Part shown: positions 1-64,000 of the stretch, piece by piece
Numbering within the stretch: position 1 is the stretch's first letter
Layout of the letters: every line of letters begins with the position of its first letter
Assembly: GCA_905234185.1 (NCBI GenBank)
Contig: CAJOGC010000002.1
Coordinates: 103,949-167,948 of the forward strand
DNA length: 64,000 bases
DNA from: an uncultured Alphaproteobacteria bacterium
Lineage (GTDB): Bacteria; Pseudomonadota; Alphaproteobacteria; Rs-D84
Direction of reading: 5' to 3'
Position numbers and translations under genes: made by a program
The notes under the pieces: generated by a model
Database searches by the model: none
Told to the model about the DNA's origin: nothing
What the model saw: the letters and a program-made list of their open reading frames with translations, nothing else

Positions 1-1212
1 GTCCAGGGTGGCGATACAAATATGATTGTTTCTGGGAAATCTGGCAATCAATACATATTTTATTTGCGGGCCGAACCGACTAATTCGTCCGAAATCACCT
101 ATTCCCAGGTAGAGATTATAATGGACGGCAACGCAACTTTGCCTGGTGCGATTGGTACGACCCCGGCACCATCTGGCGGAATGTCATCTGTATTTAAGAA
201 GTCCAGATCTGCTTCCAACACAGTTGGTGTTGATGGTGAAGATTTTGGTTGGATAAAATCTATGAAAATCGACCCATCCGAATTCCGGTTTGATTTGGAT
301 ATATTTGTTCCGAACCCGGACGATTATGTAATTGCCCCGGAACGCGTGTGGCATGATCGCATATTCACATATATTGACTTTGGGGACAAAGTTATCGCGA
401 TGACCCAACGTCCGGTTGTTTCATTACTGGTCGAAGGTGGCGAATCCCCGGTCGGGTTCCGTACCGACGGCCAAGATGGACGTTTGCTGATTGTCGAGGC
501 GGTTGGTGACATGGTTTTGCGCAGTGGTCAACGCATCGTTTGCATTAAAAAACGTGAAAAACCGTTCCTTATCGCCGACACGAACAGTGTTATGGCCCTG
601 GCCGAGGCTAATGTCGCACAATCTATGATGTCGGGTCAATCATTAAACAATATGGCTTATGGCTATGATATGGCGGCGATAAACAGCGCGGGCATAAATT
701 ATACCGGAACGCCGGTTATGGTTGGCAATACAGCCAACACTGCAACCACTGGCTATTACATGCCGGCCGGCTTTATCGCAGGCCAGGCTTATCCACAACC
801 AACACAAAATGTTGGCACATCATCTGGCGCGGTGACAATGATGCCGACCGAACGCGTGACCGCTGGTTCGTATTTGCCCCAATCCAATATTCCAATTATT
901 TCCAGCAACCAAAGCGGTGTTGCCGTTGAATTGAAGTCCGATACTTCGGTAAAGGCGTTGGACGATTACTGGGTTGGATTATTAGCAAAATTTAGTGGTG
1001 AAAATGGCCAAGGATTATTAACCCCATACAAAGACAAAGTGTTCTTTGCGGTTGATGAACAAGGTGTAGGCGATTTGGGTTCCGGCGCAACAACGGCACG
1101 TCTGTATCGTTTGCGTATCGGGCCAATGGCTGATATTGATGCGGCACAAAAATTGTGCGACCAATTGTTAAAATTCAGTGGCGCCAGTTGCAATGTCGTC
1201 AGAATACAGTAA
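1..1212 (+). CDS. virB9: VirB9/TrbG-like type IV secretion core protein (5' end outside window) with C-terminal SPOR-like domain
   Basis: The frame is open from nt 1, with no stop before the ATG at 22. GNQYIFYLRAEP and PERVWHDRIFTYIDF...GRLLIVEAVGDMVLRSGQRIVCIKK fit the beta-rich VirB9/TrbG domains. A TrbI/VirB10-type gene follows directly. The last ~80 aa (YWVGLLAKF...ARLYRLRIGPMADIDAAQKLCDQL...CNVVRIQ) fit the SPOR pattern. Confidence 0.6.
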   Translation, partial: VQGGDTNMIVSGKSGNQYIFYLRAEPTNSSEITYSQVEIIMDGNATLPGAIGTTPAPSGGMSSVFKKSRSASNTVGVDGEDFGWIKSMKIDPSEFRFDLDIFVPNPDDYVIAPERVWHDRIFTYIDFGDKVIAMTQRPVVSLLVEGGESPVGFRTDGQDGRLLIVEAVGDMVLRSGQRIVCIKKREKPFLIADTNSVMALAEANVAQSMMSGQSLNNMAYGYDMAAINSAGINYTGTPVMVGNTANTATTGYYMPAGFIAGQAYPQPTQNVGTSSGAVTMMPTERVTAGSYLPQSNIPIISSNQSGVAVELKSDTSVKALDDYWVGLLAKFSGENGQGLLTPYKDKVFFAVDEQGVGDLGSGATTARLYRLRIGPMADIDAAQKLCDQLLKFSGASCNVVRIQ

Positions 1213-1233
1213 TTATTTTGGGTGCGGATTAAT

Positions 1234-3621
1234 ATGAGTAAACTTGGCGAACAATTTTCAGAACTGCGCAAATCAACACCAAAATATGTCCAGTGGTTAT
1301 TGCTGGCCGCGGCACTTGTTATCGTTTTAATTTTGTTGACTTTGCTTATGACGGGGCCAAAAAATAAAACGGCCCGGTCTGCCCAAAAATCTATGGACGA
1401 AACGCCTATCGAAGTTCGTATGATTACGATAAATGCCGACAACCAAGAAGTTTCTGTTGATAAAATCGATTGGGCCAATGTGATTGTCGGTGAGAAAAAG
1501 AGTACCACGATAACAATCAAAACAAATGCACCGACACGCGTATCTATGACCCAGAACAAGAATATTGTTGGGTTTTCTGCACAAACCACATGTACGGATG
1601 CGACCGTTATAAATGCAAAACTATCATGCAATATATATCTTAAATTCGAACCGACAACCGCCATGTCTCCGGAAACAGTGACATTGTCTGTTTATTGGCG
1701 CGCTGAAAACGACCCCGAAACAATGAATAACACGAAAAAGATTTCTGTCGTTTTGGGTGCCACCGCACCGGTCGTGCGACCTGAACCACAACCAATTGTC
1801 GAACCAGAACCGCTGTTTTCCGACGATTATGACGAACTTGACGATTATGATGAATATGATGACAATGTCGAACCACACCCAACAATTCGTGCGGAAATAG
1901 AATCAATTGCGCCGGCGTTGCCGTTCAATTCCGATATCGTGGAACCCGCACCCGTTGTGGAACGACCATCTGAATCTTGTTCTGATTTTGCCTTTCCGGG
2001 GTATGGTCCAAATGGAAATCAAATTGGCTGGATAAAACCCGAACGCGGCGGATATTATTTTCATCCTTTCTCGGACAAAGATTGTAAAAATGCAACGGGA
2101 ATCTATAACCCGGCAACCGGTGTTATTACCGATATCAGCGGCAATGGAACACGTATCGGAACCGATGCCGAACATATTGGGTATGCGGCCATAAATGATG
2201 GCGCATTGCCGGCACTAAATCCGGCCCCGCGTAGCGCAAGAACCGCATCTAATACCACGGTTTCTTCGACCAATGTTCCTATTGCTGGCATGGGCAAGGT
2301 TATTGTAAAGAAGGAACCAGATGTTGAATTTGCCTCCAGCGGCACAGACACCGTCACAAATACAGTTGCTTACGATCGCACCTTTATATTGCGTCAATAC
2401 AAACCTATTCCGGCGACAATCGTTTCCGATGTTCGTGCCGACCCATCGTTATACAAGCAGGGAAATACACTGCCTGTACGGGCGACGGTTGATCGCAATG
2501 TATATTCCGATAATGGACGCACTGTTATTATCCCGGCGGGGACAATGTTGTTGGGGTATCTGACCGGCACCATGCCCGGACCATATACGGCTATTGGTCG
2601 GATGGAGGTTAATTGGTATCAATTTGTTTTACCAAATGGTGTTGAGTTTAATTTCAGTGGTGCCAATGATCCGTTTTCTGGCGATGCCCAGGGGCGTGTC
2701 GGCGTTCCTGGTCGTGGCAGCACCGATTATTTGGAACAATTTGTTATGCCAATGTTAACGGCAATTGTGCCGGCGGCGGTGAATATGATTGCCCCGGTTG
2801 CCGACAAATTCGTTAATCAAATTGATTTGGACAATAATACAGTTGTACAAAGCGGAACAGTGCGATCGTCTGAATTGGCAAAGAACGAGATTATCACCGC
2901 ATGGAACCAAGTTGCCCAGAAATTATTGGTTGATATGATGGATAACACCGTGCCACCATTTACAATTCCGGCGGGGACCCGTATCACTGTTTATTCACCG
3001 GCTGATTTACAAGTCACGTGTGGCGCCCCAGGTACCAGTAATAAAAAGTGTGCCGTTGCTAAATACAGCGACGCAAAACGCCAATTGTGGAAAAATAGTG
3101 CCGAACCAGATTACTATGACGGTTCATGGGTGGGCCAGGCGCGTTCGTTCAATCTGGAACAATATTGCACAACAGACACTAATAATTTAAGGCGCGCATT
3201 ACCATACAGCGATGTTGGGGCTGAATTACAAAAACTTGGTTATTCATACAGCACGCTTGTTGCGTATTGCCAGGCAAGTAATTACCAGGCGATAAATAAT
3301 GCGCGTCAGGATGCCATTTATCAAAACCAACAAAACCCAAACAACAAAAACAGTGTTGCAAACGCCACCGCCCAGGGGACCAAAACATATAATGAACAGG
3401 TTCTTGGATTGAAATACAATGACGATGGTTCTATTAAGAATCCGTATCAGTCGGAAAAGAAACCAGAATCACAACAACCGACTAATGTCATCACATGTGA
3501 TGATGGTTTGGCACCGGACCAATACGGGTGTTGCACGGGTGAAATATACACAGATATGGGCGAACAGGGTTTCAATTGCTGTCCCCAATCTGGTGGCGAT
3601 TGTTTCCCGCCGATTTTGTGA
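1234..3621 (+). CDS. virB10: VirB10/TrbI-family type IV secretion protein with extra N-terminal Ig-like region and long Cys-rich C-terminal extension
   Basis: It has an N-terminal TM helix (WLLLAAALVIVLILLTLLM) and an acidic, Pro-rich linker (DDYDELDDYDEYDD, PVVRPEPQPIVEPEP). The TrbI/VirB10 core is present (YKPIPATIVSDV...IIPAGTMLLGYL...GRMEVNWYQFVLPNGVEF...DAQGRVGVPG...IPAGTRITVYSP). ATG 1234 is preferred over GTG 1222 from the ORF track. Confidence 0.75.
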   Translation: MSKLGEQFSELRKSTPKYVQWLLLAAALVIVLILLTLLMTGPKNKTARSAQKSMDETPIEVRMITINADNQEVSVDKIDWANVIVGEKKSTTITIKTNAPTRVSMTQNKNIVGFSAQTTCTDATVINAKLSCNIYLKFEPTTAMSPETVTLSVYWRAENDPETMNNTKKISVVLGATAPVVRPEPQPIVEPEPLFSDDYDELDDYDEYDDNVEPHPTIRAEIESIAPALPFNSDIVEPAPVVERPSESCSDFAFPGYGPNGNQIGWIKPERGGYYFHPFSDKDCKNATGIYNPATGVITDISGNGTRIGTDAEHIGYAAINDGALPALNPAPRSARTASNTTVSSTNVPIAGMGKVIVKKEPDVEFASSGTDTVTNTVAYDRTFILRQYKPIPATIVSDVRADPSLYKQGNTLPVRATVDRNVYSDNGRTVIIPAGTMLLGYLTGTMPGPYTAIGRMEVNWYQFVLPNGVEFNFSGANDPFSGDAQGRVGVPGRGSTDYLEQFVMPMLTAIVPAAVNMIAPVADKFVNQIDLDNNTVVQSGTVRSSELAKNEIITAWNQVAQKLLVDMMDNTVPPFTIPAGTRITVYSPADLQVTCGAPGTSNKKCAVAKYSDAKRQLWKNSAEPDYYDGSWVGQARSFNLEQYCTTDTNNLRRALPYSDVGAELQKLGYSYSTLVAYCQASNYQAINNARQDAIYQNQQNPNNKNSVANATAQGTKTYNEQVLGLKYNDDGSIKNPYQSEKKPESQQPTNVITCDDGLAPDQYGCCTGEIYTDMGEQGFNCCPQSGGDCFPPIL

Positions 3622-3644
3622 TATCACAAAAATTATAGAGACAT

Positions 3645-3671
3645 AAAAACCCACATGCGTGGGTTTTTTTT
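3645..3671 (+). terminator. Rho-independent terminator after virB10
   Basis: The hairpin ACCCAC-atgc-GTGGGT is followed by a T9 run, 24 nt after the virB10 stop. Confidence 0.7.
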
Positions 3672-3923
3672 ATCGGAAAAAGAGGTTGAAAATGAACACA
3701 TCTTGAACCATATATGTGTACAACAATACGTGCGTGCTTTTCATGCGCGCATTTTATTTATCGCAAAACAGCATGTTTTTGCGATTCGTACATCAAAAGA
3801 AAAATTATTAAAACGAATCGAAAAACCGATTCGCACTTCAATCAAAAGTTGTAGTGTTTAATATTATTCTTATTAAGCCCTATAACACAATTGTAACCAT
3901 TTTATAAAACAATGGAGAAATAA

Positions 3924-4268
3924 ATGACACAAACACAAACTGCATACACACCCGAAAAATTCCAGAACGCCGAACAACTATGGTTTTGGTTTCTATATTC
4001 TAAATCTGTTCAGAATGACTATACACGCCGGCGCGAAACCGCCACACGCCGAGTATGTGAATTACTTGATGTAGAAGCACTGATAACAAAACTATATCTG
4101 TGCGGCAAAATAACCGATGAACAATTGGTCGTTATGAAAAAGTTTGGCGATCGCCGGCGTGCCCCACATCAATATATCTGGGCTGAAAATCGTGCCGCCG
4201 CTTTATGGCGATGCGCAATGGAAACAATCGAATCAGCCGCACGCGATCGCGGTTGGATTAATAAATAA
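3924..4268 (+). CDS. hypothetical protein, 114 aa, basic and Trp-rich
   Basis: The ORF has an upstream GGAGA RBS (aatGGAGAaataaATG). I recognise no domain. Confidence 0.5.
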   Translation: MTQTQTAYTPEKFQNAEQLWFWFLYSKSVQNDYTRRRETATRRVCELLDVEALITKLYLCGKITDEQLVVMKKFGDRRRAPHQYIWAENRAAALWRCAMETIESAARDRGWINK

Positions 4269-4287
4269 AACAAGATAGAGGTAAAAA

Positions 4288-4629
4288 ATGATTATCATTG
4301 CATTTTCTGGTAAAACATCGAAATTATTACCACAAATATTCTGCAACCATTTTCGCCATTGTGCACCCATAGTACCCCACGGAAACAAATTGATCATGTA
4401 TCAATTTACCACCAGGAATAATATTGCAACAATCGAATTAAAGAATCGCGATATTGCAATATTGCGCGCACACGGTTGGCAATTTGTCTATATTCCGACC
4501 GATATACAACATGATTTCAATCCCGAGCGCGCATATTCATGTGTCGATTTATCAAAACGCGCCATTGGTATTAATAATCTATTTATACAAACACCATATA
4601 TGCTTTATAAATACATTGCACCACAATAA
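4288..4629 (+). CDS. hypothetical protein, possibly a permuted papain-like (YiiX/C92-type) amidase
   Basis: A GAGG RBS lies upstream. A His-containing block (FRHCAPIV) comes before a C-terminal Cys block (YSCVDLSKRAIGI), the order seen in permuted NlpC/P60-like enzymes. The assignment is weak. Confidence 0.4.
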   Translation: MIIIAFSGKTSKLLPQIFCNHFRHCAPIVPHGNKLIMYQFTTRNNIATIELKNRDIAILRAHGWQFVYIPTDIQHDFNPERAYSCVDLSKRAIGINNLFIQTPYMLYKYIAPQ

Positions 4630-4653
4630 AAAATGCCCGAACGGGCATTTTTT
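4628..4653. terminator. bidirectional terminator between the 4288 gene and yidC
   Basis: AAAAAATGCCCGaacGGGCATTTTTT: a perfect hairpin flanked by A and T runs. Confidence 0.7.
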
Positions 4654-6217
4654 ACTTTTCCATTTTATGTTTAATTATGTACATCTGGGCAATACCAAAC
4701 AGATTTGATACCGTCCAATAAAGTACTAACCCCGCCGGCATCCATGCAAACATAATTGTAAATATAATCGGCATCCAACGCATAGCACGTTGGGTCTGGG
4801 CGGCGACATCGTTTTTATCAGTGGATTTTGTTGCACCAGATTGCAAACGTTGTTGCAACCACATACTTGCCCCCATCAGTATTGGCAATATAAAATATGG
4901 GTCCATTACTGCCAAGTCGGAAATCCAAAGGAAGTGCGCATTACGCATCTGGACCGAAATCAATAATGCTTTATACAACGCAAAGAAAATCGGAATCTGA
5001 ATCAGCATCGGCAAACACCCAGACATAGGCGAAGTTTTATGCGTCTGGTACAGTTTCATTATTTCAATCTGCATACGTTGTTTATCATTCGCATAAAGTT
5101 TCTGTATGCGTTGCATTTCCGGCTGCATTTTCTGCATCGCCGCCATTGATGTGTATGATTTGCGCGTTAATGGCCACAGTGCAAGGCGCAACAAGATTGT
5201 CATTATAATGATCGCAACGCCATAATTCATAACAATCGAATTGATTGTATTTATCAGCCATAACATAGGCATTGCCAAGAACCAGAACCATCCATAATCA
5301 ACTGTTTTATCAATCCCTGGAATCTGGCTCGATGCAACTTTCAACACAGAACTGTCACGGGGACCGGCATACAGCAATGTCTTTATGTTTGCCTTTTCGC
5401 CCGCCACCACATTCACCGCGCGCGCATTAACATCAGATTGATACAAATCACCATATTTCTGGGCACGAATCGTTTGATCGGGCGCATCCACATCAACAAC
5501 CGTTTCCCAGTATTGGTCAACAAACCCCATAAAACCGTTTACCGTTGTATATGCACGCGGTTTCTTGGCCAACACGCGCCAGTCATCATGTTCAACATCA
5601 CCGTTGGCATATACAACCAAGCCGGTATAAACACCCGCGGACGACATTGTATTATTTTCACGTTGAATCCGTGCATATGGAGTAAATGAAAAGTCTTTTT
5701 TTGTATTATTTTTAATCTCGTCATCAATGGTTATAACATAATTATCAATCGCAACGGTTCTGTTGAAAATTACACCGTCCGCATTGCGCCAAGTATATTT
5801 ATCGCCATCGGCTTTCCATACCGTATCGGCGGTTGGCGCAGTTGTTCCAACACCAACGACACCTATTTCGGCATATGCATTTTCACCAGACAATAATTTG
5901 ACCGTTTCATTGCTATTGGAATTGGCCTTGAAATCACGCAAATCAATGTCCGATATACGCAATCCTTGGACATTGGCAGTCATTTTATCAGATGATATTT
6001 CATACGATGGAACATTTGATACATCAACGACCGCAACGGGTGCATCATCAACTGTGACCGTTTTAGTTTGCTTGCCAAACATCACACCAATTGCCCACCA
6101 AGCGGCCATAAACACAATGAACCACCACAAAAAACCACCAATACCACCACGTTTTTTAGTTTGATTCGCGTTCCACGCGGCAAACCCTGAATTATTATTG
6201 TCCAGATATTTAACCAT
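4652..6217 (-). CDS. yidC: membrane protein insertase YidC
   Basis: It has an N-terminal TM helix, a large periplasmic domain, and the conserved C-terminal core (MQKMQPEMQRIQKLY...SPMSGCLPMLIQIPIFFALY...DPYFILPILMG). Confidence 0.9.
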   Translation of the reverse strand: MVKYLDNNNSGFAAWNANQTKKRGGIGGFLWWFIVFMAAWWAIGVMFGKQTKTVTVDDAPVAVVDVSNVPSYEISSDKMTANVQGLRISDIDLRDFKANSNSNETVKLLSGENAYAEIGVVGVGTTAPTADTVWKADGDKYTWRNADGVIFNRTVAIDNYVITIDDEIKNNTKKDFSFTPYARIQRENNTMSSAGVYTGLVVYANGDVEHDDWRVLAKKPRAYTTVNGFMGFVDQYWETVVDVDAPDQTIRAQKYGDLYQSDVNARAVNVVAGEKANIKTLLYAGPRDSSVLKVASSQIPGIDKTVDYGWFWFLAMPMLWLINTINSIVMNYGVAIIIMTILLRLALWPLTRKSYTSMAAMQKMQPEMQRIQKLYANDKQRMQIEIMKLYQTHKTSPMSGCLPMLIQIPIFFALYKALLISVQMRNAHFLWISDLAVMDPYFILPILMGASMWLQQRLQSGATKSTDKNDVAAQTQRAMRWMPIIFTIMFAWMPAGLVLYWTVSNLFGIAQMYIIKHKMEK

Positions 6218-6225
6218 TTTTCATC

Positions 6226-6756
6226 CTATTGTTTATTTGCGCGCATACAACGACGACGCGCCAAAATCCAATTCAAAATATATAAACCAACACCGACACA
6301 AATAAATATGTCCGCAACATTAAATGCCGGCCAATGTGCCCCACCAATATGAAAGTCCAAAAAATCCACCACGGCGCCAAAACGCATACGGTCAATTAAA
6401 TTGCCCAATGCCCCACCAACAATGAACGCCAACGGCAATCGTTCATAACTTTGCGCACGATAAAACAAGTAATATGAAATTGCCCCGATTACAAATGCGG
6501 TCAAAACAATTATGATAATCGGCGCGGCTTCGCCCAATGCACGAAACAATGAAAACGAAGTTCCAGGATTCCAAGTAAACACAACATTAAAGAAATCTGT
6601 CACATGCGACATTAAATATGGTACCGGAATTAATTGCCACGCAGGTGCAAACATCGGAACACGACCCGTAATAAGGTTTATCAATACACCCTTGGTTAAC
6701 TGATCCAGCAATATGATTGCTAAAATAATCAACAGATATCTGAAAATCTTTTTCAT
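6226..6756 (-). CDS. lspA: lipoprotein signal peptidase II
   Basis: Motifs [20 protein letters not shown] and [10 protein letters not shown]...VVDFLDF...[11 protein letters not shown] are present. The start is moved to the internal ATG (MKKIFRYLL) at 6756. Confidence 0.9.
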
Positions 6757-6843
6757 TTGCGCCCTTTTCAATTCGATGATTTTCAATATAGCAATCTGGG
6801 CAATTAAAATCAAATAAAATGTCCCATCATCTGGGACATTTTA

Positions 6844-8562
6844 TTATTCAGATAATTTTACGGAATCATCCAAACATGCATAATCATTTTCACGTAATTC
6901 ATTTAACACACTGTGTATTTTTGTATCGGGCATTCCCATATGACGCAACGCCCGACAACCCAATACAGCGGCTGTTTCAATCGTTTCTGGTAATGCATTA
7001 CATGCACCGTACTTACGCAAAGTCTTGCAATCAGCCAGATTACGCGCACGTGCAAATATTTTGACACGCGGCGCAATAGATTTGACAGTCAACAATGCAT
7101 CTTTGGCGGTTTCCGCATTATCCAGCGCGACAATCACCGCCGCTGTTTTACGCGGATGCAAACCAAAATTGCGCAACACATCGGCATTTTTACAATTACC
7201 GAATACAACATTATAACCCTTTTCACGGCCACGCACGATTGCGTTTACATCCATATCAATCGCAACATATGGGACACAGTTTTGTTCCATTAATTTAGAA
7301 ACAATCTGACCGACACGTCCAAATCCCAATACAATAACTTTTGGTGCGATTTCCAAACCAGATCTGTCCAGACTACGTGGACGATATGCGGCAAAAATCC
7401 ACCCACGGCGGCGCAGGAAATCGTACATCGCCAACAACATTGGCGTTGTCATAATAGACAGTATTATGGTTGCCGTTAAAACTTCGGAACTGGTTGCCGG
7501 GATTGCGTTTATTCCCGCAGTTTTCATCGTCTGCAACATCAACAACCCAAATTCGCCCCCCTGGGACAGCATCAACGCCATAAACACCGCGTCCGGCACC
7601 AACATGCCACGCACGCGCGACACCATGAACAGCGCCATGAATTTTATAAATACCAAACCGCCCAAACCAACCAAGATATATTTCCATTTCATTAACAACA
7701 ACGGCACATTTAAGCCCATGCCAAGCGCGATAAAGAAAAATGCCAGGAATAACATCGAATACGGACTTATTTCCGCACTGATTTGATGGCGATAAATTGT
7801 TTCCGACATTAACATACCGGCCAAGAACGCGCCCAGGCCAACCGGCAACCCCATCATATCTAAAACCGTCGCCCAAATAACGATATTCAGCATAACGGTT
7901 AACAATAATGCTTCGCGACTTTTCAATTTCACAACACGTTTTAACAGCGGATTCAATATAAACCGACCAACAATTACAACCGATATAATCAACAGCAACG
8001 ATAACACCGCAACATCGATTGCCGTCGCACCAAAATTAAATGATTTGCCTGCAAACACCGGCAACATGGCTAAAATAGGAATCGACAATAAATCTTGGAA
8101 CAATAAAATAGAAAACGATTGATTTCCGACATTAGTATTTAATTCGTTTCTGTCTGACAATAATTGTAAATCTTCGGATGTACTGGACATCGCCAAAATC
8201 AGCGCAACCATAATACACCCCAACACCGACCAACGCGTAATACCAAACAATATCGGAAATAACATTACCGCAACGGTCAATACCTGGGACGCACCAAGCC
8301 CAAATATCGTTTTGCGCATAGACCACAGGCGGCTCATATTAATTTCCAAACCAATATTGAACCACAAAAACAAAATGCCCATATCACCCAGTAATTGCCA
8401 GGTTTGATTCATTTCAAAAAGGTTTAATCCAAACGGCCCCGACAAAATACCCGCTGCTAAAAACGCAACCAATGCCCCAATACGTGCGGCGCGCAGGAAG
8501 CATACCAACACAAACAAAATCCCAAAAAATATTAAAAACGATAATGGCATATCTCTCTCCAA
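6844..8562 (-). CDS. CPA2-family K+/H+ antiporter (Kef-type) with C-terminal TrkA-N/RCK domain
   Basis: The N-terminal part is polytopic. It is followed by a Rossmann motif (VIVLGFGRVGQIV) typical of KefB/KefC-like proteins. Confidence 0.85.
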   Translation of the reverse strand: MERDMPLSFLIFFGILFVLVCFLRAARIGALVAFLAAGILSGPFGLNLFEMNQTWQLLGDMGILFLWFNIGLEINMSRLWSMRKTIFGLGASQVLTVAVMLFPILFGITRWSVLGCIMVALILAMSSTSEDLQLLSDRNELNTNVGNQSFSILLFQDLLSIPILAMLPVFAGKSFNFGATAIDVAVLSLLLIISVVIVGRFILNPLLKRVVKLKSREALLLTVMLNIVIWATVLDMMGLPVGLGAFLAGMLMSETIYRHQISAEISPYSMLFLAFFFIALGMGLNVPLLLMKWKYILVGLGGLVFIKFMALFMVSRVRGMLVPDAVFMALMLSQGGEFGLLMLQTMKTAGINAIPATSSEVLTATIILSIMTTPMLLAMYDFLRRRGWIFAAYRPRSLDRSGLEIAPKVIVLGFGRVGQIVSKLMEQNCVPYVAIDMDVNAIVRGREKGYNVVFGNCKNADVLRNFGLHPRKTAAVIVALDNAETAKDALLTVKSIAPRVKIFARARNLADCKTLRKYGACNALPETIETAAVLGCRALRHMGMPDTKIHSVLNELRENDYACLDDSVKLSE

Positions 8563-8573
8563 TTATTGATTAA

Positions 8574-9416
8574 TTATACCACACTCTTGGCAATTTTTAC
8601 AAATGTTTCAGGTGTTAATTCCTGGGCTCGTTCGGTTCCCGACAACCCAAATTGCTTCCAATCCATACCCGGCATAATTCCGCGTATCATTTTGCGACGC
8701 TGGCCGAAAAGTTTTGCGGTTATATTTTCTATTTTTGATAAATCGCCAATCTGTTTCATCTTTTCCGCATTCGGAATAATTTGCACAACCGCACTTTCAA
8801 CCTTTGGTCGCGGGACAAAAGCGGTCGACGGCACACCAAACAATATTTTTGCATCCGCAATTAACGATGTTAACACCGACAAGCGACCATATTGCGCGTC
8901 ACCAGGCTTTGCAACAATGCGTTGTGCAACCTCGCGCTGGAACATTAGTGTCATAGAATTTATGATTTCTGATTTATGATTTCTGATTTGTTCATAGGAT
9001 AAGTGCAACCAATTTAATAATAATTCCGTCCCCACATTATATGGCAGGTTCGCGCAAATCGCATATTCCGTCACCCCCAGCGCACCAAAATCTACTTTCA
9101 GCGCATCATCATAAATTACTTCCAAGCGACCATTGGACGCATCAATAACCCGCGACAAAATTGGTGCGGTTGTTTTATCTTTTTCAATCGCAATAACACG
9201 TGGTGCACCCGCCAACAGCAATGCGCGGGTTAACCCCGCGGGGCCTGGTCCAACCTCTATCACTGGAATCTTTTTAATATTCGGCACGCTGCGTGCAATC
9301 CGTCCAGTCAGATTTAAATCAAACAAGAAATTCTGTCCGAATTGCTTTTTCGGTTCCAAACCACATTCGCGCATCATTTCGGATACGGGTGGCAAAGATT
9401 CTATTTTCATCGTCAT
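8574..9416 (-). CDS. rsmA: 16S rRNA (adenine1518/1519-N6)-dimethyltransferase RsmA/KsgA
   Basis: Motifs KKQFGQNFL, VIEVGPGPAGLTRAL, NLPYNVGT and MFQREVAQR are present. The start overlaps the recR stop (ATGA). Confidence 0.9.
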   Translation of the reverse strand: MTMKIESLPPVSEMMRECGLEPKKQFGQNFLFDLNLTGRIARSVPNIKKIPVIEVGPGPAGLTRALLLAGAPRVIAIEKDKTTAPILSRVIDASNGRLEVIYDDALKVDFGALGVTEYAICANLPYNVGTELLLNWLHLSYEQIRNHKSEIINSMTLMFQREVAQRIVAKPGDAQYGRLSVLTSLIADAKILFGVPSTAFVPRPKVESAVVQIIPNAEKMKQIGDLSKIENITAKLFGQRRKMIRGIMPGMDWKQFGLSGTERAQELTPETFVKIAKSVV

Positions 9417-10006
9417 AATGGCCGCCGCCCCCCAAATGCCAATGATAACGTTCCGTCATCGATATAGTCTAAATCACCGCCCAACGGCACACCGGATGCC
9501 AATTCGGAAAACCGAACACCACCACCAATCACCGACATAATATAGTGCTGGGTCGTTTTACCCTCTACCGTATTTGGTAATGCAAAAATAATTTCCGTAA
9601 TATTTTCTTTTTTTATACGGTCGGACAAATTTGCAATATTCAAATCGTCCGGCATTGTCCCCGCCGTTCCGGAAATCAGCCCGCCAATAATATGGTACCG
9701 CCCATGAAACACAGATGATTTTTCCAGTGTCCAAACATCGCCCATATCGCGCACGACACACAGCCCGCCATTGGCACGCGACGTGTCACGACAAAATTCA
9801 CACACACCCACACTTTTATCGGTTAAACAGCCACATATATTGCACGGAACAACATTTTCGGTCGCGTCCAGAATAGCCGCCGCCAGGTTTTCCGCCCGCC
9901 CATCACGCGTCTGTAACAATGACAACACAATTCGCACAGCCGCGCGATTTCCCACGCGCGGCAACTTTGCAAATTGTTTGATTAATTTTTCTATTTTTTG
10001 GTTCAT
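9413..10006 (-). CDS. recR: recombination protein RecR
   Basis: The N-terminal HhH region (LPRVGNRAAVR), the Cys4 zinc finger (CNICGCLTD...CEFC) and a Toprim region are present. Confidence 0.9.
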   Translation of the reverse strand: MNQKIEKLIKQFAKLPRVGNRAAVRIVLSLLQTRDGRAENLAAAILDATENVVPCNICGCLTDKSVGVCEFCRDTSRANGGLCVVRDMGDVWTLEKSSVFHGRYHIIGGLISGTAGTMPDDLNIANLSDRIKKENITEIIFALPNTVEGKTTQHYIMSVIGGGVRFSELASGVPLGGDLDYIDDGTLSLAFGGRRPL

Positions 10007-10016
10007 ACGCTATCCA

Positions 10017-11183
10017 TCAATGAAACACATAGCAATCGATTCCGTTCGCGGTCGCGGTCGCTTTTAACGACTGCGCCGCGCTTTCCGTCAGCCCATATGC
10101 ACGCACACGGAACAGTCCACTTGGCGCAGTTTCGATAATTGGTGTTGCGCCAGTCACACGTTGAACGGTCGCAATCATTTTTGATGCGGCATCGCGCGAT
10201 GAAAACGCCCCGAATTGAACCCCTGGACCACTGTGCGATGCGGTTGGCACATGATTTGTTGCCGCATGATATGCCCCCGCAAAAGTGTTCACCGCTGTTG
10301 CGCTTTCATAATTTTGATTCTGTTGTTGTGGTTTGCTTTCTACTGGTGTTGCCACTGGGGTTTCACGCACAACCATTGCCGGTGCCGGATTTTTTTCAAC
10401 CATTGCGAAACCACGATTCAGCAAATTTGTTGCCACCGCGGCACGTACATCTTTGTTTTCCGCCCCCAAAACAACCGCCATAAGATGTTTATCACCACGT
10501 CGCGCGGTTGCAACCAATGAATATTTTGATTTATTTGTGTATCCGGTTTTCATACCATCACAGCCCGGGAAAGATCCCAACAAACGATTTCCATTGGTAT
10601 ATGTTTTACCACCATACGTCCATGTTTTGATTCCAAAATACTTCCAATATTGCGGGAAATGTTTATACACCGCCATCGACACCAACGCAATATCACGCGC
10701 CGTTGATAAATGGTCATCATCCGGCAGGCCCGAACTGTTTTCAAAATTAGTCCGCGACAGCCCTATTTCGCGTGCGACACGCGTCATCAGGGACGCAAAA
10801 TTGCCCTCTTTGCCACCTTTCAGATTTTCCGCCAACACGCGTGCGATATCGTTCGCACTGTGCACCGCGACCGCCTTGATCGCATCTTCTACTGTAATTT
10901 TGGAACCCGCCGGAATACCAAGTTTTACCGGTTCCGCATTCGCCGCCGCATTGGACACAATCAGATAGTCATCCAAATGCAACCGCCCATGTTCCAACGC
11001 ATCAAACGTCAGATACAGCGTCATAATTTTTGTTAAACTTGCCGGATAGTTCAAATCAGTTGCGTTTTCCGAATACAGAACCCGCCCCGAATCCATATCG
11101 GCGACCATTGCCGCGCGGTAATTTGCCGCGTGTGCAATCGATGCTATAAACAGCATCGGTAAAATAAGAAATCTTCCCTTCAT
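10017..11183 (-). CDS. D-alanyl-D-alanine carboxypeptidase (S11, PBP5/6-like) with C-terminal SPOR domain
   Basis: It has a signal peptide and the SxxK (ASLTK), SxN (SANDIA) and KTG (KTGYT) motifs. The C-terminus (GVQFGAFSSRDAASKMI...LFRVRAYGLTESAAQSL...CYVFH) is SPOR-like. Confidence 0.85.
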   Translation of the reverse strand: MKGRFLILPMLFIASIAHAANYRAAMVADMDSGRVLYSENATDLNYPASLTKIMTLYLTFDALEHGRLHLDDYLIVSNAAANAEPVKLGIPAGSKITVEDAIKAVAVHSANDIARVLAENLKGGKEGNFASLMTRVAREIGLSRTNFENSSGLPDDDHLSTARDIALVSMAVYKHFPQYWKYFGIKTWTYGGKTYTNGNRLLGSFPGCDGMKTGYTNKSKYSLVATARRGDKHLMAVVLGAENKDVRAAVATNLLNRGFAMVEKNPAPAMVVRETPVATPVESKPQQQNQNYESATAVNTFAGAYHAATNHVPTASHSGPGVQFGAFSSRDAASKMIATVQRVTGATPIIETAPSGLFRVRAYGLTESAAQSLKATATANGIDCYVFH

Positions 11184-11278
11184 AGCAATTAAAGTTTAGT
11201 AAAATTTTAGTGCGTGGGTCAATAGAGAAATAGAAAACTTTATTTGATTATTATTGCACAATCCTTATAATTTATGCC

Positions 11279-12961
11279 ATGAAACAAAAGTCATACATTA
11301 TTGACGATAAACAACTGATGTCCGAATGGGACTGGGATGCCAATGTTGGTTTAGATCCGAAAACATTAACCCGTGGATCAAATAAAAAGGCATGGTGGGT
11401 ATGTTCGGTATGTGGGCATAAATGGTGTGCCGATATACATCATAGAGCCGTAAGAAAACAAGGTTGTTTAAACTGCCGATATGTATATAAAAAACAACTT
11501 GCTTCTATTTTGTCTGAAACACATCCAAAAGTCCTTAAATACTGGGATTTTTCAAAAAATAAATTGATAACCCCCGAAATTGTCAGCCAGAATTCGCGTA
11601 AAAGCGTTTGGTGGCATTGTCCAGATTGTGGCCATGAATGGGAAGAAAAAATAAAAAATCAGGTTAAAAAATTAGTTTGGTGCCCACATTGTAAGAAGGG
11701 AATTAAAGATTTGGCTTCTGTGGAACCAGAACTTGCAAAAGAATGGCATAAAACAAAAAATACTGATGCCCCAGAACATATTTCGTATGCTTCTAACAAA
11801 TATGCATGGTGGAAATGCCAAAAGTGTGGTTACGAATGGAAAGCCAGAATAGCCAACAGGTCAATATTGAAACGGGGGTGTCCTTGTTGTTCTGGTGGTG
11901 CGGTTGTCGTCGGAATAAACGATTTAAAAACAAAGTTTCCGCATATAGCAAAAGAATGGCACCCTACAAAAAACGGTGAACTTTTACCAGAACAAGTCAC
12001 TTCTGGTACAAGAAAGAAAGTTTGGTGGCAATGCCCACTGGGACACGAATACCAAGCAACGGTAGGACACAGGACATCACAAAATGGCACAGGGTGTCCA
12101 ATATGTTATTCAGGACGTCAAACATCATTCGCTGAACAGGCTGTATTCTTTTATGTAAAACAATTATATCCCGACGCACTAAGCAGGTATAAGGCAGACT
12201 TTTTGGGAAAATTTGAATTGGATATTTATATCCCATCAATCAAATATGCGATAGAATACGATGGTGAAGCATGGCATAAAGCGAATAAATTAGAACGCGA
12301 AAAACGAAAGTATCAATTGTGCAAACAGAACGGCATCACATTACTCAGATTACGAGAAAAGGAACCAGAACATGATGCTGAAGTGGCAGATGATATAATT
12401 TGTGTGAAAAATCTATACGAACACAGAAATCTTGAAATGGTATTAAGACGGTTATTGGTGAAATTGAACCCGCAATCGGTAATGCCTGACAACTTTGTTA
12501 ATTTGGCCAGGGATAATCATAAAATCTTGGAATATAAAAAATCGGCCATATCAGAATCATTGATGTCCGTCAGACCAGATATTGCGATGGAATGGCATCC
12601 AACAAAAAATGGTAACCTGTTACCAAGTATGTTTAAAGCAGGTTCTGAACATAAAGTATGGTGGATTTGTCCAAAGTGTGCCACCGAATATCAAACAAGT
12701 ATTGCTCATAGAACAGATAAAAAGGTTCCAACAGGATGCCCAAAGTGTGGCAAAGAGCGAAGTGACTTAGCGAAAAGTGTCGCTGTAAATATGTTAGATT
12801 TGAAAACGAAAAAAGTATTAAAAACATTCGTTTCTGTATCAGATGCATCAAGGCAAATGAAAATCAATTTATCTAACATATGTATGGCTTGCAAAGGCCA
12901 ACGCAACCAAGCTGGTGGGTACGGTTGGGAATATAATTTAAAAATATGCAAAAGAAAATAA
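11279..12961 (+). CDS. multi-zinc-ribbon protein with central DUF559/Vsr-like PD-(D/E)XK nuclease core and C-terminal NUMOD1-like HTH (homing-endonuclease-like)
   Basis: There are five repeats of [EW..KN...P + WW.C..CGH.W......R....CP.C]. The central block FELDIYIPSIKYAIEYDGEAWH...GITLLRLRE resembles the DUF559 core. The tail (FVSVSDASRQMKINLSNICMACKG..NQAGGYGWEY) resembles NUMOD1/IENR-type DNA-binding modules. Confidence 0.75.
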   Translation: MKQKSYIIDDKQLMSEWDWDANVGLDPKTLTRGSNKKAWWVCSVCGHKWCADIHHRAVRKQGCLNCRYVYKKQLASILSETHPKVLKYWDFSKNKLITPEIVSQNSRKSVWWHCPDCGHEWEEKIKNQVKKLVWCPHCKKGIKDLASVEPELAKEWHKTKNTDAPEHISYASNKYAWWKCQKCGYEWKARIANRSILKRGCPCCSGGAVVVGINDLKTKFPHIAKEWHPTKNGELLPEQVTSGTRKKVWWQCPLGHEYQATVGHRTSQNGTGCPICYSGRQTSFAEQAVFFYVKQLYPDALSRYKADFLGKFELDIYIPSIKYAIEYDGEAWHKANKLEREKRKYQLCKQNGITLLRLREKEPEHDAEVADDIICVKNLYEHRNLEMVLRRLLVKLNPQSVMPDNFVNLARDNHKILEYKKSAISESLMSVRPDIAMEWHPTKNGNLLPSMFKAGSEHKVWWICPKCATEYQTSIAHRTDKKVPTGCPKCGKERSDLAKSVAVNMLDLKTKKVLKTFVSVSDASRQMKINLSNICMACKGQRNQAGGYGWEYNLKICKRK

Positions 12962-13042
12962 AAAACACCGGTGTTCTTGTCTCGGCGTAGTCGCGGCATC
13001 GCTGTGCGATGACGGACGAAGACGGATGCCGGTGTTTTTTTT
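12961..13042. terminator. bidirectional terminator hairpin carrying a ~55-nt palindromic insert in its loop
   Basis: AAAAACACCGG...CCGGTGTTTTTTTT encloses TGTTCTTGTCTCGGCGTAGTCGCGGCATCGCTGTGCGATGACGGACGAAGACGGATG, which contains the inner hairpin CATCGC-tgt-GCGATG. Confidence 0.5.
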
Positions 13043-13056
13043 GTATTTTTTTACAC

Positions 13057-13467
13057 CTATTCTACCAAATGCGCATCCAGAAACATTGATTGCGACAGGG
13101 CGTTAAAGAAGTTCTGATATGCGGCTGGGGCGGTTATTTCATGCAAACCTGCCGATGCATTGGCACGAACCAACATTTGCTTTTTACCAGATGGACGAAC
13201 CGAAACAGTCATCTTGGAATTATTGGTGAATGATGTCCCGCTGACCGTCCCCAGTGTTTCATCTGCACGATCAATAATGAAACCCAAATCTTGCATTGTG
13301 GAAATCACACTGCGCAGCACCATTTTTTTATCCGATGTGTCAAACATACGCGATTGATAATTGCGCGTCGCCACCTGAGAATTAGCGGTTCCCAAAACAC
13401 TTTGACTGGTTGTCATACAACCGGTTAATAATGTTAACCCGAAAATCGCAATAAATATTTTCTTCAT
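13057..13467 (-). CDS. lipoprotein, paralog of the next gene
   Basis: A lipobox is present (LTLLTGC). The start is moved to MKKIFIAIF (ATG 13467, AGGGGG RBS). It shares the ...QDLGF.(I/L)D...LG... block with the 13478 gene. Confidence 0.7.
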   Translation of the reverse strand: MKKIFIAIFGLTLLTGCMTTSQSVLGTANSQVATRNYQSRMFDTSDKKMVLRSVISTMQDLGFIIDRADETLGTVSGTSFTNNSKMTVSVRPSGKKQMLVRANASAGLHEITAPAAYQNFFNALSQSMFLDAHLVE

Positions 13468-13477
13468 ATATAACCCC

Positions 13478-13993
13478 CTATATTTCATGCGCGGTCAAGA
13501 ATAACGACTGGCTTAACTTATCAAAGAATTCGCGATATGTTTTTTGATCTGTTATCTTTTCGTTACGCGTTTCATGCATATTATTTGTCACCGCGCGTGC
13601 GAAAGTTATGCGGACATTGTATCCTTTGGACTCTTTACTTTTTGTTGATACCAATGTTGTGTAAATCTTTTGTTCGGTATCGTAAACAGGTTGGGTATCA
13701 CTCATTGCCGCCAGCAATATTATTGCCGCCTTGGCACCGGTGGAACTGGCCTCGCGATTTTTATATGCAGTAATAAGGCCCAGTTTTGTTTCTGTTTCGT
13801 CCAGCGTAAAGCCTAAATCTTGCAATACACCGGCGGACGCGGCCAGAATTGTTTCTTCTTTATCCGTTTCAAACCGCATGGTTTCCATTTGACGACGGGC
13901 CAGATAGTCGCTGTCCAATTGATAATAGTTATCATACGACACACAACCAGACAAACCGAATACGCACAAAAAAATCGCGATTAGCCGTTTCAT
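13478..13993 (-). CDS. lipoprotein, paralog of the previous gene
   Basis: A lipobox is present (FGLSGC), and the block ILAASAGVLQDLGFTLDETETKLGLITAY is shared with the neighbouring gene. Confidence 0.7.
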   Translation of the reverse strand: MKRLIAIFLCVFGLSGCVSYDNYYQLDSDYLARRQMETMRFETDKEETILAASAGVLQDLGFTLDETETKLGLITAYKNREASSTGAKAAIILLAAMSDTQPVYDTEQKIYTTLVSTKSKESKGYNVRITFARAVTNNMHETRNEKITDQKTYREFFDKLSQSLFLTAHEI

Positions 13994-14003
13994 TTACGCC
14001 CTA

Positions 14004-14384
14004 TTAAAATGTTGATGTCCGATATGCAAAGTCGCGAACGCGATTGTCTTCGTCAAACTTTACAATAATGGTCAATGTGCGTTGGTTGCTTGATGCTTTG
14101 GCACTTTCCGCGCCCGCTATCAATAACCACACACCGGAACTGGATTTAGAAACATTGCTGGACACGCGGTCATACACCCATGTTTCGCGACGTTTATCGT
14201 CGGTTGTCACCATGTTTGGCGACCCCAGAACCTCAACCACTTCGGCGGATGTCATACCAACCTTTATTTCACGTTGTGCCTTTGCAACCGTCATTTGTTC
14301 TTCGCGAATCGGGTCCGTTCCCGTTGTGCACGCGGTTAATAGTGGTGTGGTTGCTAAACAAATTGCCAATAATACTTTTTTCAT
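14004..14384 (-). CDS. BamE/SmpA-OmlA-like lipoprotein
   Basis: A lipobox is present (LLTAC). IKVGMTSAEVVEVLGSPN...ETWVYD...RTLTIIVKFDEDNRV fits the SmpA/OmlA pattern. Confidence 0.55.
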   Translation of the reverse strand: MKKVLLAICLATTPLLTACTTGTDPIREEQMTVAKAQREIKVGMTSAEVVEVLGSPNMVTTDDKRRETWVYDRVSSNVSKSSSGVWLLIAGAESAKASSNQRTLTIIVKFDEDNRVRDFAYRTSTF

Positions 14385-14438
14385 ATATATCTCCTTTTGT
14401 GTTTTTGATTATATAATTTTAGATAAATAAAGCAAATG

Positions 14439-15824
14439 TTAATCCAGTGTTCTTAAACTTATTTTTTCATCATCGACAATCACCAGTTTACCGGTGTGAA
14501 TACCGAATCGGCGGGCGGAATTAAACCCGTCGCGCATACCAAATAACTGTGTATCAAACAACGATGAAACGCCACGCAATAAACATAATTGATTTGCAAC
14601 CATACTGTCATTACATACCGCGATGATTGGAATATCGGGCTTGCGACAAGAAATCTGAATCGTCGCATCTGTATCACGCGCAAAAACAACAATCGCCGAC
14701 GCATGATTTAAAAACGCCATTGACGACACCGAACGTGACCAATCGTTTTGCGGCACGTTATCAACACGCGACCAATCATATGGATTCGCAATTGTGTCGG
14801 AATCCGAAAAAGTCAAAATGCGCGCCATTGTTTCGACTGTATTAACCGGATTTACACCAACGGTTGTTTCTTCACTGGTCATTGCCGAATCGGCGCGCAG
14901 ATATGCCGTGTTCGCAACATCCGATATTTCCGCACGGGTTGGAAAATCACTTTCCACCATCGATGCCAGCATTTGCGTCGCGATTATTACCGGTTTATTC
15001 ATCATGCGACAAACACGAATTATTTTGCGAGTGATTGCCGGCACTTGCTCATACGGAACCTCTACCGCTAAATCGCCACGCGCAATCATAATACCGTCGG
15101 ACACCGACACAATTTCATCAATGCGTTCCACCGCATTTGGACGTTCAATCTTCGCAATAATTTTTATCGGGTATGCAGTGCGTCGCGCAATGAAGTCACG
15201 CACAAACGCAATGTCGGACGCCCGTTGCACAAACGATATTGCAACATAGTCCGGCCGTTTTGTGATTGCGTATTCTAAATCTTCCCGGTCCTTTGCGGTT
15301 AAAACAGATGTTGTAATTTCCGTATCCGGCAAATTAAATCCGCGTCGCGACCATATTTCCGTTCCACGAACGACGGTTGCAACGACTTTGTGTTTAGAAA
15401 CCGATTCCACACGCATTTCAATCTTGCCATCATTCAACAAAATGCGGTCATCAACATTAAGTGATTTTAGAACATCGTTGTCCGGCAAATAAACACGTTT
15501 TGAATTGCCCGGTGTTGGGTCATCATCAAATGTGAAACGCCCACCAACCTTTAATGGATAATGTTCATCAGTTTCAAAATCACCAATGCGATGTTTTGGT
15601 CCCTGAATATCAACGATTACACCAACTGGTTTTTGTAATTCAGTCGCAACATCACGAATTAAATCAATCTTGTGTCCCTGGACACGTCCGGTATCATGGC
15701 TAAAATTAATACGAAAAACATCGGCACCCGCCACAACCATATCGCGTATGGTTTTGCGTGTGTCGCTGTTTGGTCCAATAGACGCGACTATTTTAGTAAA
15801 ATTATACACTCCCTCAGACGACAT
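14439..15824 (-). CDS. pyk: pyruvate kinase
   Basis: Motifs TKIVASIGP, VFRINFSHD, IIAKIE, MIARGDL and ATQMLASM are present. The true start is ATG 15824 (MSSEGVYNF). The longer track ORF runs through the divergent DUF2312 gene. Confidence 0.9.
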   Translation of the reverse strand: MSSEGVYNFTKIVASIGPNSDTRKTIRDMVVAGADVFRINFSHDTGRVQGHKIDLIRDVATELQKPVGVIVDIQGPKHRIGDFETDEHYPLKVGGRFTFDDDPTPGNSKRVYLPDNDVLKSLNVDDRILLNDGKIEMRVESVSKHKVVATVVRGTEIWSRRGFNLPDTEITTSVLTAKDREDLEYAITKRPDYVAISFVQRASDIAFVRDFIARRTAYPIKIIAKIERPNAVERIDEIVSVSDGIMIARGDLAVEVPYEQVPAITRKIIRVCRMMNKPVIIATQMLASMVESDFPTRAEISDVANTAYLRADSAMTSEETTVGVNPVNTVETMARILTFSDSDTIANPYDWSRVDNVPQNDWSRSVSSMAFLNHASAIVVFARDTDATIQISCRKPDIPIIAVCNDSMVANQLCLLRGVSSLFDTQLFGMRDGFNSARRFGIHTGKLVIVDDEKISLRTLD

Positions 15825-15897
15825 TGATTTTTCTTTGTCTTGATTTTTCGATTTTATGATATAACATATTGCCATAACATAACAAGGGGAAAAATAC

Positions 15898-16146
15898 ATG
15901 AAAAACGCAAACCATGGTGCAATTGATAACGCACAGTTAATCAGCATTATCGAACGAATCGAAAAATTAAACGAAGAAACCGCCGCAATCGCCGCCGATA
16001 TCAAGGAAGTGTACAGCGAGGCCAAGTCCGCCGGTTTCGATCCAAAATATATTCGCCAAATGATACGTTTGCGTAAAATGGATCCAGACGAACTGGACGA
16101 AGCGGACGAATTAACACAAATGTATCGTTCTGCATTGGGGTTATAA
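15898..16146 (+). CDS. DUF2312/GapR-family nucleoid-associated protein
   Basis: QLISIIERIEKLNEE...IKEVYSEAKSAGFDPKYIRQMIRLRKMD is the characteristic DUF2312 sequence. Confidence 0.85.
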   Translation: MKNANHGAIDNAQLISIIERIEKLNEETAAIAADIKEVYSEAKSAGFDPKYIRQMIRLRKMDPDELDEADELTQMYRSALGL

Positions 16147-16460
16147 TGAAACGTTTTACAAAACGTGTTGAAGATTTTACATGCGCACATTGTGGCGCAA
16201 ATGTTTCGGGCAATGGATACACAAACCATTGCCCGAAATGCTTATATTCACGTCATGTTGATAATACACCGGGCGACCGCGCGTCGAATTGCGGTGGAAT
16301 GATGGCACCAATAAGTATTGAAAAGTCGGGAAACGATTTTATCATTACGCACCGCTGTGAAAAATGTGGCAAAACAATTCGCCAACACACCGCCGAAAAT
16401 GACGACATGGACACAATAATTTCCATTTCCACCAACGATTCGTTTGTGTTTGGAAAATAA
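16146..16460 (+). CDS. RNHCP domain-containing zinc-ribbon protein
   Basis: FTCAHCG...GYTNHCPKCLYSRHVD...NCGGMM...HRCEKCG is present. The start overlaps the stop of the DUF2312 gene by 1 nt. Confidence 0.8.
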   Translation: MKRFTKRVEDFTCAHCGANVSGNGYTNHCPKCLYSRHVDNTPGDRASNCGGMMAPISIEKSGNDFIITHRCEKCGKTIRQHTAENDDMDTIISISTNDSFVFGK

Positions 16461-16472
16461 GCACAATTTTCT

Positions 16473-16506
16473 AAAAAAAAACACCGGCAAACGCCGGTGT
16501 TTTTTT
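16473..16506. terminator. bidirectional terminator
   Basis: A9-CACCGGCaaaCGCCGGTG-T7. Confidence 0.7.
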
Positions 16507-16897
16507 ATTCCCAATAGTCATCATAATAATCCGTTTTGGTTGTTTTTTTCTTCATAACAGGGGTTGTTTTTTGTTTCGTTTTCTTCTTTTTTTCCGTATA
16601 TGCAAATTTCCATTGTTTATAACTTAATGGTGTTTTTCCTTGTTTATCACAATTTACTAAATATTTTCTGTATTTTTCTCGTTGATTTTTACGCTTTTTG
16701 TTTTCTTGTTTTCCATATTCTATACCAATAGATAGCATTGTTATTGCGAATATTACCGCAATATAACCAATAGATAATATTATCCAAAACAAAGAACGAA
16801 TGACAACATCATCTAAACTGGCAAAAGCAGGAAAAGAGCAAGTTAAAAATAAAGACACAAAAAAGATGATTTTTTTCATTTTCTTTTCCTCTTTCAT
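16505..16897 (-). CDS. small membrane protein with Lys-rich tail
   Basis: It has a signal-like N-terminus (MKKIIFFVSLFLTCSFPAFA), one further TM helix, and a strongly basic tail (KKRKNQREKYRK...KKKKTKQK...KKK). It overlaps the upstream gene by 4 nt. Confidence 0.55.
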   Translation of the reverse strand: MKEEKKMKKIIFFVSLFLTCSFPAFASLDDVVIRSLFWIILSIGYIAVIFAITMLSIGIEYGKQENKKRKNQREKYRKYLVNCDKQGKTPLSYKQWKFAYTEKKKKTKQKTTPVMKKKTTKTDYYDDYWE

Positions 16898-17169
16898 TCA
16901 TCTAATAGATCATTTAAAATCTCTATCGCCATTTTTCCGAATCTGGCGCCATTGAAAGAAACTTTATTACTTAATACATTTGCTTGCAGTTGATGTCTTA
17001 GAGCTCTGATACTGTCCTTGCTTGGGATAGTATTAAAATAATTGTTTATTATATAATTAAAGAATTCTTGACTTTGGGCATGTGTTATTTGGTTTGCCAC
17101 AAACCGTACGTTTGATTTACCGCCCATAGAAAAATAAATCCCTTTTACGATATCATCTAGTATGAACAT
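16894..17169 (-). CDS. hypothetical protein, 91 aa
   Basis: The start is moved to ATG 17169 (MFILDDIV), which has an AAGGGG RBS. The track start TTG 17214 lies inside the upstream terminator hairpin. Confidence 0.5.
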   Translation of the reverse strand: MFILDDIVKGIYFSMGGKSNVRFVANQITHAQSQEFFNYIINNYFNTIPSKDSIRALRHQLQANVLSNKVSFNGARFGKMAIEILNDLLDE

Positions 17170-17195
17170 TATCAGCCCCTTGGTGTATATTTTAT

Positions 17196-17403
17196 AAAAA
17201 ACAAAACCGCCCAAGAAAGAGCGGTCGGGGAGTTAGAAAATCAGTTAAGTATGACTCCGCGGTCTTTAGATATACACACGCGGCTCCCCAACCATAGGTC
17301 AGGGATGATTACGGTGCAAAAACACCGAAACATCATTTTAACGATGCTTTCGCACCGACTTAACAGGACTTTCTACAGCCCGAACCCAATCTCTTGGATT
17401 CAT
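17196..17403 (-). ncRNA. candidate structured leader/attenuator RNA, copy A (unclassified)
   Basis: It starts downstream of a TTGCAA-16-TATAAT promoter and ends in a hairpin plus U-run just 5' of the RBS of the 16894 gene. It shares ordered conserved blocks and covarying helices with copy B at 26766..26982. Confidence 0.55.
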
Positions 17404-17408
17404 TTCTT

Positions 17409-17436
17409 ATTATACCTTATTTATGCCTAATTGCAA
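17409..17436 (-). promoter_or_regulatory. sigma70-like promoter of leader RNA A
   Basis: On the minus strand: TTGCAA (17436..17431), a 16-nt spacer, then TATAAT (17414..17409). Confidence 0.6.
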
Positions 17437-17449
17437 ACAGATTGATTTA

Positions 17450-17483
17450 TCATTGCGAGGGAGCATAGCGACCGCGGCAATCC
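17450..17483. repeat. short palindromic repeat (CATTGCGA...CAATCC type)
   Basis: tCATTGCGAGGGAGCATAGCGACCGCGGCAATCC. A related unit lies at 24971..25002. Confidence 0.6.
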
Positions 17484-17489
17484 ATAAAA

Positions 17490-17616
17490 ACTACCCCGCC
17501 ACTTCGTGACACCCCTTCGCTCGCGAAGGGGATTTTACTTTCTGGAATCATAGCATAAATCCCCTTCACTGTGTGAAGGGGTGGATTGCGAACGTTAGTG
17601 AGAAAGACGGGGTAGT
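17490..17616 (+). repeat. PAL-A palindromic element, copy 1 (~127 bp)
   Basis: The terminal inverted repeats are CTACCCCG...CGGGGTAG. The internal hairpins are CCCCTTC..GAAGGGG x2 and a central CTGGAATCAT. Related copies lie at 25701..25835 and 27027..27100. Confidence 0.8.
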
Positions 17617-17618
17617 CC

Positions 17619-17686
17619 CCTGCCCCCTTGTGGGGCGGGATAGATTTATTTACGAACAAAGTGAGTTAATAAATCTTGGGTGGGGG
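17619..17686 (+). repeat. PAL-B element arm (CCTGCCCCC...CTTGGGTGGGGG)
   Basis: It has the same conserved ends as 39430..39501. It forms an inverted pair with 17707..17786 across a 20-nt spacer. Confidence 0.8.
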
Positions 17687-17706
17687 AATTATAGGCGTTC
17701 TGTTTG

Positions 17707-17786
17707 CCCCCACCCAAGAGTCGCTAGTTCACATACGTTCACAAGCCGACTCTGTCCCGCCCCGCACGCTTTGCGCGGGGGCAGGT
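17707..17786 (-). repeat. PAL-B element arm, inverted orientation
   Basis: CCCCCACCCAAGAGTCGC...GACTCTGTCCCGCCCC...GCGCGGGGGCAGG. Its reverse complement aligns along nearly its whole length with 39430..39501. It abuts the pyrG stop codon. Confidence 0.8.
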
Positions 17787-17789
17787 CAA

Positions 17790-19364
17790 TTAATGCTTGT
17801 GTTTCTTTGCTGCGGCGATGAATGCGTTAAACATCGGGTGGCCGGTGTATGGGCTGCTTTGGAACTCTGGATGGAATTGTCCGGCAATAAAGAACGGATG
17901 GTTTTTCAATTCCACTATTTCCGGCAGGCGTCCGTCGGGACTGCGTCCCGAAATTATCATGCCCGCGTCCGCGAATTGCTTTTCGTATTCTATATTCATC
18001 TCGTACCGATGACGGTGCCGTTCCGAAATATGTTCCGCGCCCCAAATACTGTGCGCCAGTGTCCCCGGCGTAATGTCGCACGGATACGCGCCCAATCGCA
18101 ATGTTCCCCCCATATTTTTCGAATCGTGATCTGCCATAATGCCAATCACTGGGGTGCAATTCTTGTTAAACTCGGTCGAATCGGCATCCGCAATGCCCAA
18201 AACATTACGCGCAAATTCAATGACGGCAACCTGCATCCCCAGGCATATACCCATATATGGCACGCCGTTTTCACGCGCATAACCCGCCGCGGCAATTTTA
18301 CCCGCGACCCCGCGCGAACCGAACCCGCCGGGCACCAAGATTCCGTCAACATCGCTACACGTTTCCGGTGTGAATTCTTCGGCATTTATCTTTTTAATCT
18401 TTACATGCACATTGTTTTGGATGCCGGCGTGAAACAGTGCCTCGTTCAGCGATTTATACGCATCCGGCACATGAAAGTATTTTCCCACCATGCCGATTGT
18501 GACCGTCGGCAAATCCGCATCCAGGTAATGTTCAATCCGCCGAAACCTGTCCATATTGCCCGCGGCGTTTGGCAAACCAAAATGGTCGGCAATTATATCA
18601 AAGACATGTTGTGCGTCATATGCCAATGGAATCTTGTAAATATTATCAACATCAATGCCACTAATTACATTCTGCGCCGGCAAATTACAGAACATACCGA
18701 TTTTTGCGCGTTCATCCGGTTCCAACATGCGCGGTGTTCGCACGATTAGCATATCTGCCTGAATCCCGTTTTCAAGTAAGTTCCGCACCGACATTTGTGT
18801 TGGTTTTGTCTTTAATTCGCCACTTTTTTCCAAATATGGTGCCAATGTTAAATGAATAAACATAACATTGCGGCGACCAACATCGTTCGCAAATTGACGG
18901 ATTGATTCCAAAAATATCTTGCCCTCGATATCGCCCACCGTTCCGCCGATTTCACAGACAACGAAATCAGTATCGGTTGGTGCGGAAATATATTCTTTTA
19001 TCTTATTACTGACGTGCGGAATCATTTGCACTGTCGCGCCCAGATAATCGCCGCGTCGTTCCGCATTTAGAACATCCCAATATATGCGCCCACCAGACAC
19101 AGAATCGGCGCGACCCAATTTTGCACCCAAAAACCGTTCGTAATATCCCAGATCCAAGTCCGTTTCAAAACCGTCGTTTGTCACATAAACCTCGCCATGC
19201 TGAAACGGGGACATTGTGCCCGGGTCTATATTCAAATAAGGGTCAAATTTTCGCGCATGAACGGTATATCCGCGCGATTGTAAAAGGGCGCCACAACTTG
19301 CCGCCGCGACGCCCTTGCCTAAACTGGAAACCACACCACCGGTAATGAATATATATTTCGCCAT
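17790..19364 (-). CDS. pyrG: CTP synthase
   Basis: MAKYIFITGGVVSSLGKG and a C-terminal glutamine amidotransferase domain (GICLGMQ, HRHRYE) are present. Confidence 0.95.
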   Translation of the reverse strand: MAKYIFITGGVVSSLGKGVAAASCGALLQSRGYTVHARKFDPYLNIDPGTMSPFQHGEVYVTNDGFETDLDLGYYERFLGAKLGRADSVSGGRIYWDVLNAERRGDYLGATVQMIPHVSNKIKEYISAPTDTDFVVCEIGGTVGDIEGKIFLESIRQFANDVGRRNVMFIHLTLAPYLEKSGELKTKPTQMSVRNLLENGIQADMLIVRTPRMLEPDERAKIGMFCNLPAQNVISGIDVDNIYKIPLAYDAQHVFDIIADHFGLPNAAGNMDRFRRIEHYLDADLPTVTIGMVGKYFHVPDAYKSLNEALFHAGIQNNVHVKIKKINAEEFTPETCSDVDGILVPGGFGSRGVAGKIAAAGYARENGVPYMGICLGMQVAVIEFARNVLGIADADSTEFNKNCTPVIGIMADHDSKNMGGTLRLGAYPCDITPGTLAHSIWGAEHISERHRHRYEMNIEYEKQFADAGMIISGRSPDGRLPEIVELKNHPFFIAGQFHPEFQSSPYTGHPMFNAFIAAAKKHKH

Positions 19365-19444
19365 AAGAACACCTTTCCTTATGGACTTTTATCATAGGAA
19401 AAATATCGTTGCGATGCAATCAAATAAAATCCTATACTGGAACT

Positions 19445-21376
19445 ATGAATGAAACATTGGAAAATCAACGGCCTAATCTGTTTTTGTGGGTGCCATTTGT
19501 AATGGCGGCGGGGGCGGCGTTATATTTTTCGTGTTCGCATGAACCGAAACTGCCGTTTTGTTGGTTGTTTGCTATTATTACATTTTGCGCCGCGGCGTTT
19601 TTGCGCACGCCAATCATTATTCGCGGAATATTACTTTTTGTTTTTGGTTTTTGTTATGCGAACGCTTACACAAATATGCTTGATACACCAATTATGCCAC
19701 GCGACATGCACGATATAAGTATTACTGGTCGCATTACGGCAATTGACCATACACCCGACAAAGCCAGAATTTTTATTCGTGTGCCAAACCCAGTCCTTAA
19801 TATAAAAGCGAATGGCGATTCAATTGTTCGTGTTTCTGTTGAACTGGATACTGTTCCGAAACCAGGCGACATAATATCAACAACCGCGACACTGTTCACG
19901 CCAACCCCACCAGACATATATGGCGGGTTCGACTTTGCACGATGGGCATATTTCAACGGAATTACCGCGACGGGATATGCGGACAATATAACAATATCAT
20001 CGAACGGCACAACAAATAATATTCGTGATTGGTTGCACAATAAATCAGATTCCATATTAGTGGACAGTTTAGTACTGGGGTATAAAAACACTTTACCAAA
20101 GGCGGAACGCGCAACTTGGGTGTCCGCCGGTGTCGGACACATTTGGTCAATAAGTGGTTTTCATATGACATTAATCGGTGGTTGGCTGTTTGCGATTTTC
20201 TATTTTATATTTCGTTGCATACCGTCCGTTGTTCGTCGCATACCGGCACGACACATTGCGGCAATATTCGCATGGATTGGCGTTATGATTTATTTATTCG
20301 TATCAGGCATGGGGGTTGCAACAATTCGCGCCTTTTTAATGGCAACGTTATTAATGGTCGCCGCGATTATGGGACGGTCCGCTTTTTCATTACGCAATGT
20401 ATGCTTGGTGTTTTGTTTAATATTTTTGATAAACCCATATTATGTGATGACCGCCGGTTTTCAATTATCGTTTTCCGCAATATTCGGATTGGTATGGTTT
20501 TGGACCGTGGTTAACCCAAAACTGCCTGAAAATAGAATATTGCGCACATTGTGCACCGCTGTTTTGACAGCGACAATCGCATCACTTTTTACTGCACCAT
20601 TTGTCGCATTGCATTTTTATTCGGTACCATTATACAGCATTATTGGCAACCTGGTCTTGTTACCAATATTTTCATTTGTAATAATGCCGCTGGTAATAAT
20701 TGGATCACTGCTTGCATTATTTAATGTTTATTTTCCATTACATATCGCGGATTATGCTTACCATTGGGCGCTGGACATTGCGAATCACATATCACATTTG
20801 CCGTTTGCAACAATGACACCGGCACATGTTTCCAACACTGCAATTTGTTTTATCGTTTTTGGCATGATGTGCATCGTTTTTGTTCGCCCGGTCCGGCTAA
20901 AGATTAATTATATTCTAGGTGCAATTTTTATCTTAATCGGCACAATTATTGTTGCCGCAACCCCACGACCTGTTTTCTTTGCGACACCGGATCACGAACT
21001 GGTTGGTGTTGTACAAAATGGTGAAATATTATTTAACAAATCACGCGCATCAAACCACTATTTTGCATTTGATATATGGAAACATTTAACCAACAGCGAT
21101 ATAAATACACAAAACAATCGTGCAAAACATAATCGCGGATTGTATATCTTTGAAACGCCGAAATATAAAATTGCATATATACAGAAATTCACAGCATTAC
21201 AAAATAACATCGCTAAACTTTGCGACGATGAAAATATAGATTTTATAGTTTCATATCTGGAAATAAATGGCGACCGTTGTGCAAACAAGATTTTGCATGG
21301 TGGTTTTACAATTTATGAAAACGGGAAAATTATTTATGTACCGACATCTCGTCGTTGGAATAATCTGCACCAATAA
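19445..21376 (+). CDS. comEC: ComEC/Rec2-family DNA internalization channel protein (no recognisable metallo-beta-lactamase motif)
   Basis: The protein is polytopic and has a competence-domain block (VGHIWSISGFHMTLIGG). ATG 19445 (MNETLENQRPNLFLW) is preferred over TTG 19409. I see no HxHxDH motif in the C-terminal part. Confidence 0.8.
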   Translation: MNETLENQRPNLFLWVPFVMAAGAALYFSCSHEPKLPFCWLFAIITFCAAAFLRTPIIIRGILLFVFGFCYANAYTNMLDTPIMPRDMHDISITGRITAIDHTPDKARIFIRVPNPVLNIKANGDSIVRVSVELDTVPKPGDIISTTATLFTPTPPDIYGGFDFARWAYFNGITATGYADNITISSNGTTNNIRDWLHNKSDSILVDSLVLGYKNTLPKAERATWVSAGVGHIWSISGFHMTLIGGWLFAIFYFIFRCIPSVVRRIPARHIAAIFAWIGVMIYLFVSGMGVATIRAFLMATLLMVAAIMGRSAFSLRNVCLVFCLIFLINPYYVMTAGFQLSFSAIFGLVWFWTVVNPKLPENRILRTLCTAVLTATIASLFTAPFVALHFYSVPLYSIIGNLVLLPIFSFVIMPLVIIGSLLALFNVYFPLHIADYAYHWALDIANHISHLPFATMTPAHVSNTAICFIVFGMMCIVFVRPVRLKINYILGAIFILIGTIIVAATPRPVFFATPDHELVGVVQNGEILFNKSRASNHYFAFDIWKHLTNSDINTQNNRAKHNRGLYIFETPKYKIAYIQKFTALQNNIAKLCDDENIDFIVSYLEINGDRCANKILHGGFTIYENGKIIYVPTSRRWNNLHQ

Positions 21377-22088
21377 AATACAGACCCGATGCCGGTGCGG
21401 TCGGTCCCGCCGCACTACGATTTTTCGCTTTCAGAACCTTTTCAATATCATATGGTTTACCAATACCAATTTCAACCAGTGTTCCAACCATATTACGAAC
21501 CATGTGATGCAAAAATGACCGCGCAGAAAATTCAAAAATAATTTCATCGCCACGACGCGTGATTTTACATTCGTCCAATGTTTTTATTGGGGACTTTGCC
21601 TGACACTCCGATGCGCGAAAACTTGAAAAATCATGTTTACCAATTAACTTTGCGCCCGCGCGTTTCATTGCCGCAACATTTAATTTACGTGGCACCCACC
21701 AAACACGATTTTTATCCAGCACCGGCATTGCCGAACGATTCAGCACGATATAAATGTAATGTCGTTTGATACAATCAAACCGTGCATTAAAATTGTTTGC
21801 AGCAACTTCACAATCCAAAACCGACACCGGCTTATTCACCAAGTAGAAGTTCAAAGCACGCATAACCGTATTCGCGTCCCGCTTACCTTTTAAATCAAAG
21901 TGCGCAACCATTGCAATCGCATGAACCCCTGCATCGGTCCGCCCCGCGCCAACAATATCGGGGCGTTCACCACAAAATGCAAAAATTGCATCGGACAGAA
22001 TTGATTGCACAGACGGCCCCTGGCGGTTTTCCTGCCACCCTATTAAATCTGTACCATCGTATTCCAAGATTACTTTATATCGTGTCAT
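21330..22088 (-). CDS. truA: tRNA pseudouridine(38-40) synthase TruA
   Basis: RYKVILEYDGTDLIGWQ and GAGRTDAGVHA are present. The 3' end overlaps the convergent comEC gene by 47 nt. Confidence 0.9.
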   Translation of the reverse strand: MTRYKVILEYDGTDLIGWQENRQGPSVQSILSDAIFAFCGERPDIVGAGRTDAGVHAIAMVAHFDLKGKRDANTVMRALNFYLVNKPVSVLDCEVAANNFNARFDCIKRHYIYIVLNRSAMPVLDKNRVWWVPRKLNVAAMKRAGAKLIGKHDFSSFRASECQAKSPIKTLDECKITRRGDEIIFEFSARSFLHHMVRNMVGTLVEIGIGKPYDIEKVLKAKNRSAAGPTAPASGLYFIGADYSNDEMSVHK

Positions 22089-22312
22089 CTTTGGCCATTA
22101 TAGTATTCGCATTTACTGCACCTCATTCGTTGCAGAAATTTTAGATCTATCTGATACTTAGCAGACAACTTGTATATATCACATGTTGAACATTTGTCGC
22201 CAAAACATGATAGACACGGACAAATAGCACCATTTGAACCATTTAATAAATTTGCGTATTCTTCCGCTGTTGCATTGCGACAAAACTGCAAACAATCAAA
22301 ACTTTTTGACAT
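22085..22312 (-). CDS. small Cys-rich protein, 75 aa
   Basis: It has ten Cys residues, including CPCLSCFGDKCSTC and CSKC. Its stop overlaps the truA start (ATGA). Confidence 0.5.
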   Translation of the reverse strand: MSKSFDCLQFCRNATAEEYANLLNGSNGAICPCLSCFGDKCSTCDIYKLSAKYQIDLKFLQRMRCSKCEYYNGQR

Positions 22313-22329
22313 TCTTAATTCCCGCGGCT

Positions 22330-22611
22330 TTATCTTAATTTACCATTCTTTTTATATTGCGCCATACATTTAACACACCTGTCGCCACCGCCATATATCA
22401 GCCAATCTGGGTAATCACAATTTTTACAAAGAATTTTACTTGTTGCACCACAAGTAAGACATTTACACGCACCCGTGCCATATGCGATATAGGCTTCCCC
22501 ATTTTGTGGTTCATGATAAAATGGTTTTAGTGGGTCACCATTAAATTCAGATTCACAGACCCATTTCCCTTGATACGCACACCAAAAATCACGTCCTATG
22601 TCCAAACTCAT
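22330..22611 (-). CDS. small Cys-rich protein, 93 aa
   Basis: CKCLTCG...CKNC...CVKC are zinc-ribbon-like Cys pairs. The gene starts 3 nt after the fmt stop. Confidence 0.55.
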   Translation of the reverse strand: MSLDIGRDFWCAYQGKWVCESEFNGDPLKPFYHEPQNGEAYIAYGTGACKCLTCGATSKILCKNCDYPDWLIYGGGDRCVKCMAQYKKNGKLR

Positions 22612-22614
22612 TTT

Positions 22615-23451
22615 TTATTCCCCTATCTTTACTTCTGCGCCATGCAGACCATTTACAAAACTTTTCCAATCCATCGGTTTTTTACCGGCTGGCTGGACGG
22701 TTAATATTCTCAACTCGCCATTATCTACTTTGGTTTCCAAAATCTTGGCATCGATGCCGTTTATCTTTGTCCGACCGGCCCCCAGTGCACGAATCTGGTT
22801 GTGAATTGCACGCGCGTCGCGCGACCAATCAATAATTTCATCGTCACCCGTAAATTTACGCGTAAATGTTGCATCGCCTGTCTGTGCCACTGGTTTATAT
22901 TTTTCCGGCGTGTCCAGGTATTCAACCAACATTTTTGCGCCGATTTCCGAAACGCGTTTTTCCACTGTTTCGTTGGTGTCGTTTTCATCGATTTCAAATG
23001 GGGTTCGCATAAGGATTGGTCCCGCATCCATTTCCGCGACCAGTTGCATTAAACACACCGCACTTTCCGTATCGCCATTATAAATCGCCGTGCGTATTGG
23101 TGACGGGCCACGATATTTTGGTAAATCACTTGGGTGAATATTAATAATTGGTGCGGAATTTAATACATTATCACAAAGAATCACGCCATAGGAAACAACC
23201 ACAACCATATCTATTTTTGATTTCTGATTTTCGATTTCTGATTGTAATTCATCATATTGTTTTATTGATGTAAAAACACGCAACCCATGTTCGTTTGCCC
23301 ATAAATGCACTGGCGACGGGGTTAATACCTGTTTGCGTCCAACTGGTTTTGGCGCGCGCGTAAATACCGCGACAATTTCATGCCCCGATAAACACACCGC
23401 TTCAAAGATTGGAACAACAAAATCATTTGTTCCCATTAATATCAGTTTCAT
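22615..23451 (-). CDS. fmt: methionyl-tRNA formyltransferase
   Basis: MKLILMGTNDFVVPIFE and NIHPSDLPKYRGPSPI are present. It overlaps the def stop. Confidence 0.9.
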   Translation of the reverse strand: MKLILMGTNDFVVPIFEAVCLSGHEIVAVFTRAPKPVGRKQVLTPSPVHLWANEHGLRVFTSIKQYDELQSEIENQKSKIDMVVVVSYGVILCDNVLNSAPIINIHPSDLPKYRGPSPIRTAIYNGDTESAVCLMQLVAEMDAGPILMRTPFEIDENDTNETVEKRVSEIGAKMLVEYLDTPEKYKPVAQTGDATFTRKFTGDDEIIDWSRDARAIHNQIRALGAGRTKINGIDAKILETKVDNGELRILTVQPAGKKPMDWKSFVNGLHGAEVKIGE

Positions 23452-23951
23452 TTTTTATGCTTCCGTACCTTGCGCATAACCATTTCGCGTTTTACCGGCG
23501 AAAGGTAATCTATAAATAGTATCCCGTCCAAATGATCCGTTTCATGTTGCACGATTCGTGCGGGCAACCCCGACATATGTGCCGCCATTTGTTTCCCATT
23601 TTCGTCCATCCATTCAACATCCACAGACGATGGTCGCGTCACATCGGCAAAGACCGGCAAATCATCGGGGCCCAATACCGACAGACACCCTTCCTCCATA
23701 GAAACGACATCATCACTTTTCATAACAATTTTTGGATTAATCATTTTGAATATTTCTTCGGTATCTGGGTTCATCATAACCAGGAATCTTTTTGTAATAT
23801 TAACCTGGGGCGCGGCAAGTCCAACGCCATTTTGTTCGCGCATCATTTGTACCATTTCGTCCATGGCACGCAAAATATCGGGGGTTATTTCACCCACGGG
23901 CGCGCATTTTTCACGCAGAACCAAATCGCCACAAAGTTTCATTTGCAACAT
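23448..23951 (-). CDS. def: peptide deformylase
   Basis: The GVGLAAPQ, EGCLSV and HETDHLDG motifs are present. Confidence 0.9.
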   Translation of the reverse strand: MLQMKLCGDLVLREKCAPVGEITPDILRAMDEMVQMMREQNGVGLAAPQVNITKRFLVMMNPDTEEIFKMINPKIVMKSDDVVSMEEGCLSVLGPDDLPVFADVTRPSSVDVEWMDENGKQMAAHMSGLPARIVQHETDHLDGILFIDYLSPVKREMVMRKVRKHKK

Positions 23952-23972
23952 TTATAAAACCTCTTATAATGA

Positions 23973-24863
23973 ATGATAGCAAAGGATTACCAAATGACAA
24001 CCTATATTTTAATATTGCTTGGATTAATTGTAATTATGCTGCTTATCCTGCTTTTTCGCCGTCCAACGGTGGATATTTCGGGTCTGCGCGAAGACAATGC
24101 CCGTCTGCGTGAACGCTTGGCGGAACGCCTGGGCGCACTGTCGCAAAACGCAATTGAATTAAAGAACATCAGTGCCGATATCGCGAATTTCAAAAATATA
24201 CTTATGGGCAACAAACAGGCGCGTGGAACATTTGGTGAACGTCAGTTGGCGGATATTGTGACCGACATTATGCCACCAGAAACCTATGATTTTCAGCACG
24301 TTTTGCCAACCGGCGTTCGTCCCGATTGCATTATTCGCCTGCCGTATCCGCCGGGGGATATGATTATTGACAGCAAGTTTCCACTGGAATCATACAACCG
24401 CATGGTCGCGGGCGATGACGGTGCCAAGAAGCAATTTGAATTAGATGTTCGTAAGCATATTGATGCAATTGGCGAAAAATACATTATTTCCGGCACAACT
24501 GCGGAATCGGCGATGATGTTTATTGCATCGGAATCTATATTTGAATCATTGCACCGCGATTTTCCGGCGACGATTGACTATGCCGCGCGTCGTAAAGTAT
24601 TCATTGTTTCGCCATCAACATTATGGGCGACATTGAACACAATTCGTGCGGTATTATCCGACATAAAAATCAAACGCGTTGCCGCCCAGATAAAAAAAGA
24701 ATTGGAATACTTGATTGCTGATCTGGACCGTCTGTCTAAACGCGCGGGGGCAATTGATCAACATTTCGCATCGGCGCAAAAAGACCTTGATGAATTACAA
24801 ACATCTATTGGAAAAATTGCACCGCGCGCCGAAAAGATTCGCGAACTTGATTTCGGGGAATAA
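23973..24863 (+). CDS. rmuC: DNA recombination protein RmuC (short form)
   Basis: It has an N-terminal TM helix and the conserved RmuC nuclease-like core (RPDCIIRLP...MIIDSKFPLESY...FIASESIF). Confidence 0.85.
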   Translation: MIAKDYQMTTYILILLGLIVIMLLILLFRRPTVDISGLREDNARLRERLAERLGALSQNAIELKNISADIANFKNILMGNKQARGTFGERQLADIVTDIMPPETYDFQHVLPTGVRPDCIIRLPYPPGDMIIDSKFPLESYNRMVAGDDGAKKQFELDVRKHIDAIGEKYIISGTTAESAMMFIASESIFESLHRDFPATIDYAARRKVFIVSPSTLWATLNTIRAVLSDIKIKRVAAQIKKELEYLIADLDRLSKRAGAIDQHFASAQKDLDELQTSIGKIAPRAEKIRELDFGE

Positions 24864-24871
24864 CCGCAATG

Positions 24872-25002
24872 TCATCCCCGCGCAGGCGGGGATCCACTGC
24901 GCCGCAGGCACTATAAATTTGTCACTGCGCGGCAATGGATACCGGCCTTCGCCGGTATGACCCAAAGAGTGGATTGTCATTGCGAACAATGCGAAACAAT
25001 CC
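24872..25002. repeat. cluster of short palindromic repeats
   Basis: Three hairpin units are present: GTCATCCCCGCGCAGGCGGGGATCC, ATACCGGCCTTCGCCGGTAT and GGATTGTCATTGCGAACAATGCGAAACAATCC. They are related to units at 17450 and 27105. Confidence 0.7.
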
Positions 25003-25009
25003 AGTATTT

Positions 25010-25621
25010 TTATTTCTCAATTCGACAACCAGTTTTTCGGTCAATCCACACCTGTTCACCGGCCAATTTCATTATCGGCATATCGGACGAACTGTCGGAA
25101 TAGGAACGCACCACAACCGGCGCAACTTTATTTTTCTGGGCCCATTTGTTTAATGCAACAACTTTATTTTTGTTATAGCACAGAAAATGATATTTCCATG
25201 GGTATTTCGCATACATTTCGGAACAAATAACATCGTCAAATTCCATGTCCGCCACCAATGGCCGCAACAGGTAATTTGGCGATGCCGAAATTAATAAAAC
25301 AATGTTTCCCGCCGCGCGTTCTGCGGCAACCCTTTCCGCCGCCCACCCAAAGCGATTTAATTTGTGTTGTTTGATGAAACCGGGGCCCAGGCGTTTAACC
25401 ATTTTTGCATTGATAAAACGACGTCCTATCTCTCGCCACCACTTTGCGTTTGGTGCAAAATGCCGAAACGACATTCCGAACGCGGTCAATGGCAAAAACA
25501 GCCACGCACGAAAACTGTGCCGAAAACAGTATTTACCAAATTCATAATTTGCATCGTGCGCCGACAACGTCCCATCAAAGTCAAAAATAACAACATTAAC
25601 TTTCTTTGCTTTACTTGGCAT
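25010..25621 (-). CDS. HAD-superfamily hydrolase (subfamily IB-like)
   Basis: The start is moved to ATG 25621 (MPSKAKKVNVVIFDFDGTLS). The DxDGT motif I and a late SDSSSD motif are present. Confidence 0.75.
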   Translation of the reverse strand: MPSKAKKVNVVIFDFDGTLSAHDANYEFGKYCFRHSFRAWLFLPLTAFGMSFRHFAPNAKWWREIGRRFINAKMVKRLGPGFIKQHKLNRFGWAAERVAAERAAGNIVLLISASPNYLLRPLVADMEFDDVICSEMYAKYPWKYHFLCYNKNKVVALNKWAQKNKVAPVVVRSYSDSSSDMPIMKLAGEQVWIDRKTGCRIEK

Positions 25622-25700
25622 TTCGTGCTCCTTTACTTCTACGATTATAACAATATTTCGCACAACAGCAAATCTAAAAAACACCGACGCCCGCCGTCAC

Positions 25701-25835
25701 CACTACCCCGCCTCGTTCCACTCGGCACCCTTTCACTGGAGTGAAGGGGAATTAAATTATCTGGAATCATATACCAGGTAATAAAAAATCCCCTTCATTG
25801 TATGAAGGGGTGGACGCGTAGCGGACGGGGTAGTG
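25701..25835 (+). repeat. PAL-A palindromic element, copy 2
   Basis: CACTACCCCG...CGGGGTAGTG termini with internal CCCTTTCACTGGAGTGAAGGGG and CCCCTTCATTGTATGAAGGGG hairpins. Confidence 0.8.
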
Positions 25836-25883
25836 ATGAACCAGAGTGTAGCATTCCCCCTTTAACGAATACAACAAATTGGA

Positions 25884-26747
25884 TTATTCATCCACACCGT
25901 AAATAAAATCGCCTGTGCCGGAATTACCATAAAACTTCTGTCCAACAACATCCCACATGCCATTTGCCGGAACCGTATAATTACCAATCACCATACCGGC
26001 GGGGACCGGAATAAAGTGTCCCAACAAAGTATCACCATTATATATCACAACATCATACCAATTCATCGTTCGTGACCAATATTCATCCCACCACGAACCA
26101 AAAACAATTGTATCTTCACCAGTTGCGACATAATTAATATCAAATGTTTGTTTAGTTCGTTCTTTGAATTGTGCACATGTTAAATCAGGAAAAACACGTA
26201 ATAATCTTGGGGCCCTATTATTCAACGACACTATACCACTGCTATAAGTTATGTAATTTGTCCCCAAAACGTTAGGGAAGGCACTACTACTGGCAAAAAA
26301 CATTGCGCGGTCTTCATAGCCTCTTGGTGGCGTTTCTATGTGTCTGTATCCAACTGTAAAAACGACCCTGCTGGAATCCAACCAATTTACACCTGTATCT
26401 ATATTATTTAAATACCCGTTTGTTACATCGTTTTGTATTTTCAAATACACATCGTCGTCCGCACCAACCAGACAATCACCAACAAACCAATGATGCCCCA
26501 CGTGTGTCTTGGTGCCAATGCATGCACTGTATACAGCATTATCATACATAACATGCAATGTATTTGTCAGATTTTTTCGAACCATTGGTATATGATAAAC
26601 ACTGCCGTTATCGGTCATTATATTAAAAGATGGCATTCCGAACTTTTCAGCATGTGCCGGTATGGACGCATTACCAATGCGCAATGCATAGCCCCAACAA
26701 ATTGTTGGTGCCAATATCAATAAAAATATTACTAATATTTTTCTCAA
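25884..26747 (-). CDS. secreted hypothetical protein (~287 aa)
   Basis: A signal peptide is present (RKILVIFLLILAPTICWGYA). The start is uncertain: TTG 26747 is preferred because TTG 26768 lies in the U-run of the upstream terminator. The C-terminus ...GQKFYGNSGTGDFIYGVDE recalls beta-sandwich tail-fibre or lectin-like proteins, but only weakly. Confidence 0.6.
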   Translation of the reverse strand: MRKILVIFLLILAPTICWGYALRIGNASIPAHAEKFGMPSFNIMTDNGSVYHIPMVRKNLTNTLHVMYDNAVYSACIGTKTHVGHHWFVGDCLVGADDDVYLKIQNDVTNGYLNNIDTGVNWLDSSRVVFTVGYRHIETPPRGYEDRAMFFASSSAFPNVLGTNYITYSSGIVSLNNRAPRLLRVFPDLTCAQFKERTKQTFDINYVATGEDTIVFGSWWDEYWSRTMNWYDVVIYNGDTLLGHFIPVPAGMVIGNYTVPANGMWDVVGQKFYGNSGTGDFIYGVDE

Positions 26748-26765
26748 CCCCGAATTCCCCAACCG

Positions 26766-26982
26766 CAAAAAATAACCGTCAATCTGTGGACTGACGGTCG
26801 GGGTGTTCGAAAATCATATACAACAATGACCCTGTGATTTTTACACCACAGCACCCCGACCTTTTATATCGGGGTTTGGTAACGACACAAATGCGTATGA
26901 TTTCTTAAGCGATTACGGACGCACTTGCACCGGTTGTATATGGGCTTTCGACGGCCCCGAACCTGTGCCACCACAGATTCAT
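26766..26982 (-). ncRNA. candidate structured leader/attenuator RNA, copy B (unclassified)
   Basis: It lies downstream of a TTGCAT-18-TATAAT promoter. It ends in CCGTCA-gtccacagat-TGACGG + TTATTTTTT immediately 5' of the 25884 gene. Its blocks are conserved and its helices covary with copy A. Confidence 0.55.
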
Positions 26983-26987
26983 TTCTT

Positions 26988-27017
26988 ATTATAAAACATT
27001 TGGTATATTTTATGCAA
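26988..27017 (-). promoter_or_regulatory. sigma70-like promoter of leader RNA B
   Basis: On the minus strand: TTGCAT (27017..27012), an 18-nt spacer, then TATAAT (26993..26988). The 18 nt from the -10 box onward (TATAATAAGAAATGAATC) are identical to copy A. Confidence 0.6.
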
Positions 27018-27026
27018 TATTAAAAA

Positions 27027-27100
27027 CACTACCCCGTCACTTCGTGACACCCCTTCGCACGGCAAAGGGGATTTTTAGTATCTGGAATATGATTCCATAG
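27027..27100 (+). repeat. PAL-A element, truncated copy 3 (left half)
   Basis: CACTACCCCGTCACTTCGTGACACCCCTTCGCACGGCAAAGGGGATTTTTAGTATCTGGAAT... matches the left half of copies 1 and 2. Confidence 0.7.
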
Positions 27101-27104
27101 AACT

Positions 27105-27129
27105 GTCATCCCTGCGATGGATGGGAATT
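27105..27129. repeat. short palindromic repeat (GTCATCCC...GGGAAT type)
   Basis: GTCATCCCTGCGATGGATGGGAATT, related to 24872..24896. Confidence 0.6.
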
Positions 27130-27130
27130 A

Positions 27131-27176
27131 TTACTTTTTCAATTTATCGGTTATTTTATTACGCAGGATTCCCCAT
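27131..27176 (-). repeat. relic copy of the 3' end of the RND pump gene
   Basis: The minus strand reads ATGGGGAATCCTGCGTAATAAAATAACCGATAAATTGAAAAAGTAA. The true RND 3' end (27750..27712) reads ATGGAAAACCTGCGTAATAAAATAACAGGAAAGAAATAA, with an identical 18-nt core. Confidence 0.65.
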
Positions 27177-27251
27177 ACTGTTTGATAGATCTTGTGTAAG
27201 AGTATATGATGAATAACCCCATAAAAAATACCAGCATTTGCCGGTATTTTT

Positions 27252-27710
27252 TTATTTTTGTAATTCACGGCGGATGGCCATCAGGGTTTTTCCGATTCTG
27301 TTTTCGCCACTGCCGATTCCAAACCCACATTTATAGCAAACTGGGCATGCTTTTATCAAAATCGCATCGCCGGTACTTTTTAACAATTCTGCCGCGTCTG
27401 CATTTTGTTGAAACTTTGCATGCAATGCGTTTTCCATAATTTCAAATTTACGTTTATCAAAGTCCGCGCGACGATTGACTTTATATTCCGGTGTTTTTGT
27501 TATCAGACGGGCATCATCGGCATTTTTCATATTCAAAATCACATCAAAACGCGGGTCCGATGCGTAAAACTTCATTGCCTGGTAATAATGTTCCGCGGAC
27601 GGAAATACAAAATCGCGTCCATCAACATTCATTTTTATTGGGAACGATGCCAACGGTGATAAAAACCAGTATTCGCCCACTGGCGCACAAAATCGTATTT
27701 CCGTTGCCAT
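27252..27710 (-). CDS. NADAR (DUF1768/YbiA-like) family protein
   Basis: YWFLSPLASFP...FPSAEHYYQAMKF...KFEIMENALHAKFQQN...LLKSTGDAILI...GFGIGSGENRIGKTLMAIR fits the NADAR pattern. It starts 1 nt after the RND stop. Confidence 0.8.
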   Translation of the reverse strand: MATEIRFCAPVGEYWFLSPLASFPIKMNVDGRDFVFPSAEHYYQAMKFYASDPRFDVILNMKNADDARLITKTPEYKVNRRADFDKRKFEIMENALHAKFQQNADAAELLKSTGDAILIKACPVCYKCGFGIGSGENRIGKTLMAIRRELQK

Positions 27711-27711
27711 A

Positions 27712-30700
27712 TTATTTCTTTCCTGTTATTTTATTACGCAGGTTTTCCATCACCACGAATAATGCCGGGGTTAATGTAAATGTCCAAACCATGGATGCCA
27801 ACATACCGCCAATCAAAACCGCCGCCATTGCGATTTTCATATCGTCACCACCGAACAACTGGGGTGCCATACCGGCCGCGACAGCGATTGATGTCATCAA
27901 AACCATATTCTTGCGTCCGGTTAATTCGGTCCACAGTGCTTCGGCAACCGACGCACCGGCACGAATACGATTAATCGCCGGTTCCAACACCAAAATACTG
28001 TTATTAACCACTAAACCCACCAACATAACAAACGCCAACATAGCCCCAACATTCATTGATGCGCCCGAAATAAACAACATTAAAAACACACCCGCAAAAC
28101 TGGTTATAATTGCCGTTGAAATGGTTAACGGATGAATCAGCGAATTTAAAATCGCCGCCAATAACATAAATGTTAATAGCGCAGCAAGTAAGAATGCCTG
28201 GCCTATTTCACTGGTCGAATCGCTTTGGGTTTCCGACATCCCGCCAAATTCATATGTGTACCCCGGTTGCCAATCCATATTTTTCAATACTTTTTCAATT
28301 TTTGCCTGGACCGGTCCCAAAGTGGATTTGCCAAGGTTAATATCGATTTCGGTAATTCTGTTTTTATCCAAACGACGAATATCCGGTGTTGCGGGTGCTA
28401 TTTCACGACGCCCCAGTTGCGACAGTGCAACCATACCTTTGTTTGAATTAACGTATACAACATCAAATAAATTTTGTGTTTTAAACGGTTTTGCAAATTC
28501 CAAAATTATCGGATATTCGTTCCCGTGTTCTTTATACTTATATGTATCATTTCCATACAGCGCATAACGCAACACGGTTCCTGCATACGAATTTTTTACG
28601 CCCCAAAAGTCCATTTTATCGGCATCGGGTATAAAACGAACCTCGTTTGCGGGTTTCTGTTGCGCAAGTACCGCCGATTGAATTTCCTCTATTTTATTTA
28701 TTTCCGCAATGATTTGATTTGCATAGTCTTCACGAATGTCATCGTTTTCACCATAGACATTTAATACAATATCGCTGGATATACTGGACATAGACATACC
28801 CGCACGAATTTGTATTTCCGCATCAACAATATCTTTCAGCATTGGCAACATTTCCTGGGCCAATTTTTTATCGGATTTGAAACGTTTTGATTTATCAATT
28901 AATTCGACACGCATGGTTATGTTCTGCAGCCCTTGGTCGCCAATTTTTGCGGTTAATGATTTTACCTCTGGCAAATCGGATAACCGTTGTTCAATCGCAT
29001 TTGTGATTTCCAGCGACTTTTCATATGTCGCCCCCATTGGGGCACGCGCGGTAATTGTAATTTCATTTACATCAGTTGCCGGCGAAAATTCGTTTCCAAC
29101 AAATCGCATCAAAAATGTCGATGCAATCAATACTAAAAACGCAAGTCCAACAACACGTCCCGCGTGCGCCATTTGATATTCAAACCACCGGCGCAACCAT
29201 GACGATTTTCGTTCTGTCTTTTTAGCGGCCGCTTCTTTGCGTGCAATTTCGCGTTTGTTTTCATCGGTTAATCGCAGGAATTTTGCAATCATCATTGGGG
29301 TTAATGTAAAACTAAATATCAACGACAGTACGGTTAAATACACAACTGTCAAACCAAACTGAATCATAAATTTACCAACAATACCGCCCATAAATGCCAA
29401 CGGTAAAAACACCACAACATTCGTCCCAACCCCAGCCAGAACGGATACAGCAACATTTTTCGTACCGTCGATTGCGGCAGTTTCTGAATCTTTGCCGGCA
29501 CGCATTTCTTGCAATGCGGATTCAATCAAAATAATGGCGTTTGATACCAGTGTCCCCAATGCCGACGAATATGCCAACAATGTCATCGCATTGATTGTAA
29601 AACCACTGGCATACATAAATTCAAACCCCGCAAACAATGATGCCGGAATTACAACACCCGCGATAACGGTGGAACGCCAATTTCGCGTAAACGCCAACAA
29701 CACCAAAATTGTGAATACAACACCAAGAATAATTCCGTTAATCGTGTCGTTTGTATCGTTTAAAATCTCGGTCGAGGCATCGGAAATAATTTCCATCTCT
29801 GCATTTTCATTTGGGAAATGCACCGCAAAATCCGCATTTAATTCCGGCAATTTTTTACGCAGTGCACGGGAAATTTTGATCGCATTACCATCATTCGCTT
29901 TTTCCACAGAAGCAATAACCACATCTGTATTATTATAGCGCGCGCCCTTTTCAATATCGCGCGCCGCATCGGTGACGGATGCAACATCTGACAATCTGAA
30001 ACGGATGCCTTCGTTTGTCGTTATTGGCAAATCTGCGATTTCATCAACAGATGAAAATTCACCGATAAAGCGCACATTTTGTGATGTCGCGCTGTATTCG
30101 ATTTTACCACCCGGCACATTTAAATTTTTATTCCCCAGCGCCGTTAAAACATCCATTATCGTGACACCATGCGCCGCCAACAAATCAGGATCCATCGCGA
30201 CACGAATTGCACGTTCACGACCACCAAATGTAGAAACCTTGGCCACACCATCAATCGCGGTAATTTTGTTCGCCAAAACATCATCAATGTATTGATTAAT
30301 ATCCGTCGCCGATGGGCCACGCAAAACTATATCAACCACCGCCTGTTGCAATGGGTTCATTTTTTCCACAACCGGCTGTTTCAAGTCATCTGGAAATTCA
30401 GACGCCAAAGCGTCTATTTTCGTTTTAACTTCGGCTGCTTTATCATTTGCATCAACCCCCAGGTTGAATTCGGTCATGATATAACCGCCGTTTTCAAAAA
30501 TACGCGAAGTAATATGTTTTATACCCGGCACTTCGGATATGGCATCTTCGGCGCGTTTAATAACCTGGGACTCTATTTCATCACTTGACGCACCGGGATA
30601 CACAAATGTTGCCGTAACCATCGGAAAATCCAGCGACGGCGTACGTTCAATGTTCATTTTAGGATATGCAACCACCCCCAGCAACACCCAAACCAAAACG

Positions 30701-30744
30701 AACATCAATGTGGTAATCGGACGACGAACAAAGAACTTTAACAT
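27712..30744 (-). CDS. RND-family efflux transporter, inner-membrane pump (AcrB-like)
   Basis: At 1010 aa it has the 12-TM architecture with two large periplasmic loops and a typical N-terminus (FFVRRPITTLMFVLVWVLLG). Confidence 0.9.
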   Translation of the reverse strand: MLKFFVRRPITTLMFVLVWVLLGVVAYPKMNIERTPSLDFPMVTATFVYPGASSDEIESQVIKRAEDAISEVPGIKHITSRIFENGGYIMTEFNLGVDANDKAAEVKTKIDALASEFPDDLKQPVVEKMNPLQQAVVDIVLRGPSATDINQYIDDVLANKITAIDGVAKVSTFGGRERAIRVAMDPDLLAAHGVTIMDVLTALGNKNLNVPGGKIEYSATSQNVRFIGEFSSVDEIADLPITTNEGIRFRLSDVASVTDAARDIEKGARYNNTDVVIASVEKANDGNAIKISRALRKKLPELNADFAVHFPNENAEMEIISDASTEILNDTNDTINGIILGVVFTILVLLAFTRNWRSTVIAGVVIPASLFAGFEFMYASGFTINAMTLLAYSSALGTLVSNAIILIESALQEMRAGKDSETAAIDGTKNVAVSVLAGVGTNVVVFLPLAFMGGIVGKFMIQFGLTVVYLTVLSLIFSFTLTPMMIAKFLRLTDENKREIARKEAAAKKTERKSSWLRRWFEYQMAHAGRVVGLAFLVLIASTFLMRFVGNEFSPATDVNEITITARAPMGATYEKSLEITNAIEQRLSDLPEVKSLTAKIGDQGLQNITMRVELIDKSKRFKSDKKLAQEMLPMLKDIVDAEIQIRAGMSMSSISSDIVLNVYGENDDIREDYANQIIAEINKIEEIQSAVLAQQKPANEVRFIPDADKMDFWGVKNSYAGTVLRYALYGNDTYKYKEHGNEYPIILEFAKPFKTQNLFDVVYVNSNKGMVALSQLGRREIAPATPDIRRLDKNRITEIDINLGKSTLGPVQAKIEKVLKNMDWQPGYTYEFGGMSETQSDSTSEIGQAFLLAALLTFMLLAAILNSLIHPLTISTAIITSFAGVFLMLFISGASMNVGAMLAFVMLVGLVVNNSILVLEPAINRIRAGASVAEALWTELTGRKNMVLMTSIAVAAGMAPQLFGGDDMKIAMAAVLIGGMLASMVWTFTLTPALFVVMENLRNKITGKK

Positions 30745-30753
30745 TTTTTACCC

Positions 30754-31371
30754 TTACTTTATAACCCTTACTAAATCACCATCGGCAATGTGCGATGTAA
30801 TAATAATGTCACCATCGGACACACCCGTTATCATTGTGTGTTCACCATCGCCGCGCACAATATCAATTGAAACAGCATGCGCCACCCCATCGCGCACAAC
30901 GAACACTGTCCCATTTTTAACCGCATCCGTCGGAATATAAAAACCATTTTCGCGAATCTCGACAGTATGCGCGCCATTTGTTGCACCACGTGTACGCACA
31001 ATATGCATACCCGTATCCAGATCCAGCGATGTCGACACAGATACTACTTCGCCGCCACCTGTAATTTTTTGGCCTGGTTTAAACCGTGCGACACGCATGC
31101 CGGAAACATAGCCCCGATTATCATTCACAAATAATGGTTCGTAAATAATACCATCTGACTTTTGGGCGCTCATAACACTTACCGGCACACCATGCAGTTC
31201 CGAATCGCGTGCCATATTGAATACGGATTTATAATGCTCTACGCCGAACGCAACGAAGCGATATATTACCAATATTATAAACATCGCGCCACCAATCTGC
31301 ATCACGATATGATTACGACGATGCGAGTCCATATTCTTAATTTTTACTATTAACTTTTTCATATTATTCAC
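30754..31371 (-). CDS. short periplasmic adaptor (MFP)-like protein of the efflux operon
   Basis: It has an N-terminal TM anchor followed by beta-barrel and membrane-proximal-like sequence. It sits between the OMF and RND genes. At 205 aa it lacks room for the usual lipoyl and coiled-coil hairpin. Confidence 0.6.
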   Translation of the reverse strand: MNNMKKLIVKIKNMDSHRRNHIVMQIGGAMFIILVIYRFVAFGVEHYKSVFNMARDSELHGVPVSVMSAQKSDGIIYEPLFVNDNRGYVSGMRVARFKPGQKITGGGEVVSVSTSLDLDTGMHIVRTRGATNGAHTVEIRENGFYIPTDAVKNGTVFVVRDGVAHAVSIDIVRGDGEHTMITGVSDGDIIITSHIADGDLVRVIK

Positions 31372-32707
31372 CCAATTTTTTCACGGATTCTGCCGCCATT
31401 AAAATTTGATATTTAGAGTTAAGCAATGCTATATCTAATTGATACAGACCGGACGAAGCTTCGGCTAATTCAATAGCGGATGTTTGACCGGCGATAAAAC
31501 GTTGACGCGAAAAATCGTATGCACGCGCCGCCAAATCACGCGCATTTTGCAATGTTGTCAAATTACTGCGCAAATGGTCATATTGTAAAACAGCAGTATT
31601 ATATTTTTCGGTTGTGATTTTTTTCGACTTGTCTAAATCTTGGCGCACAGCTTCGGCATTCATGGCATCGACCGTGGCGTTTGCCCGATTCAGCCCACCG
31701 GAAAAAATCGGAACCTGTAATGCCAGCCCCCAATACGCCGACTGATTACCCTTTTTATCAAACAATTCACTGCTGGCATTTCCAATACTGGTATAACTGT
31801 ACGATGCGGTGGCCGCCAGTGTCGGCAACGCACCATCGCGTTTAGACCGCGCAGATTTTTCATACATACGAATTTGCTGATTCAGAATGTCCCATTCGGG
31901 GGTATTTGTTAATGGTTTTGCATTTAAATTCGCGAAATCTTTTGGGAATTCCGTGGTAAGATTTATTTCCGCATCCGCATCGATTCCCGCCAAAATTTTA
32001 AGCATACGATACGCCGTATCACGATTGAATTGCGCATTTGACAGTTGTATTTCTTTGGTTGCAATATCAGATTCAATTTTTACCAAGTTTCCACGACTGG
32101 CGCGCCCCGCCGATGCCAAATTACGACGCGCATCACGTGCAGACTTTAAGTCTTGTTCGGAAATTTTCACAATTTCATCGGTCATTTTCGCGGTCCAATA
32201 CAGGTCAACCGCGCTATATTTAACCTCTCGACGGACCAATTCGCGGTTTGTTTCGGACATTTTAACGGCACTGCGAACAGATTCAACCGCGTTACCAATT
32301 TTACCGAATGTATAAATAGGCTGTGTTAATGTTAAACCCGCCATTAAAATATTATCGGGCATTTCAATTTGTGTGACCGGACCTTCTGCCTGCATCAATT
32401 GTCCAACCAACCCGCCCAATTGTGGGGGCAATTGCATATTCATAGAACCACTGAACGGATGCGCAACATCAACAAGGTTCATGTATGTCGCCGACCCCTC
32501 TAATGTAAACCAACGATTGGCATTCGCAGCATCCAACGAAGCCTGGGCTTTCTTAATATTTGCGTCGGCCTTTTTAACATCTTGGGATTCCGCCAAAATT
32601 TTAGCAACCACATCGTCCAACGACAATTCTGTTGCAAGGACCGGCGTTCCGGTCATAGCCAACAATACGGCAAATAAAACATGCGTAAATTTTCGCATTT
32701 TATGCAA
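31364..32707 (-). CDS. TolC-like outer-membrane efflux protein
   Basis: It has a signal peptide and the duplicated OEP repeat architecture with coiled-coil-rich sequence. Confidence 0.85.
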   Translation of the reverse strand: MHKMRKFTHVLFAVLLAMTGTPVLATELSLDDVVAKILAESQDVKKADANIKKAQASLDAANANRWFTLEGSATYMNLVDVAHPFSGSMNMQLPPQLGGLVGQLMQAEGPVTQIEMPDNILMAGLTLTQPIYTFGKIGNAVESVRSAVKMSETNRELVRREVKYSAVDLYWTAKMTDEIVKISEQDLKSARDARRNLASAGRASRGNLVKIESDIATKEIQLSNAQFNRDTAYRMLKILAGIDADAEINLTTEFPKDFANLNAKPLTNTPEWDILNQQIRMYEKSARSKRDGALPTLAATASYSYTSIGNASSELFDKKGNQSAYWGLALQVPIFSGGLNRANATVDAMNAEAVRQDLDKSKKITTEKYNTAVLQYDHLRSNLTTLQNARDLAARAYDFSRQRFIAGQTSAIELAEASSGLYQLDIALLNSKYQILMAAESVKKLGE

Positions 32708-33143
32708 CCTCCATATTCGATAAAACCTTGTTGATTGTCGTCATGGCATCGGTTAATTTCTTTTCGTCTTCGCGGGAAAGTTTTGCGAAAACCGTGCTGA
32801 TATTATTCTCGAAATCGGCAATCATATTACGCGCAACATCGGCACCAGCGGGGGTGACGCTGTACCAAGTATTGCGGCGATCTTTTGCATCCACCTCGCG
32901 CAGGACCAAACCTTTGGCCTCCAGGTTTTTGAATGTTGCACACAAATTTGGTGTGGTTGTAAATTCGCGATATGCAATATCTTTCAACAGTGCGCGTCCC
33001 CCAAGGTAAAGCCGCACCAAAACACTCATTTGCGAACGCGTATATTCCATATTTTTTATCATTTTGGACTTCATACGGTCCATCAACCGATCCATTATCG
33101 TCATATTTTCTTCGATTAAACGAATAAATTCTTTGCGCGCCAT
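32700..33143 (-). CDS. MarR-family transcriptional regulator
   Basis: The start is moved to ATG 33143 (MARKEFIRL). The winged HTH is present (MSVLVRLYLGG...LKDIAY...NLEAKGLVLREVDAKDRRNTWYSVTPAG). Confidence 0.8.
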   Translation of the reverse strand: MARKEFIRLIEENMTIMDRLMDRMKSKMIKNMEYTRSQMSVLVRLYLGGRALLKDIAYREFTTTPNLCATFKNLEAKGLVLREVDAKDRRNTWYSVTPAGADVARNMIADFENNISTVFAKLSREDEKKLTDAMTTINKVLSNMEVA

Positions 33144-33274
33144 TTTATCCCCCTTTTTATCAAAAAACACCGGTAAATGATTTAAATCGCCAATCATTAT
33201 ATGTTTTAACAAAATTATTTCAAGCCCTATTTTTGAAAAAATTCGCATTTTTTGAGCCGGACGGAAAAATATTA

Positions 33275-33302
33275 TTGCAAAACGAACAAAGAATATTATA
33301 AT
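33275..33302 (+). promoter_or_regulatory. sigma70-like promoter upstream of the tRNA-Gln unit
   Basis: TTGCAA (33275..33280), a 16-nt spacer, then TATAAT (33297..33302). It lies 13 nt upstream of the 11-nt tRNA 5' fragment, not of the intact tRNA. Confidence 0.55.
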
Positions 33303-33314
33303 TTGCAATACCTT

Positions 33315-33400
33315 TGGGGTGTCGTTCCGTTTCCTCGGCTAACGCCTCGCCCGGAATGACAACGACTATGTCATGTGGATATAGTTCGTTCCAAGTTCAC
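33315..33400 (+). repeat. copy of tRNA-Gln nt 1-11 followed by PAL-C palindromic element
   Basis: TGGGGTGTCGT is identical to the first 11 nt of the tRNA. It is followed by TCCGTTTCCTCGGCTAACGCCTCGCCCGGAATGACAACGAC and 34 nt of spacer. Confidence 0.75.
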
Positions 33401-33474
33401 TGGGGTGTCGTCTAATGGTAGGACAAGAGATTTTGGTTCTCTTTATCATGGTTCGAATCCGTGCGCCCCAACCA
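33401..33474 (+). tRNA. tRNA-Gln (anticodon TTG)
   Basis: Manual cloverleaf: acceptor TGGGGTG/CGCCCCA, D arm GTCT-AATGGTA-GGAC, anticodon arm AGAGA-TTTTGGT-TCTCT, T arm CATGG-TTCGAAT-CCGTG, and an encoded ACCA. Confidence 0.9.
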
Positions 33475-33697
33475 AAAATTCAACCGGCATTTTTGCCGGT
33501 TTAATTTTTGATCGCGCACGGATCGGTCAGAGTGCCAACGGCACGCATGACCAATACGAGAATACACAATTAGAAAAATCTTAAAAAATCGACGGATGGA
33601 GATTTTTTTGATTTTGATTATTGCGTATCGAGGCAGCGGCGCCCCAACCAAAAATTAAAACCGCCCATCTGGGCGGTTTATTTTATTGTGTCGACAA

Positions 33698-34261
33698 TTA
33701 TAACCATTCACCTGCCCAGGTTTTCAATTCTTCGACGGGTACATGAATATCGAAGCGAGCACCATTCACAACATTGGCATTCGGTATAATTTCATGAATA
33801 CTTGTTGCGGCTTCGTCGGTTGTTGGGGTGCTGCCCGATGTTGCGAACGGAACAATCGTTTTACCTGTGAAATCATAACTTTCCACGAATGTATCGATTA
33901 TGGACGGTTCACGACCCCACCAAATTGGAAAGCCCAGGAATATAACATCGTATTGTTCAATATTATCGATTGTGTTTGCGATTGCGGGACGGCTGCCGCG
34001 ATCAGCCATTTCAACAGATGCACGGCTTTCTTTGTTGCGATAATCCAAATCTGCTTCTGTATATACTGTTTCTGGTTCAATCGCGAACACATCGGCATTA
34101 ATCGCGTTTGCTAAACGGTCGGCAACCGCCGCGGTATTGCCAGTCGCACTGAAATACGCAACCAGTACTTTATTTTGTGTCGCGTTTGATTTTCCCGAAA
34201 ACACCCAGATTATCGCAAAAATCGCCACAACCGCCGATACTATATATAAAAGTTTTTTCAT
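33698..34261 (-). CDS. flavodoxin-family protein with N-terminal hydrophobic anchor/signal
   Basis: VLVAYFSATGNTAAVADRLA is the FMN-binding loop, and ...IFLGFPIWWG... is also present. The N-terminus is MKKLLYIVSAVVAIFAIIWVF. Confidence 0.8.
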   Translation of the reverse strand: MKKLLYIVSAVVAIFAIIWVFSGKSNATQNKVLVAYFSATGNTAAVADRLANAINADVFAIEPETVYTEADLDYRNKESRASVEMADRGSRPAIANTIDNIEQYDVIFLGFPIWWGREPSIIDTFVESYDFTGKTIVPFATSGSTPTTDEAATSIHEIIPNANVVNGARFDIHVPVEELKTWAGEWL

Positions 34262-34329
34262 TGTTTCTCCTTTTGTTTTTGTTCAATTTGTTTATAGCAA
34301 ATAAATCATAACCCATACAAGAAAAAACA

Positions 34330-34358
34330 TTGCAACCAGTAATAATTATGTCTAGAAT
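34330..34358 (+). promoter_or_regulatory. sigma70-like promoter upstream of the tRNA-Glu unit
   Basis: TTGCAA (34330..34335), a 17-nt spacer, then TAGAAT (34353..34358). The first 11-nt tRNA fragment begins 11 nt downstream. Confidence 0.55.
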
Positions 34359-34368
34359 ATTGCCACAC

Positions 34369-34498
34369 GGTCCCATCGTTCCGTTCCCTCGCTCCGCTCG
34401 CCCGGAATGACAACGACGACGGGACGATAGACGGTCCCATCGTTCCGTTCCCTCGCTCCGCTCGCCCGGAATGACAACGACGACGGGACGACATAGAC
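34369..34498 (+). repeat. tandem 64/66-bp units: tRNA-Glu nt 1-11 + PAL-C palindromic element, x2
   Basis: Each unit is GGTCCCATCGT + TCCGTTCCCTCGCTCCGCTCGCCCGGAATGACAACGACGACGGGACG(A/ACA)TAGAC, at 34369..34432 and 34433..34498. The intact tRNA follows directly. Confidence 0.85.
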
Positions 34499-34573
34499 GG
34501 TCCCATCGTCTAGCGGTTAGGACATCGGATTCTCATTCCGGTAACATGGGTTCGATTCCCATTGGGACTGCCA
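34499..34573 (+). tRNA. tRNA-Glu (anticodon CTC)
   Basis: Manual cloverleaf: acceptor GGTCCCA/TGGGACT (G1-U72 wobble), D arm GTCT-AGCGGTTA-GGAC, anticodon arm TCGGA-TTCTCAT-TCCGG, T arm ATGGG-TTCGATT-CCCAT, and an encoded GCCA. Confidence 0.9.
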
Positions 34574-34664
34574 AATTTTGTTATTATGCACAATTAAGAA
34601 ATTTGAATATCATATTTTTGTAATGTAATTTTTATAAAAAACACCGGTAAAAGCCGGCGTTTTT

Positions 34665-35228
34665 TTACCTTTTTGGCGTTACAAAATAAATATCCGCTAC
34701 ACGTGGCGGGATTTCGATATTTTTTGAATCATAAATATACTTTTCCCCGGCTTTTTTTATCGCTATTTCACCAATACCGACTCCGGTTTCATTTTTACCA
34801 CGACTATCGTTTTGATGTGGATAACGCGTACTGTCAATAACACGCATTTGAAAACTATCCATATCACAACGCATAATTTTATCAACAAACATACAGTGCC
34901 CATTACCATCGGGAAACACCACAACTAAAATACAATTTTCTGTGGGTTGATTGGTGAATTGCCAATACTTAAAATCATCTGCGTGTTCATGTATAAACGC
35001 AAAGTCTTTACAAAACAGGCGATTTATCTTTATAAAATTATGTTTTCGCAGAAACGCACGCACTTCGACCAATGCGCGTTTATACCCCGATTGTTCAAGA
35101 CACCAATAAACAAAACCACTGCAATCCATATAAAAAAATCGTCGATCATCAATCAAATCTATTCGATTATCATGACTGTATTCAGATTGAAAATCATTGG
35201 TCAAAAATTTTTTGATAAAATCGTTCAT
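34665..35228 (-). CDS. NlpC/P60-like cysteine peptidase-fold protein without signal peptide
   Basis: A catalytic-type block (FYMDCSGFVYWCLEQSG) and a later His block (GNGHCMFV) are present. The start is moved to ATG 35228 (MNDFIKKF) because the track N-terminus translates the flanking terminator hairpin. Confidence 0.6.
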   Translation of the reverse strand: MNDFIKKFLTNDFQSEYSHDNRIDLIDDRRFFYMDCSGFVYWCLEQSGYKRALVEVRAFLRKHNFIKINRLFCKDFAFIHEHADDFKYWQFTNQPTENCILVVVFPDGNGHCMFVDKIMRCDMDSFQMRVIDSTRYPHQNDSRGKNETGVGIGEIAIKKAGEKYIYDSKNIEIPPRVADIYFVTPKR

Positions 35229-35276
35229 TTTATATTCCCAAAAAAACACCGGTAAAAGCCGGCGTTTTTTCATTTA

Positions 35277-35663
35277 TTATTCCAGAATCGCTTTTGCCTG
35301 TTGCAAATAACTTATTGCGACCGCAATTGCGTCTGTATCGATATTGGCACCCGACCGTATTGGTTCCGCCGGTGCAACGGGCTTTGGTTTAACCGCGCGA
35401 ACTTCGGCACTTAATTCGCCGTCATGTATCATTTTTTTTACGCCATTGATTGTCATACCGCGGTCATACAATAGCGATTTTATTGTTTCCAACTTGGTAA
35501 CCGTTTCTGGCCGATAATAACGACGGCCACCCGCGCCCGTTGTTGGACGAATTGCGGTTGGAAATTGCTTTTCCCAATAGCGCAGGGTATGTGCCGGCAC
35601 AGACAGACGTTTTGCAACTTCATTTATCGAAACAAAATATTCTTTGTCCATGTCGGCCCCCAT
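35277..35663 (-). CDS. MerR-family transcriptional regulator
   Basis: The HTH is present (FVSINEVAKRLSVPAHTLRYWEKQF...GGRRYYRPETV). The alternative start is MDKEYF at 35651. Confidence 0.8.
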   Translation of the reverse strand: MGADMDKEYFVSINEVAKRLSVPAHTLRYWEKQFPTAIRPTTGAGGRRYYRPETVTKLETIKSLLYDRGMTINGVKKMIHDGELSAEVRAVKPKPVAPAEPIRSGANIDTDAIAVAISYLQQAKAILE

Positions 35664-35666
35664 ATG

Positions 35667-38414
35667 TTATTCTGCAACTGGTTCACTTGGTGCATCCGCT
35701 GTGGCTTCGTCTGTCGATTCTTCTTCGTGTTCGATTGAAATCGCAGACATAACCCGTTCATTTTCCGCCGTACGGAACAGTGTCACGCCCGCCGTTGCGC
35801 GGCCCGCAATACGAACATCCGCAACCGGGGTACGAATAATCTTGCCGCCGTCCGTCACCATGATTATGTCGTGATTATCGTCAACCGGGAACGAACCCGC
35901 CACCGCGGTATTTTTACCCCCCAGTTTAATGTTCGCAAATCCCGAACCGCCACGGTGCGTAATACGATATTCATATGACGATGTACGTTTTCCAAATCCA
36001 TTTTCAGAAATCGTCAAAATGAATTGTTCGTTTGCCGCCAGCTCGGCCATCTTGGCATCGTCCAGCACCAAATCTGTTGTCTCTTCTTCGGCATCTGCTT
36101 CTTCTTCGATACCGGTTGCGGCACGACGTGCGGCACGACTCTGTTTAATATATGCGGCACGCACTGCGGAATCTGTTTCACCATGGTTCAGCATTGCCAT
36201 ACCGATAATACGATCATCCTTGGCCAATGTTAATCCACGAACACCCGTTGAATTACGTCCCGCAAAGATACGAATTTCGTTCACCGGGAATCGAATGCAG
36301 CGCCCACGATATGTCGCCAAGAACACATCTTGGTCTTCGGTGCACGGCAGAACGGAAATCAAACTTTCGCCGTCGTCCAATTTCATTGCAATCTTTCCGT
36401 TTGCACGGATTGAATCAAAGTCCGACATACGATTACGACGCACCGTCCCGGACGAAGTCGCAAACATAAGGAAGTGCTCTTTACCGCTTTCGGCAACACG
36501 TTGCACTTCTTCTTCGGAAACAGGCAAAATTGCGGTAATTGTTTCGCCCGCCTCTAACGGCAACAGGTTCACCAACGGACGCCCCTTGGCCGCCGCCGCG
36601 GCTTCGGGTAATTTATATGTTTTCAATTTATAGCATAAGCCCTTGGAACTAAAGAACAACAACGGTGTGTGTGTATTTGCAACGAACACCTGGACCACAT
36701 AGTCGTCGTCCTTGGTCGTCATGGCATTGCGTCCCTTGCCCCCGCGTTTTTGTGCACGATATGTATCCAGCGCAACACGTTTGATATAGCCTGTATTCGA
36801 CACTGTCACAACCATATCTTCGCGTGCAATCAAATCTTCCATATCAATGTCGATTTCCGCATCAGAAATTTCGGTTCTGCGCTTTGATGACCAGTTATCA
36901 CGTTCGTCTATCGTCTCTTCGCGAATAATTTGAACGATACGCGCATGACTGCCCAAAATATCTAACAAATCTTTAATCTGGGCACCCAAGTCAACCAAGT
37001 CACTGTGAATCTTGTCGCGTTCCAAACCGGTCAAACGGTGTAATTGCAATTCCAGAATTGCGCGCGCCTGATCTTCGGACATGCGGAACATACCGTTTTC
37101 ATATTCGGTATTTGGATCATCAATTAACTTAATATAACTTTCGATATCCGCCGCGTGCCAAGTACGAGAAACCAACTGTTCACGGGCAACATCGGGATTT
37201 GGACTTGATTTAATAAGTTCGATAACTTCGTCCAGATTGCCAACCGCAACGGTTAAACCCAACAAAGTGTGTGCACGATTACGCGCCTTGTTCAAATCGA
37301 AAATAGTTCTACGACGAATAACCTCTATACGAAAATCAATGAACGCATCCAACACGCCACGAATATTGAACAACATCGGGCGACCACGATTCAACGCCAT
37401 TAAATTCACTGGGAAATTCGTCTGCATTTCAGTGTATTGGAACAACTGATTCAGCACGACATCCGGAATTGCGTCGCGTTTTAATTCGATAACAACACGC
37501 AGACCTTCCTTGGACGATTCATCACGAATTTCGGCAATACCCTCTATTCTTTTATCCTTGGCCAGTTCCGCAATTTTGATAATCATTTGCGATTTATTAA
37601 CCTGGTACGGAATTTCATCAACAACAATCGCCGGATGATCGTGGAAAGTTTCCATATGTGTTTTTGCACGAACGATAATTGATCCACGACCCGTTGTGTG
37701 CGCCTTGTACGCGCCGCTGCGCCCCATAATAACAGCACCAGTCGGGAAGTCCGGTCCTGGAATAATTTCAAACAATTCATCATCGGAAATATTCGAGTTA
37801 TCCAAAATTGCTAAAATACCATTACACAATTCGCCCAAATTGTATGTCGGAACATTTGTCGCCATACCAACGGCAATACCAGAACCACCGTTTACCAAGA
37901 AGTTTGGAAACTTGGTCGGCAAAACAACCGGTTCTTGTAAAGTGCCGTCAAAGTTCGGTTGCCAATCAACGGTATCTTTATCTAAATCGTCCATCATTGA
38001 CGCGCCAAGTTTTGACAGGCGCGCTTCGGTATAACGCATGGCCGCCGCTTTATCCCCGTCGCGCGAACCGAAATTACCCTGACCCTGGACCAGCATTTCA
38101 CCCATGGAAAAATCCTGACCCATACGGACCATAGCCTCGTATATAGAACTGTCGCCATGCGGGTGATATTTACCCATAACATCACCGACAATACGTGCCG
38201 ATTTAACCGTTGCACGTGTCGCCGGCGCAACATCATTCATAACATACAAAATGCGGCGATGCACCGGTTTACAGCCGTCGCGAACATCCGGCAACGCACG
38301 ATCAACAATAACCGACATTGCGTAATCCAGAAAACTTGTTCGCATTTCATGTTCCAATGAAGATTGTGGAACTTTTATTTCGTTTATTTCGTTTGTTTCG
38401 ATAATTTCAGACAT
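35667..38414 (-). CDS. gyrA: DNA gyrase subunit A
   Basis: [34 protein letters not shown], the active-site region [10 protein letters not shown], and C-terminal beta-pinwheel repeats are present. The start is moved to ATG 38414 (MSEIIETN). Confidence 0.95.
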
Positions 38415-38553
38415 CCTTAGATTCCCTTGTTTTTTAGCATATAAAGCATAGCAAAATTTTGTCGCACGGGTCAAGACATAAAGCCTAAAAATTACATTGA
38501 CAAACCACATTTTTGTAATACAATAAACCGCAGAATTCAGGGAAAAACATAAA

Positions 38554-38667
38554 ATGAATGCAACAAAAAGTTTATTTTTACCGTTGTGGCAGTTTTTTGC
38601 CGCGGTTTTTGTGTATTATTTAATACTGGAAGCGTTAAAGAAAGTTGGATTAATAAAATCTAAATAA
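38554..38667 (+). CDS. possible 37-aa small membrane protein
   Basis: It is not in the ORF track because it is under 60 aa. It reads [37 protein letters not shown] and is preceded by TTGACA-16-TACAAT and an AGGGAAAA RBS. This is speculative. Confidence 0.25.
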
Positions 38668-38723
38668 AAAGGTTGCGTTTTATAAAAACCTGTGATTAAA
38701 TAGGTGCGCAAAAGGATTTAGTT

Positions 38724-38876
38724 ATGGCAACAAAAAGAACATATCAACCGTCAAAAACACGCCGTGTAAAGACACACGGGTTCCGTGAAAAAATGGCAAC
38801 GAAAAGCGGCCGCGATGTTTTGAATCGTCGTCGGGCGAAGGGTCGCGCACGCATTGCCGTTTCCGCGGTTAACTAA
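38724..38876 (+). CDS. rpmH: 50S ribosomal protein L34
   Basis: It is not in the ORF track (50 aa). The translation [50 protein letters not shown] is the canonical L34 sequence. Confidence 0.9.
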
Positions 38877-38979
38877 TACGGTAAAACCCAAAACGGTTTT
38901 TATAAAAAATCCGGCAATCGCCGGTTTTTTATTTATAATAAAATCTTAAAATAAATGGGGCAAATGCCCCATTTCCAAT

Positions 38980-39309
38980 TTATTTCTGATTTTTCTCACC
39001 AGCCAACAAAGCCAGTGTTTTTTTATCTTGCGCACTCAGCTGTTTACTAACCTTGTTGCTTCCATCGCAGCGAACACGCAACGCTGTAGCGATTTCATCA
39101 AAATCTTTATCTCCCACCGCGATTTCTTCGCCACCAATTTTCAACCAACGTCCATAGCCACTGTCCCAATCATTAAAAATTTCTATCATAACACGGCCCG
39201 TCGGCGATGTCAGAGTCATCTCTTCATCCCCCATACGCGCGAATCTCTTGGGTGTGTTTTCCGGATTTTTTATTTCGGTAATAATCTGCCCTTTTACATA
39301 TGGATTCAT
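38980..39309 (-). CDS. hypothetical protein, 109 aa
   Basis: The start is moved to ATG 39309 (MNPYVKGQ), which has an AAAGGAG RBS. I recognise no domain. Confidence 0.5.
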   Translation of the reverse strand: MNPYVKGQIITEIKNPENTPKRFARMGDEEMTLTSPTGRVMIEIFNDWDSGYGRWLKIGGEEIAVGDKDFDEIATALRVRCDGSNKVSKQLSAQDKKTLALLAGEKNQK

Positions 39310-39429
39310 AATAAAACTCCTTTGATAATTCACTATATTTACGGAAATAATTGTATCACAAAAAACATAATAATCAAACAAAAACGGATAGGGTTGTTGG
39401 CAGGTATAAAAAAACGCGTAGCGTTTTCG

Positions 39430-39501
39430 CCTGCCCCCATTTTGTGGGGCGGGACAGAGTCGGCTTATGAACGCAGTGAATTAGCGACTCTTGGGTGGGG
39501 G
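39430..39501 (+). repeat. PAL-B element arm flanking the DUF559 gene (left)
   Basis: CCTGCCCCCATTTTGTGGGGCGGGACAGAGTCGGCTTATGAACGCAGTGAATTAGCGACTCTTGGGTGGGGG. It ends 2 nt before the DUF559 stop codon. Confidence 0.8.
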
Positions 39502-39503
39502 CA

Positions 39504-39890
39504 TTATTTTCCCCATCGCGACACAAAAAATTCATTAAAATCCAAATGTTCGTTTATACACATGTGCAATGTATCAACAACCGTTTTCATACCTTGTTTC
39601 GTTAATTCTGCATTTGCAACACGAATAACTTTATAGCCCTGTGATTCTATAAACTCTGTGCGCTTGTTGTCGTATTCAATATTTTCTGCGTGTTGGTTGC
39701 CATCAAGTTCAATAACCAATTTCAATTCATTACACACAAAATCAACATAATATGGACCAAACGGTTGTTGCCGGCGGAACTTTACCCCCAGTTTGTTATT
39801 ATTAATTTGATACCAGAATTTGCGTTCTGGGTCAGACATATTTTTACGCAGGTTTTTTGCACGAATAATGTTTGCTGGGTGATTTGTCAT
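39504..39890 (-). CDS. DUF559 (Vsr-like PD-(D/E)XK) endonuclease-domain protein
   Basis: AKNLRKNMSDPERKFWYQI...KFRRQQPFGPYYVDFVCNELKLVIELDGNQH...YDNKRTEFIESQGYKVIRV is the typical DUF559 sequence. Confidence 0.8.
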   Translation of the reverse strand: MTNHPANIIRAKNLRKNMSDPERKFWYQINNNKLGVKFRRQQPFGPYYVDFVCNELKLVIELDGNQHAENIEYDNKRTEFIESQGYKVIRVANAELTKQGMKTVVDTLHMCINEHLDFNEFFVSRWGK

Positions 39891-39902
39891 AATACAATTT
39901 TA

Positions 39903-39985
39903 CCCCCACCCAAGATTTTCATCAACATTAAAAATGTTGTGAAAATCTGTCCCGCCCCACACGCACAATGTGCGCGGGGGCAGGT
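39903..39985 (-). repeat. PAL-B element arm flanking the DUF559 gene (right, inverted)
   Basis: CCCCCACCCAAGATTTTCATCAACATTAAAAATGTTGTGAAAATCTGTCCCGCCCCACACGCACAATGTGCGCGGGGGCAGG. It starts 12 nt upstream of the DUF559 ATG. On the minus strand it supplies TTGATG-17-TAAAAT. Confidence 0.8.
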
Positions 39986-40010
39986 GAAAAATGCACCAAA
40001 CGGCGCATTT

Positions 40011-40742
40011 TTATTCCCTTTTTGCCCAACGACAAATTACAATCGCGTGGTCGGCGGAATCGGTGCGGATTTTGTGATAAGATGTATTGCCGTCTATTTT
40101 AACATCAACAAATACTTCCGGGGTTTCTGGATTTATTTCTTTCTTATAGTTTAATTCAATACCACACAATTTATGTTCATTGCGATATACATACCCAACA
40201 CTTTCCGTTGCCCATACCGCATAAACCGCATTGTTAATATGCTGATTCACATCGATATCATCGAAACGGCATTTCATAATATGTGTCTTTTCCGCATCAA
40301 AATCGGGAAACTTATCAAATGTCCGATTAAACGCGCGTTCGTTCACCAAAATATCCGCCGGCAATTTATCTTCCAATAACACAGGACGCCGACGTTCCAT
40401 ATCAATCAAAACCCACTGGGACGTCGCGCGAACCATTAACCGATTATCAGACCCACGAATTTCAAAATCGCGCACCGTACGCAAAGCGTCCGATATCGAC
40501 GGCCATGTGGTAAATTGTAATTCCTCGTTCTCGTGTGGCAATTCAACGATATCCACCAAATAATGCGTCACCACCCACGCCAAATTGTTTTCCAACAAGA
40601 ATGTGCGCCCAACGCCTAACAATTCCGCATGCGTGTCCGCCATTGATTGCAATTCGTTCATCAAAATAAGTGGACGAACATTGCCATAGCGGTCACATTG
40701 ATACGCCTGCAACTTTCTAATCTCGGTGTATTTGTCCGCCAT
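40011..40742 (-). CDS. acyl-ACP thioesterase-family protein
   Basis: It shows a double hot-dog pattern (RYGNVRPLILMNELQSMADTHAELLGVG...LAWVVTHY and ...DIDVNQHINNAVY). It overlaps the valS stop by 1 nt. Confidence 0.7.
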   Translation of the reverse strand: MADKYTEIRKLQAYQCDRYGNVRPLILMNELQSMADTHAELLGVGRTFLLENNLAWVVTHYLVDIVELPHENEELQFTTWPSISDALRTVRDFEIRGSDNRLMVRATSQWVLIDMERRRPVLLEDKLPADILVNERAFNRTFDKFPDFDAEKTHIMKCRFDDIDVNQHINNAVYAVWATESVGYVYRNEHKLCGIELNYKKEINPETPEVFVDVKIDGNTSYHKIRTDSADHAIVICRWAKRE

Positions 40743-43147
40743 TATTTTTCCCCGTTATTTTCGGCAACAACAAAATCAACAGAATCGCCCAAAACAATTT
40801 CATTCGCACGCGCGGCGGATTTAATTACACCATGCAAGACAGACGGCGTGTCACTTGGAATCGTCAATGTTTCCAACTTTGCACCGTTACCAACCTTGCG
40901 TTCTGTGCGCAGGCCACGCACCGTTTTCAGAATATCCAGTGCAATCTGCATTTCAGAAACGTCCGTTTCACGTGCCGCGTCCACTTCCGGATACGCGGTT
41001 AAGTGTAATGTTTCGCCACCTTCGACATCTTTGTAAATTTTTTGCCATAATTCCTCGGTAATGAACGGTATGAACGGTGCATACAAACCAATTATGCTGC
41101 GCAACACTTCCCACAATGTCCACTGTGCTGCTAATTTCGATTCCGCACTGTATTTTTCCGGCGACCAAAATCTATCTTTGATAAACTCCAGATACTGATC
41201 ACAGAATATATCCCAGAAGAATGTATCAATCGCCACCCGGGAATTATAGTTATCATATTTATCAAGATTCCGACGCGTTTCCACAATCGTCTTATTCAAT
41301 TCAGACAACACCCAACGATCTTCAACGAAACGATTTTCAATTTCGATTTTCTGTGACGCACGCGGATCAAAATCTTCCAAATTCATCAAAACATAGCGCG
41401 ACGCATTCCACAACTTGGTTAACAATTTAGAACCACGTTTTACTTCATCATCACTGTATCTTAAATCGGTTCCAATTGGCGCGGTTGCAACCCAATAACG
41501 CAACGCATCAGTTCCGAATTTTTCAACCGTCGTTAATGGGTCAACACCGTTGCCCTTGGTCTTGGACATCTTTTGTCCCTTGGAATCACGAACAAGCCCA
41601 TGAAAATTCACTGTTTTGAACGGCACATCGCCCATAACATAGATACCCATCATAATCATACGCGCAACCCAAAAGAAAATAATATCGGCCGCGGTGTACA
41701 ATAAATCGGTTGGATAATATTTCTTTAATTCGGGTGTCACATCTGGCCAACCCAATGTTGAAAATGGCCACAGTCCAGACGAAAACCATGTATCCAAAAC
41801 ATCTGGATCGCGGTTCAGTTTTTTACCGCCTGATTGTTTAATCGCCTCTTCTTCGGTTTCGGCGACATACACATTACCATCCGCATCATACCAGGCCGGT
41901 ATATGGTGTCCCCACCACAATTGCCGCGATATTGCCCATGGACGAATTTCACGCATCCATGCCATAAACAGGTTGTAACGATGTTCTGGCATAAACTTTA
42001 TCTTGCCCTCTTCTACCGCTTTGATAGCAGGCTTGGCTAACTTTTCTGCATCAACGAACCATTGATCCGACAACCACGGTTCAACAACCACCCCGCCACG
42101 TTCGGAATATGGTGTTGGAATAATTTTATCTTCGACCTTGACCAACAATCCAGCCGCTTCAATATCCGCCATAACCGCCGCGCGCGCATCGTATCTATCC
42201 ATACCCCAATATTTTTCGGGGACCGGCGCGCTTGACACCATTTTCGCGGTTGGTGTTAAAATACAAACCGGGGTCAAATTGTGACGCAGGCCAACCTCAT
42301 AGTCATCAAAGTCGTGCGCCGGTGTAATTTTCACCGCACCGGTTCCTTTTTCCGGGTCGGCATGAACATCACCGATAATCGGAATTTCTATATCGGTCAG
42401 CGGAATAATCGCCCGCTTCCCGATTAAATGTTTCAATTTTTCATTTTCTGGATGAACCGCAATTGCCTGATCACCAAAAAGTGTTTCCGGGCGCGTTGTT
42501 GCAATTTCAACAAAGCCACCGTCAACCAATGGATAGTTGAAATAATAAAACTTGCCGTGTTCTTCGCGCGTTTCAACCTCTAAATCAGAAACCGATGTTT
42601 GTTGTTTCGGGCACCAATTCACCATGCGTTTTGCACGATAAATTAACCCCTCAGAATACATTTGGACGAACAGTTTTGTGACCGCACGCGACAACCCATC
42701 GTCCATTGTAAACCGTTCGCGTTTCCACACCGGCGTCACACCCAAAATATGCAACTGATTTATAATCTGGCCACCCTTGTCATTTTTCCATTTCCACGCA
42801 ATATCTAATTTTTCATCGACCGATAAACTGTGTGGGTTAATGCCGCGCTTGGACAAATCGCGTTCCACCAATAACTGTGTTGCAATTGATGCATGGTCGG
42901 TTCCGGGTTGCCATAAAACATCATATCCGCACATACGTTTATAGCGGCAAACTATATCGCTCAAAACATTATCCAGCGCATGCCCCATATGCAGATTTCC
43001 CGTCACATTTGGTGGCGGCATCATCATACAGAACGACTTTTTAGCCGATTTCACATCATTTGCCCAAAAATCGTTGCTATCCCAGAATTCCTGGATTCTG
43101 GTTTCAATTTCGCGCGGACTGATATTTTTACCCAATTCTATTTTCAT
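40742..43147 (-). CDS. valS: valyl-tRNA synthetase (short, 801 aa)
   Basis: The HIGH-type motif (PPPNVTGNLHMGHA), the KMSKS motif (KMSKTKGN) and the editing-domain region are present. No long C-terminal coiled coil is visible. Confidence 0.95.
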   Translation of the reverse strand: MKIELGKNISPREIETRIQEFWDSNDFWANDVKSAKKSFCMMMPPPNVTGNLHMGHALDNVLSDIVCRYKRMCGYDVLWQPGTDHASIATQLLVERDLSKRGINPHSLSVDEKLDIAWKWKNDKGGQIINQLHILGVTPVWKRERFTMDDGLSRAVTKLFVQMYSEGLIYRAKRMVNWCPKQQTSVSDLEVETREEHGKFYYFNYPLVDGGFVEIATTRPETLFGDQAIAVHPENEKLKHLIGKRAIIPLTDIEIPIIGDVHADPEKGTGAVKITPAHDFDDYEVGLRHNLTPVCILTPTAKMVSSAPVPEKYWGMDRYDARAAVMADIEAAGLLVKVEDKIIPTPYSERGGVVVEPWLSDQWFVDAEKLAKPAIKAVEEGKIKFMPEHRYNLFMAWMREIRPWAISRQLWWGHHIPAWYDADGNVYVAETEEEAIKQSGGKKLNRDPDVLDTWFSSGLWPFSTLGWPDVTPELKKYYPTDLLYTAADIIFFWVARMIMMGIYVMGDVPFKTVNFHGLVRDSKGQKMSKTKGNGVDPLTTVEKFGTDALRYWVATAPIGTDLRYSDDEVKRGSKLLTKLWNASRYVLMNLEDFDPRASQKIEIENRFVEDRWVLSELNKTIVETRRNLDKYDNYNSRVAIDTFFWDIFCDQYLEFIKDRFWSPEKYSAESKLAAQWTLWEVLRSIIGLYAPFIPFITEELWQKIYKDVEGGETLHLTAYPEVDAARETDVSEMQIALDILKTVRGLRTERKVGNGAKLETLTIPSDTPSVLHGVIKSAARANEIVLGDSVDFVVAENNGEK

Positions 43148-43276
43148 GTTTTGACCCCGATATTGCGATACACTTAACCGCCCAATCTTAGCATATTAAA
43201 ATCAGATTTCAAGCATACAAAATACGCCCCAAACAAACCATTGACAAAGTATAATTATGTGTCAAAATTGCTTTTA

Positions 43277-43693
43277 ATGACATCGAATGATATTATTTTG
43301 CTAAAATATTTTGCGACAACGGAAAACATTTCCGTGCATTATTTTGATGGTGGCAAGTATTATGAAATTCCTGTGGCCGCCTGTTTGTTTGATGACGGGG
43401 ATAATCCATCGGATGACTTTGACGACTGTATTGATATGATTGTTGCTTGTTGGTATGTAATGCAAATGGGAATACCCTTTATTCGTTGTGAAATAGGATC
43501 CAAAACATCTAATTCAACCATAGAGCAAATTTACATTCCATTGGATCCGGCCCGTCGTGATAAACATCAACGCGAAATAATGTCATTGTTAAACGCATGT
43601 TCTAAACGCGTCATAGCGATGGAAATGGCACGTAATAAATACGCAATTACAACCGCATTGGAATCTGCAAACGCAAACAAACAATACAGCTAG
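43277..43693 (+). CDS. hypothetical protein, paralog of the 44146 gene
   Basis: The start is uncertain. The track start TTG 43241 is part of a TTGACA hexamer, and ATG 43277 gives MTSNDIILL. The C-terminal block LLNACSKRVIAMEMARNKY parallels LMRKCSDKIIAQEQAAQKY in the third gene. Confidence 0.5.
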   Translation: MTSNDIILLKYFATTENISVHYFDGGKYYEIPVAACLFDDGDNPSDDFDDCIDMIVACWYVMQMGIPFIRCEIGSKTSNSTIEQIYIPLDPARRDKHQREIMSLLNACSKRVIAMEMARNKYAITTALESANANKQYS

Positions 43694-43706
43694 AAAAGGT
43701 CCCCGA

Positions 43707-44129
43707 ATGAGAAAAATTGTATATCAAAACATTATGAAACTTATCAAAGAAAACCATTCGTCTGCTAGACAAACGCTACATGGTACAAGATATGTATTGC
43801 GTGGCGAATATGGCACCACGATTCTTAGTTTATATCGCGACCCCTATAAAATTAAATTATTTATAAATGATGTTTTATTTGCATCTGAATCATTGAAAAA
43901 GCGCGTAATGCCGTTTGATCAAACATATGAGCATCTTCAACAACTATACAAAATTGAACGTGCATTAAAAGGTGAACCAACACAATATGCGATTGCACCC
44001 AACTTTTCTGCCAAATGTCGTGCTCGTTGTGGTGCGACCCCAAAACAAACCGGTGAATTACACCTTGCATGGTCTAAATCATGCAAAATAAACTATGTAA
44101 TGTATGACGCACTGGGCAACAGCCGTTAA
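43707..44129 (+). CDS. hypothetical protein, 140 aa
   Basis: The ORF lies between the two paralogs. I recognise no domain. Confidence 0.5.
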   Translation: MRKIVYQNIMKLIKENHSSARQTLHGTRYVLRGEYGTTILSLYRDPYKIKLFINDVLFASESLKKRVMPFDQTYEHLQQLYKIERALKGEPTQYAIAPNFSAKCRARCGATPKQTGELHLAWSKSCKINYVMYDALGNSR

Positions 44130-44145
44130 TAAAAAAGCATCCGTT

Positions 44146-44652
44146 ATGAACAAACCATTAAAAAACTATTTACAAAGAATAATAAAAAACGAATATGTTT
44201 CTGTATATCATGACTATGATGGTCAAAAAACTACATATTCTATTCCATATAACGCATCGCTTGCACCACGATCGGTAAGGTTGACATTGATTCGCGCGCT
44301 GGGGTTGGACTATGACGATGATTTTGATGAAAACAATCCGCAAGACATAGACAAAATGTCATACAACCTGATTGCGGACGAAACCCCATTGTTTTCGTTA
44401 ACATCCGATCATTATATAAACAATCGTGGCACTCTTATGACCCACTATATTTTGGACTTTGATGGTCAGGTACTTACCGAAAAATCCTATAAGTCGGATA
44501 AATTAAGCGGGAAAAATCCGCTAATCCAATTAATGCGCAAATGTTCCGACAAAATAATAGCCCAGGAACAGGCCGCCCAAAAATACAAAATGGAAAAAAT
44601 GTTTGTATCAACAAATATATTTACACAGAATGTGCAACACGACAGAATGTGA
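44146..44652 (+). CDS. hypothetical protein, paralog of the 43277 gene
   Basis: The start is moved to ATG 44146 (MNKPLKNYL) to avoid overlap with the previous gene. It shares an acidic DDDFD(E/D) patch and the C-terminal helix with the first gene. Its 3' end overlaps the convergent comF gene by 32 nt. Confidence 0.5.
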   Translation: MNKPLKNYLQRIIKNEYVSVYHDYDGQKTTYSIPYNASLAPRSVRLTLIRALGLDYDDDFDENNPQDIDKMSYNLIADETPLFSLTSDHYINNRGTLMTHYILDFDGQVLTEKSYKSDKLSGKNPLIQLMRKCSDKIIAQEQAAQKYKMEKMFVSTNIFTQNVQHDRM

Positions 44653-45352
44653 CCCCATATACCGCAACTGCGCCCGCATCCACCAACACACGTCGCAATT
44701 CGTTAAATGTCGCACCCGTTGTCATAACATCATCAACCAATAAAATTTTCTTGCCCTGGATTTTATCGGGTTTACACACGGTAAAAACATTACGAATATT
44801 TCGTGCGCGTTGGGCACTGGTTTTATGTCCCATATTTTCACGATATTCGCGCGACACAGAATCTAAATCCATTTTTACACCAAACACATGTGCAATTGGG
44901 CGCGCCAGTAATGTCGCCTGGTTATATCCACGTTGGAACAATCTGCGCCGTGCAAGTGGAACCGGCATAACTATATCAGGTTCTATATCGACATCACGCA
45001 ACGCCCAAATCATCGCACGCGACATAAAACGTGCATACTGAATGTGTCCCGCATGTTTATATGGCAACATCGCCGCACGTGATGCATCATCATATACACA
45101 TGCCGACCGAATTAAATCCAATTCACATTTTCCAGACGCGCATGTTGGACACATCATATTTGGCCCCATATCAAAACTGGACGCAAACGGGAAACCACAA
45201 TGAATACATTTTGCACCATCAATCCAATTAAACGATGCCCAACAATCAACACATAATTCACCATGCGTTTCGACATGCGCATTACACAACGGACACGATG
45301 GTGGAAAAATAAAATCTATTAAATCCTGCAAATACCGGCGCCCAGATTTCAT
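44621..45352 (-). CDS. comF: ComF-family phosphoribosyltransferase-domain protein
   Basis: The N-terminal Cys clusters (PPSCPLCNA...CVDCW...CIHCG...CPTC) and the PRTase loop (ILLVDDVMTTGAT) are present. The start is moved to ATG 45352. Confidence 0.8.
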   Translation of the reverse strand: MKSGRRYLQDLIDFIFPPSCPLCNAHVETHGELCVDCWASFNWIDGAKCIHCGFPFASSFDMGPNMMCPTCASGKCELDLIRSACVYDDASRAAMLPYKHAGHIQYARFMSRAMIWALRDVDIEPDIVMPVPLARRRLFQRGYNQATLLARPIAHVFGVKMDLDSVSREYRENMGHKTSAQRARNIRNVFTVCKPDKIQGKKILLVDDVMTTGATFNELRRVLVDAGAVAVYGVTFCRVAHSV

Positions 45353-45359
45353 CGCGCAA

Positions 45360-46661
45360 TCACCAAGACATATTTTTATATGTTTTTCTGTTAACACTGT
45401 CGCCGAACATATTGCGTTGCTGTTGTGTCATTGATTCAAACTGCTCATTCGAAATAATCCGCAATACAAACGCATCTTCACTGCGTGACGACAACACCGG
45501 CAGCACCCGATGTTCTGCGACACCCGTATCGCGTAATACTTGTTCGATAATTGCCAATCTGCGTGCCGCCAACTTGCGGGCATCGGCATTGTTTGTCACA
45601 CTTTCTGGAATTGCAACCTGAATTGCGCGTTTCGGATTACTGACCACAATGGATGCATATTCGGTTAACAAAGTATAATTATCGCGTGACAACGCAGAGT
45701 CTTCATTACGGAAATGTATTTTTATTTCCAACGGACGAATACCACCCGATTCAGACAAATCACGAACGGCGGTAAATCCTTCTATATTTCTGGACATGTC
45801 ACTTGCCACATCGAAACGATCATCTATTTGGAAAGTTGAAAGATGTTTGTTTTCCGACAAAAATGTCTTACGAAATGCGCGACGCAATTCGGATGGTGAC
45901 ATTTTTGTCATATCATTACGAACCGAACTTATCGTCGGCGAAGTGTTTTTTTCGACGCTGCGCACAATAACATCGTTATTGTCCATCGGCACAACCAGGC
46001 GCGACAACTTTACCGGTGTACTCTGTACATTTTCTTTGCGCGATTCTTGGGCAATCGTATTATCATTTACAACCGGCATCATGGGTTCGGCAACAATCTG
46101 GGACGGACGCGCAATGATACTTTCATCGGCCCTGCGTTGTAATTCGGCAATCCGTGCAATTTGATTATCAAATTCACTTAAATTCCCATGCACAGCACCA
46201 GATTCATCATCACGCACCGCAACGGTGCGAACCGACATATTCATATCAAGGTTTTCTTCGGGTAAATCAAATTCTGGTGTTAACACCGAAAACTCTTCGG
46301 GGCTTGGCATACGCAACGGCATATCACTTTTTACCCACAAATCAGAACTGGGGCGATGCGGAATCAACACATCGGCAACATTTGCGATTTTTTCGCCCGC
46401 ATCAACAGATGGGCGCGTTGTACTTGCCGTGCGTGACGCAATATTTCGTGTATTTGTTTTTTGTGACGCCACGGCGGTCCGCCTTGTCACGGGGGCAACA
46501 GTGACGTTTGGCGCAACAGAAACGGGACCGTATCCCGATTCCCCAAACGCAGCACGTGCCGACACAGCAGTCGAAGCAACATTAACAACCGGTAAACGGG
46601 CATCCCCCCATGCGGGAATTACCACAAAAACCGCCAACAAAGACGCAGTAATTCGATGCAT
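45360..46661 (-). CDS. secreted hypothetical protein with degenerate OmpA/MotB-like C-terminal region
   Basis: A signal peptide is present (LLAVFVVIPAWG). The C-terminus (IKIHFRNEDSALSRDNYTLL...LAARRLAIIEQVLRDTGV) loosely fits the OmpA_C pattern. Confidence 0.55.
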   Translation of the reverse strand: MHRITASLLAVFVVIPAWGDARLPVVNVASTAVSARAAFGESGYGPVSVAPNVTVAPVTRRTAVASQKTNTRNIASRTASTTRPSVDAGEKIANVADVLIPHRPSSDLWVKSDMPLRMPSPEEFSVLTPEFDLPEENLDMNMSVRTVAVRDDESGAVHGNLSEFDNQIARIAELQRRADESIIARPSQIVAEPMMPVVNDNTIAQESRKENVQSTPVKLSRLVVPMDNNDVIVRSVEKNTSPTISSVRNDMTKMSPSELRRAFRKTFLSENKHLSTFQIDDRFDVASDMSRNIEGFTAVRDLSESGGIRPLEIKIHFRNEDSALSRDNYTLLTEYASIVVSNPKRAIQVAIPESVTNNADARKLAARRLAIIEQVLRDTGVAEHRVLPVLSSRSEDAFVLRIISNEQFESMTQQQRNMFGDSVNRKTYKNMSW

Positions 46662-46733
46662 ATTCCTTTCCTTCCGATAATATCATAGAACAAATGACGA
46701 ATCGGGGGCAAGCACAAAATGCATCACTTTAAT

Positions 46734-47780
46734 TTATTTTTCGACCGCATCCGAAATTAATTCAACGGCCATGTTTTCCACACGCGATTTTTCCGCCATT
46801 TTCTTTAACCGTGACGGATTATCAAATAATTCGTCTAATGTGGCCGTTAACCATTTCTGCGTAAACTTGGACTGTTCTATTGCGAAACCACCGCCCAGGC
46901 GCGCGTATGACGCGGCATTTGCGGCCTGGTCCGGATTAATTCCCAATGGAACAATTATCGCCGGACGACCAATTGTTTCCAATTCAATAACGGTGCTGGC
47001 GCCACCACGCGAAATTACTAAATCAGAATCCGTGATTACACCCGCCATATCACGAATAAAAGACAAAACATTTGCGTGAATTTTATGTTTGGCATAAAAC
47101 ATCTGTAATTTTTCAACGTTTTCTGGCCGCGTCTGGTGCGTGACAAAAACCTTTTTATTTTTCATTGCGGCAACCGCGATTGGCACCACTTCATCTAATA
47201 TTTGTGCACCCAGCGAACCGCCGGTCACCAACAAATGCGACTTACCTGGCAATTTTGCGCCTGCACGTTCAATAAAATCACGGCGGACCGGCAAACCGGT
47301 ATAAATTATTTTTGCCGATGATTTTTTCGGCATACCGTCAACGGTCGGAAAACTGGTCATCAATGTTTTAACCCAACGCATAGTAAACTTATTCGCGCGA
47401 CCGATTGCCGCATTCTGTTCATGCAAAAATGTCGGAATATGCCAAACATGTGCGGCAAACACCGCCGGCACAGATGCATACCCACCGAACGCAACAACGC
47501 GACTGGGGCGCGAAAATATAAAACGCAATGTTAATGCAAATGCCGACACCGCGATTTTAAACAAAGCGAACATCTGTTGTGCTTTACTTTTTGCGCCAAC
47601 ACCCGATGCCCAGATATGAATTTTTTTTGCACCCGCCGGCATACCTTCACGCACCATTTTATCAACACGACCATCACACGAAATCGCAATTTTATGTCCA
47701 CGCGATGCTAATTCGCTGGCAACCGCTAACGCTGGATACACATGTCCACCCGTTCCACCCGTTGCAATAAGTATTTTCAT
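46734..47780 (-). CDS. murG: UDP-N-acetylglucosamine--N-acetylmuramyl-(pentapeptide) pyrophosphoryl-undecaprenol GlcNAc transferase
   Basis: MKILIATGGTGGHVYPALAVA and ...GGSLGA... are present. The gene sits in a dcw context. Confidence 0.9.
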   Translation of the reverse strand: MKILIATGGTGGHVYPALAVASELASRGHKIAISCDGRVDKMVREGMPAGAKKIHIWASGVGAKSKAQQMFALFKIAVSAFALTLRFIFSRPSRVVAFGGYASVPAVFAAHVWHIPTFLHEQNAAIGRANKFTMRWVKTLMTSFPTVDGMPKKSSAKIIYTGLPVRRDFIERAGAKLPGKSHLLVTGGSLGAQILDEVVPIAVAAMKNKKVFVTHQTRPENVEKLQMFYAKHKIHANVLSFIRDMAGVITDSDLVISRGGASTVIELETIGRPAIIVPLGINPDQAANAASYARLGGGFAIEQSKFTQKWLTATLDELFDNPSRLKKMAEKSRVENMAVELISDAVEK

Positions 47781-47798
47781 ATTCGTCTCCTGATATAT

Positions 47799-48968
47799 CT
47801 ATTTCCATTTATCTTCACGAATCAATGCCATCACCATACCAAACAGTAAACAATATGCAACAAACGAACTGCCCCCGTGTGATATGAATGGCAAAGTCAT
47901 CCCCTTGGCCGGCATAATACGCAAAGTCGATGCCAGGTTGATGCACACTTGGATACCAAACATCGCGGCCGTTCCAACAATTGCATTGGTGGTAAAATCG
48001 TCATGCGAATATTTCGATTGATGCAAAAGTCGCCAAAACACAAACCACAACAGAACAATAAGCCCGCAAGACAAAATTGCACCAAAGTTCTCGCATATTA
48101 CGGACAAAACAAAATCGCTTTCTGCCATCGGCAGATTTTCGACCACATGAGCCTTGTCCCCTGCGCCGGTCAGACCCCCATTACGAATCGCCCGCAACGC
48201 AAAACCTATTTGGCTGTGCGGATCAACCGGCGCAAAAAGTGCAAAGGTTCTTGACCGAACGTGTGGCAAAAACGCAACGCCCAATGCAAACAGTCCGCCA
48301 CCAATACCAATCATCGACGCAATCCATTTTCCGGGCAACCCCGCCAGAATTAACATCACAAATACCGTCCCCAGATAAAGCACCAGTGTACCAAAATCCG
48401 GATGCCAGAATTGAATTGCTAATATTACAATCAGTGGTGCTAAATACCATGCCCACGACCATGTTTTTACCTGGAACAATGTGCGCTTCAAGTTGAACAT
48501 GTCGCCCTTATACACCGAACGCATTTTTGCAATGAACCATGCGGTTATCATAACAAAACCGGGTTTCATTAAATCAGATGGCATAATATGTTGTGGCACA
48601 CCGGGCAACACAAACCAACGATAAGAATTATTTAGTTTATGCGGGAATAAAACAGTTCCTATTAACAATACAAAGAATACTATCAAATCCCCCCACGCCC
48701 ATCGCATAACATTTTTTTTATTGGTCATACTTATACCGATCATCATTGTAATGCCGACCAGATAATACGGAATCATACGAACAAAAAATTCATACCACTT
48801 TACTTTATGCGTCATATTTATTGTTCTTACGAACATCGCAGAACCACTGGATATAGCCATAATCATTGCGACCAATATCAATCCAAAAACCATAATCAGT
48901 AATTTACGGTCTATTTCGAAATACCAACTGGTTAATTTGCTTTCTTCGGTTCTGTTTATTCTGAACAT
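47799..48968 (-). CDS. ftsW: SEDS-family peptidoglycan polymerase FtsW
   Basis: It is a polytopic FtsW/RodA/SpoVE-type protein (PESHTDF-like ...MAESDFVLSVICE..., GMTLPFISHGGSS) located between mraY and murG. Confidence 0.85.
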   Translation of the reverse strand: MFRINRTEESKLTSWYFEIDRKLLIMVFGLILVAMIMAISSGSAMFVRTINMTHKVKWYEFFVRMIPYYLVGITMMIGISMTNKKNVMRWAWGDLIVFFVLLIGTVLFPHKLNNSYRWFVLPGVPQHIMPSDLMKPGFVMITAWFIAKMRSVYKGDMFNLKRTLFQVKTWSWAWYLAPLIVILAIQFWHPDFGTLVLYLGTVFVMLILAGLPGKWIASMIGIGGGLFALGVAFLPHVRSRTFALFAPVDPHSQIGFALRAIRNGGLTGAGDKAHVVENLPMAESDFVLSVICENFGAILSCGLIVLLWFVFWRLLHQSKYSHDDFTTNAIVGTAAMFGIQVCINLASTLRIMPAKGMTLPFISHGGSSFVAYCLLFGMVMALIREDKWK

Positions 48969-48987
48969 AACATTGTCCCATTATGAT

Positions 48988-50076
48988 TTATGCGAATTTC
49001 AATATTACCAACGCCAGACCAGCGAACATCACAGACAGGATAAAAAACCTGTCTACAATTTTTGTTTCGGTCCAACCCAGTTCTTCGAAATGGTGATGCA
49101 ATGGCGCACGACGAAATACCCGGCGCCCGGTTCCCGTGGCGATACGCGTTGCCTTGAACACCATAGTTTGTATAAACGATGACAGCAATATTAAAACCAT
49201 CATTCCCGCAGCAACCCCCATGATGATTTCAGATTTCAATAACATGGCGACCGTCCCCATAAAACCACCCAGGGCAAGCGAACCAACATCGCCCATGAAT
49301 ATAGACGCGGGTTTTGCATTAAACCACAAAAATCCCAAAACCGCGCCAAAGGTTGCCCCCAAGACAGCATACAAACCACTTGCTTCGGGCAAGAATATTA
49401 CCGTATCCATAAATCCGATTCGTGTTGCACCATATAACGCGACAACCAGAACAATTAATACCGGCATATAGAGTTTTGACAACATTCCATCCAACCCGTC
49501 GGTAATATTTGTTGCATTTGCGGAACCACAGATCACAAAATATGCGAACACATAATAAAGCAAACCCAACGGCCACGCAATCCACGAACCAAACGTCAAT
49601 GATAAATCGGGAACATATGCCGGCATCGTTTTATTTATAAGATACGCCAATATCACAACAAACACACCTTCGACAAACAATCGTGTCGATGGTTTAAGGC
49701 CATTTGCGGCCTTTACCGATTGCGAAGTGACCTTTTTATAATCATCGATAAAACCCAATGTTGCGAACATCACCAACGCCAACAATGCAACCCACCCAGT
49801 AGGATTATTCATGGGCATAAAAAGCACACTTGCAACTACTATTGCCAGCACGATTAGAATTCCGCCCATTGTCGGGGTTCCCGCCTTGGCCCGATGAGAT
49901 TCTGGGACATTTTCACTTATTGGCTGACCTTTCTTTTGCCATGTATGCATTGTGCGTATAAACGGGCGTCCGAACAACAACAATATCAAAAACGCCAGCC
50001 CAAAACCGCATGCAAATTGGGTCCAACCACTGGCAAAAAACATTGCGCCCCGCGCCAGAAAAAAATCAGTCAGCAT
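48988..50076 (-). CDS. mraY: phospho-N-acetylmuramoyl-pentapeptide transferase
   Basis: KAGTPTMGG, NATNITDGLDG, GDVGSLALGG and APLHHHFE are present. The start is moved to ATG 50076, which has an AAGGAG RBS. Confidence 0.9.
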   Translation of the reverse strand: MLTDFFLARGAMFFASGWTQFACGFGLAFLILLLFGRPFIRTMHTWQKKGQPISENVPESHRAKAGTPTMGGILIVLAIVVASVLFMPMNNPTGWVALLALVMFATLGFIDDYKKVTSQSVKAANGLKPSTRLFVEGVFVVILAYLINKTMPAYVPDLSLTFGSWIAWPLGLLYYVFAYFVICGSANATNITDGLDGMLSKLYMPVLIVLVVALYGATRIGFMDTVIFLPEASGLYAVLGATFGAVLGFLWFNAKPASIFMGDVGSLALGGFMGTVAMLLKSEIIMGVAAGMMVLILLSSFIQTMVFKATRIATGTGRRVFRRAPLHHHFEELGWTETKIVDRFFILSVMFAGLALVILKFA

Positions 50077-50130
50077 AAAAATCTCCTTTCTATGCTGACA
50101 TTTTATCACAAAGTTTGTGGAAAATAAATC

Positions 50131-50430
50131 TTATTTACCACTACATTCGATAATTGTGTCATCGTCCAGAATCAGAGTCCAGTTTTCACCACGATTCCAC
50201 AAAACGACCACTGTATCATTTAATATTCCAGCAAATTTAGCACCAGACGCCGCAACAACATTGGATAATTCCAATTCATCACCGTTTATATTGGCCGTCA
50301 TCGTGTCACCATTTTCAGAAAACTGCATTTTAACATCGTATCCACCACACGTTTGGTGTTCGTCGCCGTTTCCACGATTGCATGCAACCAACATAAATGC
50401 ACACATGACACAAATTAGTATTTTTTTCAT
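50131..50430 (-). CDS. MliC-like lipoprotein (lysozyme-inhibitor family)
   Basis: A lipobox is present (FMLVAC). ...AASGAKFAG...VVLWNRGENWTL....IIEC resembles the MliC pattern. The start is moved to ATG 50430. Confidence 0.55.
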   Translation of the reverse strand: MKKILICVMCAFMLVACNRGNGDEHQTCGGYDVKMQFSENGDTMTANINGDELELSNVVAASGAKFAGILNDTVVVLWNRGENWTLILDDDTIIECSGK

Positions 50431-50489
50431 AAAACCACCCCTTGAATCACTTTCTGGGGTATTATAGCACATTTTTTTGGAATATTAAA

Positions 50490-52529
50490 TTAAAATACAC
50501 CACCGACAACGGGACTGGTATCCATGGTGCCGCGATTTGGGGCCGGGTTTGGTTTCTGGCCGACTTTGAACGCTTCGGTAATGATGGTTCCATCTGGGTC
50601 AACGGATGCAGATGCCCCACTGCGTCGATTAACACGAACAAAACTTAATCCATCCGGCACAGGGAACGGCTGATTTTTTTCGTTTTCCAGCGCAACCCGC
50701 ATAAAGTCCGCGAACACACGTGCGGCCATATGGCTGCCAGCCCCCTTACCCAGCGGGGTTGGTGTATCATATCCCAGGTAAACCCCGGCAATCATGTTTT
50801 TGGAAAAACCGATAAACCATACATCTTTGACTTCGTTGGTGGTTCCGGTTTTGCCGGCAATAGTATGACCTTCGACACGCGCCTGGCGACCCGTTCCCCG
50901 TTCGACCGCGCCCTGTAATATTGAAACAATTTGATAAAGACTCTGGGCATCCGCCAATGGTTCAGATTCCGTATCGGTCTCTGGGGGCAACAAATCTGGC
51001 GACCATTCGACAATTTCGGTTTTGGTTCCATCAACGGTGCGCCCGTACCTGTCTTGGATATAATCCACCATTTGTGGCTTTATTTGATGTCCACCATTTA
51101 CAAATGCCGCATATCCCAGAACAAGTTTTTCCAGCGTTGTTTCGCCCGCGCCCAATGCCATTGCGATATTTACATTTTTCATGTTTTGTGGATAAACGCC
51201 GAATCGCTGGGCCATTTCGATGGCGTTTTCCGGACCAATTTGCTGGGCCAGACGCACAGTCGGTACATTACGCGATGTTTCCAACGACAACCGCAATGGA
51301 ATATCCCCAAGAAATTTCTTGTCATAATTTTCGGGTTTCCATTCCATACCACTTTCACGAATTCCTACAATTGGCGCGTCCAACAATAATGCTTCGGGCG
51401 ACATACCGCGCTCCAACGCGGCCAGATATACAAATGGTTTAATAGTACTGCCTATTTGGCGATACGCCTGGGTTGCACGATTAAATGAACTTTCGGCAAA
51501 GTTGCGGCCACCAGTCATGGCCAAGACGCGCCCTGTGTGTGGATTCATCGCTATAATAGCCCCCTGGATTTTATCGGTGCGTCCGGCATTATAAGCATCC
51601 AGTTCTTTGTTCAGTGCTTCGGCTGCGGCGCGTTGTAGTTTTGGGTCGATTGTTGTTTTTATGTATAATCCCTGGTTATACAGCACTTCACGCCCCAATT
51701 TATTTAACAATTGTCGCCGCACATCTTCGGCAAAATACTGGAATTCTGGGGCCATTTGTTCGGTAAACCCACTATTAATATTTAACTCTTCGGCAATGGC
51801 GGCATCGGCCTGGGGCTGGGTAATATATCCCTCCTCCAGCATACGGCGGATAACATAATTCCGGCGTTCAACCGCACGGTTGCGATCATTTGGTGCCTTT
51901 GGCAAAGATGCCAAAAACGCGCATTCCGCCAGCGATAATTCCGCCACCGGCTTGTTGAAATACATTAACGCCGCCGAACCGACACCATATGCGCGCGCGC
52001 CAAGGAATATTTCATTCATATACAATGTCAAAATATGTTTTTTGGAAAAAGTGCGTTCCAAACGTAATGCTAATATCGCCTCTTTTATTTTACGCGACAA
52101 ACTGCGTTCCGAAGTCAGGAAGAAATTTTTTGCCACCTGTTGCGTAATGGTTGATGCGCCCGAGAAATTCGTATTAAATCCCAACATGCGCGCCCCATTA
52201 TTAACGATCGCGCGGATTATCCCCTGGGCATCGATACCGGGGTGGGTCCAGAAATTCTGATCTTCGGCCGCGACAAACGCATTGACCAATTGAGACGGCA
52301 TATCATCAAAATCGATGAACACACGACGTTCTTCGGCATATTCTATTAACAACGAACCATCGGCCGCATAAAGCCGTGTTGCCACCGGTGGCGCATATGT
52401 CGCCAATTTGCGATAATCCGGCAAATCATTTCCATAAACAAATATCAGTGCTGCCAACGCAGCGATTCCAGCCGTAAAAGACCAAAATACAACATGCAAT
52501 AAAATACGCAGAATTTTTCTGAATTTCAT
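50490..52529 (-). CDS. mrcA: class A penicillin-binding protein (PBP1A-type transglycosylase/transpeptidase)
   Basis: The GT51 motifs (AAEDQNFWTHPGID, RKIKEAILALRLE) and the transpeptidase motifs STIKP, SRN and KTGTT are present. Confidence 0.9.
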   Translation of the reverse strand: MKFRKILRILLHVVFWSFTAGIAALAALIFVYGNDLPDYRKLATYAPPVATRLYAADGSLLIEYAEERRVFIDFDDMPSQLVNAFVAAEDQNFWTHPGIDAQGIIRAIVNNGARMLGFNTNFSGASTITQQVAKNFFLTSERSLSRKIKEAILALRLERTFSKKHILTLYMNEIFLGARAYGVGSAALMYFNKPVAELSLAECAFLASLPKAPNDRNRAVERRNYVIRRMLEEGYITQPQADAAIAEELNINSGFTEQMAPEFQYFAEDVRRQLLNKLGREVLYNQGLYIKTTIDPKLQRAAAEALNKELDAYNAGRTDKIQGAIIAMNPHTGRVLAMTGGRNFAESSFNRATQAYRQIGSTIKPFVYLAALERGMSPEALLLDAPIVGIRESGMEWKPENYDKKFLGDIPLRLSLETSRNVPTVRLAQQIGPENAIEMAQRFGVYPQNMKNVNIAMALGAGETTLEKLVLGYAAFVNGGHQIKPQMVDYIQDRYGRTVDGTKTEIVEWSPDLLPPETDTESEPLADAQSLYQIVSILQGAVERGTGRQARVEGHTIAGKTGTTNEVKDVWFIGFSKNMIAGVYLGYDTPTPLGKGAGSHMAARVFADFMRVALENEKNQPFPVPDGLSFVRVNRRSGASASVDPDGTIITEAFKVGQKPNPAPNRGTMDTSPVVGGVF

Positions 52530-52574
52530 AACGAAATAATTTTAATACAACTAATTATGTATTGCAAATAAAAA

Positions 52575-52601
52575 CAAAAAAACGCCCAAACGGGCGATTT
52601 T
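52575..52601 (-). terminator. Rho-independent terminator after the IMPase-like gene
   Basis: The minus strand reads AAAATCGCCCGtttGGGCGTTTTTTT. Confidence 0.65.
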
Positions 52602-52625
52602 ACAAGCCACTTCAATAACAACAGC

Positions 52626-53342
52626 CTATAATTCAAAACGACCGTTCGTCGCGATTAAATCCGCACCCATTTCTATTTTACCGCCCGCTTCATGCACCAT
52701 TAACTCACCGGCGGCGATTTCCGCAAAATCCAGCGGTTCAGACACAAAACCATCAAACTTGCCCGATGCAACCCACGCCAAATCTAATGCCGGGCATCCC
52801 GTCCGACGAACATCACCAACCGTTTTGCGGTTATCGGTCGTGTTATACGCGACCGTCAAATCCGATTCGTCTGCAATATTTGACACACGAACACGCGATG
52901 AATGAAACGCCGAAAACGCATACGCACCATGGCCGCGTTCGGCATAATACAGCCGTTCATCTATTGGTGAATAAATCAATGCAATCTGGGTTTCGTCATT
53001 TGTCCGCAACGCCAAAGAGATTGCAAAATGTGGATTTGCACGAACAAAATTCGCCGCACCAGACAAAGCCAAAACAAATTCGTCACGACCATCACCGGCA
53101 TGCGACACATTAGGGGTAAGCAAACCCGCACTTGGGCGAACCAACATCAAATCAGACAAGATACTTTCTTCGATTCGCGCTTCTGCCTTGGCCACAAAAT
53201 CACGCGCCCCGCGCAACGATTGTTGCAAATTTTCCACTTCGCCAAAATCATGGCGCAAACCGGTTGCCGTGCGTTGCAACGCCATAAACATTTTGTTTAA
53301 TTCCGTTGAACCCTTAATCAGCAATTCCATTTGCGCCCCCAT
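52626..53342 (-). CDS. inositol monophosphatase/SuhB-family protein with degenerate metal-binding motifs
   Basis: Family blocks NFVRANPHFAISLAL, ALIYSPIDERLYYAERGHGAY, CPALDLAWVASGKFDGF and AAGELMVHEAGG are present. The position of the DPxDGT motif reads LALSGA. Confidence 0.7.
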   Translation of the reverse strand: MGAQMELLIKGSTELNKMFMALQRTATGLRHDFGEVENLQQSLRGARDFVAKAEARIEESILSDLMLVRPSAGLLTPNVSHAGDGRDEFVLALSGAANFVRANPHFAISLALRTNDETQIALIYSPIDERLYYAERGHGAYAFSAFHSSRVRVSNIADESDLTVAYNTTDNRKTVGDVRRTGCPALDLAWVASGKFDGFVSEPLDFAEIAAGELMVHEAGGKIEMGADLIATNGRFEL

Positions 53343-53353
53343 AACCGGTTGGT

Positions 53354-53566
53354 TTAGAAATTAAATCCGGCAAATTTGCTCTTGAATTCCGCCGCGCGCT
53401 GACCCTTATCCCCGGCATTTGCACGTTGTCCGGTCCACGCAGAATGGTTCAAGTTATCGGTTGACAAAACCAAATCCTTCTTAACCGAAGAATACATTTT
53501 AACCGTTTTACCATCAGTCATTGTGACATTGATTTCATGGTATTCTGGATGAATTCCTTTTTTCAT
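53354..53566 (-). CDS. rpmE: 50S ribosomal protein L31
   Basis: MKKGIHPEYHEINVTMTDG... Confidence 0.9.
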   Translation of the reverse strand: MKKGIHPEYHEINVTMTDGKTVKMYSSVKKDLVLSTDNLNHSAWTGQRANAGDKGQRAAEFKSKFAGFNF

Positions 53567-53639
53567 ATTATAACCCTTTTGATTTTTTAGCCCCGTGATT
53601 ATACAAGGATTTTTCGATAAATCAAGCGATATTCGCTAA

Positions 53640-54149
53640 TTAATAGCGTCCGATACACCCTAAATAAGAATTACCGGTCGATTCGAGAATATTTATAAAC
53701 TGATTCTGATTTTTACCGGAAAACAGTGCCAAAATAGTTCCGGCATCTGTGGCCAGCATATCCGCCACCGTTGCGATGGACGAATTCATTTTCTTGAAAA
53801 ATCCACTGGCTGGGTATATTTCCGCGGCAAACAATTGATGACCACCACGCGTATTTGCGGAATTTTCCGCGCGGATAACCATCAGTTGACATTCCGGTGA
53901 AATAATAACTTTGTCCGTCACGACGGCACCGCCACCAAGCAATTCGCCCCACCAGCCCGTCGATTCGCAAAACACGGGATAGTACACGATCGCATCTGGG
54001 TTTGATTCGAATATAGAAGGCAAATCCAAATCCGTTGATATAACATCCGGCATTTCGCCCGTTGCGGTATTTATAACCTTGCGTGCCAACTGATATGTTG
54101 CATCACCATTTGTTTTGCGTGGCCAATAAAGAATCGGAAACTGCTTCAT
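53640..54149 (-). CDS. hypothetical protein, 169 aa, no signal peptide
   Basis: The ORF lies 68 nt downstream of the divergent VirB6-like gene on the same strand. I recognise no domain. Confidence 0.5.
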   Translation of the reverse strand: MKQFPILYWPRKTNGDATYQLARKVINTATGEMPDVISTDLDLPSIFESNPDAIVYYPVFCESTGWWGELLGGGAVVTDKVIISPECQLMVIRAENSANTRGGHQLFAAEIYPASGFFKKMNSSIATVADMLATDAGTILALFSGKNQNQFINILESTGNSYLGCIGRY

Positions 54150-54217
54150 TGATGTGAATTATATCAGATTCGGAACACATAAAAAAGGGGCATATGTAAA
54201 ATAAAGCACTTGATTTT

Positions 54218-55504
54218 TTATTTTTTTATAACTTTCCAGAGTTTCTGCAGGTTTGCCCACGTCACTTCCAGGTTCTTTTTTGTCGTCTGATAGAATTTAT
54301 CCGATATTTTTACATTGAACAATGTTTCGATAAGTGCGGGAATAGATGTCATAAACATAGCGATAAATATCCCCATAAGGATGATTGTCACAATGCTGTC
54401 ATTACGCATCATCAATCCATCCATAAGAATTGTCGAATCGTTCTGTGCAAGTGCCGTCACTAATGCATTCGCCCCGCCCCAATCACCAAACATCGCGTCC
54501 AAGAACATTATTGCAAATGTCACAAATATACCAGTCAATGCCAGTCCCAATGTCCCCTTGACCACATCATCGATAATCGATTCGATATTTTTTCCACCAC
54601 CCGGCAATATTTTCCACCCATTAAATATCCATGCCAATAAGTTTAATGGCAACATTATCAAATCCAGTGATAAATTTATGAATATTTCCAAGAAAAAGAT
54701 GGGTATCGGCAATAATGCCGCAAAAAACAAAACCAGTATTAGTAATCCGCTAAAAAATATTAATACATTCGGGAAAATCGGAATATCCAGAATAATTTTG
54801 TGCATATACTTTTCATTAAATGCCATATTCAGCATCGTCCATCCCACCGCCATCCCAAGCCCGGTCATTTGATGAACAACCCCTAATTCACATGCCAGAT
54901 TATGACGCAACTTTGGTGAAAATGCCCCGCGCGACGCCGCATCCACAGACACAGATGCCGGATCCGCAATTGCGGTCGCAATGATACAATTATTAAATTC
55001 ATCATCGCCAACAACGATATGATTCATTGACATGCCTACATTAAATATCGGTTCTATTGCTATATCATTTATCATTCGTGGCAATGGCGCGACCAATAGC
55101 CCACAAACAACCGCTAATTTTATAACACGCACGCCAAAATCACCGGACAATGACCATGGTTCAATATTTTTTGCATTCATATAATTTGAAAGTAATTGCC
55201 ACGCAAACCAAATTGCCAAAAATGCCGCTGCAAACGGGATAATTACCGCACCAATCGCACTGTACACCCCCGGCAAAATATCAGACATCGTTCCAATTAC
55301 ATCCGAAAACATCTGGCACGACCAACATGTCGAAAAGAAATTAAGCGCGTCACTCATGTTAACCGGAACGGCCGTACGGTATATTGCAAACCCGGCTAAA
55401 ACGCCAACCCCTGCGATTGCGCCGACGACCCATGGTGCCACCGCCCCCGCCGCAAATGGCAAGAACGATAAAAACACTATCCAAAACTTTCTAAACCTAT
55501 TCAT
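54218..55504 (-). CDS. VirB6/TrbL-like polytopic membrane protein, paralog 1 (divergent)
   Basis: It has multiple TM helices and an N-terminal CWSCQMF motif. The central loop carries a Cys pair. The late block IMLPLNLLAWIFNGW resembles the VirB6/TrbL ...PL....Y.F....W region. The tail is Lys-rich. Confidence 0.5.
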   Translation of the reverse strand: MNRFRKFWIVFLSFLPFAAGAVAPWVVGAIAGVGVLAGFAIYRTAVPVNMSDALNFFSTCWSCQMFSDVIGTMSDILPGVYSAIGAVIIPFAAAFLAIWFAWQLLSNYMNAKNIEPWSLSGDFGVRVIKLAVVCGLLVAPLPRMINDIAIEPIFNVGMSMNHIVVGDDEFNNCIIATAIADPASVSVDAASRGAFSPKLRHNLACELGVVHQMTGLGMAVGWTMLNMAFNEKYMHKIILDIPIFPNVLIFFSGLLILVLFFAALLPIPIFFLEIFINLSLDLIMLPLNLLAWIFNGWKILPGGGKNIESIIDDVVKGTLGLALTGIFVTFAIMFLDAMFGDWGGANALVTALAQNDSTILMDGLMMRNDSIVTIILMGIFIAMFMTSIPALIETLFNVKISDKFYQTTKKNLEVTWANLQKLWKVIKK

Positions 55505-55515
55505 ATCATAATAAG

Positions 55516-55545
55516 TATATCACATTTTGTCCCAAATGTGATATA
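55516..55545. promoter_or_regulatory. perfect 12-6-12 palindrome in divergent promoter region (putative operator)
   Basis: TATATCACATTT-tgtccc-AAATGTGATATA. The right arm overlaps a TATAAT hexamer (55542..55547). The left arm overlaps TATACT on the opposite strand. Confidence 0.5.
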
Positions 55546-55578
55546 ATTGAAAAGATAAAAATGTAAACACGAGAGAGA

Positions 55579-56817
55579 ATGAATATCATCCGGCGGATTT
55601 TACCGTGCATATTTTTGGCGGCAATGTTTGTTGTGCCCATGCCTGCATTGGCCGAATGGGGTGTTGTTGACCGATTAAATCTTGCGCCGTTTATACCACT
55701 GGTATTGGACGCAATGATGGCAATTGCATCCGGCGGATATGAATTCTTTGTTGGGAATGGCGACGGTATTATTTATCTTTTGGTATGGGGATTTTTAGCG
55801 ATAACGATTGCATTATACCTTGTAAAATTATATTTACCAAAAAATTGGTCGGGAATATTTGGTTTTTCTGGTGGTGGCGAAATGGCGGACGGAAAAATCG
55901 GGGTCCAAACCATCATTTACAATGTCCTTAAGCCATGTATGCGTGGAATAATCGCGGCCGCAATTCTATTACAAATTCGCCCGGTTATGTTGACCGAAGT
56001 GCTTGTTAACCCGTTTTTACAGTTTGGCGCACTGTATACCCATGCCATTACGGAAACCATTAATGACACCGGTGTTAATACGCAAAAAATCAAATGTCCT
56101 GAATCCATAGTGCAAAAAGAATGGATTTCGGAATCTTCGTGCAATTTTCTGATTCAATCAGTATCTGATTTGTCGGCGGCAAACAATACCATTATTAAGC
56201 GCGGCTTCGAATACATTACATCTGGATTTGCCGGATTAATGACAATATTTCCGCGTGGCGAACACGCATTTCTGAATATTATTACCGGTGTAATTTTAGT
56301 TGCGACTTTTTTCAGCAGCAATCTTTTCATGGCATTGCTGATTATAGAGGCAATATTTAGATTTGGTATGGCATTGGTGTTATATCCATTTCATGTTTTA
56401 TCATATGTTGCAAAGCCTAATGATAAATGGCTGGACATATGGCCTGCATTCGCCGGTATTACCAAAGAATTGCAAAGACTGGTTATCACAATGATTATGT
56501 GTTCATTTATGCTGTGCATAAACATTGCAATTATACGGGCACTGTTCACATGGAACACATCCATATTTACGGTTGCGTCCGATGGTGTCGTACCCGGCGG
56601 ATTCGGATCACATTCTATATTGTGGCTGTCATCGATATTAACATTTTATCTGATGTTCAAATTATTTAACATGACACAAAGACAACTGGAAACATATGTC
56701 GGTGGTCGCGGTGAATTGTATGACCAAGTGATTGGCGACACAAAAACACTTTGGTCACGAATCAAAGATACAACAAAAACAATCGGCATGTCCGCTGGAT
56801 GGATTAAAAAGAAATGA
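55579..56817 (+). CDS. VirB6/TrbL-like polytopic membrane protein, paralog 2
   Basis: It has a signal peptide (FVVPMPALA), multiple TM helices, a central-loop Cys pair (KCPES...SSCNF), the block LVLYPFHVLSYVAKPNDKW, and a KKK tail. Confidence 0.5.
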   Translation: MNIIRRILPCIFLAAMFVVPMPALAEWGVVDRLNLAPFIPLVLDAMMAIASGGYEFFVGNGDGIIYLLVWGFLAITIALYLVKLYLPKNWSGIFGFSGGGEMADGKIGVQTIIYNVLKPCMRGIIAAAILLQIRPVMLTEVLVNPFLQFGALYTHAITETINDTGVNTQKIKCPESIVQKEWISESSCNFLIQSVSDLSAANNTIIKRGFEYITSGFAGLMTIFPRGEHAFLNIITGVILVATFFSSNLFMALLIIEAIFRFGMALVLYPFHVLSYVAKPNDKWLDIWPAFAGITKELQRLVITMIMCSFMLCINIAIIRALFTWNTSIFTVASDGVVPGGFGSHSILWLSSILTFYLMFKLFNMTQRQLETYVGGRGELYDQVIGDTKTLWSRIKDTTKTIGMSAGWIKKK

Positions 56818-58025
56818 ACAATATCGCAGGCAATTTTATCGATGGCGTTGTGCAGTGCTATGGCTGTCCGATATTTGATCGGCTTTTCCAGATTGTATCC
56901 AGCGCCGCCGCCGCGGTTTATAATAAAATGGCATTTTTGGCCACATTGATATTCTGTGTATTGTTTGCATTTTTTGTAGTCAATGCGGTGTGGCAAAACA
57001 TTAAAAAAGATATTCCCGATCCGTGGTACCAAAAATCCGTACGACCGGTTATAATTAACTCTTTGGTGGCGCTGACATTTTTATGGATGGGTGTCGGATT
57101 GCCACGGCTTATCACCACAGCAACATTTGAACCCGTCGCCCAGATATCATTAATCTATACACAAAGCATGCTTAATATCGACGAAAAAATTGTTAATGAG
57201 CGCGTCACATATCAACCCATCCAGATGAATGACGATGGTTTTTTCACAGTCGGTTTACGCGACAAAGTAATTATGCTTATGAAAACAACAATAACGCAAT
57301 TCCAGTCTTATATGAAACTGGGCATCGCGGTTATGGATACCGCATTCTCTTGGCGCGCATTGCTGGGGGTTGGTGCATTAATTAAGCATATAATTTTGTT
57401 CTTTATCGGATTGTATATTTTTTGGGCATTTTTTAGATTGTTTTTCAGATTCTGTTGTTATTTTGCAGATATAATTGTCGCGATGGCCATGTTTGCATTT
57501 TTCTTTCCTTTATCATTAGTGCTTATCGCGTTTCGTGGCGCAGATAGTGTTCCGTCTTGGATATCGGGGTTGGGCAAAGATGTTGGTCTAAATCAATTGA
57601 AAAATCTTGTTAATGCAATCATCGCATTATCTGCCGCGGTTATAACATATACGGTTGTCATGGTAATCATCGCAAAGTTTTTTGCATCCCCAGATGCGTC
57701 CGTCAACGATATTATGAATGCAATTACAACGGGGAATATATTCGACCTGGATTTATCGGATGACAACCTGGCAATGCTTAGTGTTACGGGAACGCTTGTG
57801 CTGGTTTATGTTGTGAATTTTATAACAAGCAAAAAACAAATATCCGAAGTCACTAAAATGATATTATCTGCATTTAATGTAAGCACCAAAAATGATGTTA
57901 GCGAACAATTAGCAAATGATGCAATGCAATTAACATCGGCGGCATTAAAAACCGCGAAACAAATTGGCACAACCATCATATCCGGTGGTGATAAAAAGGA
58001 TGACAAAGCACCAGATAAAAAATGA
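56814..58025 (+). CDS. VirB6/TrbL-like polytopic membrane protein, paralog 3
   Basis: The start overlaps the previous stop (ATGA). It has an N-terminal CYGCPIF motif, the block FFFPLSLVLIAFRG, and a Lys/Asp-rich tail. Confidence 0.5.
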   Translation: MNNIAGNFIDGVVQCYGCPIFDRLFQIVSSAAAAVYNKMAFLATLIFCVLFAFFVVNAVWQNIKKDIPDPWYQKSVRPVIINSLVALTFLWMGVGLPRLITTATFEPVAQISLIYTQSMLNIDEKIVNERVTYQPIQMNDDGFFTVGLRDKVIMLMKTTITQFQSYMKLGIAVMDTAFSWRALLGVGALIKHIILFFIGLYIFWAFFRLFFRFCCYFADIIVAMAMFAFFFPLSLVLIAFRGADSVPSWISGLGKDVGLNQLKNLVNAIIALSAAVITYTVVMVIIAKFFASPDASVNDIMNAITTGNIFDLDLSDDNLAMLSVTGTLVLVYVVNFITSKKQISEVTKMILSAFNVSTKNDVSEQLANDAMQLTSAALKTAKQIGTTIISGGDKKDDKAPDKK

Positions 58026-59458
58026 AAGCACAGGTAATATTAATTCTTGTTCGTTTTATTATGGGCGCAATCGCGTTGGGACTGGGCATTTGGTATCTGT
58101 CGTCATCCATTAGCGGTGATTCGATAACATACACCAGTATGGACAACTTTCTGAATGCTATTGGTGCAGGTGACGATATTGCCAACGCAAACGGTTGCTT
58201 TATGTGCAAATACATTACCGAATTATTTGGGGTATTGGGACGTGCAACGGAATTATTCTGGAATGCGATTGTGGGTCATCTTTGGTTATTAATGGCATTG
58301 GGATTTGGTGTGTTTTTGGTTGTATACACGGGACGCTATATTTTCGATGCGGCCAAAAAGACTGCGACATTGGACACATCTGAAAAGAAAATAGAAATCA
58401 TGACATGGTTCAACCGTGTATGGCGCCAAGGTGTACGTGTTTTAATTGCCGGCGCGTTTCTTGGCGTATTTGGCATGGGTGGCACAACCGCACTAAAATA
58501 TGTGACAAAAATCACCGTGACTCCGGTGATGTTTGTCGGGGCTGAATTAGGGATGGTGGCATCCGGCGTATCAAGTGCAACCCAGTGTGGCGCAATGGGA
58601 ACCGTTGCTGATTCGGATGATATACTTAATCCTGTATTACAGCCGTTTATGTGTTCGATTGGAAACCTGAATGCCGTGATGCTTGCGGGTGCCGGTGGCG
58701 GTTTTTCATTAATGAATTATGCGTGGTTGGGTATGGGCGGCGGTGCGATTACCTGGGTCGCGGGGCTTGCACTGGTCATTATGTTTTTGATTATCGGATT
58801 TGATTTATTTTTTCAGGTATTAAGTATCGTTATGAAATTAATATTCATTATTATATTCATGCCGTTATTTATCGCGGCATATGCGTTTGAACCCGTATGG
58901 AAAGCCATGTCAAATTTGACATCCCGTGCATTAGACATGCTGGTATCATCCGCTGTAAAAATTGTCGGCATATCATTAAAGGTCGTGATTTTATATGCAA
59001 CCGTATCATATTCTGCTGATGCGTTTTTCCCGGGACCCGTTGATGGGTTTAGTACTATTTTACCGCCAATGATGGGTCAAACGGTTGAAAATCCAGATGC
59101 ACAAACACTTTCTGTAATAAATACATTCCGTGAATGCGAACATGTTGCATTGGTTAATGGTGAAATGGATAAAGATTTATTCAAAAATTGCTTTACTGCG
59201 CACCGCGCAACCGTAGAGCGCAAATATCCCGGTGCTTTTGACTTTATGGGCGACGGGTGGGGATTTATGATGCTGATGATTGGTCTGTTTGCGTTGTATT
59301 ATTGGGTCGTTTCGCCAAAAATCGATGCTATACTAACACCCACAAAGGGAACAGAATCATTCGATTTCGGCACTAATATAAAGCAACTTGGTAAAAACAT
59401 TTGGAAATCTCCCATCCAAATAACGGAAAAAATAATATCTGTATTCGGCAAAAAATGA
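58022..59458 (+). CDS. VirB6/TrbL-like polytopic membrane protein, paralog 4
   Basis: The start overlaps the previous stop (ATGA). It has a CFMCKYI motif, a loop Cys pair (QCGAM...FMCSIG), and IIFMPLFIAAYAFEPVWKAM, which is close to the VirB6 ...GPLILTGYIFDRT...W pattern. Confidence 0.55.
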   Translation: MKAQVILILVRFIMGAIALGLGIWYLSSSISGDSITYTSMDNFLNAIGAGDDIANANGCFMCKYITELFGVLGRATELFWNAIVGHLWLLMALGFGVFLVVYTGRYIFDAAKKTATLDTSEKKIEIMTWFNRVWRQGVRVLIAGAFLGVFGMGGTTALKYVTKITVTPVMFVGAELGMVASGVSSATQCGAMGTVADSDDILNPVLQPFMCSIGNLNAVMLAGAGGGFSLMNYAWLGMGGGAITWVAGLALVIMFLIIGFDLFFQVLSIVMKLIFIIIFMPLFIAAYAFEPVWKAMSNLTSRALDMLVSSAVKIVGISLKVVILYATVSYSADAFFPGPVDGFSTILPPMMGQTVENPDAQTLSVINTFRECEHVALVNGEMDKDLFKNCFTAHRATVERKYPGAFDFMGDGWGFMMLMIGLFALYYWVVSPKIDAILTPTKGTESFDFGTNIKQLGKNIWKSPIQITEKIISVFGKK

Positions 59459-60765
59459 TGAAATATATTAAACAATTTTTATCAAAAATGCTTATCGCGA
59501 TTATGTGCATATCGCTGTCGTTTTCTGCGATTGCTGCATCGGATACACCATCTGGGGACATGGGCGAACACGAAACATTCGTGACCGAACACAGCATAAC
59601 AATGTTTAATAGTTCATTGACCGATGACGTCACGCAATTCCAAGACGGTTTCCAGAAACAACTTGTTCGTGATTATGTCCCAATCGAAGCACGTGTTGGC
59701 ATCGCCATGATGAATGGGTTAACACATGTTGCAAAAATATTGGATACTTCTCTTGTCCATTTTATGGTTATTTTCATAATCGTAATGTATCTGTTCTGGA
59801 TAATGTTCGAAGGATACAATTTTGTCCAAAAAGGCGATGGTAATATTAAAAAGTTAATTATGGACATCGGTAAAAAAGCAATATGGATTATCATTTGGGT
59901 TTCTGTTCTTGAATTCGGACCAGCACGTTTATTCATGTGGGCGATGGGTCCAATTGTTTCGATTGGAACAGCATTGTCGGATTTTATACTAAACGCGGTT
60001 GCATCTGTATCTGGTGCAATTTTACCGGACACATGTGGGGCAATTCGCGAATATGCCGTGGCAAACACGGCCCCGGACATGCTTATTGACGCAACCGCCG
60101 CGGCCGATTTAATGTGTGTTCCATCGCGCTTATCTGGATTCTTTACAACTGGTATTGTTGCGGGTTGGAAATGGATGATTGCCGGTATTGGCCACAGCGC
60201 ATTTAGTTTTACCATGGGCGCAATATTTATAATAGTCTTTGCATGGAACGCATGGAAATTCGCATTAATGGCACTGGGGGTTATAATGGATTTGTTTTTA
60301 GGGGTATTGTTGCTGCCATTTACGGCGTTTGCTGAAACAATAACCCCGACATCGTACAAGGGGCTGGCCGGGAATATATTTAATGGATTTCTTAAACTAT
60401 TTAATCCAGGATCGGTTAAATTGGACGCGCAAATAAATCGTTTTATAAATGCAGCGATTTATTTTGTATCATTGTCGATTGTAATCGCTGTTTGTGCGGC
60501 GTTGCTTTATGGCGTAATTGGGTCAGATTTATCGGCCACGGTTCCAACGCTTGAAAACGATGGTTTTATTCCGACATTGCTTACCGGGTTATTAGTCGGA
60601 TATTTTGCAAATATGGCCGGCGACATTGCCAAGAATGTTGGCGGTGGTGCGTCTGTTGACGCCACATTTGGCAACAATTTTGGCGAAGATGTAAAAACAT
60701 TAGCAAAAGATACATATAAAGTCGCCAAAGACTGGGCCAAAGCCATCGCAGAAAGCAAGAAATAA
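59455..60765 (+). CDS. VirB6/TrbL-like polytopic membrane protein, paralog 5
   Basis: The start is moved to ATG 59455 (MMKYIKQF..., signal peptide SFSAIAA), overlapping the previous stop. It has a loop Cys pair (DTCGAI...LMCVPS), the block LLLPFTAFAE, and a Lys-rich tail. Confidence 0.5.
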   Translation: MMKYIKQFLSKMLIAIMCISLSFSAIAASDTPSGDMGEHETFVTEHSITMFNSSLTDDVTQFQDGFQKQLVRDYVPIEARVGIAMMNGLTHVAKILDTSLVHFMVIFIIVMYLFWIMFEGYNFVQKGDGNIKKLIMDIGKKAIWIIIWVSVLEFGPARLFMWAMGPIVSIGTALSDFILNAVASVSGAILPDTCGAIREYAVANTAPDMLIDATAAADLMCVPSRLSGFFTTGIVAGWKWMIAGIGHSAFSFTMGAIFIIVFAWNAWKFALMALGVIMDLFLGVLLLPFTAFAETITPTSYKGLAGNIFNGFLKLFNPGSVKLDAQINRFINAAIYFVSLSIVIAVCAALLYGVIGSDLSATVPTLENDGFIPTLLTGLLVGYFANMAGDIAKNVGGGASVDATFGNNFGEDVKTLAKDTYKVAKDWAKAIAESKK

Positions 60766-60767
60766 TT

Positions 60768-62831
60768 TTATAAAACCGTTACGAAAGATTTCATAACATT
60801 TTTCATACCGTGTCGTCCAAATGCAACGGTCAACACATCGCCGTTTTCGGCAATTACCGTTCCATGCCCCAACTCTTTATGTTCCACCAACTTACCAACC
60901 ATTGTTGTCGGCATGACACGCGGTGTGACACTACGTGGCATCGATGCATACGAAGTACGCGTTGGACGGGCACCACCCTGGAAATCCAGATATCGTCCGT
61001 CCATTTCCGCAATAAACCGCGAAGGAGAATTATATTGACGCGACCCAAAAACCATTCGCGACATGGCATTCGAAATCACCGCACGTCGACGTGCGCGCGT
61101 AATCGCAACATATGCCAACCGGCGTTCTTCTTCCAATCCACCTTCGTCTATGGACTTTTCATTTGGGAATGCCCCCTCTTCCCACGCGGGCAAAAATACA
61201 GAATCAAACTCTAGCCCTTTGGCCGCGTGTATAGTCATAATACTGACAGCGTTTTTATCGGCCATGATTTTATCGTCTTCGTCATCATCGGTCGTCATTA
61301 ATGCCGCCTGCTCTAAAAACTCTGGCAAAGTGTCATATTTTGCAATTACATCTGTGATAAGTTCACGCACATTGTCCAAACGTTCGGCACTATCAGAATC
61401 CTTGGAATCGCGCCACATTTGTAAATATCCAGATTTTTCCAAAATATTCTGGGCGGCGTCACGCGGGGACATATCCATCCAGTCGAAATTAAATGCATCT
61501 AGAAAAGCGTCTGCATTTTCGCGTTGTTTAGCACTAAGTTGCGCAATCCTTAATGCCGCCATTAAATTTGGACCCGCCACCCGCAATTTATCGATTGCGG
61601 ATGCACCGAATCCGCGTCGTGGTTTTCCGATAACGCGTTGAAACGAAATATCATCAAATGGGTATACCAACAAACGCAGATATGCAATCGCATCACGTAT
61701 TTCCATCCGGTCATAGAATTTAGTCGCCCCGATTAAACGGTATGGAATGCCACGACGCGTAAATTCTTCTTCAAAAAGACGGCTAAAGCTACCTGCGCGA
61801 ATTAATATTGCATTTCTGGAAAAATCCCCTTCGCGCATAATTGCATCTGCAATAACACGCACTTCATCTAAATCTGATGGCACGGTTAAAACATATACCG
61901 GTTCACCCGATACATCTGAATGGACACTGCGTAAATCTTTGCCCAAACGCCCATTATTGTGACGAATTAAAGAGTTTGCCGCCCCAAGAATATTTTGTGT
62001 GCTGCGATAATTTGTTTCCAGTCGAATAATTTTGGCCTTTGGATAAGACTTATCAAATTCAAGAATATTTTTTATCTCGGCCCCGCGCCAAGAGTATATC
62101 GATTGGTCATCATCACCGACACAGCAAATATTCGGACTATCTGTCCCCCGGGTTAACATTTTCAGCAATTGCATTTGCGCGGCATTGGTATCTTGGAACT
62201 CATCGACCAAGATATACCTAAATTGATGTTCATAACGCGCCAAAATTTCGGGCTGGGCGTTAAAAAGTTGCAACACGCGCAAGATTATATCACCGAAATC
62301 AATCGCCCCCAAACGAGCCAATTCTGCATTATATGCAACAAACATCTTGTCAGTATTATCAAGCGCGCCCAATCCCCGGTCTTTAATAGCCGAGAATTGT
62401 TCGACATAGTCAGCGGGTGTTTTGGTTGTCTTTCCCATGTCCACCAAAAGCGACTTTACGACCGCCTTTTGATCATCTTCACCAAAGATAATAAAATCCT
62501 GACGCAGTCCAGCGGCGGCGGCATTGGCACGCAAAATGCGCAAGCATATCGAGTGAAATGTTCCGCACCATAAATCGCGCGCATTCCACCCCGCACCACT
62601 TTCCGCCAGCGCGACAATACGATTTTTCATTTCATTTGCGGCCTTGTTGGTAAAAGTTAACGCCAACACCTGCCATGGTTTGGCCAGACCACTGTTCAGA
62701 ATGTATGCAACGCGTGTTGTTAAAACGCGTGTTTTTCCAGTTCCGGCCCCAGACAGCACTAAAACCGGTCCTTCGGTCGTTGTGACCGCATCTAATTGCT
62801 CTGCATTAAGATTTGCTAGCATTGATTCCAT
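60768..62831 (-). CDS. uvrD: UvrD/Rep-family ATP-dependent DNA helicase
   Basis: Walker A (GAGTGKT), DEFQDTN, the YRS.Q.I block, and the C-terminal ...VAITRARR... are present. Confidence 0.9.
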   Translation of the reverse strand: MESMLANLNAEQLDAVTTTEGPVLVLSGAGTGKTRVLTTRVAYILNSGLAKPWQVLALTFTNKAANEMKNRIVALAESGAGWNARDLWCGTFHSICLRILRANAAAAGLRQDFIIFGEDDQKAVVKSLLVDMGKTTKTPADYVEQFSAIKDRGLGALDNTDKMFVAYNAELARLGAIDFGDIILRVLQLFNAQPEILARYEHQFRYILVDEFQDTNAAQMQLLKMLTRGTDSPNICCVGDDDQSIYSWRGAEIKNILEFDKSYPKAKIIRLETNYRSTQNILGAANSLIRHNNGRLGKDLRSVHSDVSGEPVYVLTVPSDLDEVRVIADAIMREGDFSRNAILIRAGSFSRLFEEEFTRRGIPYRLIGATKFYDRMEIRDAIAYLRLLVYPFDDISFQRVIGKPRRGFGASAIDKLRVAGPNLMAALRIAQLSAKQRENADAFLDAFNFDWMDMSPRDAAQNILEKSGYLQMWRDSKDSDSAERLDNVRELITDVIAKYDTLPEFLEQAALMTTDDDEDDKIMADKNAVSIMTIHAAKGLEFDSVFLPAWEEGAFPNEKSIDEGGLEEERRLAYVAITRARRRAVISNAMSRMVFGSRQYNSPSRFIAEMDGRYLDFQGGARPTRTSYASMPRSVTPRVMPTTMVGKLVEHKELGHGTVIAENGDVLTVAFGRHGMKNVMKSFVTVL

Positions 62832-62896
62832 CTTTTATTTATAATAGACTAAACTTTACGGAAAGACAATTCAACACATCTTTTTATGAGCGGATT

Positions 62897-63574
62897 ATGA
62901 AAAGAATCATTTGTTTTGATATTGAAACAACAGGGCTGGAATACATGCGCGGCGACCGCTGCATTGAAATTGGCGCGGTTGAAATTGCGGACGGAAAAAT
63001 TACAGAAAACACTTTCCATGAATATATAAATCCAGACGGGAAAATTATTCCACCCGATTCGTACATGGTTCATAAAATTTCTAATGCGTTTCTAGAAGAC
63101 AAACCAAAAATGTCGGTAATCGCACCGCGATTTCTTGAATTTATTGGTGACGCGCCGATTGTCGCACATAACGGATTGGATTTTGACTTTAAATTTATGA
63201 ATCATGAACTGGAAATGCTTGGGTTGCCAATAATCCCACGACAACAACAACTAGATTCCATTGTAATCGCGCGCAATCGTGTATTTGGCCCCAAAAGTTA
63301 TTCGCTGGACGCCCTTGCGAAATGGTATGGGATTTCACTAACTGCCCGCGCAGATGCGCACGGCGCCCTTATTGATGCCGAAATTTTAGCCAAGGTGTTT
63401 TTGGAACTTGAAAACACCGCCCCCGCACCGGATATAAACGATATAATTGCGGACCAGCATGCGGCTTTTTTATCGCACCCTAAAATAGGTGCTGATTTCC
63501 CACGTCGCACATTTGCCGTTCACGATGAAGAAATGGCTAACCACAACGCACTTATGGCAAAAATAGCTGGCTAA
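62897..63574 (+). CDS. dnaQ: DNA polymerase III subunit epsilon (3'-5' exonuclease)
   Basis: Exo I (ICFDIETTGL), Exo II (VAHNGLDFDFKF) and Exo III (HGALIDAEILA) are present. The start is moved to ATG 62897. Confidence 0.9.
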   Translation: MKRIICFDIETTGLEYMRGDRCIEIGAVEIADGKITENTFHEYINPDGKIIPPDSYMVHKISNAFLEDKPKMSVIAPRFLEFIGDAPIVAHNGLDFDFKFMNHELEMLGLPIIPRQQQLDSIVIARNRVFGPKSYSLDALAKWYGISLTARADAHGALIDAEILAKVFLELENTAPAPDINDIIADQHAAFLSHPKIGADFPRRTFAVHDEEMANHNALMAKIAG

Positions 63575-63584
63575 ATAAGTTCAA

Positions 63585-63610
63585 TAAAAAATCCCGCGTT
63601 TGCGGGATTT
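63585..63610. terminator. bidirectional terminator between dnaQ and rpmA
   Basis: AAAAAATCCCGCgtttGCGGGATTT. Confidence 0.7.
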
Positions 63611-63612
63611 AA

Positions 63613-63879
63613 TTATTTAGATTCCTGTTCCGGTTCAACCGATACAGTTTTTCGATCGCCCAGACCGCGTTTGAACTTCACAATTCCCGCGATTTTCGCG
63701 AAAATGGTGTGATCTTTACCCATACCAACATTCAACCCCGGGTGCACCGCGGTACCGCGTTGACGAATGATGATATTACCTGGGATAACGTGGCTGCCGC
63801 CAGACTTCTTAATACCAAGTCTGCGTCCGGCTGAATCGCGTCCGTTACTGGTTGACGTACCTGCTTTCTTATGTGCCAT
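63613..63879 (-). CDS. rpmA: 50S ribosomal protein L27
   Basis: [25 protein letters not shown]... Confidence 0.95.
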
Positions 63880-63891
63880 AGTTCAAACTCC

Positions 63892-64000
63892 TTAGCCCTT
63901 GATATCCGTTATTTTCAGAACAGTAATGAACTGACGATGCCCCCGTGTCCGACGATAGTTTTGACGACGTTTTTTCTTGAACACCAAAACCTTATCAGCG
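63892..64000 (-). CDS. rplU: 50S ribosomal protein L21 (3' part; 5' end outside window)
   Basis: Manual translation of the minus strand gives ...[35 protein letters not shown]. This is a typical L21 C-terminus, and the gene lies upstream of rpmA. Confidence 0.85.

Follow-up and report, generated by a model that had tools for sequence, protein, structure and literature searches.

VirB6, a polytopic protein, occupies the centre of type IV secretion systems (T4SS), where it assembles into the pentameric platform, or stalk base; this is established for TrwI of R388 and DotA of Legionella (PMC12857230). The presence of several VirB6 copies has been regarded as a hallmark of the rvh system of Rickettsiales, in which VirB4, VirB8 and VirB9 are duplicated and VirB5 is absent (PMC11077975). 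The rvh VirB6 paralogues are co-transcribed (PMC7648143), and the TrbL domains of Rickettsia RvhB6 have an average length of 413 aa (PMC2653234). These reduced genomes keep four or five VirB6 copies. Here we describe five genes which, in our judgement, are quite likely to be very divergent VirB6/TrbL paralogs that consist of the core domain only and belong to a chromosomal T4SS of scattered, rvh-like organisation outside the Rickettsiales.

The window, i.e. the whole stretch of 64,000 nucleotides that was analysed, contains the five open reading frames at the positions given in the original prediction, with a summed length of 2157 aa. Paralogue A (54218..55504, minus strand, 428 aa) runs divergently from the other four and carries an N-terminal anchor. 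On the plus strand it is followed by paralogue B (55579..56817, 412 aa), the most divergent copy, with a signal-peptide-like N-terminus; by paralogue C (56814..58025, 403 aa), which lacks a signal peptide; by paralogue D (58022..59458, 478 aa); and by paralogue E (59455..60765, 436 aa), again with a signal-peptide-like N-terminus. The longest reading frame of E begins at TTG 59401, and the coupled start is ATG 59455. The predicted ATGA overlaps are seen at 56814, 58022 and 59455, where the starts of C, D and E overlap the stops of B, C and D, respectively, and all three junctions have the sequence AAAAAATGA.

The motifs that had been proposed for these proteins were largely recovered. CxxC is present in three paralogues (A C60/C63, C C15/C18, D C59/C62; B is without it) and is invariant among 76-81 orthologues. 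Four paralogues have an invariant central Cys pair (A 173/205, B 173/188, D 189/211, E 194/221), but the proposed spacing of 20-33 residues fails for B, in which it is 15; D contains a further invariant pair (372/390). The P-L block is real: when the A and C families were aligned together with D, E and B, P286 of A proved invariant, as did P152, G221, G253 and F260 across the families. The Lys-rich tails are real as well, and the terminal KK codons form an A-run directly ahead of the ATG of the next gene. Hydropathy windows revealed 5-7 hydrophobic segments per paralogue and a central hydrophilic stretch of approximately 80-100 residues containing the Cys pair. This fits the polytopic layout of the VirB6 type, in which about five or more hydrophobic helices accompany a large loop in the centre. 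In the periplasm, the paralogue-specific Cys motifs (CxxC and loop pairs) may stabilise each subunit.

Profile-profile alignment among the five gave near-full-length, colinear matches (hhalign: A-C 96.7% over 326 columns, A-E 92%, B-E 92%, C-D 82%, A-D 76%), supporting their paralogy. Direct searches for VirB6 were negative. None of the five proteins matches PF04610 even at E<=10 (gathering threshold 25.9 bits) or TraG_N, and the only Pfam match at E<=10 was a chance one to COX4 in D. The NCBIfam scan of the five proteins yielded nothing. PDB sequences were searched with three profiles (C family, A+C alignment, diverse alignment) without a VirB6 match, and in hhalign none of the families gave a significant match to any of three canonical VirB6 proteins from plasmids. 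Weak, consistently placed canonical-VirB6 matches were seen at the central P-L block of D and B.

Distant relatives close this gap at the profile level. Among 1.84 billion representatives, 1118 relatives were recovered by profile search. C by itself has more than 1018 homologues, all of them unnamed. At 50% identity the family forms about 1100 clusters, and its members with visible source names are unnamed or 'hypothetical protein'. Pfam TrbL was matched by 13 of 71 distant relatives, and two paralogues from lineage L089 score above the TrbL gathering threshold, with 34.8 bits (425 aa) and 29.0 bits (P0411). Forty-two distant relatives were combined into a bridge alignment, which matched the A-E families with 98.8-100% in hhalign (C 99.9%, D 99.7%, E 99.7%) and canonical VirB6 with 96.6% (E 5.9e-10, 249 columns). 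Furthermore, an HMM built from the outside relatives alone matched all five window proteins (66-203 bits); its matches included none of the remaining ORFs in the window, in L081 or in L090. Homology to canonical VirB6 is thus transitive; the direct comparison is not significant. AF2 models show the fold of the solved VirB6 (TrwI of R388), although with moderate confidence only (pLDDT 65 and 60).

The original prediction had asked whether the array is conserved in relatives. It is: A-E occur in the same order at every locus whose contig spans the array, among 80 species loci from Ca. Enterousia and relatives (order Rs-D84, genomes <1 Mb, 43-87% identity), and overlapping or near-abutting junctions are also kept. 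The closest genomes are Ca. Enterousia, which NCBI places in Alphaproteobacteria incertae sedis, i.e. outside the Rickettsiales, and GTDB in the order Rs-D84 (PMC12306168). A few records bear the label 'uncultured Rickettsiales'.

The neighbours rpmE (53354-53566, Pfam L31), a hypothetical gene of 169 aa (h169, 53640-54149) that flanks the array, and uvrD were confirmed from ORFs and Pfam. The h169 product has no Pfam or NCBIfam match, and its gene always sits 65-69 nt after A in Enterousia (68 nt in 66 of 72 loci). We considered h169 as a sixth component and dropped it, since a conserved promoter-like box of its own precedes the gene and the arrays of lineages L087-L089 lack it. These arrays hold five (L087), at least three (L088) and four (L089) family members. 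The array is flanked by rpmE/h169 and uvrD. VirB3 and VirB4 were not found within 10 kb of it in any of the 80 loci, and virB3/virB4 adjoin the array in none of the four lineages examined (Enterousia, L087, L088, L089).

Other T4SS genes are present, with VirB8/9/10 encoded on the same contig. As predicted, virB9 and virB10 lie about 50 kb from the array, and both were recognised by Pfam. VirB9 is an outer-membrane core component of the T4SS; the window holds the 3' part of its gene (1..1212, plus strand; CagX 1.2e-8, C-terminal SPOR), which is cut by the window start. Its reading frame is open to base 1, and the full 513-aa gene follows virB8 in L081-L083. VirB10 (1234..3621, plus strand) comprises 795 aa from ATG 1234, matches TrbI (3e-17) and has long extensions. 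The exact VirB10 protein occurs on five contigs; at the three sites displayed, the gene order is virB8-virB9-virB10. In the sequence examined, virB8 and virB9 each appeared only once. VirD4 (PF02534, 7.6e-54) was found in Enterousia loci, where its gene is solitary. The claim that the array is detached from all other T4SS genes holds with one qualification: in one species (L045), virD4 immediately adjoins the block. Agrobacterium-type queries detected no VirB2, VirB3, VirB4, VirB5 or VirB11 in any of the related loci scanned (approximately 2.5 Mb), and a Pfam scan of the rest of the window gave housekeeping genes only. Small ORFs 3' of virB10 (3655-4629) were rejected as VirB2/VirB7; they are soluble, lack hydrophobic segments and have no Pfam match. 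A literature search on T4SS in Rs-D84/Enterousia returned nothing relevant.

The array is probably part of a chromosomal, vertically inherited T4SS, whose genes form small islets among the housekeeping operons of Enterousia: virB8-virB9-virB10 beside secE-nusG, virD4 alone, and five virB6 copies in the array. Because of the transitive profile chain, virB8-virB9-virB10 in the genome and virD4 in the lineage, the negative direct searches, which taken alone would have pointed to a novel family, are overridden. Two alternatives had been offered originally. The profile chain, the relatives that pass the TrbL threshold and the virB8-virB9-virB10 and virD4 genes support a further-scattered, shortened VirB6 family; an unrelated, undescribed membrane complex is not supported.

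The 74-bp region between A and B contains a palindrome (55516..55545) with perfect 12-bp arms, TATATCACATTT and AAATGTGATATA, separated by 6 nt. Each arm includes an extended -10 box, TGTGATATAAT toward B and TGTGATATACT toward A. Consensus matches identified promoter-like sites on both strands of the region, the total site count being not above that of shuffles. The palindrome core is at least 90% conserved in 40 aligned sequences (the window and 39 species loci). Judged from its sequence, the palindrome probably serves A and B-E as a common bidirectional promoter or operator. We infer that the array is expressed as a unit, in which A and B-E would diverge from this single conserved promoter region and B, C, D and E would be translationally coupled via the AAAAAATGA junctions. 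Such coupling would favour equimolar synthesis, and expression as one unit would mean that the five products most likely cooperate in one machine. They may form or line the stalk in the inner membrane and periplasm; VirD4 would recruit the substrates, which would then travel through this stalk to the VirB9/VirB10 core.

A more specific, tentative proposal is that the five paralogues are fixed-position protomers of one hetero-pentameric VirB6 stalk that replaces the homopentamer of R388 and Dot/Icm. Sets of five are seen repeatedly: in Enterousia, in the unrelated L087 array and in Rickettsia RvhB6a-e. If true, the hetero-pentamer would explain the multiplication of VirB6 in these lineages, and the core-only Enterousia set (2157 aa) would be a minimal model for the idea. 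It is also possible, if somewhat doubtful, that the products do not co-assemble at all and that each assembles into a homo-pentamer of its own. These would be employed as alternatives, according to substrate, host or stage, or would act as surface-exposed variants, as proposed for Anaplasma VirB6-3/-4. The homopentamer is the sole solved state (PMC12857230), Anaplasmataceae have four copies (PMC7648143), and the array size varies between lineages (L087-L089, see above), so five is not obligatory. However, translational coupling and one shared promoter region speak against differential use, as does the strict retention of all five with 1:1 orthology in strongly reduced genomes.

Another explanation, which we consider unlikely, is that proteins with a VirB6 fold were co-opted for a T4SS-independent membrane complex, for instance one that serves the envelope, transport or cell contact in a host-dependent bacterium, so that their VirB6 likeness reflects ancestry only. 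The arrays amid housekeeping genes, never beside virB3/virB4 in the four lineages, the failure to find VirB4, VirB11, VirB2 and VirB3 in the related loci scanned, the divergence from PF04610 and the lineage-specific Cys motifs would all fit. Yet VirB8-9-10 and VirD4 are kept and conserved in genomes of <1 Mb. Their retention would be difficult to account for if a stalk component were missing, and no further VirB6 candidate came to light. Moreover, in this lineage T4SS genes are scattered as a rule, as the solitary virD4 illustrates. Finally, most paralogue pairs are not significant by pairwise BLAST and helical membrane proteins inflate profile scores, but the notion that the likeness among the five and to VirB6 is a hydrophobic-composition artefact of unrelated polytopic proteins is highly improbable and effectively already refuted by the near-full-length colinear alignments between families and the five motif positions common to all of them.

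Under the preferred reading, that of a VirB6 family within a scattered T4SS, multiplied VirB6 is now found in a different, gut-dwelling order of uncultured alphaproteobacteria and in other uncultured lineages. Standard annotation misses the five Enterousia copies; T4SS surveys that rely on PF04610 will miss these genes and would then score such genomes as lacking VirB6. The core-only (about 410-480 aa), translationally coupled copies are a set of a size that multimer structure prediction, or co-expression in a heterologous host, can handle. Enterousia lacks most biosynthesis, and the array is a candidate machine for its interaction with partner cells.

Compared with known systems, DotA of the Legionella Dot/Icm system (PDB 9NGY) is much larger, of type IVB and single-copy. 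Canonical TrbL/VirB6 proteins of conjugative and Agrobacterium-type plasmids belong to the same superfamily by the transitive profile chain, but none of the five has a reportable PF04610 score, and the canonical genes are single-copy and lie between virB5 and virB8. TrwI of R388 (PDB 7O3V / 8RT9 / 8RTD) shares 10-15% identity, with no match at the sequence level. At approximately 340 aa it is 70-150 residues shorter than the Enterousia proteins. The latter also carry additional N-terminal segments, CxxC motifs and Cys pairs in the loop. The single VirB6 gene of R388 encodes a product that forms a homopentamer with VirB5, whereas no VirB5 is known in Enterousia.

The Rickettsiales rvh system (RvhB6a-e in Rickettsia, VirB6-1 to -4 in Anaplasma/Ehrlichia) is similar in having a tandem of 4-5 divergent VirB6 paralogues, five in the present array, in a reduced, host-dependent alphaproteobacterium, and in the division of the T4SS genes into chromosomal islets. 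In length, the Enterousia proteins (403-478 aa) match the TrbL core of each Rickettsia copy, about 413 aa (PMC2653234), but they lack the rvh extensions of 600 to >1000 aa. In rvh, the genes form a virB3-virB4-virB6(n) operon (PMC7648143); in Enterousia, virB3-virB4 does not precede the array, one copy is divergently transcribed, and virB8-10 is not followed by virB11-virD4, virD4 being solitary. In contrast to the rvh carriers, the organism itself stands outside the Rickettsiales (NCBI incertae sedis; GTDB Rs-D84, PMC12306168).

We found five open reading frames where the original prediction had placed them: one leftward gene, A (54218-55504, minus strand, 428 aa), and four plus-strand genes, B (55579-56817, 412 aa), C (56814-58025, 403 aa), D (58022-59458, 478 aa) and E (59455-60765, 436 aa; an alternative longer ORF of E has a TTG start at 59401). 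The sequence at all three plus-strand junctions is AAAAAATGA, and the A-run before each downstream start codon represents the Lys-Lys codons that end the upstream gene. Pairwise BLAST among A-E gave a clear match only for A-C (21% identity, 382 aa). When alignments of orthologues were compared profile against profile, all five proteins were joined by colinear, near-full-length alignments (A-C, 96.7%; A-E, 92%; B-E, 92%; C-D, 82%; A-D, 76%), which supports their paralogy. Moreover, an HMM built from distant relatives outside families A-E matched all five window proteins with 66-203 bits, and no other ORF among those of the window and of two compared contigs, L081 and L090.

The motifs noticed previously in these proteins are present, and most of them are highly conserved. 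The CxxC motif is invariant among A, C and D orthologues, and the P-L block proline, P286 in A, does not vary across families. The central Cys pair, claimed for four of the proteins with a spacing of 20-33 residues, is fully conserved in the orthologues of A, B, D and E; in B, however, the spacing is 15 residues.

The neighbours of the array are rpmE, a 169-aa hypothetical gene (h169) and uvrD, as originally described, together with an inositol-monophosphatase-family gene. In public collections the A-E proteins appear only unnamed or as 'hypothetical protein'. Scanning a single genome for each species gave 80 loci of rumen and gut origin that bear the labels Candidatus Enterousia or uncultured Alphaproteobacteria. 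Enterousia (GTDB order Rs-D84) has genomes of less than 1 Mb in which most biosynthesis is missing, and the organism is presumed to rely on partner cells (PMC12306168). The array is kept in relatives: in every locus with a spanning contig, A-E were found in the same order and orientation, with 43-87% identity, and the junctions are throughout 4- or 1-nt overlaps or gaps of a few bases. On the A side, rpmE, suhB and h169 are constant across loci; on the uvrD/dnaQ side, some species show rearrangements.

The h169 gene (53640-54149, minus strand) has the same orientation as A and lies 65-69 nt downstream of it, the distance being 68 nt in 66 of 72 loci; it encodes a soluble hypothetical protein with 72-95% identity across loci and no match in Pfam, NCBIfam or PDB. 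Since it has its own conserved promoter-like box and the VirB6-like arrays in more distant lineages lack it, we regard h169 as a neighbour and not a component of the array. Its -10-like box (54150-54160; TGATATAAT, also given as TCTGATATAAT) precedes the ATG by only 8 nt, pointing to a leaderless transcript. The -10-like boxes of A (55502-55519, minus strand) and h169 end 8-10 nt before the start codons, unlike the situation in B, whose leader spans about 25 nt and includes a Shine-Dalgarno-like run, GAGAGAGA; this organism may commonly use leaderless mRNAs. The 74-bp A/B intergenic region, whose core is at least 90% conserved in 40 aligned sequences (the window and 39 species loci), contains a perfect 12-bp palindrome (55516-55545), whose arms each carry, by consensus matching, one of two divergent extended -10 boxes. 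This arrangement fits a putative shared bidirectional promoter or operator.

Direct sequence tests did not identify A-E as VirB6 proteins. None of the five had any Pfam or NCBIfam match at E<=10, so that the proposed similarity to the PF04610 profile was not seen directly; three different profiles found no match among PDB sequences, and hhalign of the families against three canonical plasmid VirB6 proteins, verified as PF04610, was not significant. Fold and transitive homology, in contrast, support the assignment. The best two Foldseek matches were the TrwI/VirB6 chains 8rt9_F and 8rtd_L, and the top eight also include three 7o3v chains; VirB6 chains reached a probability of 1.0 (TM 0.45-0.56), everything else about 0.1. 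For C, D and E the assignment rests on profile comparisons. Searching 1.84 billion representatives with the A and C family profile yielded 1118 relatives. Pfam TrbL was matched by 13 of 71 distant relatives, and two tandem paralogues on contig L089 exceed its gathering score (34.8 and 29.0 bits). An alignment of 42 relatives outside families A-E matched canonical VirB6 (96.6%, E 5.9e-10, 249 columns) as well as families A, B, C, D and E (100%, 98.8%, 99.9%, 99.7% and 99.7%). Thus, the VirB6-family reading fails in direct sequence tests and stands on fold, transitive homology and gene context.

Concerning this context, virB9, which is truncated at the window start, and virB10 were indeed found at the far end of the window (1-3621, plus strand), and virB8-virB9-virB10 lies in the same genome as the array, between secE-nusG and yidC. 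VirB9 carries a C-terminal peptidoglycan-binding SPOR domain; VirB10, at 795 aa, is of unusual length and has an acidic repeat region as well as a C-terminal tail rich in Cys (…CDDGLAPDQYGCCTGEIYTDMGEQGFNCCPQSGGDCFPPIL). The three small ORFs after virB10 (3655-4629, plus strand; 68, 114 and 113 aa), called as genes on other contigs, encode soluble proteins without a family match and are therefore not candidates for VirB2 or VirB7. Just one Enterousia species encodes, directly beside suhB-h169-A, a VirD4 coupling protein (PF02534, 7.6e-54; L045:3449-5698, plus strand). Around virD4 in 80 metagenomic loci (L091-L170), no further T4SS gene was detectable within 10 kb; in L123, the only locus in which the surrounding genes were searched with Pfam, it is solitary among the housekeeping genes nusA, infB, a sigma factor gene and der.

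Other genes of this region were recorded as well. A 560-aa protein (11279-12961, plus strand) that combines DUF2726 with five treble-clef zinc-finger repeats of the DUF4379 type (E 2e-90) is encoded between two unannotated ORFs and a D-Ala-D-Ala carboxypeptidase that bears a SPOR domain. A ComEC-type competence channel protein (19409-21376, plus strand; Competence 1.5e-48, with DUF4131) is kept despite the strongly reduced genome. Just past the right end of the window (L090:2126-9483), two large unannotated proteins of 1714 and 685 aa, the former with only a faint Flg_new match, are encoded beside rplU-rpmA and are candidate surface or secreted proteins.

Related arrays occur in distant lineages. 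Contig L087 encodes five tandem family members (770, 781, 857, 474 and 650 aa), and N-terminal extensions of about 300 residues are found in three; L089 encodes four with overlapping stops, and L088 at least three. No recognisable T4SS gene adjoins these three arrays, indicating that detached tandem arrays are a property of the whole subfamily. In L088 and L089, a gene for a double HTH_3 regulator of about 327 aa (L088:6275-7264; L089:11584-12564) comes after the array, and next to it are four more unannotated ORFs without a match to the family profiles.

Taken together, the array consists of five core-domain-only VirB6 paralogues of a scattered, chromosomal, putative T4SS resembling the Rickettsiales vir homolog (rvh) system. 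Solved structures of VirB6 and DotA are pentamers (PMC12857230). Given the strict co-retention and translational coupling of the five genes, a putative hetero-pentameric stalk formed by A-E is an attractive model; arrays of four also exist. In Rickettsiales, virB3-virB4 is followed by four to five tandem VirB6 paralogues (PMC7648143). Multicopy RvhB6 counts among the published rvh hallmarks, with rvh itself termed a rickettsial signature (PMC11077975), and the mean TrbL domain length is 413 aa per copy (PMC2653234). Compared with these published descriptions, the 403-478 aa of the window proteins are close to the TrbL domain mean; the rvh proteins are extended, whereas the window paralogues lack extensions, and the Rickettsiales 'extended VirB6' is resembled by the arrays of the one distant lineage with long proteins. 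Unlike rvh, the window array does not adjoin virB3 or virB4, one copy (A) is divergently transcribed, virB10 is not followed by virB11-virD4, the paralogues carry invariant CxxC and loop Cys motifs, and the organism lies outside Rickettsiales.
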